64,000 nucleotides of DNA, from positions 19,778 to 83,777 of the forward strand of contig CAVZPI010000014.1 in the NCBI GenBank assembly GCA_963777085.1. Direction: 5' to 3'. The notes beneath the pieces were generated by a model, which saw nothing but the letters and a program-made list of their open reading frames with translations, ran no database searches and was not told the origin of the DNA. Within the stretch, counting starts at the first letter, position 1; each line of letters starts with the position of its first letter. The position numbers and the translations under genes were made by a program. The stretch is from an uncultured Actinomycetes bacterium (GTDB taxonomy: Bacteria > Actinomycetota > Actinomycetes > S36-B12). Below are positions 1 to 64,000 of the stretch, piece by piece.

Positions 1-870
1 CGGGAGCCCGAGCTCGACGGGATTCTCCGCGATCTTGACCCCCGAAGTGACCGCGAGGGCGGTCACGCCACCGAACATGACGACGGCCAGGGCCCCCATC
101 GCGGTGAGGGTCATGGCGGCGTTGCGCGCCTTCGGGACCCTGAAGAACGGCACGCCGTTGCTGACGGCCTCGACTCCCGTCAACGCGGTGCATCCCGACG
201 CGAACGCCCTGAACAGCAGGAAGATGGCGGCCGCCCCCGTCGCCTGGGCCGCGTGGACGGGGTAGTTGGCCGACTCCGCGACGACGGGGCTGCCTGTGAG
301 GGTGCGGATGGCGCCCATGGCGAGCATGAGCAGGACGCTCGCGATGAACGCGTAGGTGGGGAAGGCGAACGAGACCCCGGACTCCTTCACGCCGCGGAGG
401 TTGACCACCGTCAGCAGGACCACCATGGCCAGGCTCATCTGGAGTGCCCACGGGTCCAGGGAGGGGAAGGCGGAGATCAGGTTCGCGATACCGGACGTGA
501 CGGACACTGCGACGGTGAGGATGTAGTCGACCACCAGCGCGGCGGCGGCGACGAGGGCGGTGCCCTGCCCGAAGTTGTCCTTCGCCACCGCGTACGCGCC
601 GCCGCCACCGGGATACGCATGGACGGTCTTGCGGTAGGACGCCACGACGATGACGAGCAGCACGGCGACGGCCAGTCCCACCCACGGCGTCATCGCGAGC
701 GCTGCGGCCCCGCCCAGCACCAGGACGAGGATGATCTGCTCGGTGGCGTAGGCCACGCTCGACAGGGGATCCGAGCAGAACACGGGCAGGGCGAGCCACT
801 TGGGGAGCAGGGAATGCCCTGAACGCTCGCTGCTCAGCGGCCGCCCGACCATCACGCGCTTGAATTGCAT
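1..870 (-). CDS. APC-family permease, KimA/YdaO-like K+ or amino-acid transporter (3' end runs off the window)
   Basis: Manual minus-strand translation from ATG at 870 gives MQFKRVMVGRPLSSERSGHSLLPKWLALPVFCSDPLSSVAYATEQII..., later YPGGGGAY and ALTGVEAVSNGVPFF, all typical of YdaO/KimA. Missing from the ORF track because there is no stop in the window. Confidence 0.85.
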   Translation of the reverse strand, partial: MQFKRVMVGRPLSSERSGHSLLPKWLALPVFCSDPLSSVAYATEQIILVLVLGGAAALAMTPWVGLAVAVLLVIVVASYRKTVHAYPGGGGAYAVAKDNFGQGTALVAAAALVVDYILTVAVSVTSGIANLISAFPSLDPWALQMSLAMVVLLTVVNLRGVKESGVSFAFPTYAFIASVLLMLAMGAIRTLTGSPVVAESANYPVHAAQATGAAAIFLLFRAFASGCTALTGVEAVSNGVPFFRVPKARNAAMTLTAMGALAVVMFGGVTALAVTSGVKIAENPVELGLP

Positions 871-920
871 CGTCGTCACGCCTCGACGGTAGGAGCGTCT
901 GCGGCTTCGGAGCGAGTCCT

Positions 921-953
921 CTTGACGCGTCCCTTACGCCGACGGCCGATTCC

Positions 954-959
<6 letters not shown>
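921..959 (-). promoter_or_regulatory. Direct-repeat operator upstream of the KimA-like gene, possible KdpE/OmpR-family site
   Basis: cttgacgc at 921-928, ccttacgc at 932-939 (11-bp spacing) and ccttacgc at 952-959. Confidence 0.5.
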
Positions 960-3725
<2,766 letters not shown>

Positions 3726-3869
3726 GGCACCTCCCGGCGGCGATGAGCCGCTCAGGCCATCTTCCCGCAGTCGCTCGACGGTGGCGTGCCGAGACCGGAC
3801 GACCGTGAGCGTGCCCTCTGTCGAAGCGTGGAAGGCGCAGGTGAGCGGATAGCTACCGAGGGGCGCTTG

Positions 3870-5042
3870 CTATGCGGTGTCGCGCGCGGTGTCGCCGGTG
3901 CCGGCCCCAGCCGAGTCGAACTCCGGCACGAGGTCGTAGGACTTCTGGTAGCTGCCCAGGATGGCAACACCGGCGGCTGCCAGCGGGATGCCGATGAGGG
4001 CACCGACCGGGCCCCAGATCGCGGCGCCGACGAACACGGCCGCCAGGGCGATCGCAGGATTGACGTCCATCGTCTTCTTGCTGACCCGCGGCGTGAAGAT
4101 GTAGCTCTCGACCTGCTGGTACACGGTGGCGAAGATGATGATGGCCACGGCCTTCCACGGGTCGCTGAAGACCGTGGCGAGCACCGGCAGGACGATGCCC
4201 AGGTAGGTGCCGATCATCGGGATGAACTGCGCCGTGATGCCGACGAACAGTGCGAAGGGCAGCCAGTACGGCACGCCGATGGCGAAGAAGAAGACGCCGT
4301 GGAAGAGCGCGGACAACGCGGCGAGAATGATCTTCGACACGACGTAGCCGCCGGTCTTCTCCGTGGTGATCTCGGAGACGGTGAGGAAGACGCGCTGGCC
4401 GCGAGGGGGCATGGCCGCAGCGATCGTGCGCAGGAACCGAGGCCCGTCGGCGGCGAAGTACGAAGCGAACACGACGACCGTGAGCAGGTCGAACAGCACG
4501 GACGAGAGGGAGCCGACCACGCCGAGAACCCCGCCGGACAGCGAACTGGCCCAGGCGCTGATGTTCGCGGTGTCGAGTTGCAGGGACGAGGCGATCGAGT
4601 TCGGGTCCAGGCTGGTGCCGAGGTGGCTGTTGCTCCATGAGATCAGGGCGTTCTCGATGCTGGGGATGCTGCTGACGAACTGGGCGATCTGGGTGAAGAA
4701 CAGCTGGCCGAACAGCGCAGCCAGGGCGATCACCATCAGCGCGGTCCCGCCTCCGACGATGGCCGCGGACGTCCCGCGGGACCGTCCGCGCGCGATGAGT
4801 GCCCGGATGCCGGGCTCGAGGGCGATCGAGATGAGCCACGCCATGAGGATGAGGAAGAGGAAATGGCTGGTGACGGAGAACAGCCACAACGCCAGCATGA
4901 GCCCGGCGACGAGGAACATGAGGATGAGCCCGGAGCGGCGCACGGAGCGGAGGTTGAAGCTGATGGTGATGTCGCGCCGGTCAGGCGCGGCCGAGACCTG
5001 CTCGGTGATCGAGGGCTCGTCGTCAGGAGTGGGAGGAGTCAT
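3870..5042 (-). CDS. AI-2E family transporter (PerM/UPF0118)
   Basis: 390-aa polytopic membrane protein with FIPMIG, YQQVESYIFTPRV and GPVGALIGIP motifs. Confidence 0.9.
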   Translation of the reverse strand: MTPPTPDDEPSITEQVSAAPDRRDITISFNLRSVRRSGLILMFLVAGLMLALWLFSVTSHFLFLILMAWLISIALEPGIRALIARGRSRGTSAAIVGGGTALMVIALAALFGQLFFTQIAQFVSSIPSIENALISWSNSHLGTSLDPNSIASSLQLDTANISAWASSLSGGVLGVVGSLSSVLFDLLTVVVFASYFAADGPRFLRTIAAAMPPRGQRVFLTVSEITTEKTGGYVVSKIILAALSALFHGVFFFAIGVPYWLPFALFVGITAQFIPMIGTYLGIVLPVLATVFSDPWKAVAIIIFATVYQQVESYIFTPRVSKKTMDVNPAIALAAVFVGAAIWGPVGALIGIPLAAAGVAILGSYQKSYDLVPEFDSAGAGTGDTARDTA

Positions 5043-5193
5043 GCCGTGCCCCTACGTCGTCGGGCCGACCCGGCGCCGGCAGCGTCCTGGTGAGCCTACT
5101 GCGTGAACGGGACGGGCATCCGACGATAACCCCCGCTACTCTCGAGCCGAACGCCATTGCCTTGCCCTGCGCCACGCGATATCGGGGAGAGCC

Positions 5194-5961
5194 ATGAGTC
5201 ATCTGCTGCATCGCCTGGAAGCGGTCGTCCTTGCAGGTGCCGTCGCCATTACGGTCTCCGGCAGCGCGGCGAGCGCATCGTCGGCTCCGCAATCCCGCAC
5301 GGCCGCCTACGTGTGCGGACGCGGACTGGAGAGCCCGCCCTGCGAGGTGAAGCCGTCGCAACTGGAGTTCTCGGACAATCACGACCTGATCGCCACGGGA
5401 CTGGCGTGGAGCGGCTGGGGTCGAAGGTCCACGACGGCCCGTGCGGACATCACGGTCAACTGGACCGGCACGGCACGCACCCATCGGGGAGTGGTGAAGC
5501 TGTACGACCTTCGGCCCTGCCACGGTCAACGCGCCTATCGAGCCGGCCGTGTCACGTGGGCGAGTGAATCGGTCGTGATCCGGTTCGACTGCCGGGCCAT
5601 CCCCGGGATGCCGCGATCCGTCGAGTTCCATTCCGCCGACGGAAGCCTCGGATGCGGCATGCTCTGGGATGCGAAGGAGGGATCCTCGGCGCGATGCGAT
5701 GTCGAGAACGCCGGATACCAGACCCCGCTCACCGCCGACTGCCAGGATCTCGACCAGGGTGACTCGCTTGCACTGGGTGAGAAGGTGGTGTCGACGTGCC
5801 ACGGTGACACCGTCCTGCGAGCTGGGCCCGTCCTGCCGAACGGTCACAGCCGGCGCGTCGGCGACATCCGTTGTTCGATGGCCCGCTCGGGGGTCACCTG
5901 TCGCAACCTGGTGACCGGGCACGGCTTCTTCATGTCCCGGAGCTCCTACCGGGTCTGGTGA
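5194..5961 (+). CDS. Secreted Cys-rich protein with a DUF6636-like C-terminal domain
   Basis: Signal peptide-like N-terminus and GGAGAG RBS. C-terminus F.S.DG.LGC...RCDV...GDT..L.G.....GDIRC....GVTCRN..GHGF.MSR. Confidence 0.7.
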   Translation: MSHLLHRLEAVVLAGAVAITVSGSAASASSAPQSRTAAYVCGRGLESPPCEVKPSQLEFSDNHDLIATGLAWSGWGRRSTTARADITVNWTGTARTHRGVVKLYDLRPCHGQRAYRAGRVTWASESVVIRFDCRAIPGMPRSVEFHSADGSLGCGMLWDAKEGSSARCDVENAGYQTPLTADCQDLDQGDSLALGEKVVSTCHGDTVLRAGPVLPNGHSRRVGDIRCSMARSGVTCRNLVTGHGFFMSRSSYRVW

Positions 5962-6316
5962 CCAGCCCATCGGGGTCCTGACCGGGGGAGATCCCGCGGA
6001 GAGCGAGCGCCCCGAGGACGAGGACCTCGCAGGCGAGCAGGGCCACGCCCCACGCGAGGTAGCCGCATGCGGCAAGACCCAGCGACGACGCTGCGAACAG
6101 GGCCACCTCGAGGCAGACGCGAACTGGCAGGGGAAGGTCCACTCGTCGACGCGGAGCGAGCAGCAGGCCCCACAGGCCCGCCACTGCCAGTACGAGCGCG
6201 GACGCTGCGACGATCCCCGCCATGCCGCCGTCGAGCGCCGTGAAGCCCACCACGGCCATGGCCGCCAGCAGGCCGAGCTCCAGCAGGAACGCAAGTCCGA
6301 GGAGGGCAGCTGTCAT
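5930..6316 (-). CDS. YrdB/DUF2568 family membrane protein
   Basis: LAFLLEL...LWGLLLAPR...RVCLEVALF pattern, 4 TM segments. Confidence 0.8.
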   Translation of the reverse strand: MTAALLGLAFLLELGLLAAMAVVGFTALDGGMAGIVAASALVLAVAGLWGLLLAPRRRVDLPLPVRVCLEVALFAASSLGLAACGYLAWGVALLACEVLVLGALALRGISPGQDPDGLVTRPGRSSGT

Positions 6317-6421
6317 CGGGCCAGCCTGTCACGGGCAGCGGCGGCAGTGCAGACCCGTGCCGGAGGGCATCAGCCTGGATGCGACGCTACGCGGTCTGCG
6401 CGGATTCGGTGGAGAAGTGCC

Positions 6422-6465
6422 TTGACCTTCGCGTGGTGAGGCACTTTAATACAACCAAATGGTTG
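6422..6465 (+). promoter_or_regulatory. Promoter and palindromic ArsR autoregulatory operator overlapping the start codon
   Basis: TTGACC at 6422, TTTAAT at 6445, and CAACCA-AA-TGGTTG at 6452-6465 spanning the ATG at 6459. Confidence 0.7.
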
Positions 6466-6809
6466 CAGATCAACTGACGGATCTCGAGGTGGACCGGCTG
6501 TTCCACGCATTGGCGGATGCCACGCGCAGGGACATCGTCCGCCAGGTGCTGACGGGTGGGCACTCGATCTCCGAGCTCGCGCGACGCTATCCGATGAGCA
6601 TGGCCGCGGTGCAGAAGCACGTGGCGGTCCTCGAGGGCGCGGGCCTGGTGATCAAGCACCGGCGCGGACGCGAGCAGCGTGTCGTCGGCCGGGTCGAGGC
6701 CCTCCAGGAGGCCCAGTACCTGCTCGACCAGTACGAGCAGGTGTGGCGCGACCGTTTCGACCGCATCGGCGAACTGCTCGCCGAGCCCGCAGAAGGAGGC
6801 AAGCCGTGA
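6459..6809 (+). CDS. ArsR/SmtB family transcriptional regulator
   Basis: FHALADATRRDI...SISELA...AVQKHVAVLEGAGLV...RGRE winged HTH. Confidence 0.92.
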   Translation: MVADQLTDLEVDRLFHALADATRRDIVRQVLTGGHSISELARRYPMSMAAVQKHVAVLEGAGLVIKHRRGREQRVVGRVEALQEAQYLLDQYEQVWRDRFDRIGELLAEPAEGGKP

Positions 6810-7294
6810 CCGTGACAAGCGTGCGCAAGGACCCCGAGCTCCTCACGATGACCGTCGTCGCAGAGTACGACGTGACGGCCGACAGGGCGTGGGAGCTGTG
6901 GAACGACCCACGCCAGCTGGAGCGCTGGTGGGGGCCGCCGACCTATCCGGCGACGGTCGTCGACCACGACCTCACCGTGGGCGGCACCGTCACCTACTTC
7001 ATGACGGGCCCCATGGGTGATAGGCCACGTGGCTGGTGGCGCATCCTCGAGGTCGAGCCCCCGCGACTCCTCGTCCTCGAGGACGGCTTCGCCGACGACG
7101 CGGACCAGCCGATCGCGGGAATGCCCGTCATGGTCATGCGCGTTCGGCTGGACGACCGGCCCGCCGGCGGTGTCACGATGACGATGGAGACGACGTTCCC
7201 GTCGCTGGCGGCGATGGAGCAGCTGATCGCGATGGGCATGGAGGTGGGTCTCCAGCAGGCCATGGGCCAGATCGACGACATCCTGGCCGACTGA
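6806..7294 (+). CDS. SRPBCC (AHSA1-like) domain protein
   Basis: GTGA overlap with the ArsR stop and AGGAGG RBS. WNDPRQLERWWGPPTYPAT motif. Confidence 0.9.
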   Translation: MTVTSVRKDPELLTMTVVAEYDVTADRAWELWNDPRQLERWWGPPTYPATVVDHDLTVGGTVTYFMTGPMGDRPRGWWRILEVEPPRLLVLEDGFADDADQPIAGMPVMVMRVRLDDRPAGGVTMTMETTFPSLAAMEQLIAMGMEVGLQQAMGQIDDILAD

Positions 7295-7338
7295 CCAAGC
7301 ACCTGCTCTGCCCTCCCGTGTCACGCCACCATGACGCG

Positions 7339-8760
7339 CTAGCGGTGCCGAGGCGACACGGGGTCATCCCTGAGCGCGTGGCCCAGCTCCGCGACGGCTG
7401 CCTCGAGAACGGGCGCGGTTGCCAGGGAGATGCACATCCGGACGTAGGAGCCCCATGCCTCGGCCGGAAAGTAGAGCCGACCGGGATTGAGGGCATAGCC
7501 GCGGGTGATCATCGCCCGGACGAGGTCATCCTCGTTGATCCCGTCGGGCAGGGCGACCCACGCGGCGAGGGCACCGGAGTGGGCGAAGGGCTGGGGGATG
7601 TCGGGGAGCGCGGTGTCGATCGCGCGCCACACCGCGTCGCGACGCAGCTGCAGTTCCCGCTTGACGGACGCAAGGTGACGTCTCCATCCGGCCGAGGTCA
7701 GCACGTCCACGGCGACGTTCTGCAGCAGCGGGGACGTGTCCAGCTGGGATGCGGTGGCGAACTGGTAGATGCGGCGGGAGATGGCGCCGCGAGACGCGAC
7801 GGCACCGATGCGCAGACCGGGGGAGATCGTCTTCGTGAGCGTGCGCAGGTAGATCACGTGGCCCGAGGTCGCCTGCGAGAACAGGGTGGGCGCCGGTGTC
7901 GGGGAGGGATCGAGGTCTCGAAGGTAGTCGTCCTCGATGAGGAAGGCGCCGTGGCGCTCGACGATGTCGAGAACCTGCTCGCGGCGCGACGGCGCGAGGC
8001 TGGATCCGGTCGGGTTCGACAGTCGTGGCTGGCAGTAGAAGGCGGTGGCCCCGGTGCGCGCGAAGGCCGCCTCGAGCGCATCGGGGAGGACGCCGTCCAT
8101 GTCCGCCGGAACCGGGATCGGGTCGAGTCCGGCGTTGGCGGCGGCTGCCAGCACTCCGGGATAGGTGGGCGACTCGACGAGGACGGGACGTCCGCGCTGT
8201 CCGAGTGCGCCGAGGACGAACGTCGTTGCGGACTGGCCTCCGGAGACGATGATGATGTTGTCCGCATGGACGAGGCCGCCGTGCTCCTGCGCGAAGTACG
8301 CCCTGAGCTCGGGGATGCCGCCGTTGCCGGCGAAGGACCAGCTCTGCTCGCGTCGAGCCGCGCGCGCCGTTGCTGCGGCCAGCAGCCCGGACGGCTGCAG
8401 CGTCGTGTCGAGGTACGCGGTCTTCAGGTTCGTGACTCCCGGCGGGGCGGTCTCCTCCATCTGCTCGAGGACCAGGTGCCCCGGAAGGGCGGCGCCGAGA
8501 GTAGTGGTCTGCCACGACAGGTCGACGCTCCTCGCGGCGGGGTTGGGCGAGGGCGACGAGACGTAGGTCCCTCGGCCGGGGCGCACGTCCACCAGGTCGC
8601 GCACGCGGAGCGCCTCCAACGCCTGCTGCACCGTCAGCGGACTGACCGCGAACCGACGCTGGATCTCGCGCGTGCTCAGGAAGCGCTCACCGGGGGCCAT
8701 CGTGTGGAGGATGTCGGCCAGTTCTTTCGCCAGCCCAAGAGAAGCGCTATCGTTGGACAT
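7339..8760 (-). CDS. MocR/GntR-family regulator (wHTH plus PLP aminotransferase-like domain)
   Basis: Start MSNDSA at 8760. GERFLSTREI...VSPLTVQQAL..L...RPGRGTYV wHTH, then ESPTYPG, NPTG, IEDDY, TLTKTISPGLRIG. Confidence 0.9.
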   Translation of the reverse strand: MSNDSASLGLAKELADILHTMAPGERFLSTREIQRRFAVSPLTVQQALEALRVRDLVDVRPGRGTYVSSPSPNPAARSVDLSWQTTTLGAALPGHLVLEQMEETAPPGVTNLKTAYLDTTLQPSGLLAAATARAARREQSWSFAGNGGIPELRAYFAQEHGGLVHADNIIIVSGGQSATTFVLGALGQRGRPVLVESPTYPGVLAAAANAGLDPIPVPADMDGVLPDALEAAFARTGATAFYCQPRLSNPTGSSLAPSRREQVLDIVERHGAFLIEDDYLRDLDPSPTPAPTLFSQATSGHVIYLRTLTKTISPGLRIGAVASRGAISRRIYQFATASQLDTSPLLQNVAVDVLTSAGWRRHLASVKRELQLRRDAVWRAIDTALPDIPQPFAHSGALAAWVALPDGINEDDLVRAMITRGYALNPGRLYFPAEAWGSYVRMCISLATAPVLEAAVAELGHALRDDPVSPRHR

Positions 8761-9010
8761 GAGACGCAATGATAGCGCTATTGCCAGCAGACCGGAAGCG
8801 CCCCTGTGGACGGGTCCCGCGGTCTCGGCATGGATCGCCTTCGCGATCGAGGTCGGCATCGACGTGGATCGTGAAGGCCTGATGCGCATCGCGGCGCATG
8901 CCGTCGAGTGCGGAGCCTCGCCGCTCCTCGCCGAGGTTGCCTGCGACGAGGGCGAGCCGATGGTCGCGCGGCTTCGGGCCCTCGGCAGGATTGCCAGCCA
9001 CGTGGCATGA
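8759..9010 (+). CDS. Small hypothetical protein (83 aa), divergent from the MocR gene
   Basis: ATG at 8759 overlaps the MocR start (CATG). Reads MRRNDSAIAS...ARLRALGRIASHVA and is followed by a hairpin at 9012-9038. Confidence 0.6.
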   Translation: MRRNDSAIASRPEAPLWTGPAVSAWIAFAIEVGIDVDREGLMRIAAHAVECGASPLLAEVACDEGEPMVARLRALGRIASHVA

Positions 9011-9011
9011 G

Positions 9012-9038
9012 CATCGAGGGGCGGTCGCCTTCTCGATG
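9012..9038. terminator. Hairpin between convergent genes
   Basis: catcgaggggcg-gt-cgccttctcgatg imperfect stem. Confidence 0.45.
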
Positions 9039-9062
9039 GGGCGGAAACGGGGGACGACGTCG

Positions 9063-10133
9063 TCAGCCGACGACGCGGCCGACCCCGCTGAAGCGCTCGC
9101 CATACCAGGGTCCGAGGAAGTCGGTGATCTCCACGCCGTCGCTCGGGTTGGACGCGCTGACCATCTTGCCGTTTCCGACGTACATGGCGACGTGGTGCGC
9201 GCCACCTCCGAAGTAGAACACCAGGTCGCCGGGCTGGATATCGCTGACGGGTACGCGGCGGGTCTGGTCCCACTGGGTGTAGCTGAGCGCTGTCAGTCCC
9301 ACGCCGGCGCTGCCCCACGCTGCTGCGGTGAGCTTGGAGCAGTCCCAGGAGCTCGGCGGGCTGGCGCTGTAGGAATACGGCTCGCCGACCTGCGCCAGCG
9401 CGTACTGGACGGCAGCCTGGGCGCGTGACCCGCCCGACGATCCGTCGAACGACACCGTCGGGACGGCCGCGGCCTGGGCGGCCTGTGCGCGGGCGTCGTT
9501 GATCTGCTGCTGGCGCCTGTCGGCGGCGATCTGCGCCAGCCGCTGGCGCTCGGCCTCCTGGAGCCCGGCCAGCACCTTCTCGGCCGCGGCGAGCTCGCCG
9601 GCGGCCTCGTCCTGGGCTGCGGTCATCTGGTCACGGACCTGCTGGGCGGCGTCCTCGCGGTCGGCGATCTCTGCCTCGGTCTGCGCCAGCCGCAGGCGGA
9701 CGGTCTGCGCCTGGCGCAGCTGTGCGACCTGGGTCTGCTCGAGCTGGTTCATGACGGCGGCCTGGGCGAGGAACTCGGCCGGGTTCTCCGCCAGCAGAAC
9801 CTGGAGGGTGCTGTCCATGCCCCCGTTGACATAGGCGGACCGCGCGATGTCGTCGATGGTCGACATCGCCACCCGCAGGTCGGTGCGCTCGCGATCAGCC
9901 CGGTTCTTGATCGCATCGAGCTTCGTGGAGATCTCGTCGAGCTGGCCCTGCGCCCTCTTGGCATCCTCCGTTGCCGCGGCGGCCTGCCTCTGCAGTTCGC
10001 GGACCTGCTGGGCAACCTGCTGCAGATCCCGTTGAGGGACCGCAGCGGAGGGGGAGAGCGAAACCAGGGAGAGCGCCATCGATGCGGCAATGATGCCGAC
10101 TGCGGCAACTCGTCTGGGCCGCATGGCAACCAC
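9063..10133 (-). CDS. NlpC/P60 peptidoglycan endopeptidase with an N-terminal coiled coil (RipA/CwlO-like)
   Basis: Signal peptide, Q/A-rich coiled coil, ALAQVGEPY...WDCSKL...IQPGDLVF...HHVAMYVGNG. Confidence 0.92.
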   Translation of the reverse strand: MVAMRPRRVAAVGIIAASMALSLVSLSPSAAVPQRDLQQVAQQVRELQRQAAAATEDAKRAQGQLDEISTKLDAIKNRADRERTDLRVAMSTIDDIARSAYVNGGMDSTLQVLLAENPAEFLAQAAVMNQLEQTQVAQLRQAQTVRLRLAQTEAEIADREDAAQQVRDQMTAAQDEAAGELAAAEKVLAGLQEAERQRLAQIAADRRQQQINDARAQAAQAAAVPTVSFDGSSGGSRAQAAVQYALAQVGEPYSYSASPPSSWDCSKLTAAAWGSAGVGLTALSYTQWDQTRRVPVSDIQPGDLVFYFGGGAHHVAMYVGNGKMVSASNPSDGVEITDFLGPWYGERFSGVGRVVG

Positions 10134-10266
10134 TATGCCGCCGACGCCGAGGTGGCACTGACCATGAAAGGTGAAGATTCGATCAAGTTCGGGCTCCTTG
10201 GCGGCTGTGACGCGGCGACTGCGGACGTCGGGGGGAAGGGTCGTCGCATCCAGTGTCGCCGTACCT

Positions 10267-10293
10267 GCCGTGTCACGGACGGCGTGACACGGC
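10267..10293 (-). terminator. Stem-loop downstream of prfC
   Basis: gccgtgtcacg-gacgg-cgtgacacggc, perfect 11-bp stem. Confidence 0.5.
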
Positions 10294-10342
10294 GGGAGTG
10301 CGAATTATCTCAACCTCTTCCCTCACCCTCCTCGAACGGTGG

Positions 10343-11992
10343 TCAGTCGGTCGCGGTGTCGGCCACGAGTGGTTCCAGCGTCACGCCCTTGACGTCCTGC
10401 AGCACGCGCTGCAGGTGCCAGGGTCCCTTGAACAGGGCCAGGTGGATCCCGTCACTGCGCAGCATGACCTCGACGTCGCGTCGCACGGCCAGGGCAGGGA
10501 TGTCGGCGGCCGTCGTCCGGCGCGCCATCGTGTACTCCAGGTGGTCGAGCGTGACGGGAGTGGAGAACTCGTTCTGGAGTCGGTGGGTGGCGACCTCGAA
10601 CTGCATGGGTCCCACCGCGGCAAGCACAGGGGCCTGGTCGCCTCGCAGGTCCGAGCGAAGAACCTGGACCACGCCCTCGTGATCCAGCTGATCGATGCCC
10701 TTGCGAAACTGCTTGTACCGGCTGGGGTCCTTCGCGCGCACGACCGCGAAGTGCTCCGGAGCGAAGAGCGGGAGCGGCGGGAATGCCACGTGCCTGCCGA
10801 CGTAGAGCGTGTCGCCGGCGCGCAGGGAACCGGCGTTGACGAGGCCGATCACGTCGCCCGGGAAGGCGACGTCCAGGGTCTCGCGGTGCCGGCCGAACAC
10901 GCTGTGCGCGTACTTCGTGGCGAAGGCCCGCCCCGTCGCCTCATGCGTGATGACGTCGCCGCGGTGGAACACGCCCGAGCAGACGCGCGCGAAGGCGAGC
11001 CGATCGCGGTGGGCGGCGTCCATGCCGGCCTGCACCTTGAACACCTGCGCGCTGAAGGGCTCGTCGACCTCCCGCGGCCGCCCTGAGGAGTCAGGTCGCG
11101 CGAGCGCAGATGGCGCCAGGTCGTGCAGCACGTCCAGCAGGTGGCCGACGCCGAAGTTCAGCACGGCCGCGGCGAAGAGGACCGGCGTCGTGCGCCCCGC
11201 CAGGAACGAGTCCTGCCGGTGGTCGGCGTCGTCGAGCGTGAGCAGGTCGTGCTCCTCCACGGCGACCGTCCAGGCGTCACCCTCGCGAGCATGGGCCTGG
11301 CCGGGATCCAGGTGCTCCGCGCCGGCGATCGTTGCCCCGCCCGCGGTACGGGTGAAGTGGACGAAGTCGCCGGTGCGCCGGTCGAGCACGCCTCGAAAGT
11401 CCCCCGCGATGCCGACCGGCCAGGTGAGCGGCGTCGGGATCAGACCGGTACGCGCGTGGATCTCGTCGAGCAGTGCGAGCGGATCCAGACCCGGGCGGTC
11501 CCACTTGTTGATGACCGTGATGATCGGCACGCCACGCTGCTTGCACACGGCGAACAGCTTCATCGTCTGCGGCTCGAGGCCCTTGGCCGCGTCGATGAGC
11601 ATGACGGCGCAGTCGACCGCCGAGAGCACCCGGTAGGTGTCCTCCGAGAAGTCCGCGTGTCCGGGGGTGTCCACGAGGTTGAAGACCGCCTGGCGGTAGG
11701 GGAACTGCAGCGCCGACGAGCTGATGGAGATGCCGCGTGCCTTCTCCATGTCCATCCAGTCGGACACCGTCGAGCGCCGACCGGCCTTGCCGAGGATCGC
11801 CCCCGCCTCGGAGATGGCATGGGCGTGCAGGGACAGGGCCTCCGTCAGCGTCGACTTGCCCGCGTCGGGGTGGCTGATGACGGCGAACGTGCGTCGGCGC
11901 GCCGCCTGCTCGGCGACATCGGGGAACCCATGGACCGCAGCATCGCGGGGGATGCTCGCGGACGCGGGACTGCCTTGATCGACCGCAGTCAC
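10343..11992 (-). CDS. prfC: Peptide chain release factor 3
   Basis: RRRTFAVISHPDAGKSTLTE, SDWMDMEKARGISISSS, DTPGHADFSEDTYR, NKWD, QFEV..RL..E. Confidence 0.97.
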   Translation of the reverse strand: MTAVDQGSPASASIPRDAAVHGFPDVAEQAARRRTFAVISHPDAGKSTLTEALSLHAHAISEAGAILGKAGRRSTVSDWMDMEKARGISISSSALQFPYRQAVFNLVDTPGHADFSEDTYRVLSAVDCAVMLIDAAKGLEPQTMKLFAVCKQRGVPIITVINKWDRPGLDPLALLDEIHARTGLIPTPLTWPVGIAGDFRGVLDRRTGDFVHFTRTAGGATIAGAEHLDPGQAHAREGDAWTVAVEEHDLLTLDDADHRQDSFLAGRTTPVLFAAAVLNFGVGHLLDVLHDLAPSALARPDSSGRPREVDEPFSAQVFKVQAGMDAAHRDRLAFARVCSGVFHRGDVITHEATGRAFATKYAHSVFGRHRETLDVAFPGDVIGLVNAGSLRAGDTLYVGRHVAFPPLPLFAPEHFAVVRAKDPSRYKQFRKGIDQLDHEGVVQVLRSDLRGDQAPVLAAVGPMQFEVATHRLQNEFSTPVTLDHLEYTMARRTTAADIPALAVRRDVEVMLRSDGIHLALFKGPWHLQRVLQDVKGVTLEPLVADTATD

Positions 11993-12082
11993 GTGCCTGA
12001 CCTCCGCCTGTCGTGCGCCGGCTGCCGATTCTACCCTCGAATCCGGACCGGGCTGCCCGGAGGATTCACGCGTCGGCGACCC

Positions 12083-12578
12083 TCAGGCCCTGTCGAGGGC
12101 TGATTGCACGGATTGGGCATATGCCCTGGACGTGTAGGTCGCACCCGAGACGGCGGCGACCTTGGTGGACTGCGCGGCAAGGATCTTGGCCTTCATCCCC
12201 GGGATGGCCCGGTCGGTGTAGGCCTGGTAGCCGCCGCCGGGGGCCGTGATGGTGGCGATGTTGACGAGTCTCGTGCCGTCCATGGCTATCTTCACCTGGA
12301 CGGTGCCGAACCTGAAGTCGACGGAGTCACCCTTGATGACCCGCTTCGTGCTGACGGCGGGGCGCACCGGATCCGGTGGCCGCCGCGGACGGAGCGCCTG
12401 GACCGGATGCAGCCGAGGCCGCCACGGAGGGGAAGCCCGAGCTCTCCGCCATCCCGATGTCCTCGGCCCCGGAGGTGTCGTTGTCCGCTCCCGACGGCAG
12501 CAGGTAGAGCAGCAGCCCTCCGGCCGCACAGAGGAGGACCGCCGGCGCAGCCCTTCGAACGAATCCGACCTCAACCAT
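12083..12578 (-). CDS. Membrane-anchored FMN-binding protein (one frameshift near 12360)
   Basis: Signal/anchor in frame 12327..12578. C-terminal FGTVQVKI...AAQSTKVAAVSGATYTSRAYAQSVQSALD with the SGAT flavinylation motif in frame 12083..12655. Confidence 0.85.
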
Positions 12579-12581
12579 CGT

Positions 12582-13991
12582 TCACCACCAGATCCTCTCG
12601 AAGTGGATGTCGGCCGCATCCACGCCGCAGGTGCGCAGGCACCGGAAGGCGGCATTGATCATCGGCTGCGAGCCGCACACGACCACGACTCGCTGGGCCA
12701 CGTCCGGCACCAGCGTGCGCATCACGTCGGGGTCGAACGGGTTGCCGACCTCCAGGGAGCTCGTTCGACCCACCACGGGGATGATCCGGCCGTTACGAGT
12801 CGCGGCCAGGGCCACCAGCTCGTCATAGTGGACGATCTCCGCCTCCCGCCGCGCCCGGTAGATCACGACCGGCTGTGCGTCGGAATCGAAGTCCTCGAGC
12901 AACGAACGAACGGGGGCGATCCCCACCCCTCCCGCGATGAGCAGCAGCTTGCTGCCTCGCAGCTCCTCGTAGATCTTCGTCCCGTACGGGCCCTCGATGG
13001 CCACCTTCGTCCCGACCGGCAGGGCAGTCATCAGCTCGCTGGCTCCACCCAGCGCCTTGATGGTGAATCGGATGCGGTCCATGCGCGGGGCCGCCGAGAT
13101 CGAGTACGGGTGCGGCTGCCAGGCAAGCTTCGGGGTCAGCGGCCGCAGGAGGGCGAACTGGCCGGCGGCCGCCCGAAGGTAGGCCACATTGCGCCCGCCG
13201 AGTTCGATCGCGGCCGCGACGTCGTTCAGCGGGGTCACGGACAGGACCGTCAGGGGCCGCAGTACCGACCGGACCGCCTTGCCCCACCGGCTGACGATCA
13301 CCATGAGCAGCACGATCACGCTCACCGCGATCCAGAATGCCCGGGCCAAGGGGTCGAAGGCCAGGTCCGAGCCCAGGAAGATCTCGTGGGCGAACGCCAG
13401 CGCCAGGGACGCGTAGATCGTCAGGTGGAGGAAGTACCAGGTCTCGTAGGCCAGGTGGCGGCGGACGAAGCCGAGGGACAGGACGGTGATGAGGAGCATG
13501 CCGAGCGCCCCGACGGTGGCCATCGCCATGAACTGCTCTTCGCCGGTCAGCTGCCTGATGGCGTCGGCGAGATCCGTACGGCTCGCGTAGGCGACCACCG
13601 TGGCCGTGATGTGGGCTACCAGGAGGAGCGCCGCCGTCTCGCCCATCCAGCGGTGCCACAGCAGCGCCCGGTCCAGGCCGATTGCGCGCTCGAACCTGTG
13701 CGTCCGGGCGGCGAAGGCGATCCCGGCCAGTGCGACGGACGTGGCGAGCAGTCCCGTCAGCGCTCCGGCGGACTCCCACGCCTCGGCCCAGTCGCCACCG
13801 GTCAGGCTGCTCCAGCCGCCATGCCGCACCCAGATGCCGATCGTGACGACGATGAGCGCAGCCGCGAGGGTGATGGCATCGCTCAGGGCGGGCCCGGGGT
13901 GGCGTGGACGACGAGCCCGATGCGGATGGGCAATCCTGGGTGGCAGCAACCGATGGCCGCCGACGGGCTTGCCTGCCGGGGACGTGGCCAT
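12582..13991 (-). CDS. Ferric-reductase-like transmembrane domain fused to an FAD/NAD(P)-binding oxidoreductase
   Basis: Heme-ligand His motifs WHRW.G, AHI, YETWYFLHL..Y, FAHE. Also HPYSIS, EGPYG, AGGVGIAP, CGS and IHFERIWW. Start placed at MATSP. Confidence 0.9.
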   Translation of the reverse strand: MATSPAGKPVGGHRLLPPRIAHPHRARRPRHPGPALSDAITLAAALIVVTIGIWVRHGGWSSLTGGDWAEAWESAGALTGLLATSVALAGIAFAARTHRFERAIGLDRALLWHRWMGETAALLLVAHITATVVAYASRTDLADAIRQLTGEEQFMAMATVGALGMLLITVLSLGFVRRHLAYETWYFLHLTIYASLALAFAHEIFLGSDLAFDPLARAFWIAVSVIVLLMVIVSRWGKAVRSVLRPLTVLSVTPLNDVAAAIELGGRNVAYLRAAAGQFALLRPLTPKLAWQPHPYSISAAPRMDRIRFTIKALGGASELMTALPVGTKVAIEGPYGTKIYEELRGSKLLLIAGGVGIAPVRSLLEDFDSDAQPVVIYRARREAEIVHYDELVALAATRNGRIIPVVGRTSSLEVGNPFDPDVMRTLVPDVAQRVVVVCGSQPMINAAFRCLRTCGVDAADIHFERIWW

Positions 13992-14013
13992 GCTGCACAG
14001 TGGCACGGTCCGC

Positions 14014-14061
14014 GCTGTGAACCATCGGTGAGAGACCGGGATACCTGAGGGGCACCTGTGC
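14014..14061. promoter_or_regulatory. OmpR/PhoP-type direct repeats in the divergent reductase/apbE intergenic region
   Basis: gctgtga-N4-tcggtga at 14014-14031 (TCACCGA-N4-TCACAGC on minus) and cctgagg-N4-cctgtgc at 14044-14061. Confidence 0.45.
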
Positions 14062-14879
14062 GAACCGACCGTGAGGTGATGGACGGCTGGGCCGAGGGGA
14101 TCTCGGGTTCCGTCGTGCGCGAGGACCGGGTGGTCCATGTCGAGCACGTGTGGAACACGGCCATCACGATCAACGTGGCCGGGACCGACGGACGCGAGCC
14201 GAATGCGTTGGCCGTGATTGCCGACTGCGCCCGGTTCTTCGGCGAAGTGGACCAGACGTTCTCCACCTACAAGCCCCTGACCGAGGTGGCCCTCTACCGT
14301 GCCGGCCTCGGGCGGCCGGACCGGCACTCCGAGGACTTCGAGGAGGTGCTGCTGGCCTGCCGCGAACTGCGCGCCACGACGCATGGCGCCTTCGACCCCT
14401 GGTCAGTCCCGGGCGGCTACGACCCCTCCGGGTACGTCAAGGGGTGGGCGGCGGGCCGTGCGAGCGGGCGGCTGATCGAGGCGGGATTCCGTGATCACCT
14501 GGTGAACGCCAGCGGCGACATCTGTGCGAGTGGTGACGAGGAGACCGGCTCGGGAAGCGGCTGGCCGGTCGGGATCCTCAACCCGCATGCCCCGACCGAG
14601 GTGATCGAGGTCGTCACGCTCCGCAGTCAATCGATGGCGACGTCCGGCCGGTACGAGCGCGGGGACCACGTCATCGACCCGTCGACCGGTCACCCGGCGG
14701 TCGACGTGGACAGTGCCACGGTCGTGGGCCCCGACCCCGGGACGGCCGACGCGGTCGCCTCGGCCGCGCTGGTTGACGGCCTCGCCAGCATGGAATGGTT
14801 CGGCGCCCTTGGCCCGGGCTGGTCCCTGCACGTGGTGGTCGGAGACACTGTGCACGCCTTCGGCCCGGCGTTCGCGTAG
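14058..14879 (+). CDS. apbE: FAD:protein FMN transferase
   Basis: FSTYKP.TEV, GAFDP, DPSGYVKGWA, VNASGD, ATSGRYERGDHVIDP, ADAVASA. Confidence 0.93.
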   Translation: MRTDREVMDGWAEGISGSVVREDRVVHVEHVWNTAITINVAGTDGREPNALAVIADCARFFGEVDQTFSTYKPLTEVALYRAGLGRPDRHSEDFEEVLLACRELRATTHGAFDPWSVPGGYDPSGYVKGWAAGRASGRLIEAGFRDHLVNASGDICASGDEETGSGSGWPVGILNPHAPTEVIEVVTLRSQSMATSGRYERGDHVIDPSTGHPAVDVDSATVVGPDPGTADAVASAALVDGLASMEWFGALGPGWSLHVVVGDTVHAFGPAFA

Positions 14880-15064
14880 CGGTCCGCCCTGAGGCAGGGT
14901 GGGTCCTTCCCCGGGGGAGCCACGTCTCGCAGCAACGCCAGGTCGACGAACTCAGGCGGACCATCATCAACTGCGCCCGCATGCGAGTTCCTCGCTTCCG
15001 CCTTCGACTGCGATCGGGACTTAGTGCTCTCACGCGATCACTCGGATGCGAGTAACCCTTGCTC

Positions 15065-15960
15065 ATGCTCCGTTTCGAGATCGTCAGGCGGGAGGACTTC
15101 TCCGACGTCACCTTCTCGCTCGACGTCCGGCACCCGCTGATGGCCAAGGCGGCCCGACCGGGCCAGTTCGTGATCGTGATGCTCCACGAGCAGGGCGAGC
15201 GGATTCCGCTGACGCATCGCGGATTTCGACCGGGTCGACGGCACCATCACGCTGGTGATCCAGGCGGTGGGCAAGACCACCAAGCAGATGCAGCAGACGA
15301 CTGCCTGGTCGGCACGTCGCTGTACGGCATGGTCGGTCCGATGGGCATCCCCGAGCGAGATCAGCCGATGCCAAGAAGGTCGTGTGCGTCGGCGGCGGCC
15401 TCGGCGTCGCACCGATCTTCCCGCAGGCGCGCGGGTACAAGGAGGCCGGCGCATACGTGATCGGGGTCGTCGGCTTCCGCACCAAGGAGCTGGTGTTCTG
15501 GGAGGACAGGTTCCGGGCCTTCTGCGACGAGTACATCATCTGCACGGACGACGGCTCGGCCGGCATCAAGGGCCTGGTGACCGAGGGCATCAAGCAGGCC
15601 ATCGCGCAGGCACGCCGACATCGACGAGGTCGTGGCCATCGGCCCGCCGGTCATGATGCGCGGATGCGTCGAGACGACCCGTCCCTACAACATCAGGACG
15701 GTGGTGAGCCTGAACCCGGTGATGGTGGATGGCACCGGACATGTGCGGCGGCTGCCGGGTCAGGATCGGCGGCCAGGTGAAGTTCGCCTGCGTCGACGGG
15801 CCCGACTTCGACGGGCACCAGGTCGACTTCGACGACCTGATGACTCGACTGCGCCGGTACAAGGTCGAGGAGAAGGCGGCCCTGGAGAACTGGGAGAGCG
15901 CCTGCCGCATGCGAAGCGACGTCGACGCTGAACCGTGGTGCGACGCGGTAGGCGGGAGCG
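15065..15960 (+). CDS. nfnA: NfnA/SudB-like FAD/NAD-binding [2Fe-2S] subunit (several frameshifts; end approximate)
   Basis: Motifs pieced across frames: ARPGQFVIV...GERIPLT, QAVGKTT, GPMG, CVGGGLGVAP, TDDGSAG.KG, IGPPVMM, SLNPVMVDGTG-MCGGCRV, FACVDGPDFDGHQVDFD. Confidence 0.8.
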
Positions 15961-15963
15961 GTC

Positions 15964-17458
15964 ATGGCAAAGAAGAAGACGATCCGGACGATCCCCCAGG
16001 AACGCACGCCCGATGCTCGAGCAGGACCCGGCGGTGCGGCGGGGAACTTCGAGGAGGTCGCGTGCGGCTACCCGCTGGAGGAGGCGCTCCGGGAGTCCGA
16101 GCGGTGCCTGCAGTGCCCGGACCAGCCATGCGTGTCCGGGTGCCCGGTCGGCATCGACATCCCCGGCTTCATCCAGAAGGTCAGCGAGAAGGACGTTCGG
16201 GGCGCCTACGACATCCTCGACGACCACGAACCTGCTCCCGGCGGTCTGCGGACGGGTCTGCCCGCAGGAGAACCAGTGCGAGGGCGTGTGCGTCGTCGGC
16301 GAGTCCCTGGAGCCGGTGGCGATCGGACGCCTGGAGCGGTTCGTCGGCGACACCGCGATCGCCGAGGGCTGGGTCAACCTGCCGCACATCGAGCCCACCC
16401 GATTCAAGGTGGGCATCGTCGGATCGGGGCCGGCCGGCATGGCGTGCGCGGCCGACATGGCCAAGGCGGGCTGCGAGGTGACCGTCTTCGAGGCATTCCA
16501 CCAGCCCGGCGGAGTGCTCAAGTACGGCATCCCCGACTTCCGGCTGCCGAACACGGTCATCGACGCGGAGATCGGCAACCTCAGGCGACTCGGGGTCACA
16601 TTCGAGTGCAACACGCTGGTCGGCCGCCTGTTCACCATCGAGCAGATGATCGGCGAGATGGGATACGACGCCGTGTTCATCGGTGTCGGCGCGGGCTACC
16701 CGACCATGCTCGGGATTCCTGGAGACTCGTTGAACGGCGTGCTCTCTGCCAACGAGCTGCTGACCCGCTGCAACCTGATGCGTGCCAAGGAGTTCCCGGC
16801 CTTCGACACGCCGCAGCCGATCGGCAGGCGAGTGGCCGTGGTCGGAGCCGGCAACACCGCGATGGACGCCCTGCGCGTCTCCATCCGCCTGGGCGCCGAG
16901 AAGGTCCACTGCGTCTACCGACGGTCGCGCAACGAGGCACCGGCCCGAGCCGAGGAGGTGCACCACGCGGAGCAGGAGGGCGTCGAGTTCCACTGGCTGA
17001 CCAACCCGGTCGAGGTCCTCGACGACGGCGAGGGCGGCGTGCGCGGCATGCGGTGCGTGCGCATGGAGCTCGGCGAGCCTGACGACTCGGGGCGCAGACG
17101 GCCCGTCCCGGTCGCGGGGAGCGAGTTCGACTTCGACGTTGATCTCATCGTCTACGCCATCGGCACCAACGCCAATCCCATCATGGGACAGACCTCGGGC
17201 CTGAGGCTGAGCAAGCGGGGCTACATCGACGCAGACGCAAGCCTCGCCACGTCGCTCGCGGGCGTCTTCGCCGGCGGTGACATCGTCACCGGCGCCGCCA
17301 CCGTGATCGAGGCGATGGGAGCCGGCCGCAAGGCCGCGACCGGGATGAAGGCCTACCTCGGCATCCGGGATGTCCACCGTCCCTATGCGGGCGATGGCCC
17401 TCGCCTGTTCGGAATCGATCGTGCGGAACACGGCTTCCGCCGTGTGCACGTGGCGTGA
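15964..17458 (+). CDS. nfnB: NfnB/SudA-like NADPH-dependent glutamate synthase small-subunit homologue (frameshifts near 16010-16225)
   Basis: NFEEV..G...ESERCLQC...CVSGCPVGIDIP, NLLPAVCGRVCPQENQCEGVC, GSGPAG, YGIPDFRLP, GAGNTAMD, YRRS, FAGGDIVTGAATVIEAMGAGR. Confidence 0.85.
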
Positions 17459-17475
17459 TGGGAGCGGTCGACGAC

Positions 17476-19377
17476 ATGAGTACTGCGATCGCGGATGCCC
17501 GCCCGGCCGGCCCGGAGGCCGCTGCGGACTCCATAGTCGAGCTGCGGGAGCACATCGTCGAGATCATCAGCGACTCGGGCGAGGGCGCCCAGAGCTGCGG
17601 GCAGTCGCTCGGATCCATTGCGGCCAGGATGGGCAACGGCATCTGGACGACGGAGATCATCCCGGCCGAGATCCGGCCACCCGCCCGAAGCGTGGCGGGT
17701 GCCAGTGGCAACCGGATTCGCATCGGCTCCGGACCCGTGACGAACGGTGGCGACGAGACCGACCTCGTGGTGGCCTTCAACGAGCAGGTCCTGCTGGGGC
17801 GGGTGCGCGATCGCGAGCTCAAGCCGGGGTGCGTCATCCTGCTGGAGAGTGCCTGGCGGGAGCATCCCGACCGCGGGATCAAGGACTCCTACGTCGAGGC
17901 GCACAAGCGCCTCGTCGAGTCGGGCTACCGGGTGCTACGAGGTGCCGATGGAGCAGGAGTGCCGCCGGCTGGTCAACGATGCGCGGCGCGGCAAGAACAT
18001 GTTCGCCCTGGGCATGCTCTGCCACATCTACAGCTTCGACCTGCAGATCGCACGCGATCAGATCGTGCGCACGTTCCGCAAGAAGTCGCAGTCCGTCATC
18101 GAGACGAACTGGACACTCCTGGACGCGGGGTACGAATGGGCCCGGGCCAATCTCGATCTGCGCTTCCGCATTCCGGTGACGGCAACGTCCGGCCCGCAGA
18201 TCGTCACCAACGGCAACACCGCGATCGCCCTCGGCGTCATGGCCTCGGGCATGGAGCTGTGCGCCATGTACCCGATCACGCCGGCCACCTCGGCCTCGCA
18301 CTACCTCTCGGACGTCTTCGAGCAAGGTCGGCGGCATCGTGCACCAGGCCGAGGACGAGATCGCGGCCTGTGCGTTCGCCATCGGCGCCTCGTACGCGGG
18401 CAAGTGCACGGTCACGATCACCTCCGGACCCGGGCTACTCGCTCAAGCAGGAGGCCATCGGGCTCGCGGTGATGGCCGAGATCCCGCTCGTCGTGGTGAA
18501 CGTCCAGCGTGGTGGCCCCTCCACGGGCCAGCCGACCAAGACCGAGCAGGGCGACCTGATGACGGCGATCTTCGGCAGTCACGGCGATGCGCCCAAGGTG
18601 GTCATGGCGCCGGCGACCATCGAGGACTGCTTCTACTCGATCATCACCGCGCGCAGGATCGCCGAGACCTTCAACATGGTGGTCGTCGTCCTCACCGACG
18701 CCGGGCTCGCGACCTCGCAGCAGCCGTATCCGCGGCCGGAGTTCAGCGAGAAGTGGCTGGCGCCGCCCATCGACCAGAGCCCGGTCGCACCGGGCGCGAA
18801 GCCCTACGACTGGGATGCCACTACGGGCCTGGCCCGCCGGTTCATCCCCGGGCAGCCCGGCGGGATGCACACCGTCACCGGCCTCGCGCACGACCCGGAG
18901 AGCCACGTCGCCTACGACCCCGACATCAACATGCAGGGCCTGCGAGCGCGCAGCCTGAAGCTGGCGGCGCTGCAGCGCACGCTGCGGCCGCCGGACGTGC
19001 TCGGGGCAGACGAGGGAGAGCTGCTCGTCGTCGGCTGGGGCAGCACCAAGGGGGCGATCGAGGAGGTCGTCGAGTCCCTTCGCGAGGAGGGCAGATCGGT
19101 CTCGTCCATCCATCTGCGCTTCCTCAACCCGCTGCCGCCGGGGATCAAGGAGATAATGCAGCGCTTCGCGAAGGTCATCGCCATCGAGACGAACTTCAGC
19201 GACAACCCCGACGACCAGATCATCGACGAGTCGAATCGCCGGTACTCGTCGATGGCGATCCTGCTGCGCTCGCGCTACCTGGTCGACGTCGACTGCTGGA
19301 GCGAGGTGCGTGGCCGACCGCTCAGGCCGAGCACCCTGCGTGAGGTCCTTCTCGCGAAGCTGGGGAACCAGGCATGA
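17476..19377 (+). CDS. korA: 2-oxoacid:ferredoxin oxidoreductase alpha subunit, gamma-alpha fusion (frameshifts)
   Basis: SDSGEGAQ, IPAEIRPP, KNMFALG, GNTAIALG, YPITPATS, QAEDEIAA, TSGPG.SLKQE, VQRGGPSTG.PTK.EQGD, GWGSTKG across three frames. Confidence 0.88.
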   Translation: MSTAIADARPAGPEAAADSIVELREHIVEIISDSGEGAQSCGQSLGSIAARMGNGIWTTEIIPAEIRPPARSVAGASGNRIRIGSGPVTNGGDETDLVVAFNEQVLLGRVRDRELKPGCVILLESAWREHPDRGIKDSYVEAHKRLVESGYRVLRGADGAGVPPAGQRCAARQEHVRPGHALPHLQLRPADRTRSDRAHVPQEVAVRHRDELDTPGRGVRMGPGQSRSALPHSGDGNVRPADRHQRQHRDRPRRHGLGHGAVRHVPDHAGHLGLALPLGRLRARSAASCTRPRTRSRPVRSPSAPRTRASARSRSPPDPGYSLKQEAIGLAVMAEIPLVVVNVQRGGPSTGQPTKTEQGDLMTAIFGSHGDAPKVVMAPATIEDCFYSIITARRIAETFNMVVVVLTDAGLATSQQPYPRPEFSEKWLAPPIDQSPVAPGAKPYDWDATTGLARRFIPGQPGGMHTVTGLAHDPESHVAYDPDINMQGLRARSLKLAALQRTLRPPDVLGADEGELLVVGWGSTKGAIEEVVESLREEGRSVSSIHLRFLNPLPPGIKEIMQRFAKVIAIETNFSDNPDDQIIDESNRRYSSMAILLRSRYLVDVDCWSEVRGRPLRPSTLREVLLAKLGNQA

Positions 19378-20336
19378 CCACGACGGAGATCTCGACCACT
19401 CAGTGCCTGCTCGAGCTCTATGACCAGCGGCGCAGCCTGGAGGACTACCAGAGCGGCGTGCCACGGTGGTGCACCGGTTGCGGTGACAACGCCATCCTCG
19501 CGGCCGTCCAGCGACTGTGCCGTGACCAGGGCCTGCGCCCGGAGAAGACCGTCTTCGTATCGGGCATCGGATGCTCGAGCCGCTTCCCGCACTACCTGAA
19601 CACCTATGGATTCCACGGCATCCACGGCCGGGCACTGCCGATCGCCGAGGGGGTGAAGATGGCGAGACCGGAGCTCACGGTGTTCGTCAACACCGGTGAT
19701 GGCGACCTGTGCAGCATCGGCGCCGCACACTGGATCCATGCCATCCGGTACAACATGAACCTCACGGTCTTCCTGCACGACAACCAGATCTACGGTCTGA
19801 CCAAGAAGCAGGCGTCACCGACGTCACCCATCGGCACCAAGAGCAACACGACACCGCGGGGCAGCTACCTCGAGGCGCTCAACCCGTTGACCGTCTCGCT
19901 CGGTGTCGCCAACGTGTCCTTCGTGGCGCAGGCCGTCGACTGGATTCCCGAGAGCCTGTTCGACATCGTCAACGCGGCCTACCAGCACAAGGGCCTGTCG
20001 TTCGTGCGGATCATCCAGCGCTGTCCGGAGTGGCTTCCCAAGTCGCTGGAACCGTGGATGCAGGACCCGAACAAGGTGCAGCTGCTTCACCACGAGAGGG
20101 CCCTGCCGATGAGCACGAGCCTTGCCATGGTCTACAAGAACACCCTGGAGCATGATCCGCTGGACATCGATCGCGCACGGGAGATCGCGTCGTCGGTCGA
20201 CGTCATCCCCGTGGGAGTCCTGTATCAGAACAGGGACGTGCCGTGCTACGAGGAGACGAGGCAGACAGGAGTACTGCGCACTGACGCGGTCATCAGGAGC
20301 GGTCTCGAAGCCGAGTTCGACAAGTACACGGTCTGA
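19374..20336 (+). CDS. korB: 2-oxoacid:ferredoxin oxidoreductase beta subunit (ThDP-binding)
   Basis: RWCTGCGD, SGIGCSSRFP, HGIHGRALP, GDGD...HDNQIYGLTKKQASPT. ATGA overlap with the alpha gene. Confidence 0.92.
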   Translation: MTTTEISTTQCLLELYDQRRSLEDYQSGVPRWCTGCGDNAILAAVQRLCRDQGLRPEKTVFVSGIGCSSRFPHYLNTYGFHGIHGRALPIAEGVKMARPELTVFVNTGDGDLCSIGAAHWIHAIRYNMNLTVFLHDNQIYGLTKKQASPTSPIGTKSNTTPRGSYLEALNPLTVSLGVANVSFVAQAVDWIPESLFDIVNAAYQHKGLSFVRIIQRCPEWLPKSLEPWMQDPNKVQLLHHERALPMSTSLAMVYKNTLEHDPLDIDRAREIASSVDVIPVGVLYQNRDVPCYEETRQTGVLRTDAVIRSGLEAEFDKYTV

Positions 20337-20350
20337 CGCGGGCGACGGAC

Positions 20351-22550
20351 ATGGATGCGAACCTCCAGGCGCACATCGCCTTCCACCTCACAGGGAATCG
20401 GGCAGGGACCCACCTGGACTCGATAGCCGAACCGCGACTCGGTGCCGGCCCTGCTTGCCGAGTACCAGGACCTGTGCTCGCTGCGCTACGACTTCCCCCT
20501 GGTGCTGCTGGACAAGCCCGCGGGCGGCCATTGCGTGGAGCCGATGTCCGGGCTGATCGACGACATCCTCGAGCAGTCGGCCACTGGCGCCGAGGCCGAC
20601 CGCATCCGGCAGCATGTCCTGCGCCTCGAGGCAGGCATCCGGACGCGGGTCGCCAACGGGGTGCAGGGATCGTTCTCGGAGCTGTGGGACATCGTGGCCG
20701 CGGCCCTCTCGGACCGCGACGAGCTGGTGGCGGACAGCCTGTCGCGTGCTCGGCTCGCGCTTTGCATCGACGGTGCGGTCCTGGACTGCGACGTGGACCT
20801 GCCGTATCGACTCATTAGCCGGGCCTGGGGGATCTCCCTGGATCAACGTGCGGCCCAGTTCAACGAGATCGTCGCCCGACTGATCCAGAGGCTGACGGAC
20901 ATCCTCAAGGCGGACTTCCAGGGTTCGCGCGAGGGGCGCACTGCCGAGAACCTGAGGGCCTCCTTCGGCAACGGCCCGATGGACGCCTTCGACTTCGAGG
21001 CCATGTCCCGCATCCTCGGCGGGTCGGCCGCCACGACGCAGCTCCCCGGGAGTCGCCGCCAGCGGCTTGAGGAGCTGCTCTCGGTCCTGCATTCGCAGCG
21101 GTTCTACGCGACGCCGTCGTCCGCGTGCGATGTCTACGCGTTCACCTTCGAGGACTGTGCCAGTGCACTCGAGGCGTACCGCAAGCGGCTGCCCCGCGCC
21201 GTCGAGCTGGCCCGGGCGATCGCCATCGGGGAGCTCGAGGTCACGGGGGAGTACGACGAGGCAAGGCATGAGCTGCTGTTCGAGTCCTTCGGCAGCAATG
21301 GGCTGGATGCCGAGTACCAGGCGATGTTCCCCGACTACCTGGTGCGCCTCGCTGCGGGCGGCATGCGCGCCCAGGAGCAGGAGCTGCTGTTCGAGATCCT
21401 GTCTGCGGACCTCCCCTTCAAGGTGCTCGTGCAGACCGACGACGTTCTCGAGGAGTCGGAGATCGGCGATGGGCACCTCGCGCTCTCGCTGCGCAGCAGG
21501 AGCCTCGCCAGCACGGCGATGGGGCTGACCGGAGTGTTCGTGCTGCAGTCGCCGAGCTCGGCCCTGCTGCACCTGCGCCACGAGATCCGCAGCGGGCTGG
21601 ACGGCTCAGGGCCGGCCCTGTTCAGCATCTTCTCCGGATCGAGCGCGGCTCGAGCCGGCTCGTCCTCGTACCTGGTCGCGGCCGCGGCCCTGGAGTCGAG
21701 GGCGTTCCCGGTATTCGTCTACGACCCGACCGCCGGTCACGACTGGGCGTCCCGGTTCTCAATCGCGGGGAACCCGCAGCCCGAGCAGGACTGGCCCCTG
21801 AACGGCTTCTCGTATCAGGATCAGGCGTGCCAGGCGGTGTCCGGCCGCGTCCCGTTCAGCCTCGTGGACTTCGTCTCGATCGATCCCCGGTACTCGCGGC
21901 ACTTCGCCCGCGTCGCGCAGGAGGAGTGGTCCGACGCTCTCGTGCCCGCGACCGACGTCGTGGATCGTGCCCGCCGGGAGAAGGTCGACCAGGTGCCCAG
22001 CCTGCTGATGGTCGACGCCGAGGACGCACTGCACATGGTCATCGTCGATGAGCTGGTGATCCGTGAGGCGCGCAGATGCCGATCCATGTGGCACAGCCTG
22101 CAAGAGCTCGGGGGCATTCACAACTCGCATGCCGAGCGACTGCTGGCCCGGGAGGAGGCGGTCTGGCAGGACCGCCTGCAGGAGCGACTCGCCGTGCCCT
22201 CTCAGGAGGGCACGGACGCTGCCGATGCGGCACCCGGGCCTGCTGTGGGGACCCCTCCTGAATCGGTGCAGGTGGAGCTCGAGGCTGACGTCGAGAGATC
22301 CTCGGACGAGGCCTATATCGAGACCGCTCGCTGCTCGACGTGCAACGAGTGCACCCAGATCAACAAGGCGATGTTCGTGTACAACGAGAACCAGCAGGCG
22401 TACATCGCCGACATCGCTGCGGGTACCTTCGCCCAGCTGGTGGAGGCAGCCGAGAGCTGCCAGGTCTCCGTGATCCATCCCGGCAGGCCTCGGGATCCGA
22501 ACGAGCCCGGGCTGGAGGAACTGCTGAAGCGCGCAGGGCTGTTCGACTAG
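20351..22550 (+). CDS. Large uncharacterised protein: degenerate POR C-terminal-like region plus C-terminal ferredoxin (one frameshift near 20435)
   Basis: Begins MDANLQAHIAFHLTG, continues PALLA.Y.DL..LRYDFPLVL and ALESRAFPVFVYDP..G..W..RF...GNPQPEQDWP, ends CSTCNECT...AAESCQV..IHPG. Confidence 0.8.
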
Positions 22551-22577
22551 CACCCTCGCGCAGGCTCGGGTCGAGAC

Positions 22578-24251
22578 CTACGAGACCCGCCCGAGCAGGT
22601 AGTCGCGTCTGGCCACGAGCGTCTCCCACGGAGCCGTCGCCGAGGGAGGGCCGGGAACCTCCTTGCGGGTGGCCACGTGGATCTCCGAGTGCTTGCGCCC
22701 GGACCGGCCGGCGAGCTGCCCGACGAGCTGGTGGATCTCCTTGCGAATGGACTCCAGATCGCGCCACGACGTCAGTTCCAGCGCGTCGTTCATCTCGTCG
22801 AAGAGCGTCACGGGAACGCGCTTTCGCAGGTCCGCGTCTCGGGAGGCCAGCAGGGTCGCGGTCTGCTCGGGCGTGAGCAGGCCGGGCAGCCCGATGAAGT
22901 CCTCGTCCTCGGTGCTCAGCTCCGCGGTGATGGCCCGACCTGCGTGCAGCAGATGGGCGAACTCGGCCTCGGCCTGAAGAGCGGTGAACTCCACTCCCGA
23001 GGGATCCGGCTGGACCCGTTCCATCTGCATCGTGTCGAGTCCGCCCTCCTCGGGCCCGGTGATCCTGACGACGTGGTTGCGCTCCTCCTCCATGCTCGCC
23101 GCGAGCGCGAGCAGCGGCCGCACCGCGGGCAGGAACACCGTGGCCGTCTCAGAGGAGTTGCGCGCCCGGACGACGCGCCCCACCGCCTGGGTGAAGAACA
23201 GCGGCGTGCGGAACGAGCAGCTCCACAGGCACACGCTCAGGCGCACGATGTCGACGCCCTCGGACACCTGCTTCACCGCCACCAGCCAGCGTTCCGTGCC
23301 CGTGTTGAACGCCTCGATCTTCTTGCTCGAGCGGGGGTCGTCCGAGAGCACGAGGACGGGTGTGTGGCCGGTCACTCGCTTGACGACCTTCGCGTAGGCG
23401 CGGGCCGTCTCCTGGTCGGTGGCGAGCATGAGCACGGCGGCATCGGGCATGCCGGACTCGCGGATATCGGTCAGGCGCTGATCCGCGGCGGCGACGACGT
23501 GCGGGATCCACTGCCCGCCCGGGTCCAGGGCGGTGCGCCATGCGGCGTCCTCCGTGCCCTGGCTGCCCGCCTCCGACAGCGAGGCGCTCAGCACGTCGCC
23601 CGCGGAGTTCATCCAGCGGCTGGTACCCGAGTAGGCGGCGAAGACCACGGGCCGGACGACCCCGTCGGCCAGCGCCTCCTTGTAGCCGTACGTGTGGTCC
23701 GCGTCCGACAGGAGCCCGTCGTCGGACGACTCGTATCGGACGAAGGGGATCCGCTCGTCCGCCTTGGTCCGGAAGGGGGTCCCGGTGAGGCTCAGGCGGC
23801 GCCGTGCGGGGGTGAATGCCTCGCTCACGGCGTCACCCCATGTCAGGCCGTCGCCCGCGTGGTGGATCTCGTCGAGGATCACCAGAGTGCGTGCGTTCTC
23901 GGTGCGGGCACGATGCAGCATCGGGTGGCCGGCGACCTGCGCGTACGTCGTCACGTATCCGTGCGTCCCGGGCCGGACGGGACCCGTGCTGTTCTTCAGG
24001 GTGGGATCGAGGATGAGGCCCATCCGAGCGGCGGCGTCTGCCCACTGGGTGCGCAGGTGGTCCGTCGGGGCGACGACGACAATGCGATTGATGGCCCGGC
24101 TCTGCTCCATCCTCAGCGCCAGGACCAGGGCGAACGTGGTCTTGCCGGAGCCCGGAGTCGCGCTGACGAGGAAGTCCATGGGCTGCCGGGACTCGTACTC
24201 CGCCAGGGCCTCGCGTTGCCAGCGCCGCAGTCCTGGTGGCAGTTCTCTCAA
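22578..24251 (-). CDS. Superfamily II DEAD/DEAH-box helicase
   Basis: ATPGSGKT, DEIHH, TGTPFR, SEGVDI, QAVGRVVR. Confidence 0.92.
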   Translation of the reverse strand: MRELPPGLRRWQREALAEYESRQPMDFLVSATPGSGKTTFALVLALRMEQSRAINRIVVVAPTDHLRTQWADAAARMGLILDPTLKNSTGPVRPGTHGYVTTYAQVAGHPMLHRARTENARTLVILDEIHHAGDGLTWGDAVSEAFTPARRRLSLTGTPFRTKADERIPFVRYESSDDGLLSDADHTYGYKEALADGVVRPVVFAAYSGTSRWMNSAGDVLSASLSEAGSQGTEDAAWRTALDPGGQWIPHVVAAADQRLTDIRESGMPDAAVLMLATDQETARAYAKVVKRVTGHTPVLVLSDDPRSSKKIEAFNTGTERWLVAVKQVSEGVDIVRLSVCLWSCSFRTPLFFTQAVGRVVRARNSSETATVFLPAVRPLLALAASMEEERNHVVRITGPEEGGLDTMQMERVQPDPSGVEFTALQAEAEFAHLLHAGRAITAELSTEDEDFIGLPGLLTPEQTATLLASRDADLRKRVPVTLFDEMNDALELTSWRDLESIRKEIHQLVGQLAGRSGRKHSEIHVATRKEVPGPPSATAPWETLVARRDYLLGRVS

Positions 24252-24352
24252 CGCAATACCGTGCTCTCCGTCGTCTCGGGCGAGCCACAGACGCTACCGG
24301 CGGCGGCTGGCCCCGCGGTCACCGGGTCACGGCCGCTACGCAGTGACTCGGA

Positions 24353-25006
24353 TCAGGAGAAGGTGACCACGGCTAGCGCAATGGCCGCGAAGTGCGCCAT
24401 GAAGGCAGCGATCGTGAACGAGTGGAACATCTCGTGGAAGCCGAACCACGTCTTGCTGATCTGTGGCCACTTGAGCGCGTAGACCGCCGCACCGACGGTG
24501 TACAGGACGCCGCCGGCGACGATGAGGCCGAGGATGAATGCGCCCCTCGCGGCGAATTGGGGCACGTAGAAGATGGCCACCCAGCCGAGCGCGACGTAGA
24601 TGGGCACGTAGACCCAGCGCGGTGCGGTCAGCCAGAAGTTGCGGATGAGGACCCCGGCGATTGCGCCGGACCACACGACGATGAGCAGGGTGCGGGCATC
24701 GGCGGGAGAGAGCAGCAGCAGGGCCAGCGGCGTGTACGTGCCGGCGATGATGAGGAAGATGTTCGAGTGGTCGGCCCGTCGGAGCATGGCCTTCGTCGTG
24801 GGCAGCCACTTGCCGATGTGGTACGTGGCGGAGGTGGCGAAGAGGGCGACGCTGGTGACCATGAAGACCGCGACTGCCCAACGACTCGAGACGGAGTCTG
24901 CCGAAAGCACGAGGATCAGTCCGCCGATGACCGCGAACGGCACCGCAATGAGGTGCTGCACGCCGCGCAGGCGCGGTACCGGTGCCTCTGGCAGTGACTG
25001 CTCCAT
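24353..25006 (-). CDS. Hemolysin III/PAQR family membrane protein (TrhA-like)
   Basis: PRLRG.QH, SATYH, RADHSNIFLIIAGTYTP, FGFHEMFH. Confidence 0.93.
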   Translation of the reverse strand: MEQSLPEAPVPRLRGVQHLIAVPFAVIGGLILVLSADSVSSRWAVAVFMVTSVALFATSATYHIGKWLPTTKAMLRRADHSNIFLIIAGTYTPLALLLLSPADARTLLIVVWSGAIAGVLIRNFWLTAPRWVYVPIYVALGWVAIFYVPQFAARGAFILGLIVAGGVLYTVGAAVYALKWPQISKTWFGFHEMFHSFTIAAFMAHFAAIALAVVTFS

Positions 25007-25017
25007 GGAACTCCGTC

Positions 25018-25055
25018 CCGTAACTTACCATTCAGTAAGTTACGGTACCGTAGGT
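25018..25055. promoter_or_regulatory. Tandem overlapping palindromic operator upstream of the PAQR gene
   Basis: ccgtaacttac-cattca-gtaagttacgg (perfect 11-bp IR, 25018-25045) overlapping agttacggtaccgtaggt (25038-25055). Confidence 0.75.
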
Positions 25056-25107
25056 ATGGCAGGTGGCGCCAGCCCCCTTGGACGTCAAACGCGTGAACCG
25101 ACGGGGT

Positions 25108-26025
25108 TCAGGCCCAGAAGGCGAGCAGCGCCTCGGCGTCCCGCGCCGCGGCGGCGGCGCCGTCGGTCATGCCCTTGCTCGCCGATGCCGGATCCATCAA
25201 CGTCGCCATCTCGACTCCCTCGGGCCCGACGAGCGTATGGTGAGTTCCCGTCGCGCCAAGTGCGGTGAGTTCGGCCGCCGAAGCATCCGCAGTCATCGTC
25301 ATGCCCGCCTGTGCGGTGTCCATGTGAGCGCTGAGCGAGATGATGAGCACCTTCTCGACGCCGGCGACGAGGTCGCTGTGGGTGCCGGTGCCGCTCACGC
25401 CGCCGTCCATGCACCGGCGATCCCCGACGGGCTGCGGCTCGAACAACCCCGGCACCGCGCAGCTGGCGGCGACGGCATTCTGGATCCGCACGCGCGAATC
25501 GTGCGCCACGACGACCCGCTCGCCCGAGTAGGCGTCGGTCGCCGTCACACGCAGCGATGCGGCCGGCCAGTTCCTCTCCTGGAGCAGGACGCTGACGCTG
25601 GTCCGCATCTTCCGAGCGCTGGCGGACTGCGCAGCCAGCGCGGCATGGCCGATCCCCGACACGGTCTCGGGCCGCGCATTGTCGGCCTGGGCGAACAGGT
25701 CGAATGCCCGCTGCTGGCTCGGGTGCAGGCCACCTGCAGGGGCCATGACCCCGAGGAGCGCGGGCACCCTGGACAGTGCCTCGACCTTGGTGCCCATCGC
25801 GCGCAGATGCCCGGCGGCGAGGGCCGAGGCGACGACGGAACCCGCGGACGTGCCGACGATGATCTCGGAGTCCACGAGGTCGAGTCCGTGCCGCTCCAGC
25901 GTGTTCAGGTAGGCGACCTGCCAGGCGACGAAGAAGACGCCGCCGCCACCGAGGACCACCGCCCTCCTCGCCCCCCGGCCGTACTGCGCGTCGAACGAGA
26001 CGGGAACAGCGAGGCCGTCGGTCAT
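25108..26025 (-). CDS. Patatin-like phospholipase
   Basis: VLGGGG, GTSAG nucleophile, ASCAVPG, MDGG. Start placed at MTDGL. Confidence 0.9.
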   Translation of the reverse strand: MTDGLAVPVSFDAQYGRGARRAVVLGGGGVFFVAWQVAYLNTLERHGLDLVDSEIIVGTSAGSVVASALAAGHLRAMGTKVEALSRVPALLGVMAPAGGLHPSQQRAFDLFAQADNARPETVSGIGHAALAAQSASARKMRTSVSVLLQERNWPAASLRVTATDAYSGERVVVAHDSRVRIQNAVAASCAVPGLFEPQPVGDRRCMDGGVSGTGTHSDLVAGVEKVLIISLSAHMDTAQAGMTMTADASAAELTALGATGTHHTLVGPEGVEMATLMDPASASKGMTDGAAAAARDAEALLAFWA

Positions 26026-26129
26026 GCGGGGCAGCCTATTCGCGTACCGGGCCTGCAGCCTGGTACGCGTGTTCGCCCCGAGGGATCCGCACAGCGTCGT
26101 GCACCCGGCACGCCGCCGAGCCTGCGCCC

Positions 26130-26230
26130 CCTGTCTCGTCGCCGAGGTCATCGGCCACGTCATGCAGTCGGGTCGCCGTGAGGACTTCACCTTCGGCCTC
26201 GACCTGATCCTCGATGCCCTGGAGCGAAAC
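26130..26230 (+). pseudogene. Remnant of a TetR C-terminal domain
   Basis: LVAEVIGHVMQSGRREDFTFGLDLILDALER resembles the TetR_C terminal helix (F.FGLDLILD.LE). No HTH upstream. Confidence 0.5.
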
Positions 26231-26375
26231 CTCGGAGGTGGCCGCTCGGGAGGGCATGTTCCGTAGCGTATTCGCGCCATGACAACGAAATCCGTAGCCA
26301 ATTTCGCTATTCAGTCGCGTATTCGCGGTGTACCATGCAGAAAACCACGAATACAGCGACCACTTTGGAGAACCC

Positions 26376-27800
26376 ATGACTGCCGACGCGCCTGCGGCCT
26401 CGACCCCCTGGCCCCCCAACGACCCCGCCACGTGGCGAAATGTGCCGGCCTCGTCGACACCCATCGACTCGACCCGCGTCCAGGCGCTGCTGGCCGCGGA
26501 GTGGGAGCGGTTCACCGCGAATACACCAGCCTCCGCCGAGCACAACGTGCGCGCCAGCAAGTCGCTGCCCCTCGGCGTGACCTCCTCCTTCCAGCATTGG
26601 GACCCGTACCCGATCTCCATCGCCTCGGCGAAGGGCGCCTGGCTCACGGACGTCGACGATCGGCAGCTGCTCGACCTGTCCATGGGCTTCGGCGCCATGC
26701 TGGTGGGCCATCTCAATCCCGTCGTGGTCGAGAAGGTGATCCACGCCCTCGAGACGACGGGCACGCTCTTCGTGACGCCCTCGCCGACCGCGACCGAGGT
26801 CGCGGAGCGGTTCCAGCGCCGATTCGGCCTGGACCGGCTGCGGTTCACCCAGTCCGGCACCGAGTCGACGATGTACGCGGTGCGCACGGCGCGCGCGTAC
26901 ACCGGTCGCAAGGCCATCGTGAAGATGGAGGGCGGCTACCACGGGGGCTACGACGCCCTCTCGGTATCGGTGAAGCCCGGCCTCGACGAGGCGGGCCCGG
27001 AGGGCTTCCCGACACCGGTGGCTCCCTTCGATGTGGAGGCCGGCACGGTGTACGTCGTCCCCTACAACGACCTCGAACGCCTCGAGGACGTCCTCGCCGC
27101 CCACGCCGACGAGATCGCGGCCGTCGTGATGGAGCCGGTGCTGGAGAACATCGGCATCGTCCTTCCCGACGCGGGCTACCTCACGGGGGTCCGGGCCGCA
27201 TGCGATGCGCACGGCGTGCTCCTGGTGTTCGACGAGGTCAAGACCGGACTGACGGCCGGCTATGCGGGGGCCGCACGGCGCCTCGGCGTGACGCCGGACC
27301 TGGTGACCCTTGCCAAGAGCATCGGGGGCGGACTTCCCCTTGCCGCCTTCGGCGGTCGGGAGGAGGTCATGGCCGCGGTGACGGACGGACGCATGGCGCA
27401 CTTCGGCACCTACAACGGCAACCCGCTGGTCATGGCCGCGGCTGCTGCCGTCGACGAGATCTGCACCGAGGAGGCCCTCGCGGCCGCCGAGGAGGTCAAC
27501 GACGTCGCACTTCGGGCCCTCGACGCCCTCATCGTGAAGCACGAGCTGCCCGCGCACACCGTTGCCTTCGGGGTCAAGGGTGCGGTCACGTGGTCCACCA
27601 CCCCGGTCCGCAACTACCGCGACTACAAGCGCACCGACTTCGGCGTGGCCGAGCTGAGCTGGCTGTGGGGCGTCAACCGCGGCATCCTCACGCCGCCCGG
27701 GCTCGACGAGCAGTGGCTCGTGTCGCTCGCGCACACGAGTGCGGACATGAGTCTCCTGGTCGCCGAGTTCGACGAGCTTGCGGAGGCCCTGCGAGCCTGA
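26376..27800 (+). CDS. Class III PLP aminotransferase (glutamate-1-semialdehyde aminomutase-like)
   Basis: GVTSSF, GAWLTDVD, SGTESTMYAVR.AR, GGYHG, FDEVKTG, PDLVTLAKSIGGGLP, GTYNGNP. GGAGA RBS before MTAD. Confidence 0.9.
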   Translation: MTADAPAASTPWPPNDPATWRNVPASSTPIDSTRVQALLAAEWERFTANTPASAEHNVRASKSLPLGVTSSFQHWDPYPISIASAKGAWLTDVDDRQLLDLSMGFGAMLVGHLNPVVVEKVIHALETTGTLFVTPSPTATEVAERFQRRFGLDRLRFTQSGTESTMYAVRTARAYTGRKAIVKMEGGYHGGYDALSVSVKPGLDEAGPEGFPTPVAPFDVEAGTVYVVPYNDLERLEDVLAAHADEIAAVVMEPVLENIGIVLPDAGYLTGVRAACDAHGVLLVFDEVKTGLTAGYAGAARRLGVTPDLVTLAKSIGGGLPLAAFGGREEVMAAVTDGRMAHFGTYNGNPLVMAAAAAVDEICTEEALAAAEEVNDVALRALDALIVKHELPAHTVAFGVKGAVTWSTTPVRNYRDYKRTDFGVAELSWLWGVNRGILTPPGLDEQWLVSLAHTSADMSLLVAEFDELAEALRA

Positions 27801-27809
27801 CGATCAGCC

Positions 27810-27851
27810 AACGGGAACGGGTCGGCGCCTGTGCGCCGACCCGTTCCCGTT
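27810..27851 (+). terminator. Rho-independent terminator
   Basis: Perfect 19-bp stem aacgggaacgggtcggcgc-ctgt-gcgccgacccgttcccgtt, then a short T run. Confidence 0.85.
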
Positions 27852-27915
27852 TCGTCATCTCGCGGTCGCCTGAACGTCCTTCGACCCGGCTAGCGTCTGG
27901 GAGCGAGGAGGGTCC

Positions 27916-28587
27916 ATGCCCACTGCCAGCACGCGTCGACGAGGCGGGATGGACCGGCTCGTGCCCGCCGCCGAAGCCCTTGCCCGTCAGCTCCTCGAGG
28001 ACGATCCCCGTCGGCTGGCGCACGTGGCCGGTGCCGCACAGGCGGCCGCCTACGTCGCGGCGGTCCTGCCCGAGGTCCCCGCGGAGACCGTGGTCGTCGC
28101 GGCGTGGCTGCACGACATCGGGCATGCACCCGGTCTGGCCCGGACCGGGTTCCACCCGGTGGATGGCGCGGTGTTCCTCGCTCAGGGCCCCTGGACCGAA
28201 CAGGTCGTGCGCCTGGTGGCGCACCATTCGCACAGCGCCGTCGCGGCCGAGCACCACGGTGCGCGGCTCATGTCCGAGTTCGCGCCCGTCGACGGCCTGA
28301 TCGCGGACGTCCTGACGTTCGCCGACGTGGTGGCAGGTGCGGACGGGAGGGGCGCGACCCTGCGTCAGCGGCTCGCCGAGCTCAGGCAGCGACCCGGAGG
28401 CGACGATGGAGTGCCCGACGAGGCCAGGGAGCGCCGGTACGAGCTCGTGCGGGTGTCCGTGGCTCACGTGCACGACCGGCTCGCCACCCGGCGCTCCGCG
28501 GCGAGGTCTGCGCATCGCGACCGTTCGGGCGTTGTTCACTCCTCGGCCTTCGTCCGTGAATCAGCCGGAGGTCTCGGCGGGCTGTGA
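27916..28587 (+). CDS. HD-domain phosphohydrolase
   Basis: RLAH, AAWLHDIG, TGFHPVDGA, LVAHHS, LTFAD. GAGGAGG RBS. Confidence 0.85.
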   Translation: MPTASTRRRGGMDRLVPAAEALARQLLEDDPRRLAHVAGAAQAAAYVAAVLPEVPAETVVVAAWLHDIGHAPGLARTGFHPVDGAVFLAQGPWTEQVVRLVAHHSHSAVAAEHHGARLMSEFAPVDGLIADVLTFADVVAGADGRGATLRQRLAELRQRPGGDDGVPDEARERRYELVRVSVAHVHDRLATRRSAARSAHRDRSGVVHSSAFVRESAGGLGGL

Positions 28588-28632
28588 TTCCCCCGTCAGG
28601 GCATCCGGGTCCTGCTCGAGGGAGGCAAGCGC

Positions 28633-30204
28633 ATGAGTGCTGGGCACAGGATGGGACTGATCGGGGTGGCCTCGGCGTGCGCCGGGGCGATGCTGCTCGC
28701 CGGAACAGTCTCCGCGGCAGCGGACGACAGCGGCTCGTTCGGTGACGTCGTGTCAGCGAACCCGCGCTTCGGCGTCGAGGGGAACCTGCTCGGCGGCGGA
28801 CTGTCGCAGACGTCCGTGGCGTGGGGGTCCATGCCGCTGGTGAATCCCGACAGCGCGAACGGCATCACGTACTACGGCTACAACACGTCCAACGGTGGAC
28901 CCCTCACCCAGGATCCGCATGAGTCCTTCAAGACCGAGCCCGACAAGAACGTGTACCTCGTCATGGGCGGACACCACTACCTCTTCCAGGGTCACGAGAC
29001 AGGCCCGCGCGGCTACGTCACCCGGATCGACCTCGACCAGGCCAATCCCGCCCAGCGTGTGTCGCTGGTCGTGGATGCTGACGCATCGGGAGCGGCCCTG
29101 CCCACCTTCGACGGCATCACCTGGGACCCCTTCAGCCAGCAGTTGCTGCTGACAGCAGAGGCCCCGAGCCCCAAGGGCGGGGTATGGGCCATCGCGCTCA
29201 ACGCTGACGGAAGCCCGGCGTCGGGTACCGCGGTCGCCCTGCCGGCACTGGGCTCCGGCGGCTACGAGGGCATCCAGAACGACTCCGACGGCAATGTGTG
29301 GATCGTGGAGGACATCGGTGGGTCGACGGTCGCCGGCGCCAACGGCAAGAAGCCGAACAGCTATGTGTACCGATTCGTGCCGACCAACAAGGCCGACCTC
29401 ACTCAGGGCGGCGCGCTGCAGGCACTCCAGATCGCGCGCAAGGACGGCACCCCGGTAACCGCCGCCCAGCTGGCCGCCAACCCGTCCGATCAGGTCATCG
29501 CCGACCTGCACGCCTACGGCACGACGCTCAAGACCACCTGGGTGACCGTGCACTCCGGTCCGGGCGCGTTCGATGCCACCGCCTCGGCGGCGACGGCCGG
29601 CGCCACCCCGTTGAAGCGGCCGGAGAACGGGGTCTTCCGGCCCGGCAGCGCCTTCGGCGAGTTCTACTTCACGGAGACCGGTGACACGAATGCGCTTTCG
29701 ACGCTGCCGGGAGCCTTCGGCGCGGTCTTCCGCATCGCGCAGAAGTCACCGAGCGCGATGACGGGCACGATCAACCCCGTGTGGGTCGGCGACGCGAACC
29801 ACACCGGCTTCGACAACATCGCCTTCGCCGCTCGCGACCGGCTCCTCGTCGTCGAGGACGCCGGCGACACGCTGCACGCCCAGCGCAACGCGCTCGACTC
29901 GGGCTTCTCGGTCGCGCTCAGCGGCGAGGGTGACAAGGGCCCGAAGGTCTCCCGCTGGCTGGCTGAGGGCAGGGACGCCTCGGCGCTGTACGACGTCGCG
30001 ACCAACCCCGGCTACAACGACGGCGACAACGAGATCACCGGTATCCACGTCTCCGATGGCGACGCCACGGTGGCAGGTATCCTCGGAGCGAAGTCGCCGA
30101 AGCTGTTCGACGGCGCGTGGCGGGCGTTCTGGACGCAGCAGCACGGTGACAACGTCACCTGGGAGCTGTCACAGTCGGGCGGCTCGGACTCCCACCGGAG
30201 CTGA
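28633..30204 (+). CDS. Secreted PhoX-like alkaline phosphatase (DUF839-type beta-propeller)
   Basis: Signal peptide, EPDKN, QGHE, GGYEG, VED, KRPENG, FDNI.F...VEDAG, NEITG. Confidence 0.75.
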   Translation: MSAGHRMGLIGVASACAGAMLLAGTVSAAADDSGSFGDVVSANPRFGVEGNLLGGGLSQTSVAWGSMPLVNPDSANGITYYGYNTSNGGPLTQDPHESFKTEPDKNVYLVMGGHHYLFQGHETGPRGYVTRIDLDQANPAQRVSLVVDADASGAALPTFDGITWDPFSQQLLLTAEAPSPKGGVWAIALNADGSPASGTAVALPALGSGGYEGIQNDSDGNVWIVEDIGGSTVAGANGKKPNSYVYRFVPTNKADLTQGGALQALQIARKDGTPVTAAQLAANPSDQVIADLHAYGTTLKTTWVTVHSGPGAFDATASAATAGATPLKRPENGVFRPGSAFGEFYFTETGDTNALSTLPGAFGAVFRIAQKSPSAMTGTINPVWVGDANHTGFDNIAFAARDRLLVVEDAGDTLHAQRNALDSGFSVALSGEGDKGPKVSRWLAEGRDASALYDVATNPGYNDGDNEITGIHVSDGDATVAGILGAKSPKLFDGAWRAFWTQQHGDNVTWELSQSGGSDSHRS

Positions 30205-30217
30205 CGAACGTCGATCC

Positions 30218-30258
30218 ACGACGGGGTGCCCCGGCCACCGGCCGGGGCACCCCGTCGT
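30218..30258 (+). terminator. Rho-independent terminator hairpin
   Basis: Perfect 19-bp stem acgacggggtgccccggcc-acc-ggccggggcaccccgtcgt. Confidence 0.8.
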
Positions 30259-30307
30259 TCCATGCCCGCGGCTCGCGGTTGGGGTGGGCGAGGGGCATCA
30301 TGGAGCA

Positions 30308-31444
30308 ATGAGCATCTTCGAACGACGACCGCGCCTGCGCTGGGCGGTGCCCGCGGTGGCCTGTGCACTCATCCTGGCGGGGACGCTGGCAGGCACGGTC
30401 GGCGCCTCGGCCGATTCCGGGCTCGACCCGAGGACGGCACAGGAGCTGCTCGTCGACCTGCAGACGCCGCAGGCGGGCGCCCTCTCGGGCACCGTCGTGG
30501 CGACGGCCGATCTCGGCCTCCCGGCGCTGCCGACGGGGATGGCATCGAGCGCCGAACTGACCTCGATGGTGAGCGGGTCGCACACGCTACGGGTCTGGAT
30601 CGACGGGCCGGATCGCTCGCGCCTGGCCGTGATCGGGTCGGCCGAGGAGTCCGACGTCATCCGCAACGGCGGCGACGTGTGGGTCTGGTCGAGCGCCCGG
30701 AACACGGCCGACCACTACGTGCTGCCGGCGCCCTCCGGGGCTGGGGCGACCGATGCCGGCGCGGGCTCGATGGAACTGCCAGGCACGCCGGACGAGGTCG
30801 CCGCGCTCGTCCTTCGGCGAGTCGACTCCACTACCGAGGTGACGACCTCCGGCGTGGCCAAGGTGGCCGGGCGGGCGGCGTACGAGCTGATCCTGACCCC
30901 GAGGCAGTCCGACACGCTCGTGGCCCGCGTCGTCATCGCGATCGATGCGCAGACCCGAGTTCCGCTGCGGGTCCAGGTGTTCTCGACCGTGATGCCGAAT
31001 CCCGCCTACGAGGTCGGGTTCACATCGGTCGACTTCGCGCGGCCGGAGGCCGAGCTGTTCAACTTCACCCCACCGCCCACGGCGACCGTCACCGAGCACC
31101 CGGGCCCGGGCATCGACTCCGTCGAGGGCCGGACGCCGGAACGGCAGCCGGGAGCCGTGCCGGAGCCCACCATCGTCGGAACGGGGTGGAGCCAGGTCGT
31201 CGTCGGGTCCGTGCCCGCCGACCAGGCTGCCGACCTTGCCGCCACCGGCCAGGGCGAGGCCGCCGGCGCGGGCGGGCTCGACGTCGCGGCGCTCCTGGAG
31301 TCGCTGCCCCGCACCTCGGGCGCGTGGGGGTCCGGACGGCTCCTGAGCGGAACCCTGGTCTCGGCGATCCTCACCGATGACGGGCGGTTCGCGATCGGAG
31401 CGGTGAGCCCGGAGACCCTGGGTGCCGCGTTGGCCGCCCGGTGA
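30308..31444 (+). CDS. LolA-like/DUF2092 secreted carrier protein
   Basis: RWAVP, SGTVV.TADLGLP, GSHTLRVW.DGP, VAGRAAYEL.LTP, VPLRVQV, F.FTPP, G.V..E.L. Confidence 0.8.
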   Translation: MSIFERRPRLRWAVPAVACALILAGTLAGTVGASADSGLDPRTAQELLVDLQTPQAGALSGTVVATADLGLPALPTGMASSAELTSMVSGSHTLRVWIDGPDRSRLAVIGSAEESDVIRNGGDVWVWSSARNTADHYVLPAPSGAGATDAGAGSMELPGTPDEVAALVLRRVDSTTEVTTSGVAKVAGRAAYELILTPRQSDTLVARVVIAIDAQTRVPLRVQVFSTVMPNPAYEVGFTSVDFARPEAELFNFTPPPTATVTEHPGPGIDSVEGRTPERQPGAVPEPTIVGTGWSQVVVGSVPADQAADLAATGQGEAAGAGGLDVAALLESLPRTSGAWGSGRLLSGTLVSAILTDDGRFAIGAVSPETLGAALAAR

Positions 31445-32427
31445 CGCAGGCGCACCTGCCCGATCCCGCCCTGCAGGACACCATGACCGCAGTCGACCGT
31501 GGAGTGGCGGTCGCGACGGTCGGCCTCACGAAGAGGTTCGGCAGCCAGACGGCCGTCGATGCCATCGACCTGCGCGTCCCGTACGGCGCGGTATACGGCT
31601 TCCTCGGGCCGAACGGCTCGGGCAAGACCACGACGATCCGCATGCTGCTCGGTCTGGTCCATGCCAGCGCTGGCGTGATCGAGGTCCTGGGCACGCCGAT
31701 CCCAGGCGGTACGTCGTCGGTGCTCCCGAGGGTCGGGTCGCTCGTGGAGGGCCCCGCCTTCCACCCGTACCTGTCCGGTCGTGCCAACCTCGTGCGCCTG
31801 GACGCCGCCGACCGCTTCGCCGACCCGGCCACGTCACGCGCCCGGATCGATGCCGCCCTGGAGCGGGTCGGCCTGCTGGCGGCGGCCAGAAAGCGGTACC
31901 GCGCCTACTCCCTCGGCATGCGGCAGCGACTGGCCATTGCCGCCGCGCTGCTCGCCCCCCGCGACCTGCTCATGCTCGACGAGCCGACGAACGGGCTGGA
32001 CCCGCAGGGAACGCGGGAGGTCCGCAACCTGATCGCCTCGCTCGCCGGCGACGGCGCGACCATCCTGGTGTCGAGCCACCTGCTGTCCGAGGTCGAGCAG
32101 GTCTGCTCGCACCTGGGGATCATGCGCCAGGGCAGCCTCGTGGCACAGGGGACGGTCAGCGAGGTCAGGGCCGGAACCGGTCCGCTGGTCGAGGTCACCA
32201 CCGGGATGCCGGAGCAGGCGGCCACGGTGCTGCGCGGGCTGGGCCTGGCCAAGGTGACCCTCGCCGCGACGGGCGTTCGCGCGGATCCGGGCGACCTGGA
32301 CCCGGAGCGGATCGTCGAGGCGCTCGTGACGGCTGGAGTGGGAGTGCGGGGCTTCGCGGTGCAGGCTCCCAGCCTCGAGGACCTGTTCGTGGCACTCACC
32401 GGGGAGGGCTTCGATGTCAGTCGCTGA
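31441..32427 (+). CDS. ABC transporter ATP-binding protein
   Basis: GPNGSGKTT, YSLGMRQR, LDEPTNGLD, SSH. Confidence 0.95.
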   Translation: MTQAHLPDPALQDTMTAVDRGVAVATVGLTKRFGSQTAVDAIDLRVPYGAVYGFLGPNGSGKTTTIRMLLGLVHASAGVIEVLGTPIPGGTSSVLPRVGSLVEGPAFHPYLSGRANLVRLDAADRFADPATSRARIDAALERVGLLAAARKRYRAYSLGMRQRLAIAAALLAPRDLLMLDEPTNGLDPQGTREVRNLIASLAGDGATILVSSHLLSEVEQVCSHLGIMRQGSLVAQGTVSEVRAGTGPLVEVTTGMPEQAATVLRGLGLAKVTLAATGVRADPGDLDPERIVEALVTAGVGVRGFAVQAPSLEDLFVALTGEGFDVSR

Positions 32428-33283
32428 CGTGACCCCGCGCCGGCCTGCACCGACGCGGCGCCGGACCGCCGCCGCCTCCCTTCGCCTGCTGCGCTCGGAA
32501 GCCCGGCTCATCGCGGGCCGTCGCCGGAACCAGGCGGGGATCCTCGTGCTCGCCTCCGTCCCGATTCTGGTGGCCGTGGCGCTGAAGCTCTCGGCTCCAC
32601 GGGAGGGTCACGGTCCCGACTTCATGTCGTCGGCCACCTCGAACGGCATCTTCGTCGCCCTGACCTCGCTGAGCATCGAGCTCGCGCTCTTCCTGCCGCT
32701 CGCGGTGGCTGCGCTGTCGGGCGACACGATCGCCGGCGAGGCCAACATCGGCACGCTGCGCTACCTGCTGACCGTGCCGGTCGATCGCACCCGGCTGCTG
32801 GCCGTGAAGTACGTCTCGCTCGTGCTCGGTGCCTGCTTCGGCGTGCTCGTCGTGGCCGGGACCGGGCTGGTCATCGGAGGGGCCCTGTTCGGGCTCGGTC
32901 CGACGACTCTGCTGTCCGGCAACCAGGTGGGCCTCGCCGACGCGCTGGGCAGGCTGGCGATCGCCCTGCTCTACGTCTGCGCCGGCCTGGCCGGCCTGGC
33001 CGCCGTTGGACTGTTCATCTCGACGCTGACCGAGCAGCCGATCGGCGCCATGATCGCGGTGACGGTGGTCTCGACGGCGATGTGGATCCTCGACGGCATC
33101 CCGCAGCTCGCCTGGCTGCAGCCCTGGCTCCTCGTGCACTACTGGCCGGCCTTCTCCGACGCCTTTCGCGACCCCATCTTCTTCGACCAGATGCGCCAGG
33201 GGCTCGTGGTGGACCTCGGCTATATCGTCGTGTTCCTCAGCCTCGCCTGGGCCCGGTTCACCCAGAAGGACGTCACGAGCTGA
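32414..33283 (+). CDS. ABC-2 type permease
   Basis: GDTIAGEANIGTLRYLL, about 6 TM segments, F..KDVTS terminus. Confidence 0.9.
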   Translation: MSVADVTPRRPAPTRRRTAAASLRLLRSEARLIAGRRRNQAGILVLASVPILVAVALKLSAPREGHGPDFMSSATSNGIFVALTSLSIELALFLPLAVAALSGDTIAGEANIGTLRYLLTVPVDRTRLLAVKYVSLVLGACFGVLVVAGTGLVIGGALFGLGPTTLLSGNQVGLADALGRLAIALLYVCAGLAGLAAVGLFISTLTEQPIGAMIAVTVVSTAMWILDGIPQLAWLQPWLLVHYWPAFSDAFRDPIFFDQMRQGLVVDLGYIVVFLSLAWARFTQKDVTS

Positions 33284-33331
33284 CGTCGACCGCCACCCGG
33301 CGTCCGGCTGACTGATCACATCGGGAGCGAC

Positions 33332-35301
33332 ATGGACAGCACTGAGATCGTCGGACGCGGACCCCAGGTCGGGCTCCTGCTCGCGTCTGCGGTCGTGCCG
33401 ACCACCTTCATGAGATCGCTGTCCGAGCGCTCGTGGATCGACCAGGGGATCATCACCGGCCTTGCCACGGGGGCCCACTTCCTGATCACGGTGGTGGCCC
33501 AGGACGTCATCGACGGCGCGGGCGGAGCCTTCTCGACCGTCCTGCCGCTGCCGGCCTCGTGGTCGGACGAGCAGCGCGAGCGGGCGGCGACGCTCCTGCT
33601 CGATGTCGCTGTCATCCCGCTGGGCTTCGGGATTGCCGCACTGGTCGGGTACCGGGACCAGGAGTCGCAGGTGCGCGCCCTGGCCAGGCAGGCGGGCTGG
33701 CGCTTCGCGATGACCGGTGTCGGTGCCGCCCTGCTCGCTGGCGGGCTGGCGCTCACGAGCTTGATCGACCACGCCGTCGGGGCGGATGGGCGGATCCGGC
33801 GACTGCCAATGGGCGTCCCGATCGGCGTGGCGGCCTCCCTGGCGATGGAGTACGCGCGGCAGCGGTCGCTGCCGCCGGAGCACGGCACCGACCCTGCCCG
33901 AGCGAATCCCGTCCTCGGCCTGGCTGCAGGCTCCGCAGTGGTGCTGGCCCTGGGCGGCGCGGCAGCCGGCGAGGTGGTCCTCGCCCGTTGGCTGGGCTCG
34001 GTGGGCAGTCGCGTACTGCCTGGCTCGCAGACGGCGTGGAGCCGGACCGCGCACGTCGTGGCTCTCGGCGGGCTGGTGGCCGGAACGCACGAACTGTGGA
34101 AGTACGCCATGCGCGGCATCGAGTCAGGGACCGCGCAGTACGACGAGGGCATGGACGAGTCGGCGCCTGGCGTGTGGACGACGGAACTGGTCAGCGGCGA
34201 TCCGGCGAGCCTGGTCACCTGGCAGGGCATGGGCCGGGAGGGCAGGCGCCATGTCGTCACCTTCGCACGACCCGAGCCGCTGACCGACCGGCCGAAGGAG
34301 GTACTGGAGCGAAGAGACCCGAACTGTCGATCCGGACGGTCATGCAGGAGACCCCGAAGGCCTCGCCGATCGTCATCTTCGTCGGCCTCGACAACGCACC
34401 GACCGCGGTGGAGCGCGTGGACCTGGCGCTGGCCGAGATGGACCGCACCGATGCCTGGTCCCGGTCGTTGCTCATGCTCATCTCGCCGACCGGGACCGGC
34501 TACGTGAACTACGTGGCGACGGCGGCCGCACAGTACCTGACGCGCGGCGACATCGCCACGGTCACTCTGCAGTACTCCAAGCGACCCTCGCCGCTGTCGC
34601 TGGGGAAGATCGCGGATGCCAAGGAGCAGAACCGACTGCTGTGGCTGCGGATCCTCGAGCGGGTGCGGTTGACGGCCCCACCGGACCGACCCCGGGTGGT
34701 GCTGTTCGGCGAGTCGCTGGGCGCGCACACCAGCCAGGCGGCGTTCGTCGGCTGGGGGACTCTCGGCCCGGAGGCGCTGGGCATCGATCGTGCGCTGTGG
34801 ATCGGCACGCCGGAGAGCAGCCACTGGCGACAGGAGATCATCGGTCCGGAGCGCCCGGACGTGGACAGGTCCCTGGTCGCGGTCGTCAACGACTACGAGC
34901 AGTTCTGCGCGCTGGACCCCGAGGCGCGCGCACGGGTCCGGTACGTGCTGCTCAGCCACGACAACGACGGCGTGACGAAGTTCGGCGCGGGCCTGCTCAG
35001 CCAACGACCGGCATGGCTGGGCCCGAACCGGCCCGCCCCCCAGGACGTGCCTGGCCGCTCTCCGCGTGGCATACCCGCGTCGATGCGCTGGCGCCCGATG
35101 ACGACATTCTTCCAGACGCTCGTCGACATGAAGAACGCCCAGATCCCCGGTGCCTACCGTGCGTGGGCACACGACGACCGCCCCGACCTGCCCGAGTTCA
35201 TCCGCGATGTCTACGGGCTCTCCTGCACTGACGGGCAGATGGCGCGCATACAGTCGGCGTGCGAGCAGCGGGAGCAGTTCCGCGAGGCGGTCTTCGAGTA
35301 G
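33332..35301 (+). CDS. Membrane-anchored alpha/beta hydrolase, Abhydrolase_9-like (frameshift near 34315)
   Basis: Multi-TM N-terminus, SG.P.SLV.W..MGREGRR, PTGTGYVN, QYSKRPS, FGESLGA, HDNDGV. Confidence 0.8.
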
Positions 35302-35319
35302 CGCGGCTAGGGTGCGGTG

Positions 35320-36213
35320 ATGAGCGTCGCCGTCGTCGTCAACCCCACGAAGGTGGGCGATCCGCGGAGCGCGCGCGAGCAGTTCGCGTCGGTGGCGCGG
35401 GGCCTGGGCGAGCCTGCGCCTGCCTGGTTCGAGACCACTGCGCAGGATCCTGGGTCGGGCCAGGCGCGTCGGGCGATCGGGAACGGTGCCACGACCGTGC
35501 TGGCATGGGGTGGAGACGGCACGGTGATGGCGGTGGCGGCCGAGCTGGCGCACTCCGACGTCGCGCTCGGACTGATCCCGGGTGGCACGGGGAACCTGCT
35601 CGCACGCAACCTCGGCATTCCGCTCACCTTTGCCGATGCGGTCCAGACGGCGTACCGCGGGCGCGATCGCCGCATCGACCTGATCGACGTGTACCTCGGC
35701 AAGGGGCAACGACGCCTGTGCTCCGTCATGTGCGGCATGGGCTGGGACGCGGCGATGATGGCCGCACCGGAGTCCATGAAGAGGCGGTTGGGCTGGGGGG
35801 CCTACGCGATCGAGGGCGCCCGACGGCTCGGCCAGAAGCCGATGAGGCTGCGCCTGTCCGTCGACGGCGGGCCTGTCCAGAACCTCTACGGCCGGACCGT
35901 CCTCATCGCCAACGTGGGGACCCTGGTCGCAGGCCTGCGGCTGCTGCCGGAGTCCGAACCGGATGACGGGTTCCTCGAGGTCCTCGTCATCGATCCGTCC
36001 AGCCCGCTCGACTGGGTGCGGACGACGGCCGGGATCCTCCGCGGAAAGGGGTCCGGCTCTGATCCCTCGCGGACGCTGATCCGTGGGCGTGACGTGATCG
36101 TCAGCACGCATCAGTCCCGGGAGCGGCAGATCGACGGCGAACTGGTCAGCGCTGGGCACGGATTCCGTGCCCAGGTCATCCCGCAGGCGCTGGTGGTCCG
36201 TGTCCCCCGCTGA
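35320..36213 (+). CDS. Diacylglycerol/lipid kinase family protein
   Basis: VVNPTK, GGDGTV, PGGTGNLLARNLG, GMGWDA, QIDGE. Confidence 0.92.
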   Translation: MSVAVVVNPTKVGDPRSAREQFASVARGLGEPAPAWFETTAQDPGSGQARRAIGNGATTVLAWGGDGTVMAVAAELAHSDVALGLIPGGTGNLLARNLGIPLTFADAVQTAYRGRDRRIDLIDVYLGKGQRRLCSVMCGMGWDAAMMAAPESMKRRLGWGAYAIEGARRLGQKPMRLRLSVDGGPVQNLYGRTVLIANVGTLVAGLRLLPESEPDDGFLEVLVIDPSSPLDWVRTTAGILRGKGSGSDPSRTLIRGRDVIVSTHQSRERQIDGELVSAGHGFRAQVIPQALVVRVPR

Positions 36214-36375
36214 CGTGGACATGGGATCGCCGTTTCACAGACGCGGTACCGACGCAGGGCATTGCCTGAGGGCCGGTCGCGGGGCCCTCAATCCGATACG
36301 ATCGCGTTGCCGTCATCGCTGAGGGCGACGGCTGAACCACCCCGACGCACGGCCAACCGACACGCGGATGCCCAC

Positions 36376-36903
36376 ATGACGAAACTGACCGCCGCCCCTG
36401 TCACGTCCCGCCAGGGAGCCCCCGACGTCCGCATGCTCACGACCATCGCCTGGGTGGCCGGACCGACCATCATCTTCGTCGGCTGGTTCCTGATGAGCAT
36501 GATCGCCGGATCGCAGAAGCCCGGGGGCGCTACGGACAACACGTCCCTGGCCCTGGTGTTCCTCTTCGCCCTCATCACGAGCATCCCGCTGATCATCGTC
36601 AGCCTCGTCGGCGGAGTGACGACCCTGCTCTCGGAGAGCCTGAAGACCCTGAGCGTCATGAACGTGATCGCACTCGCCTGGAACGGGATCATCTTCGCGA
36701 TCTACTTCGGGCTCTTCGGCATCATCGGCTCGCTCCCGAAGGACGGCTTCCCCGTGACGGGGCTCACCATCGCGGCGCTCATCCCCATCGCGCTCGTCAC
36801 GATCGTCCTGCCGATCGGCTTCTTCCTGTACAACCGGCGGGCCATCGCGAGGGCCACCGAGGCGGACAGGGCCCTCCAGCCGGCCATCAGCTACGACATC
36901 TAG
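36376..36903 (+). CDS. Hypothetical membrane protein (4 TM)
   Basis: Strong GC3 codon bias and four hydrophobic segments. Confidence 0.65.
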   Translation: MTKLTAAPVTSRQGAPDVRMLTTIAWVAGPTIIFVGWFLMSMIAGSQKPGGATDNTSLALVFLFALITSIPLIIVSLVGGVTTLLSESLKTLSVMNVIALAWNGIIFAIYFGLFGIIGSLPKDGFPVTGLTIAALIPIALVTIVLPIGFFLYNRRAIARATEADRALQPAISYDI

Positions 36904-36968
36904 GCACTGCGCGGGCCCCGGAGCCAGCCACGCCGGCTGCGGCATCCGGGTCAGGTAGCGTCCGGCAC

Positions 36969-37482
36969 ATGCATGACTTCGAACACGCACCCGTGCCGCC
37001 GCCCGCCCGGGGAGGCGCCTACAGCTACGCGGGGCCGGTGCACTGGGAGTACCGCCCGGAGCTGGACGGCGATCCGGATCCGGGCGAGATCGTCTGGACG
37101 TGGGTCTCCTTCGAGGAGGACGCCAGCGTGGGCAAGGACCGTCCAGTGGCGGTCGTCGGCCGCACTGCAGGACCGTCGGCTCGTCGCCCTCATGCTCTCC
37201 AGCGTCGACCACGGCGGCGATGGCGGCTGGGTGTTGATCGGCACCGGCCCGTGGGACCGGCAGGGCCGCGCGAGCTGGGTGCGACGGGACCGGCTGCTGG
37301 CCGTGCCGGCGAGTGCGGTCCGACGGGAAGGGGCGATCCTGCCCCGATCCGCCTTCGACGACATCCTCAGCGGCATGCGCGCGACGCCCGGACTCCCGGC
37401 GCCCGATCGGCGCACGTCGAGGCGTTCCGTCCTCATGAGTCGACTGCGTCGCCTGCTCGATCGACGCTCCCGCCAGGTCTAG
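36969..37482 (+). CDS. PemK/MazF-like protein (frameshift near 37165)
   Basis: YRPELDGDPDPGEIVWTWVSFEED...GKDRPV.VVGR, then LMLSS...IGTGPWDRQGR.SWVR.DR...RREGA in the next frame. Confidence 0.75.
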
Positions 37483-37529
37483 GGCCCGTCTGCCGGAGGC
37501 ATCTCCGTGGATACGTCCGATATTGCTGT

Positions 37530-37563
37530 TTGATGCCGCAGATGCATAGTAGATTGCGGAATT
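37530..37563 (+). promoter_or_regulatory. Probable operator/promoter of the mod operon
   Basis: AT-richer stretch with CCGCAgaTGC and TGCGGA directly before the ATG. Confidence 0.35.
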
Positions 37564-37956
37564 ATGGCGAATCTGCGGGTTGCACAGGCAGCTGCGCTGC
37601 TGGGCGTGAGCGACGACACGATCCGTCGCTGGCTGGACTCGGGTCGGCTGCGGACGGGTGACGGCGTGGCCGGCCCGCGAACCGTCAACGCGGCCAGCGT
37701 CGCCTCGCTCATGGCCGAGCAGGCCCCCGAGAGTGCGCCGACGCTCCAATCGGCGCGCAACCGCTTCCCGGGCATCGTGACCAGGGTCGAGCGGGACGGG
37801 GTGATGGCCCTCGTGGAGATCCAGGCGGGTCCGCACCGCGTGACGTCGCTGCTCAGCCGCGAGTCCGCCGACGAGCTCGGCCTCGAGCCGGGCGTGCGGG
37901 TGGCTGCCGTCATCAAGTCCACGAACGTGATCGTGGAGCGTGAGGAGTCCTCATGA
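37564..37956 (+). CDS. HTH + TOBE molybdenum-responsive regulator
   Basis: AAALLGVSDDTIRRW..SG, SARNRFPG.V, AVIKSTNV. Confidence 0.9.
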   Translation: MANLRVAQAAALLGVSDDTIRRWLDSGRLRTGDGVAGPRTVNAASVASLMAEQAPESAPTLQSARNRFPGIVTRVERDGVMALVEIQAGPHRVTSLLSRESADELGLEPGVRVAAVIKSTNVIVEREESS

Positions 37957-38750
37957 GGATGCCGCGCCTCGTCGCGACCTGGTCCCTGGCAGTGGCGGTC
38001 ATGGCTGCTGCCGTCACGGGGGCGGGGGTCTCGAACGCTGCGACAGAAGGCGGTGGTCCCGCCGCCACGCCGCGGGGCACCATCACCGTGTCCGCAGCCG
38101 CGTCCCTCACCGACGTCTTCCCGGTGATCGGCCGGGCCTTCAGCGTGCGGTATCCCGGCGTCACCGTGAAGTTCAACTTCGGGGGCAGTTCGGCGCTGGT
38201 CGAGCAGATCAGCGCAGGGGCACCGGTCGACGTGCTGGCCACGGCCTCGGAGTCGACGATGGCGAAGGCCGTGGCGGCGGGTCACGCCTCGCACCCGCTG
38301 CTCTTCGCCAAGAACACCATGGCGATCGCCATGCCCCCGGACAATCCTGCCCGGATCAGGGGGATCGCAGACCTGGCCCGGCCCGGCGTGCTGGTGGCCG
38401 CATGCGCGGTGGCCGTGCCGTGTGGCACGGCAGCTCGCGACCTGTTCGCCATGAACCGCGTGACGGTCACGCCGGTCACCCTCGAGTTGGACGTGCGCTC
38501 CGTGCTCGGCAAGGTGATGGCGGGGGAGGTGGACGCGGGCGTGGTCTACGTCACCGACGTGCGCGCCGTGGGCAGCAGGGTGTCGGCCGTCTTCATCGCC
38601 TCCGATCGCAATGCGACGACGACCTACCCGATCGCCACGGTGACGGGCGCCCCGAACCCGTTGGCTGCCAAGGCGTTCGTCGACTACGTGCGCTTCACTC
38701 CGTCTGCCCAGGGCATCCTGCGCGCCTACGGATTCGCCAGGCCCTGGTGA
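37953..38750 (+). CDS. modA: Molybdate ABC transporter substrate-binding protein
   Basis: AAASLTD, NFGGSS.L..QI..GAP.DV, VPCG, DVRSVL.KV..GE.DAG.VY.TD. Confidence 0.95.
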   Translation: MRMPRLVATWSLAVAVMAAAVTGAGVSNAATEGGGPAATPRGTITVSAAASLTDVFPVIGRAFSVRYPGVTVKFNFGGSSALVEQISAGAPVDVLATASESTMAKAVAAGHASHPLLFAKNTMAIAMPPDNPARIRGIADLARPGVLVAACAVAVPCGTAARDLFAMNRVTVTPVTLELDVRSVLGKVMAGEVDAGVVYVTDVRAVGSRVSAVFIASDRNATTTYPIATVTGAPNPLAAKAFVDYVRFTPSAQGILRAYGFARPW

Positions 38751-39544
38751 GCCGTCGCGCGGCCGCCGCACCCTGGTTCCTCGTTGCCCCGGGCCTGGTC
38801 GCGGTCGGCTTCCTGGTCGTCCCGCTCCTCGGACTGCTGGCCCAGGCACCATGGGGGTCGTTCGGCGAGATCCTCGGCTCACCGGAGGCGAGGGACGCCC
38901 TCCGCCTGTCGATGGTGACGTCGGTGACCGCCACCGCCTTCGCCGCGGTGGTGGGGATCCCGTTGGCCTGGCTGCTGGCGCGCGAGATCCTGCCGGCGAC
39001 GGGCCTGGTGCGGGCGCTGGTGGTCCTGCCGCTCCTGGTGCCGCCGGTCGTCTCGGGAGTGGCCCTGCTGTCGGCCTTCGGCCGGCGCGGCCTCATCGGC
39101 CAGTTCCTCTACTCCAGTCTCGGGATCCAGCTTCCGTTCACGACCGTCGGCGTCGTGCTGGCGGAGGCGTTCGTGGCCATGCCCTTCCTCGTCATCACTC
39201 TCGAGGGAGCCTTCCGCTCGCTGGATCGGCGGTACGAGGACGCCGCGGTCACGCTCGGCGCATCGTCGTGGACGGTCTTCCGCCGGATCACGCTGCCGCT
39301 GGTGGGTCCGTCGCTGATCGCCGGGTCCGTGCTGTGCTGGGCGCGTGCGCTGGGCGAGTTCGGCGCCACGATCACCTTCGCAGGCAACTTCCCGGGGGTG
39401 ACCCAGACGATGCCGCTGGCGGTCTACACCGCGCTGGAGTCCGACCGCTCCGTCGCGATTGCGCTGAGCATCGTCCTGCTCGCCGTGTGCCTCGTCGTCC
39501 TCGTCGCGCTGCGCGGCCGATACCTGCGACCGACGGTGGCGTGA
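38747..39544 (+). CDS. modB: Molybdate ABC transporter permease
   Basis: LPLLVPPVV.G, PFTT.GVV, WARALGEFGATITFAGN.PG.TQTMPLA. GTGA overlap with modA. Confidence 0.93.
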   Translation: MSRRAAAAPWFLVAPGLVAVGFLVVPLLGLLAQAPWGSFGEILGSPEARDALRLSMVTSVTATAFAAVVGIPLAWLLAREILPATGLVRALVVLPLLVPPVVSGVALLSAFGRRGLIGQFLYSSLGIQLPFTTVGVVLAEAFVAMPFLVITLEGAFRSLDRRYEDAAVTLGASSWTVFRRITLPLVGPSLIAGSVLCWARALGEFGATITFAGNFPGVTQTMPLAVYTALESDRSVAIALSIVLLAVCLVVLVALRGRYLRPTVA

Positions 39545-40605
39545 TGCCGCTCATCGTGGACTGCACCGTCTCGCGTGGGGACTTCACGCTCACCGTCGTC
39601 ACCGAGATCGCTGCGGGCACGGTCGTCGCCGTCCTCGGGCCGAACGGCGCCGGCAAGTCCACGCTCGTGCGCGCGATCGCCGGGCTGCACCCGGTCGAGA
39701 CGGGCTCCATCACCATCGGCGCCGAGGTGGTCGACGAGGTCGGTGGCGCCTTCGTCCCGCCGCAGCGGCGGGCCGTCGGCGTGGTGTTCCAGGACTACGC
39801 GCTCTTCCCCCATCTCAGCGTGCTCGACAACGTCGCCTTCGGCCCGCGCTCGCGGGGCGCAGGCCGGGCGAAGTCCCGCGCCGCCGCCCTCGCCACCCTG
39901 GAGAGGCTCGGGATAGCCGACCTCGCCGGACGAGCACCACGGGCCATCTCCGGAGGGCAGGCCCAGCGCGTCGCGCTCGCGCGGGCGCTCGCGACCGCAC
40001 CGGACGTCCTGCTCCTGGACGAACCGCTGGCCGCCCTCGACGCCGAGACGAAGGAGAGCGTCCGGGTCGAGCTCGAGACGCAGCTGGCCGCGTTCGCCGG
40101 GTGCGTCGTGCTGGTGACCCATGACCCGCTCGACGCGATGCTCCTGGCCGACCGGGTCATCGTGATCGAGGGCGGCGCCGTGGTGCTGGACGGCACGCCG
40201 GCCGATCTGGCCAGTCGCCCCACCACCGCCTATACGGCCGCTCTCATGGGCGTCACCCTGCTGCGCGGTACTGCCCGGGCCGGAAGGCTGGTACTCGACG
40301 ACGGAGGGATCCTGCAGGTCGCCGACGCCGAGCTGGCCGGTCGTGTGCTGGCGGTCGTGCGGCCCGAATCGGTGACGCTGCATCGGCACCGGCCCGAGGG
40401 CAGCGCACGCAACTCGTGGGCGGGAGTGGTGTCGTCCCTCCAGCCCTCGCACGACCGCGTCCGCGTCCACGTGCAGGGCAGCCCGTCCGTCGTCGCGGCG
40501 GTGACCCCGGCGGCGGTGGCGGACCTCGGGCTGGGCCGGGGCGTCGATGTCTGGCTCAGTGTCAAGGCCCTTGACATCGACGTCTACGCCACCCCGACGC
40601 GCTGA
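39541..40605 (+). CDS. modC: Molybdate ABC transporter ATP-binding protein with TOBE domain
   Basis: GPNGAGKS, VFQDYALFPHL, SGGQAQR, LDEPL, C-terminal SARN...SVKA. Confidence 0.92.
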   Translation: MMPLIVDCTVSRGDFTLTVVTEIAAGTVVAVLGPNGAGKSTLVRAIAGLHPVETGSITIGAEVVDEVGGAFVPPQRRAVGVVFQDYALFPHLSVLDNVAFGPRSRGAGRAKSRAAALATLERLGIADLAGRAPRAISGGQAQRVALARALATAPDVLLLDEPLAALDAETKESVRVELETQLAAFAGCVVLVTHDPLDAMLLADRVIVIEGGAVVLDGTPADLASRPTTAYTAALMGVTLLRGTARAGRLVLDDGGILQVADAELAGRVLAVVRPESVTLHRHRPEGSARNSWAGVVSSLQPSHDRVRVHVQGSPSVVAAVTPAAVADLGLGRGVDVWLSVKALDIDVYATPTR

Positions 40606-40690
40606 TATAGACGGCGTCCGAGGCCGGTCCAGGATCTGCGGGCTGCCCGGAACAGCGGACTGAGGCGGCTCGCCTCGGTACCGTGCGGGG

Positions 40691-42352
40691 ATGGATGAGG
40701 CACACGGCGGCCAGCACGTCATCGACGCAGCCCTCGCGGCCGGTGTCAGCACCCTCTTCACGCTGAACGGGGCCCACCTGTTCCCGGTCTACGACGCGGC
40801 GGTCGGCGGCCGGGAGGGCGTGGCAGCGGCACCCGATCGCCGGGCCGCCGAGCAGGCCGGCCCCCTCCGCCTCGTCGACACCCGGCATGAGCAGACCGCC
40901 GTGTTCGCCGCAGAGGCGATGGGCCGGCTGACCCGGACACCCGGCTTCGCTGCCGTCACGGCCGGACCGGGCGTGACGAACGCCGTGAGCGCCATCGCCA
41001 GCGCCCACTTCAACGGCACGCCCATGGTCGTCCTCGGTGGTCGGTCGCCCGACTCGCGGTGGGGCAGCGGGGCCCTGCAGGAGCTCGATCAGCCACCGAT
41101 CCTCGCGCCGGTGACGAAGGCCGCATGGACGACGCACGAGGCGGCTGCCATCCGCGGCGACGGCGACCGGGCCTTCGCACTCGCATCGTCCGCGCACAGC
41201 GGTCCGGTGTTCTGGGACATCCCGATGGACGTGTACTTCTCGATGACACCCCGGCCGCCGGTCGCCGCCCCGGCCGTCGATCACGGCGGCGAGCCCGATC
41301 CGGATGGCGTCCGCGCGGCGCGTGGACTGCTGGCGGAGGCGAGGCACCCGGTGCTCATCCTCGGCAGCGGCGTCTGGATGGGCGACGCGGTCGAGGCCGC
41401 ACAGGCCCTGGTGTCGTCGCGCAATCTCCCCGTCATCGCCAACGGGATGGGCCGCGGCATCCTCCCGCCGAGCGATCCGCACCTCGTCACCCGCGCGCGG
41501 TCCTCGGCCTTCGCCGGTGCCGACCTCGTGATCGTGGTCGGCACCCCGCTGGACTTCCGGCTGGGATACGGCGTGTTCGGCGATCCGGCGGCGAAGGTCA
41601 TCCATGTCGTGGATGCCGACAGCCAGCGCTCGAGCGCGCGCACCGTGGCGTGCACGCTCGTGGGCGATCTCCGGTCGAGCCTGGCGGCGCTCGTTGACGG
41701 CCCGGCAGCAGATCCGGCCTGGGTGTCGTCGCTTCGGGAGGCCGCCTTGGCTGCACTGGCCGCCGACCAGGCCGGCCTGACCAGTGGCAGCACTCCCATC
41801 CAGCCGTCCCGAATCTACGGAGAGCTGCTGCCGCGGCTCACCGACGATGCCATCGTCATCGGCGACGGTGGCGACTTCGTCTCCTTCGCAGGCAAGTACG
41901 TCGAGCCGGCCCGGCCCGGTCGGTGGCTCGACCCCGGACCGTACGGCTGCCTGGGCACGGGCCCCGGGTACGCACTCGCCGCCGGGCTGGCCCATCCGCA
42001 GTCGCCGCTGTTCCTGCTGCTCGGTGACGGGGCCGCTGGATTCTCGCTCATGGACGTCGATTCGCTGGTTCGGCACCGGATCCCGGCAGTGATGATCGTC
42101 GGGAACAATGCGGGCTGGGCGCTGGAGAAGCACCCGATGCGAGCGCTCCTGGGCTACGACGTGATCGCGGACCTGGCCCCGACGCACTACGACGAGATCG
42201 TCGTCGCGCTGGGCGGCGGCGGCGAGACGGTAACCGATCCCGAGCAGATCGGGCCGGCGATCGACAGGGCCATGGCGTCGGGCATCCCGTACCTCGTCAA
42301 TGTCATGACCGATCCCGAGGCGGCCTACCCGAGATCGACCCTGGGCATCTGA
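40691..42352 (+). CDS. ThDP-dependent acetolactate synthase-like enzyme (IlvG/2-hydroxyacyl-CoA lyase-like)
   Basis: TRHEQTAVFAAE, TAGPGVTN, DFRLGYG, DPGPYGCLG, GDG...NN, YPRS terminus. Confidence 0.9.
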   Translation: MDEAHGGQHVIDAALAAGVSTLFTLNGAHLFPVYDAAVGGREGVAAAPDRRAAEQAGPLRLVDTRHEQTAVFAAEAMGRLTRTPGFAAVTAGPGVTNAVSAIASAHFNGTPMVVLGGRSPDSRWGSGALQELDQPPILAPVTKAAWTTHEAAAIRGDGDRAFALASSAHSGPVFWDIPMDVYFSMTPRPPVAAPAVDHGGEPDPDGVRAARGLLAEARHPVLILGSGVWMGDAVEAAQALVSSRNLPVIANGMGRGILPPSDPHLVTRARSSAFAGADLVIVVGTPLDFRLGYGVFGDPAAKVIHVVDADSQRSSARTVACTLVGDLRSSLAALVDGPAADPAWVSSLREAALAALAADQAGLTSGSTPIQPSRIYGELLPRLTDDAIVIGDGGDFVSFAGKYVEPARPGRWLDPGPYGCLGTGPGYALAAGLAHPQSPLFLLLGDGAAGFSLMDVDSLVRHRIPAVMIVGNNAGWALEKHPMRALLGYDVIADLAPTHYDEIVVALGGGGETVTDPEQIGPAIDRAMASGIPYLVNVMTDPEAAYPRSTLGI

Positions 42353-42370
42353 CCCCGCCGTCGAGTGCCC

Positions 42371-42775
42371 TCAGCCCGGGAAGCCGTCCGGTCGCACGAT
42401 CACGCGCGTGTGGGTGCCCGCGCCGATCTCGACCGTCTCGCCGCCGGACTCGTGGGTGGCGTGGACCTCGAAGACGACCCGGGCGCCCTTGACCTCGATG
42501 ATGCGCGCCGTGGCGGTGACCGGGGTGCCGACGGCCGACGGCGCGAGATGCCGGACATCCATGTGCGACCCGACCGACGTGGCCCCTGATGGCAGGTGGC
42601 CCGCCAGCGCATCGCACGCGGCGGCCTCCATGAGCGCGATCATGATGGGCGTCGCGAGAACGGGCAGGGTCCCGCTGCCGACCTCGATCGCGGTGTCGCT
42701 GCGCCGGACGGTCCGGGCCGCCTGACCGGTGGCCCCGACGGGGATGACCGCGTCAGGATCGCGGGAGAACGGCAT
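42371..42775 (-). CDS. Hotdog thioesterase (FlK/fluoroacetyl-CoA thioesterase-like)
   Basis: GSG.LPVLATP.MIALMEAAA, TSVG....HLAPS.VG, G.HTR. Confidence 0.88.
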   Translation of the reverse strand: MPFSRDPDAVIPVGATGQAARTVRRSDTAIEVGSGTLPVLATPIMIALMEAAACDALAGHLPSGATSVGSHMDVRHLAPSAVGTPVTATARIIEVKGARVVFEVHATHESGGETVEIGAGTHTRVIVRPDGFPG

Positions 42776-42921
42776 GCGCGGCAACCTCCTCGGCCTCGGT
42801 CGGGCGCGACGGCCAGGAGCACACGGTAGTCCGAGGCTCGGCTCGGAACCGGCGAACCGACGCGTTTCTCGCCGTGCAGATGTGCCCCCTTCCGTCAGGA
42901 GACAGATCATCAGCCAGGTCC

Positions 42922-42977
42922 TGAATCGTCTTTAATCCTTGGGAGATCACACTCTCAGAAGGATTCAGGACGGTTCA
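42922..42977. mobile_element. 56-bp imperfect inverted repeat resembling two fused IS3-family ends
   Basis: TGAATCGTCTTTAATCCTTGGGAGAT-CACA-CTCTCAGAAGGATTCAGGACGGTTCA. Arms match 20/26, with TG...CA termini. Confidence 0.45.
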
Positions 42978-43063
42978 CTGCGCCTGCGTCAGACTGCAGC
43001 CTGACAACCCACCGAAGCCATCCGGAGAGACCCACTGTCACTCCGACCCGTGATCCGCAAGAC

Positions 43064-43590
43064 CTAGAGGCGATCCTCGGGCGCACCGACCTTCCAGTAC
43101 TCGCGCGATGTCCAAAGCCGCCCTCGTTCGAACCGTGCTGCGTTCCTAGGATTTGCTGCGATGCAGAAAGTCCGCACGAGATTCGGACAGTGGCGAGTGA
43201 ATACCATCGGGAATGTTGAGAGGATCCCTAGAGTCACGATAGCGCCAGCCCACCACCCAAGTAGTTGCACGATCCCGGCAACGCTAATCACGCCACAAGA
43301 GAAGATGGGGAGAACGGCGCCCCATGCACCGGTCCCCTTTGCCCCGAAGGGTGGTAGGCGGAACTGAATGAGGAGCAGCGCCACGAGACACCCACCAGAC
43401 AGAAGGCGCTCCGATGCGCCGCCTTCAGAAGCCCTGGAGAAGTGCCCAAGGGCGTCCTGCGCCACCCGCTCGAAGTCGCGCCACTCGGTGAGTCCTTGAC
43501 GTCCCCAGGATGTCCATTTCTCGTTCCCAACGGATTCAACGATTCTGCCCTCGTCCTCCAATCGTTGCTGCTGGTCGCGTCGCGCGGTGA
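43064..43590 (-). CDS. Hypothetical membrane protein in the lower-GC islet (start uncertain)
   Basis: C-terminal part of ORF 43064..43759 has 2-3 hydrophobic segments and atypical codon usage. Confidence 0.4.
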
Positions 43591-43592
43591 CA

Positions 43593-44039
43593 TCACCAGT
43601 CCCTCGACCCATCGATTCGGCGGACCGTTCCGATCCAGAACGACGTGCGTGCTTCCTCGACGTCTCGTGGAGCGCCGGGCGCGGGGACTGCCACACGTCG
43701 CCTCTTCTCGCCTCGATCAAGGTACTGCCATGTTCCGATGTATCGGAACCGCCAGCCAAAACGGCGGCACCGGATGTTCCACGAGCCGGTGAAGAGCGTG
43801 TAGCCGAGGAGGAGCAGAAACGCTATGACAATGCCAAGCGATGTTGTTGTCAATCGGCCTGAGAACATCACCCACCCACCGCCGACAATCAGCAAGAGGC
43901 CGGCCACGCGACTCGACCATTCAAGGATTCGACCGCGACGATCACGCAAACTGGCCGGAATCTCGAAGATCTGCCCTTCGTACTCCGCCTCTTGGGGGCT
44001 CTTCATTGGCACCGAACCGCTAATCCGGTCACGCTCCAT
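43593..44039 (-). CDS. Hypothetical membrane protein (2 TM) in the lower-GC islet
   Basis: ACAGGA upstream of the ATG. VAGLLLIVGGGWVMF and LGIVIAFLLLLGYTLF segments. Confidence 0.5.
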   Translation of the reverse strand: MERDRISGSVPMKSPQEAEYEGQIFEIPASLRDRRGRILEWSSRVAGLLLIVGGGWVMFSGRLTTTSLGIVIAFLLLLGYTLFTGSWNIRCRRFGWRFRYIGTWQYLDRGEKRRRVAVPAPGAPRDVEEARTSFWIGTVRRIDGSRDW

Positions 44040-44309
44040 TCCTGTCAGGAACTGCCAGAAAGGATGACGCGCGACACAAGCACTCCGCGAAGCCCGGACA
44101 CGTCCCCCGACCGATCATGTCCCCGCGGGGGCAGACATTGCCTGCTGAACCAGGCGAGTGTGGCGCCCATCACCCCCACCGTGCTGACCTGCAGGGGCCG
44201 AACGCCGCTCCCGCGTCACTGGGTCGCTTGGTCCACCGGTGATGCAGCCGGGACGAACTCCGAATGCTCCGCTCCAGGCGTCGAAGCCGTCGAGGAGCCG
44301 CAGACGCGT

Positions 44310-44477
44310 TCACCCCGTCTGGGCTGAGGCATCAAGCGTCGAGGCGACGGCCAGCCAGTCGCGCGAGGCCTGCTCGCGGCCGACGAGCTCGACGCGTTCG
44401 GCGAAGAGCCCGCGCAGCACGTGCTCATCGCCGCGGATGAGCGCCGCACGTACGCCTGCTGCCCAGTCGCCGTTCAC
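44310..44477 (-). CDS. Small hypothetical protein (55 aa)
   Basis: AAGGAGG RBS before GTG. Reads MNGDWAAGVRAALIRGDEHVLRGLFAERVELVGREQASRDWLAVASTLDASAQTG. Confidence 0.65.
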   Translation of the reverse strand: MNGDWAAGVRAALIRGDEHVLRGLFAERVELVGREQASRDWLAVASTLDASAQTG

Positions 44478-44539
44478 ATCGGGCCTCCTTGGCCCAGTGT
44501 CCCCCCGCACCGGCCGGAGGTGAAGGGGCCGACGGGGCG

Positions 44540-45223
44540 TCAGCCCTCGCGATAGGCGGCAGCAGTGGCCGCGGCGGCCTGGAGGATCACCTCGACGCCG
44601 GCGGTGTAGACCTCCTCGAGTTCGAGGTGCTCGAGTGGCTCGCGAAACCGCGTCATGAGCGGGAAGCGCGCCTCGTCGAGCCCCCTCAGCTCGCCGATCC
44701 ACAGCGGGTCCTCGGCCTTGCCCGCGCTCGTGGTGGCGAGCAGGTACGAGACCGTGGCGCCCGTGACGCTGAGGACGTGCCCGGAGAAGACCCCGTAGAA
44801 GCGCATGACGTCGTCGTCGTTGAGTCCGGCCTCCTGGAAGGCACCCAGCATGAGCTCGATGCCCTCGCGCTCTCCGTCGCCGCCGGTGGTGTGCTGACCG
44901 ATCTCGGCACCGATCGCCGGATGCTGCAGGCAGATCCGGAACATCAGGGTTGCCACGGTGCGGAGCCGCTCGCGCCATGGCGCGTCCATGGGCACCTGTT
45001 CCCGCACGCGGGCCTGCAGGCGGTCGATGGCCGCGCGGACGAGGTCGTCGCGATCGGTGAAGTGCCGGTACACGGCCGTGTGGTCCGCACCCAATTCGAC
45101 GCCCAGCTTGCGAAAGGACAGGGCATCTACTCCGGAGGTCGCGGCGAGGCGCACGGCCGCATCGATGATCACGTCGCGGTCAAGGGTCGGCCGACGTCTC
45201 CTCGGGTCGCCCTGGGCGCTCAT
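44540..45223 (-). CDS. TetR/AcrR family regulator
   Basis: LDRDVIIDAAV...GVDALSFRKLG.ELG...TAVYRHF. Confidence 0.92.
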   Translation of the reverse strand: MSAQGDPRRRRPTLDRDVIIDAAVRLAATSGVDALSFRKLGVELGADHTAVYRHFTDRDDLVRAAIDRLQARVREQVPMDAPWRERLRTVATLMFRICLQHPAIGAEIGQHTTGGDGEREGIELMLGAFQEAGLNDDDVMRFYGVFSGHVLSVTGATVSYLLATTSAGKAEDPLWIGELRGLDEARFPLMTRFREPLEHLELEEVYTAGVEVILQAAAATAAAYREG

Positions 45224-45254
45224 GGCGGCTAGGTAACCATCGTCGAACAATCAT

Positions 45255-45269
45255 GTCAACACTGTTGAC
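45255..45269. promoter_or_regulatory. Palindromic TetR operator in the divergent intergenic region
   Basis: GTCAACA-C-TGTTGAC, perfect palindrome. Confidence 0.75.
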
Positions 45270-45331
45270 TTCGTATGTCGCGCTGCCTATCGTTCCGGCC
45301 ACGCACCACCCGACCGTGGGAGAGAACCCTG

Positions 45332-46978
45332 ATGCAGAGCACTATCGACACCGTCTTCCTGGGCGGCTCCGTCTTCACCGCCGGCGCGCGATCCTCCAGC
45401 CGGCAGGGTCTCGCCGTCGCGGGCGGTCGCATCGTGGCGATCGATGCCGACGACCGGATCCGAGCACTTGCGGGGCCGGGGACCGAGGTGGTGGACCTGG
45501 CTGGGGGACTCCTCATGCCGGGATTCCAGGACGCCCACGTGCATCCGGTGATGGCCGGGGTCGACATGCTGCGGTGCGAGCTGCACGGTGCGATCTCCGC
45601 GGAGGACACGTTCGCGCGCATCGCCCAGTACGCACGAACGCACCCGGACTCCGAGTGGATCGTCGGCGGTGGCTGGTCGATGGAGCACTTCCCCGGAGGA
45701 ACGCCGACGCGGCAGATGCTCGACGCCATCGTGCCGGACCGGCCAGTGGTGCTCGCCAACCGCGACGGCCACGGCTCGTGGGCCAACAGCCTTGCGCTGG
45801 CGAAGGCCGGCATCGTGGCGGGCACGCCCGACCCGGCGGACGGTCGCATCGAGCGGGACGAGGACGGCGGCCCCGCTGGTGCCCTGCACGAGGGCGCCAT
45901 GGGACTCGTGGACTGCCTGCTTCCCGCCGTCTCGCGCGATGACCAGCGAGCGGGCCTGCTCGAGGCGCAGCGCGTCCTGTTCTCCCATGGCATCACGGCC
46001 TGGCAGGACGCCGCCGTGGGGACGATGTTCGGCTTGGACGACCTCCTTCCGGTCTACCTTGAGGCCGCCGCGTCGGGCGCGCTCAAGGCCCGCGTCGTCG
46101 GGGCGCTGTGGTGGGACCGGGCACGGGGCTCGGAGCAGATCGGCGAGCTCGTCGATCGCCGCGCGGAGGCGGTCGTGGGCAGGTTCCGCGGCACGTCCGT
46201 CAAGATCATGCAGGACGGCGTGGCAGAGAACTTCACCGCGGCGATGACCGAGCCGTACCTCGACGAGTGCGGCTGCGCGACGGAGAACAGCGGCCTCAGC
46301 TTCGTCGACCCGATCGCGCTGCGCGAGTACGTGACGCGGCTCGATGCCGAGGGGTTCCAGGTGCACTTCCACTCCCTCGGCGACCGGGCCGTGCGCGAGG
46401 CTCTCGACGCCATCGAGGCGGCGCGCGAGGCAAACGGACCGAGTGGTCACCGCCACCACCTGGCGCACCTCCAGGTGGTCCACCCGGACGACCTGCCGCG
46501 CTTCGCGCGCCTCGGTGCCACGGCGAACGCCCAGCCGCTGTGGGCCGCGCACGAGCCGCAGATGGACCTGCTGACCCTGCCCTTCCTGGGTGAGCCGCGA
46601 TCCTCCTGGCAGTACCCCTTCGCGGATCTCCTGCGGGCAGGCAGCGCCCTGGCCGCGGGCAGCGACTGGCCGGTCTCGAGCCCCAATCCGCTCGAGGGCA
46701 TCCACGTCGCGGTCAATCGCGTGGCACCGGGCGCCGATGCGGAGCCGCTGTACCCGCACAACTGCCTGTCGCTCGCTGAGGCGATGTCGGCCTACACCGC
46801 TGGCAGTGCGCGGGTCCTCCACCATGACGACGCCACCGGGCATCTGGCCGTCGGCGCGTACGCCGACGTGGTCCTGCTCGACCGGGACCCGTTCGACGGT
46901 GCTACGGATGCCATCGCGGACACCCATGTCCGCCGCACCTATGTGGAGGGCGAACTCGTGTTCGCCCTCGACTCCTGA
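45332..46978 (+). CDS. Amidohydrolase (YtcJ-like, Amidohydro_3)
   Basis: PGFQDAHVH, DGHGSWANS.AL, VKIMQDG, HFHSLGDRAV, HHLAHLQ, GSDWPV. Confidence 0.92.
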   Translation: MQSTIDTVFLGGSVFTAGARSSSRQGLAVAGGRIVAIDADDRIRALAGPGTEVVDLAGGLLMPGFQDAHVHPVMAGVDMLRCELHGAISAEDTFARIAQYARTHPDSEWIVGGGWSMEHFPGGTPTRQMLDAIVPDRPVVLANRDGHGSWANSLALAKAGIVAGTPDPADGRIERDEDGGPAGALHEGAMGLVDCLLPAVSRDDQRAGLLEAQRVLFSHGITAWQDAAVGTMFGLDDLLPVYLEAAASGALKARVVGALWWDRARGSEQIGELVDRRAEAVVGRFRGTSVKIMQDGVAENFTAAMTEPYLDECGCATENSGLSFVDPIALREYVTRLDAEGFQVHFHSLGDRAVREALDAIEAAREANGPSGHRHHLAHLQVVHPDDLPRFARLGATANAQPLWAAHEPQMDLLTLPFLGEPRSSWQYPFADLLRAGSALAAGSDWPVSSPNPLEGIHVAVNRVAPGADAEPLYPHNCLSLAEAMSAYTAGSARVLHHDDATGHLAVGAYADVVLLDRDPFDGATDAIADTHVRRTYVEGELVFALDS

Positions 46979-47119
46979 TCCCTGCCGCCCACCGCACACC
47001 CCATCCCGAAGTCCGGAGGTCCGCAGCCGGCACCGGGGGAGCGTCGGCCTTGGGTGGCGCCGCCGCGGCCTATGAGCTGTCGTCCGCGACGCCCGCCCCC
47101 TCGGGCGAGGCCGAGGCAC

Positions 47120-47505
47120 TGCCGAGAAGGATGTCCGGCGGCCAACGCCAGCGCGTGGCGATCGCCCGGGCGCTCGCGGTCGAGCCCCGGGTCCTCGTCC
47201 TGGACGAGGCGGTCTCCGCCCTCCACGTCTCGGTGCAGGCCCAGGTACTCAACCTCCTGACGGATATCCGCCGGGAGACCGGGATCGGACTCGTGCTCGT
47301 CAGCCACGATCTGGCCGTCGTGCGCTACGTCTGCGACACGGCCCTGGTCATGCGCCGCGGGGAGGTGGTCGAGCACCGCCCCACGGCGGAGCTGCTCGAC
47401 TCGCCGGAGCACCCGTACACGCGGCTGCTGCTCTCCGCGGTACCCCGGCCGGGCTGGGACCCCGCCGAGATCGGGCGGCTGCGTCGGGAGGCTGACGCCT
47501 CCTGA
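47120..47505 (+). pseudogene. 5'-truncated peptide ABC ATPase (OppF/DppF-like C-terminal fragment)
   Basis: Has LPRRMSGGQRQRVAIARAL, LDEAVSALH, SHDL and PEHPYTRLLLSAVP but no Walker A or N-terminal half. Confidence 0.75.
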
Positions 47506-47524
47506 CCGACGGGTCTGCCGGTGA

Positions 47525-47905
47525 CTAGCGAGCGACCTTCTTGTAGTTGCGCCATGGGCCGGGGATCAGCCAGATGAACATCCCCAGTACCCAGATGAGC
47601 AGTGTGGAGAAGACCCATGTGCTGATCCCGTTGATGGTCAGCCCGGTGGAGAGGCTGGCCACGAAGAGGGCGATGAAGGTCGAGAACAGGCCCGTCAGCG
47701 CGACGATCGACCCGGCGTGCCGCAGCAGGGCCTTGAGCAGGAACCAGGGCAGGATCGCGCTGAGCACCGCGAAGACGAGCAGCGCCCAGACGAAGCCCAG
47801 GGGGCTGCTGAACGAGAAGTCCTCGCCGAAGATGAGGGACGACAGGATCAGTCCGATGGCGGCGCCGCCGAGCCCCAGGATCCATCCGAGCAGGAATCGT
47901 GGCAT
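47525..47905 (-). CDS. 4-TM membrane protein, phage holin family 4/YvlD-like
   Basis: Four hydrophobic helices with GL.I.G...W..S.L..W pattern. Confidence 0.65.
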   Translation of the reverse strand: MPRFLLGWILGLGGAAIGLILSSLIFGEDFSFSSPLGFVWALLVFAVLSAILPWFLLKALLRHAGSIVALTGLFSTFIALFVASLSTGLTINGISTWVFSTLLIWVLGMFIWLIPGPWRNYKKVAR

Positions 47906-48163
47906 GGGGCCACGGTACCGGTCACCAGTTCGTTCTGTCCCGCGTCGCGTGACGCCGGCTCAGGCGTGCGGGAGGTCGGCGTCGAGGATCAGGCCGGGCT
48001 CCTCGACTGCATCGATGAAGTGGTCCGCGGAGTACGTCTGCCCGCTCGGGTGGTCTGAGCGCAGGAGTGCCTTGACGGCGATGACCATGCCGGTGCACAA
48101 GTCGACCTCGGGCTGGCTTGAGGTCGTGCTCGTCCCTCGTCACGTCCGGGGCCGGTACTGGTA

Positions 48164-48595
48164 TCAGCTGATCGGGCGATCCAGGGTGTAGGTGGACGTC
48201 TCGGCCGCTGCGGGGCCGCCCTTCGGGAAGCCCAGGGTCATCTGCGTGAACACGCTGACGTTGGGGGCCGAGGCCACCCCGCCGAGGGTGACCTTGACCT
48301 TGTACTTCTCGATGATGCCGTCGACGCACGTCTTCGGAAGGCAGGTGTTCCAGGCGAGCGTGCCGACGCCCTTCGCGCCGTTCATCGTCCACGACGTCCA
48401 CTTGATCCCCTTGACCACGACGCCGGCATCGGCGCACGTGACCACGATCTGCTTGGGCTTGACGACCGTCTTGCCCTGGCACGTGACGACGGAGGGGTCG
48501 TTGCCGTCGGCGGAGGCAGGCGAGGAGGCGGCGACGGCGCCGAAGCAGAGTGCGGTTGCGGCGGCAGCGATGGTCAGGGTCCGGAGTGGGTTCAC
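48164..48595 (-). CDS. Secreted hypothetical protein
   Basis: Signal peptide. KPKQIVVTCADAG.....IKWTSW....AKG.G....N.C.P..C..G. Confidence 0.75.
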   Translation of the reverse strand: MNPLRTLTIAAAATALCFGAVAASSPASADGNDPSVVTCQGKTVVKPKQIVVTCADAGVVVKGIKWTSWTMNGAKGVGTLAWNTCLPKTCVDGIIEKYKVKVTLGGVASAPNVSVFTQMTLGFPKGGPAAAETSTYTLDRPIS

Positions 48596-48683
48596 GGTTC
48601 AGCCTTCCTGGTCACGATGCCGAAGGCAGGGTCGCCTCATGCATCGGCTGCGAACATACCTGCACCGACCGGTGGATGTTCGG

Positions 48684-50762
48684 TCAGGCGCCGGGTGGCC
48701 CGCTGATGACACCGAGGCGTGCGAGCGTGCTCATGGTCTCTGCGGCCTTCGGGTCGAAGTCGGCTAGGTCGATGCCCGGCGAGCCCCACTCGGCCAGTTG
48801 CCTCTCGATCGACCGGCGCGCACGATCGATCTTCCTGGCCACCATGCGCCGAGTGGCCCACTGCTGCTCCCGCTGCCGGAGCGCCGCCTCGATTGCCTCG
48901 GCCTGCGCCTGGGTGCACGCGAGCCCGAAGGCCTGCTGCAGCCCCGCGCGAATGTCGATCCGGTAGTCGTGACCGCGCCGCACGAACACGCCGGGCTTCG
49001 ACTGCATGCCGTTGAACAGATCGACCGATGCCAGGACGAACGAGGTGATGGGCCGGAACTTCGTCTCGCGGGGCACGAGCGGGGGGCGGGATGCCGGTGG
49101 TCCCATCCACCACGGCGGCTGGAGCACCATGCGGAATCCGTACTTGTTCACGGGGTCGTCATGATGCACGACCATCAGGTGCCGGACCTGCCTGGGCGGC
49201 GGCGCATCCGTCTCGTCCGGCTCGCTCACCAGCAGCAGCCGGCCCTGCGGATCGACTGCGCTCGGATCGGCGCGCCACGCGTTCCACAGCTCCGTGCGGA
49301 ACGGCACGCCCAGGTAGAGTCCGCCGGCCACGTCCCATCGATCGAACTCAGGCAGATGAGCCGCCCCGTCCGGCCTTCGCGCGACGTCGAGCGCCACGTT
49401 CGCGCCGAGGCTCTCGCCGATCAGCACCACCCGGGGCCTGGCCCCGGCCGGCCGCGTGGCCAGGCGGTCCGCCACGCCCTCGAGCACGAGCCGCGTCAGC
49501 TGCTCGGCCTCGGCCGTGCGGGTGAGCGCGAGTGCTGACGGGACAAGTGCATACTGCGGCACCACGATCGCGCAGTCACCGAGCGTCAGGTACTCCAGGG
49601 CCTCGGCAACGGAGTAGTTGAAGTACCCGACCCCGGTCGGCGAGCCGATGCAGATCAGGCTGCGGTCGTAGGCTCCGCACGCCTCCATGTCGGCCAGGGT
49701 CAGGCGAGCCCGTTCGCCGGCGTCTGCGGCGGACTCGAAGCCGCCGACGACCCGGACGGGCTCGAGGGCCGGCCGGTCCATGACGGCGGTGATCTCGGCA
49801 GGGGATAGTGCCATCAGGACGAACCGCCGGCCCTCCTTTCCGAGGGAGTCGAAGGGCATCGAACTGGCCGGACCTGCGGACACGTGCCTGGACGCGGGCG
49901 GACTCGGGTACGCGGGCTCGAGGATGTCGTCCTGACGCTGAATGCGACTGGTCACCTCGTTGAGCGCGACCACGCCTGCCGCCGCCAGGGAGCCGAGGAT
50001 GGCTCCATGGGCGACGAGGCTGCCCAGCGCGCCGGGGTCACGACGCAGGACCCTGGCCATGCCCGACTCCAGGGCCTTGGCGGCGACCTGCTCGCCGGTC
50101 GTCGCGGCGGCGAAGGCGATGCCGGAGGCGACGCCGACTCCGCCTGCCTTCAGCGCGGCCCGCAGGCCCACGCCGGCGATGGCATGACGCTCGGGTGCGA
50201 CGACGCCGTACTTCGCCGCTCGTCGGCTGCGGCTGAGGGTGCTCACGGCGACGACCGTGGCACCGGTCGCGACGGCCGGCAGGAGGGTGGTGTCGAGTCC
50301 CGGCTCGAGCCCGAGCCTGCGGTGCAGGAGCGAATCCCACGCCTCTGCGGCACCGCCGGCGAGGGCGGCGAAGGCGGTGATGCGTCCAGCCATCGCGACG
50401 GAGGCGGCAACCAGGGACTCCTCGGCCTGCCGGTTCGCCAGCGCCGAGGCGGTCAGGCCACCGACGATGCCCGCGCCGGCGATGACGAGGTTCGCCCGCG
50501 GTCCGGGCCGCCCGCCCGGCAACGCGCCGAGAGCCTGAAGCGTGGCCCAGGCCGTGGCGGTCAACTGGTAGTGGGTCGCCGCCACGACGCCGCTTGCGAT
50601 CGCCTGCTGCATCGGGTCGCGGGGGAGCAGGCCACGGGCGAAGGATCCCGACACTGACCAGGAGGCACCGGCGATCCCGGCCTGCACCGGGGCGTCCGTG
50701 GCCCAGCGGGTGAGCCAGCCGACCCGGCTCCGGAGCAATTCCATGCGGTGATTCTTGCTCAT
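48684..50762 (-). CDS. Membrane-anchored alpha/beta hydrolase, Abhydrolase_9-like (second paralogue)
   Basis: SLGKEGRRFV, PTGVGYFN, QYALVPS, IGESLGA, HHDDPV, GHDYR. Confidence 0.8.
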   Translation of the reverse strand: MSKNHRMELLRSRVGWLTRWATDAPVQAGIAGASWSVSGSFARGLLPRDPMQQAIASGVVAATHYQLTATAWATLQALGALPGGRPGPRANLVIAGAGIVGGLTASALANRQAEESLVAASVAMAGRITAFAALAGGAAEAWDSLLHRRLGLEPGLDTTLLPAVATGATVVAVSTLSRSRRAAKYGVVAPERHAIAGVGLRAALKAGGVGVASGIAFAAATTGEQVAAKALESGMARVLRRDPGALGSLVAHGAILGSLAAAGVVALNEVTSRIQRQDDILEPAYPSPPASRHVSAGPASSMPFDSLGKEGRRFVLMALSPAEITAVMDRPALEPVRVVGGFESAADAGERARLTLADMEACGAYDRSLICIGSPTGVGYFNYSVAEALEYLTLGDCAIVVPQYALVPSALALTRTAEAEQLTRLVLEGVADRLATRPAGARPRVVLIGESLGANVALDVARRPDGAAHLPEFDRWDVAGGLYLGVPFRTELWNAWRADPSAVDPQGRLLLVSEPDETDAPPPRQVRHLMVVHHDDPVNKYGFRMVLQPPWWMGPPASRPPLVPRETKFRPITSFVLASVDLFNGMQSKPGVFVRRGHDYRIDIRAGLQQAFGLACTQAQAEAIEAALRQREQQWATRRMVARKIDRARRSIERQLAEWGSPGIDLADFDPKAAETMSTLARLGVISGPPGA

Positions 50763-50791
50763 GGACGGGACGGGCGCCTGCGAAGGGACCG

Positions 50792-51352
50792 CTACATCCG
50801 GGCCACGATCGTCCGGGCGGCGGCGTAGAGGCGCGGCGTGGAGTCGAGGTCGTTGGCGCCGTACTCCTCGATGAGGATGGTGGCGCCCTTGCGGACGATG
50901 ACCTGGTAGAGCAGCTCCTTGGCGGGTGGCGTCTCGCCCTCACCGGGGATGAGCCGATGGATGCGGGCAAATCCCGGCATGCCTGCGATCTTCACGAAGT
51001 CATCCGCCATGAGGACCGAATTGGAGGTCGACTCGACCGTCGCCGTGGACATGGCGTTCCAGATCCCCTTGGCCATGGCGACGCTGGAGTAGACGTTCGC
51101 CGTGTAGGCGAGGGTCGCGTCGCCGCTCGAGTAGCTGCAGCCCCTGTTCAGGACCGTCGGCCCGTTCCCCTTCTTGTTCGTCTCGTGGCCGATCGAGGCT
51201 GGGCCGCCGAAGAACTTCGCCGCGCCGGCGGACCCCAGCAGCGCGCACGCGCGTCCGGGCCTGGCGGCCGGTATCGCGGCAACCGGCGCAGGGACCGCGC
51301 CCGTGAACAGGGCCGCCCCGAGAACGGCGGCGATGAGCGACTTCCTCAGCAT
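50792..51352 (-). CDS. Secreted hypothetical protein
   Basis: GAGG RBS, signal peptide MLRKSLIAAVLGAALF, ACALL...GCSY pattern. Confidence 0.65.
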   Translation of the reverse strand: MLRKSLIAAVLGAALFTGAVPAPVAAIPAARPGRACALLGSAGAAKFFGGPASIGHETNKKGNGPTVLNRGCSYSSGDATLAYTANVYSSVAMAKGIWNAMSTATVESTSNSVLMADDFVKIAGMPGFARIHRLIPGEGETPPAKELLYQVIVRKGATILIEEYGANDLDSTPRLYAAARTIVARM

Positions 51353-51450
51353 GGGAACCTCTTCGGTCGGCGTTGCGCGGTGGTCCGTCGTGAACCTGAT
51401 CCGTCTCGGGTGGGTGCGACGTTCCGCACTCTCTCGCGGTCCTCTCTTGG

Positions 51451-51478
51451 AGACTAATCGCGGCGGCGTCGAAGTCAA
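51451..51478 (-). promoter_or_regulatory. Sigma-A-like promoter
   Basis: Minus strand TTGACT-N16-TAGTCT, about 100 bp upstream of the ATG at 51352. Confidence 0.45.
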
Positions 51479-51579
51479 TGGGTTCCCGAGGCGGGAATTC
51501 CCATCGCAGGCAGCGGATTCCGCGCCACCTATCGACCTCGAGGAGGTCTTCGCGGACGGCCACGCGGCATGATGCGGGG

Positions 51580-52881
51580 ATGAGTGCAGACCGTGTGCCG
51601 ACCGTGCGACTGGAAGTGCCTGACTACGACCTCGGCCTGCGAGGCAAGCTGGAACGCGCCGACAAGGCTGCGCCCGGCAAGAGGGTGGCATTCTGCACGA
51701 TCGTCTACGGCCTGTCCGTGGTCGATGAGGTCACCGACACGCCGCTCGGGTCCGCTGCGAACGGCTACCCCGATGCCTTCGCCGTTCCGGACGAGGCCAC
51801 CCGGATCTGCCTGCCGTGGCGGCAGTCCACCGAGGCCGTGATCGCCGACATGGTGCACGCTGACGGTCGACCTGTCGCCGAGTCGCCGCGGACGCTCGTG
51901 CGACGGCTGATCGGTCAGTTCGCGGACCTCGATCTCGAGCCCGTCCTCGGGTACGAGTACGAGGTGTACGTCACGCATGCCGACGGCCCGCGGGCCGGTC
52001 TGCCGCTGGGACAGACCATCAATGGCTACAGCCTCTCGCGCCTGGCGGAGGCCGGGCCGGTCTCCGACCTGTTCCTGTCGAGGATGGAGTCGATCGGCAC
52101 GCCCGTCGAGATGTTCCACTCCGAGATCGGCCCCGGCTTCTTCGAGTTCGCGCTCGCCCCCGCCGAGGCGCTCACCGCGACCGACCGGGCGGCCCGGGCC
52201 CGCCAGCTCTTCCGGGAGGCGTGCGTCGAGCTGGGTCTGCAGGCGACCTTCATGGCCAAGCGGTACAAGGGCGAGTCGGGCTCGGGCGGCCACGTCCACC
52301 AGAGCCTGCGACGCGCCGCTGCGAACGTCTTCTCCGACGGGGCTGGCGCGCTCTCGGGTGAAGGGTCGGCGTATCTGGGAGGCCTGCTCGCGACCATGGG
52401 CGACTTCAGCGCCATGTTCAACCCCTTCATGAACTCCTACAAGCGGCTCGATCCGGAGCTCTTCGTCGCCACGCGGGCGACCTGGGGCATGGACACGCGC
52501 AACGCCGCATGCCGAGTACTGCTCGATGGGCCACCTGAGTCAGCGCGCGTCGAGAGCCGTCGGCCGGGTGCCGACGCCAGCCCCTACCTGGTGGCTGCCG
52601 GCCTGCTCGCAGGCGGACTGCACGGGCTGCGCTGCGGCCTGGACCCTGGTCCTGCCCTGCGGCCGGGCGACGACCTGGCGGTGGCAGGGGCCGGGCTGCC
52701 CACCGACCTGTCCTCGGCCGTGGCGCGCTTCGAGGCGTCCGACCTCGTCCGGGAGCTGCTCGGTCCCGAGTTCACGGCCGCCTTCGCGGCGACGCGGCGC
52801 GGGGAGCTGGCCGCCTTCGACTCCTGGTGGAACTCCACGGTGACGGACTGGGAGCTGGCTCGCTACCCGGCGCATCTGTGA
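51580..52881 (+). CDS. Glutamine synthetase-like protein (probable gamma-glutamyl-amine ligase)
   Basis: GYEYE, HSEIGPGFFE, ATFMAK, GSGGHVHQSL, NSYKRL, WG.DTR, RVESRRPGADASPYL. Confidence 0.88.
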   Translation: MSADRVPTVRLEVPDYDLGLRGKLERADKAAPGKRVAFCTIVYGLSVVDEVTDTPLGSAANGYPDAFAVPDEATRICLPWRQSTEAVIADMVHADGRPVAESPRTLVRRLIGQFADLDLEPVLGYEYEVYVTHADGPRAGLPLGQTINGYSLSRLAEAGPVSDLFLSRMESIGTPVEMFHSEIGPGFFEFALAPAEALTATDRAARARQLFREACVELGLQATFMAKRYKGESGSGGHVHQSLRRAAANVFSDGAGALSGEGSAYLGGLLATMGDFSAMFNPFMNSYKRLDPELFVATRATWGMDTRNAACRVLLDGPPESARVESRRPGADASPYLVAAGLLAGGLHGLRCGLDPGPALRPGDDLAVAGAGLPTDLSSAVARFEASDLVRELLGPEFTAAFAATRRGELAAFDSWWNSTVTDWELARYPAHL

Positions 52882-52961
52882 GCCAAGGGCCAGCACGTCG
52901 TTGACCTGCCCGAAACGTCACACCGTCCGCCGGTTGTGACGCCTCGAGCAGGTCAACGACG

Positions 52962-55494
52962 TCACTCCGTGGTGATGGCGCGCAGGACGTTGAGCCGGCC
53001 GGCGCGGAACGCCGGCCAGAGCGCGGCGAACACTCCGACGACCCCGGCGACGACGAGGAAGCTGGCGAGCGCGACCCACGGGATGTCGAGCACACTGATG
53101 CCCTGGTCCACCAGCGTGCGCTGGAGCGCGACCGCGAACCACACTCCCAGGACGAGGCCGATGACGGCGCCATACACGGCGATGACCAGCGCCTCGAGCA
53201 CGACCATCGAGCGGATCTGGCGCCGCAGCGCGCCCACCGCGCGCAGCATGCCGATCTCGCGCGTCCGCTCGATCACGGACAGCACCAGGGTGTTGACGAT
53301 GCCGAGGATGGCGATGAGGATCGCCAGGCTCAGCAGCATGATCATCACGAGGAGCAGCTGATTGACGCTCGCGCTGATCTGCTGCTTGTACTCGGCCTGG
53401 CTCTGCACCTGCACGGTCGGATAGTCCGCCAGGGCGGTGGTGATGGCCGAATGCACCTGAGTCAGGTCGGCGCCTTCGGCCGCCTTGACGTACAGGACGG
53501 AGTCGCCGGAGTCGACGCCCGCCGCCGCGAGGGATCCGCTGTTGACGACGTAGCCGGTCAGCGATCCGGCCGGCTCGTAGATGCCGACCACGCGGTACTC
53601 CGCCGATCCCGTCGGCATGCGCACGGAGGCGAAGTCGCCCAGGGCCAGGCCTGCGTCGGTCGCCGTCTGCGAGTCCACGACGACGCCGTCGGGCCCCAGG
53701 TCCGCGAGTGCGCCGGACGTGAACGTGATGGACAGCATGGGGGCGAGCGTCTTCGGGTCGACTCCCGCCAGGGCCATGCCCTGGCCGTTGACCTCCGCCG
53801 GCACCAGCTTGATGGCCGACACGGTGGCCACGCCGCGCGCCGACGCCACGGCCTGCGCCACCGCGGCAGGGAACGGGCGCGCGGCCTGGTTGGAGACCAG
53901 GAACTCGGCTCCCAGGACGCGGTCGATCGTCTGCGTGATCGAGGAATTGGCCGATGCGGCGAAGATCGTCAGGGCGCTGACCAGTGCGAGCCCGATCATC
54001 AGGGCGGATGCGGTCGCTGCGGTCCGCCGCGGCTGGCGTGCCGCGTTGTCGACGGCGAGGCGTCCGGTCGATCCGAACAGCCGGGGGTAGGCGAAGCCGA
54101 GCGTGCGAACCATCGGTCCGGCGATCGCCGGGCTGAGCACGATGGCGCCGATCAGCGCGGCAGCCACGCCCAGGCCGACGTACTGCGAGCCGGTGCCGCC
54201 GCCGACGGCCGCGCCCGCGGTCATCGCGCCGAGACCGACCAGCAGGAGGAGGCCGCCGCTGATCGCGCGCAGCCGCAGGGATCGGGCCGGGAGGGCCACG
54301 TCCTCGCGCAGCGCGGCCATCGGGGGGATACGGGAGGCGCGCAGGGCCGGGGCGAAGGCGGCCACGACCGTGACCAGGACGCCGATCGCGAGCCCGACGA
54401 GCACCGTGCGCGGGAGCACCACGAGGCCCTCCGTCGGGATGTCGGCACCGATCGCCTTGAACAGCCCCTCCAGGCCGAAGGCCACGGCAACGCCGAGCAC
54501 CAGGCCAAGGACGGCGCCGACGAGGCCCACGATGACCGACTCCGCGATGAGCGAGCGGAGGACCTGGCCGCGCGTCGCACCCAGGGCCCGCAGGAGGGCC
54601 AGCTCGCGGCTGCGCTGCGCGACCAGCATCGAGAACGTGTTGAGGATGATGAAGGTGCCGACGAACAGGGCGATGCCAGCGAAGATGAGCAGGAAGATGT
54701 TGATGAACGACAGGCCCTCGGTGAGGTCGGCGGTGGCCTTGTCCGCGGCTTCCTGCCCGGTGCGGATGGTGACGTCCGGCGCCCACGACCTCGCGGATCC
54801 GGCCGGCCAGCTCCTCCTGGGTCGTGCCCTCGGCCGCCACCGCGTCGATCTCGGTGTAGGCGTCCTGGCCCCCGAGGAGAACCTGCTGTGCGAAGGGGGT
54901 GGCGAACGCGGCGATTGTCGCTCCGGCGAGGTTCCCGGACGTGCCGTACCGGAACACTCCCGACCAGGTCGGCCTCGAAGGCGCCCTGCGGCCCGATCAG
55001 CCGCACGGGTCGCCCACGGCATAGCCGGACTTCTCGGCGGACACGGAGTCGAGTGCCACCTCGCCGTCCGCGACAGGGCCGCGGCCGTCGATCAGGCGGT
55101 ATGGGCATGAGCGCCTCGTCGGCGTTCCAGTTGCTGCCGAACTGAGGCGCGTCCGCGTGCCGACAGCCTCGCCCGCGGTGTCGACGATCGTGACGCCGTC
55201 GGCGAACACCGCGCCGCCGGCCTAGGCGACACCGTCGACGGCCACGCTCGTCGAGCATCGCACCGGGCAGCGTAGGCGCATCGTGCCGGCGAAGTCGCCG
55301 GAGTCGCACGCCTCGCTGGGCGTGACCACGACGTCGCTGGTCGTCTGGGCGAACAGGTCGGTGAAGGTGCGGTTGAGCGTGTCGGTGAAGATCAGCGTGC
55401 CGACGACGAAGCCGACGCCGAGGATGATGGCCACGCCCGAGAGGACGAGGCGCAGCTTGTGGTGGCGCAGATTGCGCCAGGCGGTCCTCAGCAT
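52962..55494 (-). CDS. FtsX/MacB-like ABC exporter permease (frameshifts at 54780-55290)
   Basis: MLRTAWRNLRHHKLRL, NTFSMLVAQRSRELALLRALGA, RQPRRTAATASALMIG, ERTREIGMLRAVG. Confidence 0.88.
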
Positions 55495-55499
55495 CGCGA

Positions 55500-56281
55500 C
55501 TACGACCTTCCGACCCTTGCCGTCGAAGCCCTTCATCCGATCGAGGACCCGTTCCGCGGTGGGATCGTCCATGGTGTCGACGATGCGGCCGTCGGCGAGG
55601 AACAGCACGTGGTCGGCGTACGAGGCGGCGCGTCGGGTCGTGGGTGACCATGACGATGGTCTGGCCGAACTCGTCGACGCTGCGGCGCAGGAAGGACAGC
55701 ACCTCGGCGCCGGCCCGCGAGTCGAGGTTGCCGGTCGGCTCGTCGGCGAAGATGATCTGCCGGGCGGCTGGCCAGCGCGCGGGCCGCGGCCACGCGCTGC
55801 TGCTGGCCGCCGGACAGCTGGTTCGGGCGGCTGCGCAGCCGATCGCGCAGGCCGACGGTGTCGATGACCTGGTCGACCCAGGCCTGGTCGACCTTCGTGC
55901 CGGCGATGTCCATCGGCAGCGTGATGTTCTCCAGCGGCGGACAGCGTCGGGACGAGGTTGAACGCCTGGAAGACGAACCCGACCGCGTCGCGCCGCAGCC
56001 GGGTGAGCGTCGTTGTCCTTGAGCGTCGTCAGGTCGACGTCGCCGATGAAGACGGTGCCCGACGGTCGCCGAGTCGAGGCCGGCGCACACGTGCATGAGG
56101 GTCGACTTGCCCGGAGCCGGACGGCCCCATGATCGCCGTGAAGCGGCCGCGGTCGAAGTCGACGGTGACGTCGTCCAGGGCGAGCACCTGGGTGTCGCCG
56201 GTCGCCGTAGACCTTGGACAGGCCGACGGCACGGGCGGCTGGTCCGCTGGCGGAGGAAGGCGGGGAAACGGCGGTGCTCAC
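55500..56281 (-). CDS. ABC exporter ATP-binding protein, LolD/MacB-like (several frameshifts)
   Basis: Pieced across frames: [58 protein letters not shown]. Confidence 0.85.
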
Positions 56282-56382
56282 GATGACTCCTTGTGGGTCT
56301 GTGGGTCGATGGGGCAGATCGCTCGCGCTGTTCAAAGTACTGACTCCTGACGTGGGGAGCGAGCCGCGGTAGCCTGCGACCT

Positions 56383-57243
56383 GTGCTCGCCCATGTGATC
56401 GCGACGCGATACGTGACGCCGCTTCGCGAGGGCGGCTCGCTTCCCGGCCTCATGGAGGCCGACGATCTGGGCACCTATGTCGTGAAGTTCCTCGGGGCGG
56501 GACAGGGCCGCAAGGCGCTGGTCGCCGAGGTCGTCGCAGCGGGGCTCGCCCGCGGGCTCGGGCTGCCGGTTCCCGACCTTGTCACCGTGGACGTCGATCC
56601 GGTGCTTGCGGCCGGTGAGCCGGACCAGGAGGTCCAGGACCTCCTGCGTGCCAGCGCCGGGCTCAACCTGGGCATCGACTTCCTGCCCGGAGCCCTCGAC
56701 TTCGATCCCGTGGCCTTCCCCGTGGATGCTGCCACGGCCGGTCGCGTGCTGTGGTTCGACGCCGTGGTCGGCAACGTCGATCGCTCGTACCGCAACCCGA
56801 ACCTGTTGCAGTGGCGCGGCTTGTGGCTCATCGATCACGGCGCGACGCTGTCGTTCCACCACCGCTGGGCGACGGCGGAGTCCTACGACGTGCGGCCGTA
56901 CGACGCCGCCGACCATGCGCTGGTCGGCAGCGGGCCCGACGTGCTCTTGGCCGACGCCGAGCTCGGACCGCTGCTGACCGACGAGCTGATCGAGTCTGCC
57001 GTAGCCGACGTGCCGGCGGAGTGGCTCGCGGACGAGCCTGGCTTCGAGGATGCGGACGGCGTCCGTGTGGCCTACGCCCACCGGATCGCCGGTCGTCTCG
57101 CGGCGCGCCCGGTCTGGCTCCCGGCGCTCGCCGATTCGGCCGCGCGTCGAGGAGCCGGCCGGGCATCGGCGAGACCGGTGGATCGCCGGCCGGGCTGGCT
57201 GCGGGGGCCCAGCGGGCCGCCGGTCGGTGGTGCGCCGCGATGA
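56383..57243 (+). CDS. HipA-like kinase
   Basis: YVTPLREGGSLP, YVVKF.GAGQG.KAL.AE, NVDRS.RNPNL, LIDHG. Confidence 0.85.
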   Translation: MLAHVIATRYVTPLREGGSLPGLMEADDLGTYVVKFLGAGQGRKALVAEVVAAGLARGLGLPVPDLVTVDVDPVLAAGEPDQEVQDLLRASAGLNLGIDFLPGALDFDPVAFPVDAATAGRVLWFDAVVGNVDRSYRNPNLLQWRGLWLIDHGATLSFHHRWATAESYDVRPYDAADHALVGSGPDVLLADAELGPLLTDELIESAVADVPAEWLADEPGFEDADGVRVAYAHRIAGRLAARPVWLPALADSAARRGAGRASARPVDRRPGWLRGPSGPPVGGAPR

Positions 57244-57623
57244 GCGCCCAGCGGCACTCCTTCGAGTACGCCGTCCTGCGCGTCGTGCCCAGGGTGGATC
57301 GCGGTGAGTCGATGAACGTCGGCGTCCTGCTCTACTGCCGGCCCCTCGACTACCTGGGTGCGCAGGTCCTGCTCGATCGCGAGCGGCTGGCGGCCCTCGA
57401 CCCGTTCGCGGACCCCGACGAGGTGGAACGGGCGGTCGCGTCGGCGGCCGACTGCACGCTGCGGGGCGAGGACGACATCGGACGTCGCTTCCGCTGGCTC
57501 ACGGCGCCCAGGAGCACGGTCGTGCAACCCGGTCCGGTGCACACCGGCCTGACCGTCGACCCCGAGGCGGAGACGCAGCGGCTGTTCCGCCTGCTCGCGC
57601 TGCCCCTGATGCCGCCGGAGTGA
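57240..57623 (+). CDS. DUF3037 domain protein
   Basis: FEYAVLRVVPRVDRGESMNVG, RFRWLTAPRSTVVQPGPVHTG. ATGA overlap with the kinase. Confidence 0.85.
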   Translation: MSAQRHSFEYAVLRVVPRVDRGESMNVGVLLYCRPLDYLGAQVLLDRERLAALDPFADPDEVERAVASAADCTLRGEDDIGRRFRWLTAPRSTVVQPGPVHTGLTVDPEAETQRLFRLLALPLMPPE

Positions 57624-57637
57624 CGGTCGGACCCTGC

Positions 57638-57868
57638 TCACGAGTCCGCCGCAAGGTCGTCGTGCGGCTCCAGGGCGCGGTCGGAACGGCGCTGTGCGAG
57701 CAGCGACCCGGCCAGGCCGGCGAGGCCGAGCGCGACAAGGGCGATCGGGAAGGCGTATCGCGCCTCGAGCCTGATGTCCGTGTACGCGCCGACGACGTAG
57801 GCGGCGGCGAGGCCGGTGAACAGCAGGCCCGCGATGCATGAGAGCAGGTCGAACGGATGCCTACGCAC
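57638..57868 (-). CDS. Small membrane protein downstream of the PspC gene
   Basis: MRRHPFDLLS..AGLLF, 2 TM segments, translationally coupled to the upstream gene. Confidence 0.75.
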   Translation of the reverse strand: MRRHPFDLLSCIAGLLFTGLAAAYVVGAYTDIRLEARYAFPIALVALGLAGLAGSLLAQRRSDRALEPHDDLAADS

Positions 57869-59190
57869 GGGAGACCTCCAGGGTTCCGATGGTGGCGTCG
57901 ACGATGAGGTCGACGGTGGGTGAGGTGTCGGTGACCGCTCCGGGGAGCTCGGCGGTCACGCGGAGGTTCTGGCCGCTCCTGCGAGGGAGGCCCTCGATGC
58001 CGATCTCGCCGGTCTGGACCGTCGCAATGACGTTGACCCTCATGCCTTCCGGCACGGTGACGAGCAGCTCCCCGACGCCGACGGATGCGCGGACGGGGTA
58101 GTCGATGGTCGTGCCGGCCGGCAGGACCAGGTCCGAGAGGTCAAGTCGCGCCGAACCGAGGCCCAGTCGGTGGTTGGCCGCGGCGGCGGCGGGTGTCGTC
58201 GGGGTCCACGTCCGCTCGCCTATCCCTCCGCCGAGGCGCACGTTCGCGGGGAAGAAGGCGGCCACAGCGGTGATGAGGAGCAGTGGCAGGGCGAGGGCGA
58301 TGAGCCAGCGGGCCCGTCCGGCGAACGAGCCGACGAGCAGCCCCAGGCCGAGCACGCCGAGTCCCGCGGCGAGCACCACGACAGCCGGGATGTCCGCGGC
58401 GCCCGACATCGCGAGCGCGCCGAGCACGCCCATCGTCATGACCGACAGGCTCAGGGCCGCCAGGCCCAGGTAGGAGCGCGGCCGGGGAGCCGGTGGCGGT
58501 GTGGGCGCGGGCACGGGGGCCACGTACCCGGGGTATCCGCCGTACCCGCCGTATGCGTAGCCCGTCGCGTCGTGGGCGGCGGTGTCCGGCGTGGCCGCGG
58601 CCGTGTCGGTTGCGAGCGGGGCGACAACCCCCTCGGGGGAGGGTGAGGACGGGACGACGGTGTCGGCTGCTGGCGCCGGGGCGGTGCCGGCCGCCGGCGC
58701 GGACGGGGTCGACGACGCGATCCACGTGGCGGTGCCGCTTGGCGGCCGGTTCACCAGCCACAGCACGAGGCCGCCGGCACCGAGCAGGAGCAGCCAGCCG
58801 CCCCCGCCCCAGGCGCCGCCCCACGGGCCTGAGCCGACGATGCCGCCCGAGCACGATGATGCCGACGACAACGCCGATCACGATGAGGATCGTGCGCCTC
58901 GTGGAGTGGGGCTCGCGGGTGCGGTCGATGAGCTTCTCCGCCTCGCTCTTGGGCTGGTCCTCGTCGGGGATGAACAGCCAGCCGACGGCGTAGAGCAGCA
59001 GGCCGCTTCCGCCGAACAGGGCGAGGACGACGAGCACGACCCGGACGATGACGGGGTCGATGCCCAGCCAGCGCGCGAGGCCACCGGCCACGCCGCCGAG
59101 CACCCGGTCGGTGCGGCTGCGGCGCAGGGGTGGACGTGCTGCCGGTGGGAGGGATGGGGGAGTGGGGACGGTTCCGGTGCTCTCGTTCAT
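57861..59190 (-). CDS. PspC-domain membrane protein, EsrI-like (frameshift near 58850)
   Basis: LRRSRTDRVLGGVAGGLA..LGIDPVIVR..GLLLY..GWLFIP, then a LiaF-like C-terminus G...LDL...VG.GEL...VP. Confidence 0.85.
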
Positions 59191-59224
59191 GGCTCCAGCC
59201 TGCCGCGCGTGGCCCGTCCGCACA

Positions 59225-59286
59225 TCGGGGAGCAACCCTGAATCGACCCTGATCCTGACCCGGAGCATTCCGGGGGTCGTCCCTGA
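59225..59286. promoter_or_regulatory. Two NarL-type inverted-repeat boxes between the divergent PspC genes
   Basis: TCGGGG-N5-CCCTGA at 59225-59241, CCGGGG-N5-CCCTGA at 59270-59286, and an extra CCCTGA half-site at 59247. Confidence 0.65.
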
Positions 59287-59321
59287 TGCGCGCGGACGTG
59301 CCGAACCGGGATGATCGGGTC

Positions 59322-60556
59322 GTGAGGATTCCCGTGGCACCTGCGCGTGCCACCCGGACGACGTCGGGTCGGATCGTGGCCGGCGTTGCCCGCGGACTGG
59401 CCGATCACCTGCACCTGCCGGTGTGGGTCGCCCGTGTCGCCTTCGTCGTGCTAGCGCTGGCGGGCGGCGTCGGGCTCGTGCTCTATGCCGCCTTCTGGGC
59501 CGTCCTGCCGCTCGCGCCGGCCGAGGGTGATGATGATCCGGGGGATGCCTCGCAGGAACGTGGCGCCGACGTCACGAGGCTGCTGGCCCTGGCCGCACTT
59601 GTCATCGGCGGCGCGCTGCTGCTCCCCGCCCTGGGCGTCGACATCATCGGCGGCGCGGTCGTACCGATCGTCGTCGCCCTCGTCGGCGCTGCCCTGGTGT
59701 GGCAGCAGGCGGACGACGACCAGCGAGCCGAGTGGTCCGCGACCGCCGCGCGTGCCGCCCGGCAGACGGCCGGCTCGACCGCTCAGGCGGGCAGCTGGCG
59801 CATCGTCGTCGGGGTCGGCCTCGTCCTGCTCGGGCTCGTGGGCATCCTGGTGAGCCGCACCGGCGCGGCCGAGGCGGCGACCGCCCTCGCGACCGCGCTG
59901 CTCCTCATCGGCGGTGTTGGCCTGGTGGTCTTCCCGTGGGTCTACCGTCGCTGGCGCGAGCAGGGGGATCAGCGTCGTGCCCTCATCCGGTCGGAGGAGC
60001 GCGCGGACATCGCCGCGCATGTGCACGACTCGGTACTGCAGACGCTGACGCTCATCCAGCGCAACGCTGCCGACCCTCGCGAGGTGACCAGGCTCGCGCG
60101 CACCGAGGAGCGGGCGCTCGCGCTCGTGGCTCTATGCGCCGGAGGGGGATCCTGCCAAGACGTTCGCCGCGAGGCTGCAACGCGATGCGGCCGAGGTCGA
60201 GTCCTCCTACGCGGCAACCCTGGACGTCGTCACCGTCGGCGACGCGCCGATCGACCTGACGCTTGCCGCCCTGCTCGCCGCGACCCGGGAGGCGATGGTC
60301 AACGCCGCCAAGCACGGTGGCGGTTCGGCTTCGGTATACGCCGAGATCGAGGACGAGTATCGCCGAGGTCTTCGTACGCGACCGGGGTCCCGGCTTCGAA
60401 TTCGCCGACCGATTCCTGAGGACCGGCACGGCCTGCGCGACTCGGTCATCAGCCGGATGGAGCGGGCCGGTGGGACGCGCGGAGGTCGTCAGCACGGTCG
60501 GATCGGGCACCGAGATCCGGATGCGGATCGACCGAGGCACCGGGGAGGCGACGTGA
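59322..60556 (+). CDS. PspC-domain sensor histidine kinase, EsrS-like (frameshifts at 60120-60480)
   Basis: GRIVAGVARGLA.HL (PspC), ERADIAAHVHDSVLQTL.LIQ (H box), REAMVNAAKH, VRDRGPGF, GLRDSVI.RMER, GTEI. Confidence 0.85.
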
Positions 60557-61191
60557 CGCAGAGGCTGCGGGTCGTGCTCGTCGACGACCACGCCATGGTG
60601 AGGTCGGGCGTCCGCGCCGAGATCGGTGACGATGTCGACATCGTGGGGGAGGCCGCCGACGTGCCTGAGGCCGTCCGGGTCATCCTCGCGACGAGACCAG
60701 ACGTGGTGCTGCTCGACGTGCACCTGCCCGGTGGCGATGGTCGCTCCGTCCTCGACGCCTGCGTGGAGCAGGTGCCGGAGACGCGGTTCCTCGCGCTGTC
60801 GGTCAGCGATGCGCCCGAGGACGTCGGCGCCGTCGTCCGGGGCGGCGCGCGCGGCTACGTCACGAAGGCCATCACCGGTCCGGAACTGCTCGACGCGGTG
60901 CGCCGCATCGCCGATGGCGACGCGGTGTTCTCGCCGCGGCTGGCCGGCTTCGTGCTGGATGCCTTCACCGGAGGCGTGGCCGAGAGCGACGAGGAGCTGG
61001 ACCGCCTCACTCCGCGCGAACGCGAGGTGATGCGGCTGATCGCCCGCGGGTACACCTACCGCGAGGTGGCCGCCGAGCTGGTGCTGTCGGTGAAGACGGT
61101 CGAGACGCATGTGTCGGCCGTGCTCCGCAAGCTGCAGCTGTCGGATCGGCACGAGCTGACGAAGTGGGCGTCGGCGCGACGCCTCGTGTGA
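60553..61191 (+). CDS. NarL/LuxR-family response regulator, EsrR-like
   Basis: VLVDDH, VLLDVHLPGG, GARGYVTK, LTPREREVMRLIARGY, SVKTVETHVS. Confidence 0.93.
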   Translation: MTQRLRVVLVDDHAMVRSGVRAEIGDDVDIVGEAADVPEAVRVILATRPDVVLLDVHLPGGDGRSVLDACVEQVPETRFLALSVSDAPEDVGAVVRGGARGYVTKAITGPELLDAVRRIADGDAVFSPRLAGFVLDAFTGGVAESDEELDRLTPREREVMRLIARGYTYREVAAELVLSVKTVETHVSAVLRKLQLSDRHELTKWASARRLV

Positions 61192-61232
61192 GGCGTTTGA
61201 GGAGCGCGGGCAGGTCGGACCATAATGCCCGC

Positions 61233-61826
61233 ATGAGCGCTGGCGTGCGGCGAATGCGCCCCGACGAGCGGGACCGGGTGCTGGCGACGCTGACCGCGGC
61301 CTTCCGCGAGGACCCCCAGGTGCGCTGGTGGTTCCCGGACGACGACAGCTTCGATGCTTCAGCGCAGCACTTCTTCGGCGCCCTGCTGGACATGCGTGCC
61401 GAGGGCGGCGAGGTCTGGGTGGCCGGGGGCGGTGATGCGGTCGCCATGTGGACGCCACCGGGTGGGAACCTGCTCGGGCCCGAGGGCGCGGACGCCCACT
61501 ACGCGGCGATGGCCCTCCACCTTCCTGCCCAGGCCGTCCGTCGTATCGATCGCCTCGACGAGGGGGTCGCTGCCCTGCTGCCCGACGAGCCGCACTGGTA
61601 TCTCGGCGTGCTGGCGACGAGCCCGCAGCGGCGCGGCGAAGGGCTGGCGACCGGGGTGCTGTCCCCGGTTCTCGGCAATGCTGACCGCGGCGGATTCCCG
61701 GTCGCGCTGGAGACCGGCGGCTGGTCGAATATCGCCTTCTACGGCCGATTCGGCTTCGAGGTCGTGGGTGAGGCCGGAATCGAGGATGCGCCACCCGTCT
61801 GGGTCCTGCACCGTTCGCCGCGCTGA
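61233..61826 (+). CDS. GNAT N-acetyltransferase
   Basis: AF.EDP, PHWYLGVLAT.P.RRGEGLA, LET...NIAFY.RFGFEV. CATAAT 6 bp before the ATG suggests a leaderless transcript. Confidence 0.88.
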   Translation: MSAGVRRMRPDERDRVLATLTAAFREDPQVRWWFPDDDSFDASAQHFFGALLDMRAEGGEVWVAGGGDAVAMWTPPGGNLLGPEGADAHYAAMALHLPAQAVRRIDRLDEGVAALLPDEPHWYLGVLATSPQRRGEGLATGVLSPVLGNADRGGFPVALETGGWSNIAFYGRFGFEVVGEAGIEDAPPVWVLHRSPR

Positions 61827-61874
61827 CTGTCCCCGCGGCCAACCCGACGGCCGGGCGCATGACAGGGTGACCAC

Positions 61875-63107
61875 ATGCGAACCGCCCGGAACGTCCTGCT
61901 GGTCGTCCTGACCCTCGTGCTGCTGGTCGTCATCGGCGTGGTCGTCAAGGTGGTTGCGGGCGACGTCGAGACCGACCATCGTCAGGAGGCCCTTGCACCG
62001 TTCTACACGCCGCCGGTCCCCCTGCCGCAGGAGCTCGGGACCGTCATCCGAAGCGAGCCTTTGGACGTCAGCGTTCCGGGCGCCGACGCGTACCGGCTGC
62101 TGTACGTGTCCGAGACCGCTGATGGCACGCGGGCTGCCTCGGGCGCGATGATCTTCATCCCGACGGCGCCCGCGCCCGAGGGCGGCCGGCCCATCGTCGC
62201 CTGGGCGCACGGCACGGTCGGCCAGGGGGATGCGTGCGCACCCTCCCGCTCGGCAAATGCCTTGCAGGATACCGACAATTGGCTCGACCAGATGATGTCG
62301 CTCGGTTGGATCGTCGTGGCGACCGATTACGTCGGGCTGGGCACTCCTGGGATCAACAACTACCTGGTGGCGCAGGACGAGGCCCGTGATGTGGTCAACT
62401 CGGTCCGGGCAGCGCGTGCCTTTCCCGGCGCCGATGCCGGCACCCGCTGGGTTGTCTGGGGCCACTCGCAGGGCGGGCACGCGTCGCTGTGGACCGGTCA
62501 CCTCGCCGGTGAACTCGCACCCGAACTGACCCTGCTGGGCGCCGCCGCCGCCGCGCCCGCGGCGAACCTGGTCCCGATCATGCGAGCGCAATGGCCCACC
62601 ACGATCGGCTGGGTCATCGGACCGGAGGTCGCCGTGTCGTGGCCGGCCTCCTATGGGGGGATGCCGCTCGACGGCGTGCTTTCGGATGCCGGCCTGGACA
62701 ACTACGAGAAGCTCGCCGCGCAGTGCACCAAGGCGGCCGGCGTGGAGGGTCTCGTGCGCGGCCAGTTCGGCCAGACCTTCTTCGAGGCCGATCCATCGGC
62801 GCAGCCGCAGTGGCGAGCGGTCACCGAGGAGCAGTCGGTACCCCCGATGCCGGCGGGCATGCCGGTCTACGTCGCCCAGGGCACGGCCGACGAGGTCGTC
62901 CTGCCCGGTCCCAACGCGCTGCTCCAGGACAGGTGGTGTGCCGCCGGATCGACGCTGACGATGCTGTGGATGGGCGGGATCGGGCATGTGGCCGCCGCGA
63001 CGACAGCCGGTCCGGACGTCGTGCCGTGGATCGCCGACCGTTTCGCCGGCCGGCCCGCCGGACGCACCTGCGTCACGCCGCCGCCCGTCCCGGCCTCTGT
63101 TCCCTGA
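61875..63107 (+). CDS. Secretory lipase (LIP family alpha/beta hydrolase)
   Basis: WAHGTVG, CAPS, ATDYVGLG, WGHSQGG, QGTADEVV, GH. Confidence 0.88.
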   Translation: MRTARNVLLVVLTLVLLVVIGVVVKVVAGDVETDHRQEALAPFYTPPVPLPQELGTVIRSEPLDVSVPGADAYRLLYVSETADGTRAASGAMIFIPTAPAPEGGRPIVAWAHGTVGQGDACAPSRSANALQDTDNWLDQMMSLGWIVVATDYVGLGTPGINNYLVAQDEARDVVNSVRAARAFPGADAGTRWVVWGHSQGGHASLWTGHLAGELAPELTLLGAAAAAPAANLVPIMRAQWPTTIGWVIGPEVAVSWPASYGGMPLDGVLSDAGLDNYEKLAAQCTKAAGVEGLVRGQFGQTFFEADPSAQPQWRAVTEEQSVPPMPAGMPVYVAQGTADEVVLPGPNALLQDRWCAAGSTLTMLWMGGIGHVAAATTAGPDVVPWIADRFAGRPAGRTCVTPPPVPASVP

Positions 63108-63131
63108 TCGGACCGGTCGTCCGGGCCTTCG

Positions 63132-64000
63132 TCACAGCCAGTCGTTGCGCCTGAACGTGACATACAGGCCGCCGGAGATGAAGACGATGAGCGAGAGCGA
63201 CGTCAGCAGGCCGATCGTGCTGCCGAACCCCGGGTAGGGGATGTTCTGGCCGTACCACCCGGTGATGGCCGTCGGGACCGCGATGATCGCGGCCCAGCTC
63301 GTGACCTTCTTCGTGATGACGTTGAGGCGATTGCCCTGCAGCGTGAGGTTCGTCTCCAGGATCGTCGAGACGAGGTCGCGCAGCGACTCCGTCCACTCGG
63401 TCGCACGCAGGACGTGGTCGTACACGTCCTGGTAGTAAGGGGTCATCTCGTCGCTGACCACCCTCAGGTCGCGCCGCATGAGGCTGTTGACGACCTCGCG
63501 CATCGGCAGGACGACGCGACGCAGGAGGACCAGGCTCTTTCGCAGCTCGAAGCTGCGCCGCTGCAGGTCCGCATCGGGCGTGCGCTCGTCGAACAGCAGG
63601 TCCTCGAGCTCCTCGATCTCCTCGTCCAGGCTCTGGACCGCGACGAAGTGCCCGTCGACGACGGTGTCGATCAGGCCGTAGAGCAGGAAGCCCACGCCGC
63701 AATGGGCGAGATCAGGTGAGCCGTCCCACTGCGCGACGACCGGGCCGATGTCGAAGGCGTCGTCCTTGCGCACCGTCACCAGGGCGTTGGCGGTGACGAA
63801 GGCCGAGAGCTCGCTGAGCTCGAGCTCTCCGGAGTCGTGGACCAGTCGCGCGGCGTACATGTTGATGAACTCGTGACTGGCGTACCTGTCCAGCTTGGGA
63901 CGCTGCCGTGCGGCGAGGGCGTCGGCGACGGCGAGCCGGTGCAGTCCGAGCTCGTCCGCGATGAGTCCGAGGTCCTCGGCGTCCGGGGCGCAGAGGTCGA
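63132..64000 (-). CDS. corA: CorA family Mg2+/divalent cation transporter (5' end outside the window)
   Basis: LGLH.LAV.DA....QRPKLDRY, YYQDVYDH, LN..TKK.T.WAAI..VPT.ITGWYGQN. Confidence 0.9.
   Translation of the reverse strand, partial: DLCAPDAEDLGLIADELGLHRLAVADALAARQRPKLDRYASHEFINMYAARLVHDSGELELSELSAFVTANALVTVRKDDAFDIGPVVAQWDGSPDLAHCGVGFLLYGLIDTVVDGHFVAVQSLDEEIEELEDLLFDERTPDADLQRRSFELRKSLVLLRRVVLPMREVVNSLMRRDLRVVSDEMTPYYQDVYDHVLRATEWTESLRDLVSTILETNLTLQGNRLNVITKKVTSWAAIIAVPTAITGWYGQNIPYPGFGSTIGLLTSLSLIVFISGGLYVTFRRNDWL

Follow-up and report, generated by a model that had tools for sequence, protein, structure and literature searches.

NfnAB is an NADH-dependent reduced ferredoxin:NADP+ oxidoreductase, and works by electron bifurcation. 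Azoarcus evansii reportedly contains a three-subunit 2-oxoglutarate:NADP+ oxidoreductase, KorABC, which has one extra FAD subunit and is said to have been described by Ebenau-Jehle et al. in 2003. The two-subunit 2-oxoacid:ferredoxin oxidoreductases (OFORs) of M. marinus and S. tokodaii use free ferredoxins (PMC12337175). Tubeworm symbionts are described as carrying 'dimeric korAB' plus 'PFOR-like' genes (PMC11636981, PMC6315080). For sulfur-oxidising symbionts it has been proposed that Flx-Hdr / KorABCD clusters feed the OGOR directly from a bifurcating complex (PMC6315080, PMC13147460).

The window analysed here is a 64,000-nt stretch of DNA from an uncultured actinobacterium. Between positions 15065 and 22550, on the + strand, it contains the five tightly packed, co-oriented genes that had been predicted there: nfnA, nfnB, korA, korB and a gene for a protein of ~730 residues, here called X (Table 1). 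The intergenic gaps run from -4 to about +30 nt. The nfnB stop and korA start overlap in GTGATG, and korA and korB overlap in ATGA, while the gap between korB and X is 14 nt and that between nfnA and nfnB is ~30 nt. Judged from their sequences, the five genes together most likely encode a 2-oxoacid oxidoreductase module that is coupled to NAD(P)H. Our preferred reading, to which we give a probability of roughly 0.6, is that the locus is a horizontally acquired cassette forming one redox module, which would link 2-oxoacid/acyl-CoA plus CO2 chemistry to pyridine nucleotides, and that the frame breaks in it are mostly artefacts.

Table 1. Features of the five-gene locus, in window coordinates
Feature	Coordinates	Strand	Basis or remark
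nfnA-like, PyrK-type FAD/[2Fe-2S] small NfnAB subunit	ATG 15065..15931	+	fragmented over several frames
nfnB-like, GltD-fold subunit; predicted FAD, NADPH site, two [4Fe-4S]	15964..17458	+	Pfam, NCBIfam, 4ylf_B
korA, predicted alpha subunit of two-subunit 2-oxoacid:ferredoxin oxidoreductase, domains III-I-II	17455/17458..19377	+	Pfam, 6n2n_A
korB, predicted beta (catalytic) subunit; site for TPP, one proximal [4Fe-4S]	19374..20336	+	intact, 320 aa
X, predicted cofactor-less PFOR domain-VI paralogue with tethered ferredoxin, ~730 aa	20351..22550	+	ATG 20351, TAG end
X body, residues 18-558 of 702-aa frame, predicted PFOR domain VI / OFOR beta fold	20493..22115	+	model, fold comparison
X tether, residues 586-620, Ala/Pro/Glu-rich	22197..22301	+	pLDDT < 50
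X C-terminal single-cluster ferredoxin domain, CxxCxxC...C (C631, C634, C637, C673)	22302..22490	+	invariant Cys, 1fxr fold

The pieces of nfnA lie in four frames, and are 62-88% identical to the ortholog in a congener (G002). That ortholog matches the small subunit of P. furiosus NfnI (5jca_S) with E 1.4e-96, and contains the Pfam domain DHODB_Fe-S_bind. Read through its breaks, nfnA is 85% identical over 291 codons to NfnA of an intact orthologous locus (L028), with dN/dS 0.12. The window pieces show ...DGTG / MCGGCRV...FACVDGP, interrupted by a frame break. The gene sits directly upstream of nfnB, as expected for an NfnAB-type pair of small and large subunits. The nfnB reading frame in the window has the Pfam domains Fer4_20 and Pyr_redox_2, scores 485 bits against NCBIfam TIGR01316 (cut-off 471.75), and carries in its pieces two Cys-rich [4Fe-4S] motifs, CLQCPDQPCVSGCP and VCGRVCPQENQCEGVC. 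Both Cys-rich motifs align when the ortholog from locus L012 is matched to T. maritima NfnB (4ylf_B), over residues 13-464 and with E 1.5e-161. The NfnB orthologs of the closest relatives (group 1) have a conserved C-terminal extension of ~30 residues, with the motif LFGI..ER in 10/10, which is absent from T. maritima NfnB.

The possibility that the NfnB-like protein is a true GltD was considered and rejected: the L012 ortholog matches GltD (6s6s_G) with E 1.9e-84, far less closely than it matches NfnB. The operon itself lacks gltB, and the gltB of this genome is on contig C24 with its own Fer4_20 gene (gltD) beside it. The identities given to NfnA and NfnB in the original prediction therefore hold, and the GltD partnered to a distant GltB that it had considered as an alternative does not. 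By homology, NfnA and NfnB are concluded to be close relatives of the solved electron-bifurcating NfnAB, and bifurcation is predicted here.

The korA reading frame contains the Pfam domains POR, POR_N and PFOR_II, which are full-length in the G002 ortholog. Its four pieces are 67-100% identical to the KorA proteins of G002 and locus L029, and the best solved match is the M. marinus OGOR alpha subunit (6n2n_A, E 5.7e-78). KorB has the Pfam domains TPP_enzyme_C and PFO_beta_C, and its best solved matches are the beta subunits of S. tokodaii OFOR (2.1e-53) and M. marinus OGOR (3e-47). Residues C33, C36, C67, C217, GDGD 108-111 and N137 of KorB are invariant in all eight aligned sequences. A Pfam search found no Fer4 domain in KorA or KorB, and there is no domain V. 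We infer that no part of a two-subunit OFOR is missing from KorAB, in which the TPP motif and the four cysteines of its one [4Fe-4S] cluster are intact. The overall similarity to M. marinus OGOR suggests that the substrate is probably 2-oxoglutarate. OFORs are not foreign to this genome: another korAB lies on contig C6, and contig C18 carries a PFOR.

X begins at its ATG and runs for ~30 codons to a frame break at 20440, followed by an open frame of 702 codons (20442-22550). It belongs to a family of 1409 representative clusters at E<=1e-30; 1750 homologs are 715-760 aa long and annotated 'hypothetical' or 'ferredoxin', and no NCBIfam family was found for X. The predicted model of the body (pLDDT 80.7) has long helical inserts in its fold. 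It superimposes on residues ~695-1170 of M. thermoacetica PFOR (6cin_A) with Z 21.1 over 270 aligned residues (rmsd 5.1), on oxalate oxidoreductase beta (5exe_C) with Z 17.7, and on M. acetivorans PorB (9bt4_C) with Z 17.1. The cofactor sites of this fold are missing. Aligned with long PFORs, X lacks the GDG...NN TPP motif: the actinobacterial long PFOR sequence GGDG...NSGVYSNTGGQ corresponds to AAGGMRAQ...QTDDVLEES in X, a position that is variable within the X family, and Pfam TPP_enzyme_C is not detected in X. Likewise the long-PFOR 'TPCGGEHG' position reads 'SGSSAARAG', and X has none of the proximal [4Fe-4S] cysteines; across 23 sequences, no cysteine is invariant except the four in the C-terminal domain.

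Those four are present in 23/23 sequences, and the domain that holds them resembles D. africanus ferredoxin I (1fxr), with Z 8.8 and rmsd 2.8 over 63/64 residues. Pfam Fer4_13 scores 20 bits on the window copy, under the cut-off of 24.5, and 34 bits in the copies from L042 and L044; PF13370 appears among the precomputed annotations of X homologs. The low-confidence tether is a feature of the family: in 22/23 aligned sequences the body motif and the Cys motif are 59-116 residues apart, and Ala, Pro and Glu make up a fraction of 0.37-0.61 of this stretch, the motif not being found in the remaining sequence. Among the best 150 representatives, eight consist of X preceded by a degenerate N-terminal half of a PFOR. 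On the basis of the model, it is concluded that X is a PFOR domain-VI / OFOR beta fold with neither TPP motif nor cluster ligands, to which a ferredoxin is tethered. The 'POR-like/ferredoxin' protein of the original prediction was thus correctly recognized, and can now be described more sharply.

The order nfnA-nfnB-korA-korB-X is kept in all group 1 loci with enough upstream DNA (16/16, including the near-duplicates L035/L058/L059 and L060/L061/L062), so the five genes do occur together in relatives and have not come to lie side by side by accident. Among the hosts are two further lineages of actinobacteria as well as Alpha- and Betaproteobacteria such as Rhodoferax and Propionivibrio. Proteobacterial clusters that also carry PFOR and Rnf genes had been mentioned earlier; they do exist, in a distant branch whose X is 25-30% identical, and the nearest proteobacterial relatives have the five genes without PFOR or Rnf. 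Six loci of the distant branch (L037, L038, L042, L047, L067, L073) have a gene for a NuoF-like NADH flavoprotein and an FrdA-like gene before korAB-X. From their gene content, we take these to be a parallel pairing of KorAB-X with another pyridine-nucleotide module. X also follows korB where there is no nfnAB, as in loci of the distant branch that have rnfB and a PFOR-like gene, and its primary partner is therefore expected to be KorAB, not Nfn. The gene order is compatible both with a physical complex and with separate enzymes that merely share a carrier.

The X tree places an actinobacterial clade (support 100/100; 3 of its 8 rows are metagenome proteins) among Rhodocyclaceae, Rhodoferax and Sterolibacterium. 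In the KorB tree, which agrees with it, the actinobacterial copies likewise fall inside the Betaproteobacteria, both trees being rooted by midpoint only. X is present in 1/400 other Actinomycetota sampled and in 2/24 congeners. The trees and this patchy distribution indicate that the cassette was acquired by this actinobacterium from proteobacteria, in line with the horizontal transfer that had been raised at the outset.

A mechanism can be proposed for such a module. X would dock via its dead beta-like body, and its swinging ferredoxin would move electrons one at a time between the cluster of KorB and the chain of [4Fe-4S] clusters in NfnB. The oxidative reaction would be 2-oxoacid + CoA + NADH + 2 NADP+ -> acyl-CoA + CO2 + NAD+ + 2 NADPH. 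Run in reverse, the module could drive reductive carboxylation by oxidising NADPH, NAD+ serving as co-acceptor. A bolder version, which we regard as unlikely, is that the cassette is a self-contained bifurcating 2-oxoacid synthase, in which NfnAB would take electrons from NADPH and pass one downhill to NAD+ and one uphill to the X ferredoxin, with which KorAB would carboxylate succinyl-CoA (or acetyl-CoA). If this were true, bacteria without a soluble pool of low-potential ferredoxin could fix CO2 into 2-oxoacids, the reverse reaction would be usable as an NADPH booster, and 'swinging-arm' adaptors like X would form a new class of pseudoenzyme.

The five proteins might instead be co-transcribed without forming a five-subunit complex, with KorAB(-X) and NfnAB as separate soluble enzymes served by X as a large dedicated ferredoxin, or by the cell pool. 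The ferredoxin of X, on its long tether, could reach partners in trans, and in characterised organisms both NfnAB and two-subunit OFORs work with free ferredoxins (PMC12337175, PMC13768988). Against this, a conserved body of ~560 residues is a costly carrier for a 60-residue ferredoxin. The overlapping stop/start codons and strict gene order, the group-specific NfnB tail, and the position of korB immediately upstream of X in every locus with upstream DNA (39/39, including two duplicate records) suggest assembly as one unit. We therefore consider such loose coupling possible, if on balance rather unlikely. It is highly improbable that X carries no electrons between enzymes and is an accessory factor of KorAB, with a role such as protection against oxygen, assembly or regulation, much as domain VII has in D. 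africanus PFOR. Pseudoenzyme scaffolds do often regulate their active paralogues, and the loci in which X follows korB in the absence of nfnAB would fit such a role, but the only invariant cofactor site in X is a complete four-Cys ferredoxin, and in every case X has an electron-transfer module next to it (Nfn, NuoF-like or RnfB).

A different objection to the single redox module is that the operon, or at least nfnA and nfnB, may be truly frameshifted and non-functional in this strain. The frameshifts flagged in the original prediction are indeed present in the assembly: relative to L028 there are 14 frame-breaking indels, comprising seven in nfnA (15214, 15297 (2 nt), 15353, 15364, 15607, 15740, 15929), three in nfnB (16009, 16039, 16218), three in korA (17934, 18323, 18429), none in korB, and one extra base at 20440 in X. 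Ten of them fall within the 1.2 kb of nfnA and the nfnB 5' end. The density, 14 in 7.5 kb with 7 in the 0.87 kb of nfnA, is ~9x that in a sample of 38 genes of this genome, which average 0.20 per kb, and nfnA may therefore have been inactivated for real, and very recently, in this strain. Decay would also fit an accessory cassette of patchy distribution, and among the listed substitutions between 15218 and 16224, 8/22 are synonymous by frame assignment.

The character of the breaks points the other way. Thirteen of the 14 are extra single or double bases and one is a missing base, with no larger deletions. Contigs from a public run (X1), which are 1-3% divergent from the window and possibly belong to a sister strain, lack a base no more than a few positions away from at least 9 of the 14 breaks (among the matches listed, all 12 rows are 'left out'). 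Read through, with 3-5 reference codons per gene skipped as unusable (indel, gap and stop codons together), the genes have dN/dS of 0.07-0.21, as in intact orthologs, and there is no sign of relaxed selection. Frame changes also occur in 6/38 unrelated conserved genes and in the second korAB (C6), the PFOR (C18) and gltB (C24) of this assembly, which is 53.9% complete in 40 contigs, and in the congener G002 the breaks are elsewhere, in korB and X. It is concluded from these comparisons that the 14 breaks are mostly sequencing or assembly insertions. Decay, which had been put forward as a possible outcome, is not borne out, and we consider it quite improbable.

Our literature search found no paper on a five-gene Nfn-KorAB-X cassette, and its parts can be compared with several described systems. 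The Nfn pair resembles NfnAB/NfnI (T. maritima 4YLF, P. furiosus 5JCA) in its two subunits, gene order, near full-length match and aligned Fe-S motifs. It differs in sharing one operon with an OFOR and X and in the C-terminal extension of NfnB. The solved NfnAB come from anaerobes, and the group 1 hosts are instead actinobacteria and Alpha- and Betaproteobacteria. KorAB resembles M. marinus OGOR (6N2N) and S. tokodaii OFOR (5B46/5B48) in its III-I-II alpha subunit, in the TPP site and single [4Fe-4S] of its beta subunit, and in lacking the ferredoxin domain V, whereas here a third gene product with a tethered ferredoxin always follows korB. The proposed module would share with A. evansii KorABC an OFOR core joined to a flavin part and the oxidation of 2-oxoglutarate with reduction of NADP+; KorABC is not known to have an Nfn pair or a pseudo-beta ferredoxin adaptor.

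X is homologous (23-31% identity) to the C-terminal half of the long PFOR or 'PFOR-like' proteins of 1500-1700 aa with C-terminal Fer4_13/15 (G032 L011, Sedimenticola L042). The actinobacterial long PFOR keeps its GGDG and cluster cysteines, while X has neither, and also lacks domains I-III and V. Lastly, the Flx-Hdr/KorABCD systems have a four-subunit OGOR and FlxABCD-HdrABC, with neither Nfn nor X, but are alike in that an OFOR appears, from the conserved interspersion of the genes, to be hard-wired to a flavin-based bifurcating module.

Five genes, nfnA, nfnB, korA, korB and X, lie in the same orientation at 15065-22550 of the window (+ strand; see the table for starts, ends and frame breaks). 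Homologous regions were examined in 23 genome loci, 22 metagenome loci and 3 further genomes. Among the close relatives (group 1, with X at least 37% identical), the complete order nfnA-nfnB-korA-korB-X is found in all 16 loci that reach far enough upstream, a count that includes two sets of duplicates or near-duplicates (L035/L058/L059 and L060/L061/L062). The set with the full order comprises the window, the congener G002, the actinobacterial genome G367, the Actinomycetes MAG locus L028, Propionivibrio, Sterolibacterium, Rhodopila, Acetobacteraceae, three Betaproteobacteria MAGs and six metagenome contigs. The other group-1 loci end at contig ends, with no substitute gene in any of them. 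Across all loci with upstream DNA, korB is directly upstream of X in 39 of 39 (two being duplicate records). The co-occurrence of the five genes in relatives, on which the original prediction depended, is therefore borne out.

Features of the cassette and its immediate flanks, in window coordinates, with frame breaks relative to locus L028
Feature	Position	Strand	Frame breaks	Remarks
ApbE flavin transferase gene	14058-14879	+		upstream of cassette
nfnA	start ATG 15065	+	7: 15214, 15297 (2 nt), 15353, 15364, 15607, 15740, 15929	protein begins MLRFEIV
nfnB	start ATG 15964	+	3: 16009, 16039 (one base missing), 16218	GGGAG box upstream
korA	start GTGATG 17455-17460	+	3: 17934, 18323, 18429	start overlaps nfnB stop
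korB	ATGA 19374-19377	+	0	overlaps korA by ATGA
X	ATG 20351 to TAG 22550	+	1: 20440	start 14 nt past korB stop
ResIII/DEAD helicase gene, 557 aa	22578-24251	-		convergent with X, gene end at 22578

In five congeners the ApbE and helicase genes are absent or non-adjacent, and the helicase is present in only one of the five congeners checked. Further out, the window has the usual chromosomal genes (P-type ATPase, RF3, aminotransferases, ABC transporters), and the named homologues of RF3 (Actinomycetota, Frankiales, Mycobacteriales, Brevibacterium) identify the host as an actinobacterium. No integrase or transposase was found among the 24 flanking ORFs scanned (954-42352) or among the ORFs from the Pfam scan of the window. 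A scan of 14500-23000 gave no promoters and no terminators, and is uninformative for an organism of 68% G+C. ApbE forms a divergent pair (12582-14879) with a ferric-reductase-like membrane flavoprotein on the - strand, which has Ferric_reduct, FAD_binding_8 and NAD_binding_1 domains. The two ORFs as listed overlap by about 330 nt, probably because one of the starts is miscalled. In G002 the pair is not kept beside the cassette. The helicase resembles TIGR04095, the family of DNA-phosphorothioation restriction enzymes, weakly, scoring 62.7 bits where the cut-off is 600.

The intact NfnB orthologue from G002 matches T. maritima NfnB (4ylf_B) over residues 13-464 with E 1.5e-161, with both cysteine-rich cluster motifs aligned. 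The next match is P. furiosus NfnI (3.3e-139), and the glutamate synthase small subunit follows far lower (1.9e-84). The truncated nfnB ORF of the window itself scores 485 bits with NCBIfam TIGR01316 (cut-off 471.75). The NfnA orthologue matches the NfnI small subunit (5jca_S, E 1.4e-96) and contains the DHODB [2Fe-2S] domain. A separate gltB, paired with a gltD of its own, is present on contig C24 of the source genome, and the alternative that the NfnB-like protein is GltD is therefore rejected; the prediction of NfnAB, a putative bifurcating transhydrogenase, stands as first proposed. In group 1, NfnB has a common C-terminal tail of about 30 residues, LGIRD....LFGID..ERNF.R.R, in 10 of 10 orthologues (the 3' end of nfnB in the window is 16240-17458). 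It falls past the end of the alignment with T. maritima NfnB, where it is absent, and is a possible docking peptide.

KorA is built of domains III, I and II; among solved structures it comes closest to the alpha subunit of M. marinus 2-oxoglutarate:ferredoxin oxidoreductase (OGOR; 5.7e-78). In KorB, GDGD, N137 and four cysteines are invariant in all eight sequences compared. The Pfam scan found no ferredoxin domain in either protein. The domains and motifs, together with this lack, thus indicate that KorAB is a complete two-subunit 2-oxoacid:ferredoxin oxidoreductase (OFOR), predicted to depend on an external one-electron carrier.

X, a protein of about 730 aa (numbered here from its 702-aa open frame), is a candidate for this carrier. 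Pfam finds only a C-terminal Fer4_13, below threshold, and no NCBIfam family matches. The family is large and has no name, with 1750 matches of 715-760 aa labelled 'hypothetical' or 'ferredoxin', and 1409 representative clusters at E<=1e-30; named members come from Accumulibacter, Propionivibrio and Rhodoferax. An AlphaFold model built on an alignment of 23 sequences (mean pLDDT 80.7, pTM 0.72) superposes at residues 18-558 on domain VI of pyruvate:ferredoxin oxidoreductase (PFOR) and on OFOR beta subunits (6cin, Z 21.1; oxalate oxidoreductase beta, Z 17.7; PorB, Z 17.1), and at residues 621-683 on D. africanus ferredoxin I (Z 8.8, rmsd 2.8). The model shows residues 586-620 as disordered, and the tether between the two parts is an Ala-, Pro- and Glu-rich stretch of 59-116 residues. 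In the 23 sequences no cysteine is invariant except C631, C634, C637 and C673, all in the ferredoxin domain.

Alignment with long PFORs of like C-terminal architecture shows that neither the GDG...NN TPP motif nor the cluster cysteine is present in X, and the idea that X is a second, active beta subunit is rejected on this ground. Among the 150 best representatives, eight are long forms (1236-1565 aa) with a degenerate PFOR N-terminal half ahead of X; PFOR_II was detected in two of them. One long form (P0194) is collinear with a Sedimenticola 'PFOR-like' protein and has no similarity to KorA. The fold, the missing motifs, the ferredoxin domain and the long forms together indicate, at the level of sequence and model, that X is a pseudoenzyme that descends from the beta half of a PFOR and carries a ferredoxin on a tether. 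None of the 150 best representatives has X fused to KorA, KorB or Nfn, which would have been a Rosetta-stone clue. The neighbours of X in the ESM Atlas include active TPP_enzyme_C + Fer4_13 proteins, and a viral fold library gave no matches at E<=0.001. Some relatives in the same order (L011:5362-10470 in G032, and also G031, G024 and G007) encode a PFOR of about 1700 aa, with all canonical domains followed by an Ala/Pro-rich linker and a Fer4_15 ferredoxin; to judge from its domains this is an active enzyme sharing the tethered-ferredoxin architecture of X.

More distant homologues of X (25-30% identical, 830-900 aa) occur in sulfur-oxidising Gammaproteobacteria, SAR324 and Planctomycetota, in the order korA-korB-X-rnfB-'PFOR-like'-rnfC. 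These are the proteobacterial clusters with PFOR and Rnf genes that the original prediction mentioned. FrdA-like and NuoF-like genes immediately precede korA in six of the distant loci. KorAB-X thus has Nfn beside it in one branch; in the other its companions are Rnf and an NADH module of the NuoF type. This gives comparative support for X as a carrier between KorAB and pyridine-nucleotide or membrane redox modules. The passages of tubeworm-symbiont papers that deal with the distant genes name them 'dimeric korAB' and 'PFOR-like' and do not settle what they do (PMC11636981, PMC6315080).

Two further features of the distant loci can be described. The 'PFOR-like' proteins of 1300-1540 aa that adjoin rnfB in gammaproteobacterial and SAR324 clusters (L042:13189-17820, L037:11179-15753, L044:14292-18188) retain domains I, II and Fe-S domain V. 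They have GNDETLGG or GDHKSL where GGDG is expected and no Cys at the proximal-cluster position, and TPP_enzyme_C is not among their Pfam matches; their domain VI may be catalytically dead as well. The FrdA-like flavoprotein and NuoF-like NADH-binding subunit lie directly upstream of korA-korB-X in L037 (1460-4772), L038, L047, L067 and L073, with an additional ORF of about 140 aa and no Pfam match in the block in L037 and L038. This block may be another bifurcating front end, from NADH to fumarate plus ferredoxin.

A mechanism can be proposed in which the dead beta-like body of X would serve for docking, and the [4Fe-4S] domain on its tether would pass electrons back and forth between the cluster of KorB and the chain of clusters in NfnB. 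The Nfn stoichiometry is established for T. maritima and P. furiosus, and the oxidative direction would be 2-oxoacid + CoA + NADH + 2 NADP+ -> acyl-CoA + CO2 + NAD+ + 2 NADPH. The reverse reaction, a bifurcation-driven carboxylation, would be near equilibrium at the cellular potentials of about -380 mV (NADP) and -280 mV (NAD) quoted in a passage of PMC13147460, citing Buckel and Thauer. The parts, the cofactor motifs and the strict linkage are directly supported, and we infer the rest of the mechanism.

Relative to the intact locus L028 (78% nucleotide identity over 7472 columns), the cassette has 14 frame-breaking indels, of which 13 are extra bases in the window, none of these in homopolymers. 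Logan contigs from X1, a public groundwater-metagenome run, span the stretch at depth 4-9 and omit one base at 15214, 15295, 15297, 15353, 15368, 15606, 15735/15739/15740, 18323/18326 and 18428. These omissions coincide in place with the frame breaks, the base being left out in all 12 of the entries listed (12 of 23); three other public runs (X2-X4) cover small shares only. With the breaks skipped, amino acid identities to L028 are 85% (NfnA), 86% (NfnB), 86.5% (KorA), 90% (KorB) and 67% (X), and dN/dS is 0.12, 0.10, 0.10, 0.07 and 0.21 respectively. Both measures are similar to those of the intact orthologues in G002 and L029 against L028, and read in this way the cassette genes look selected. 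Differences from the X1 contigs fall at codon position 3 in 27 of the 40 listed, and in korA and korB together 15 of 16 are synonymous.

The assembly itself was assessed with 88 long ORFs, taken from a 300-kb portion of the complete congener G020 and placed on the source genome. Frame changes affected 6 of the 38 orthologues at >=65% identity and number 11 over 54.7 kb (0.20 per kb). A second korAB (C6:16929-19371), a PFOR (C18:56924-60270) and gltB (C24:37207-38311) are each split between frames. Completeness is only 53.9% even though there are just 40 contigs, and rpoB, sought as a frameshift control, is absent from the assembly. Three points speak against a pure artefact. Their density in the cassette is 1.9 per kb, about nine times the sampled genome average, with 7 in 0.87 kb of nfnA; the X1 contigs differ from the window by 1-3% and may represent a sister strain; and between 15218 and 16224 only 8 of the 22 listed substitutions are synonymous by our frame assignment. 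We still consider it likely that the breaks arose in assembly. Real decay of the operon would have told against the original prediction, and the L028 alignment, the X1 contigs and the dN/dS values argue that the frameshifts are mostly artefact. The many single-base insertions mean that gene calls in this genome need frameshift-aware handling. The cassette of G002 (L012, C1:203000-222000) has frame breaks of its own elsewhere, in korB near residue 247 and in X near residue 572.

X is found in 2 of 24 congeners (G002, G007) and in one of 400 other Actinomycetota genomes sampled (E<=1e-30), namely G367, which has all five genes. In a maximum likelihood tree of 32 X proteins, with a midpoint root only, the window clusters with 7 rows at 100/100 support; four rows of this clade are known Actinomycetota (the window counted) and three have no assigned taxon. 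The clade sits inside a group formed by Rhodocyclaceae/Rhodoferax and, further out, Sterolibacterium, Acetobacteraceae and other Betaproteobacteria; the distant branch lies outside this group. A quick tree of KorB agrees and places the second KorB of the source genome (C6) far off, and KorB is 79-81% identical to the betaproteobacterial copies. The neighbourhood in G002 differs from that in the window, an SDR gene and a phage-tail-sheath-like gene adjoining the cassette there. The trees, the KorB identity, the patchy presence and the differing context indicate that the cassette most likely moved as a unit from Betaproteobacteria into a few actinobacterial lineages. The horizontal transfer that had been raised as a question thus finds phylogenetic support under the midpoint root. 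OFORs as such are not foreign to the source genome, as its second korAB and its PFOR demonstrate.

If the five proteins act as one module, they would form a compact link from 2-oxoacid/CO2 chemistry near -500 mV to the pools of NADH and NADPH, and free ferredoxin would not be needed. The hosts of the whole cassette (Propionivibrio, Sterolibacterium, Acetobacteraceae MAGs and a few groundwater or freshwater actinobacteria) are ecologically important uncultured or hard-to-study bacteria. Such a module would matter for the question of where, beyond strict anaerobes, reductive carboxylation can occur and, we infer, for the balance of reducing power in polyphosphate- and glycogen-accumulating organisms, a connection for which the literature search found no paper. 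It would also show PFOR-derived pseudoenzymes as electron-transfer scaffolds.

The same search, which included the Accumulibacter OFOR and Azoarcus KorC topics, found no paper on an Nfn-Kor operon, on the cassette or on X. What the window adds is the actinobacterial host, the transfer history and the recognition that the apparent decay is mostly an assembly artefact. Azoarcus evansii reportedly has a three-subunit 2-oxoglutarate:NADP+ oxidoreductase, which is the closest functional precedent of the proposed module. A 2026 review of PFOR diversity describes one-, two-, four- and five-subunit forms, and its section 3 shows nothing like X (PMC13768988). The feeding of an OGOR directly by a bifurcating complex has been proposed for Flx-Hdr with KorABCD, in a part of PMC6315080 that puts forward the same idea of OGOR-bifurcation coupling, but with a gene set other than that of the cassette.
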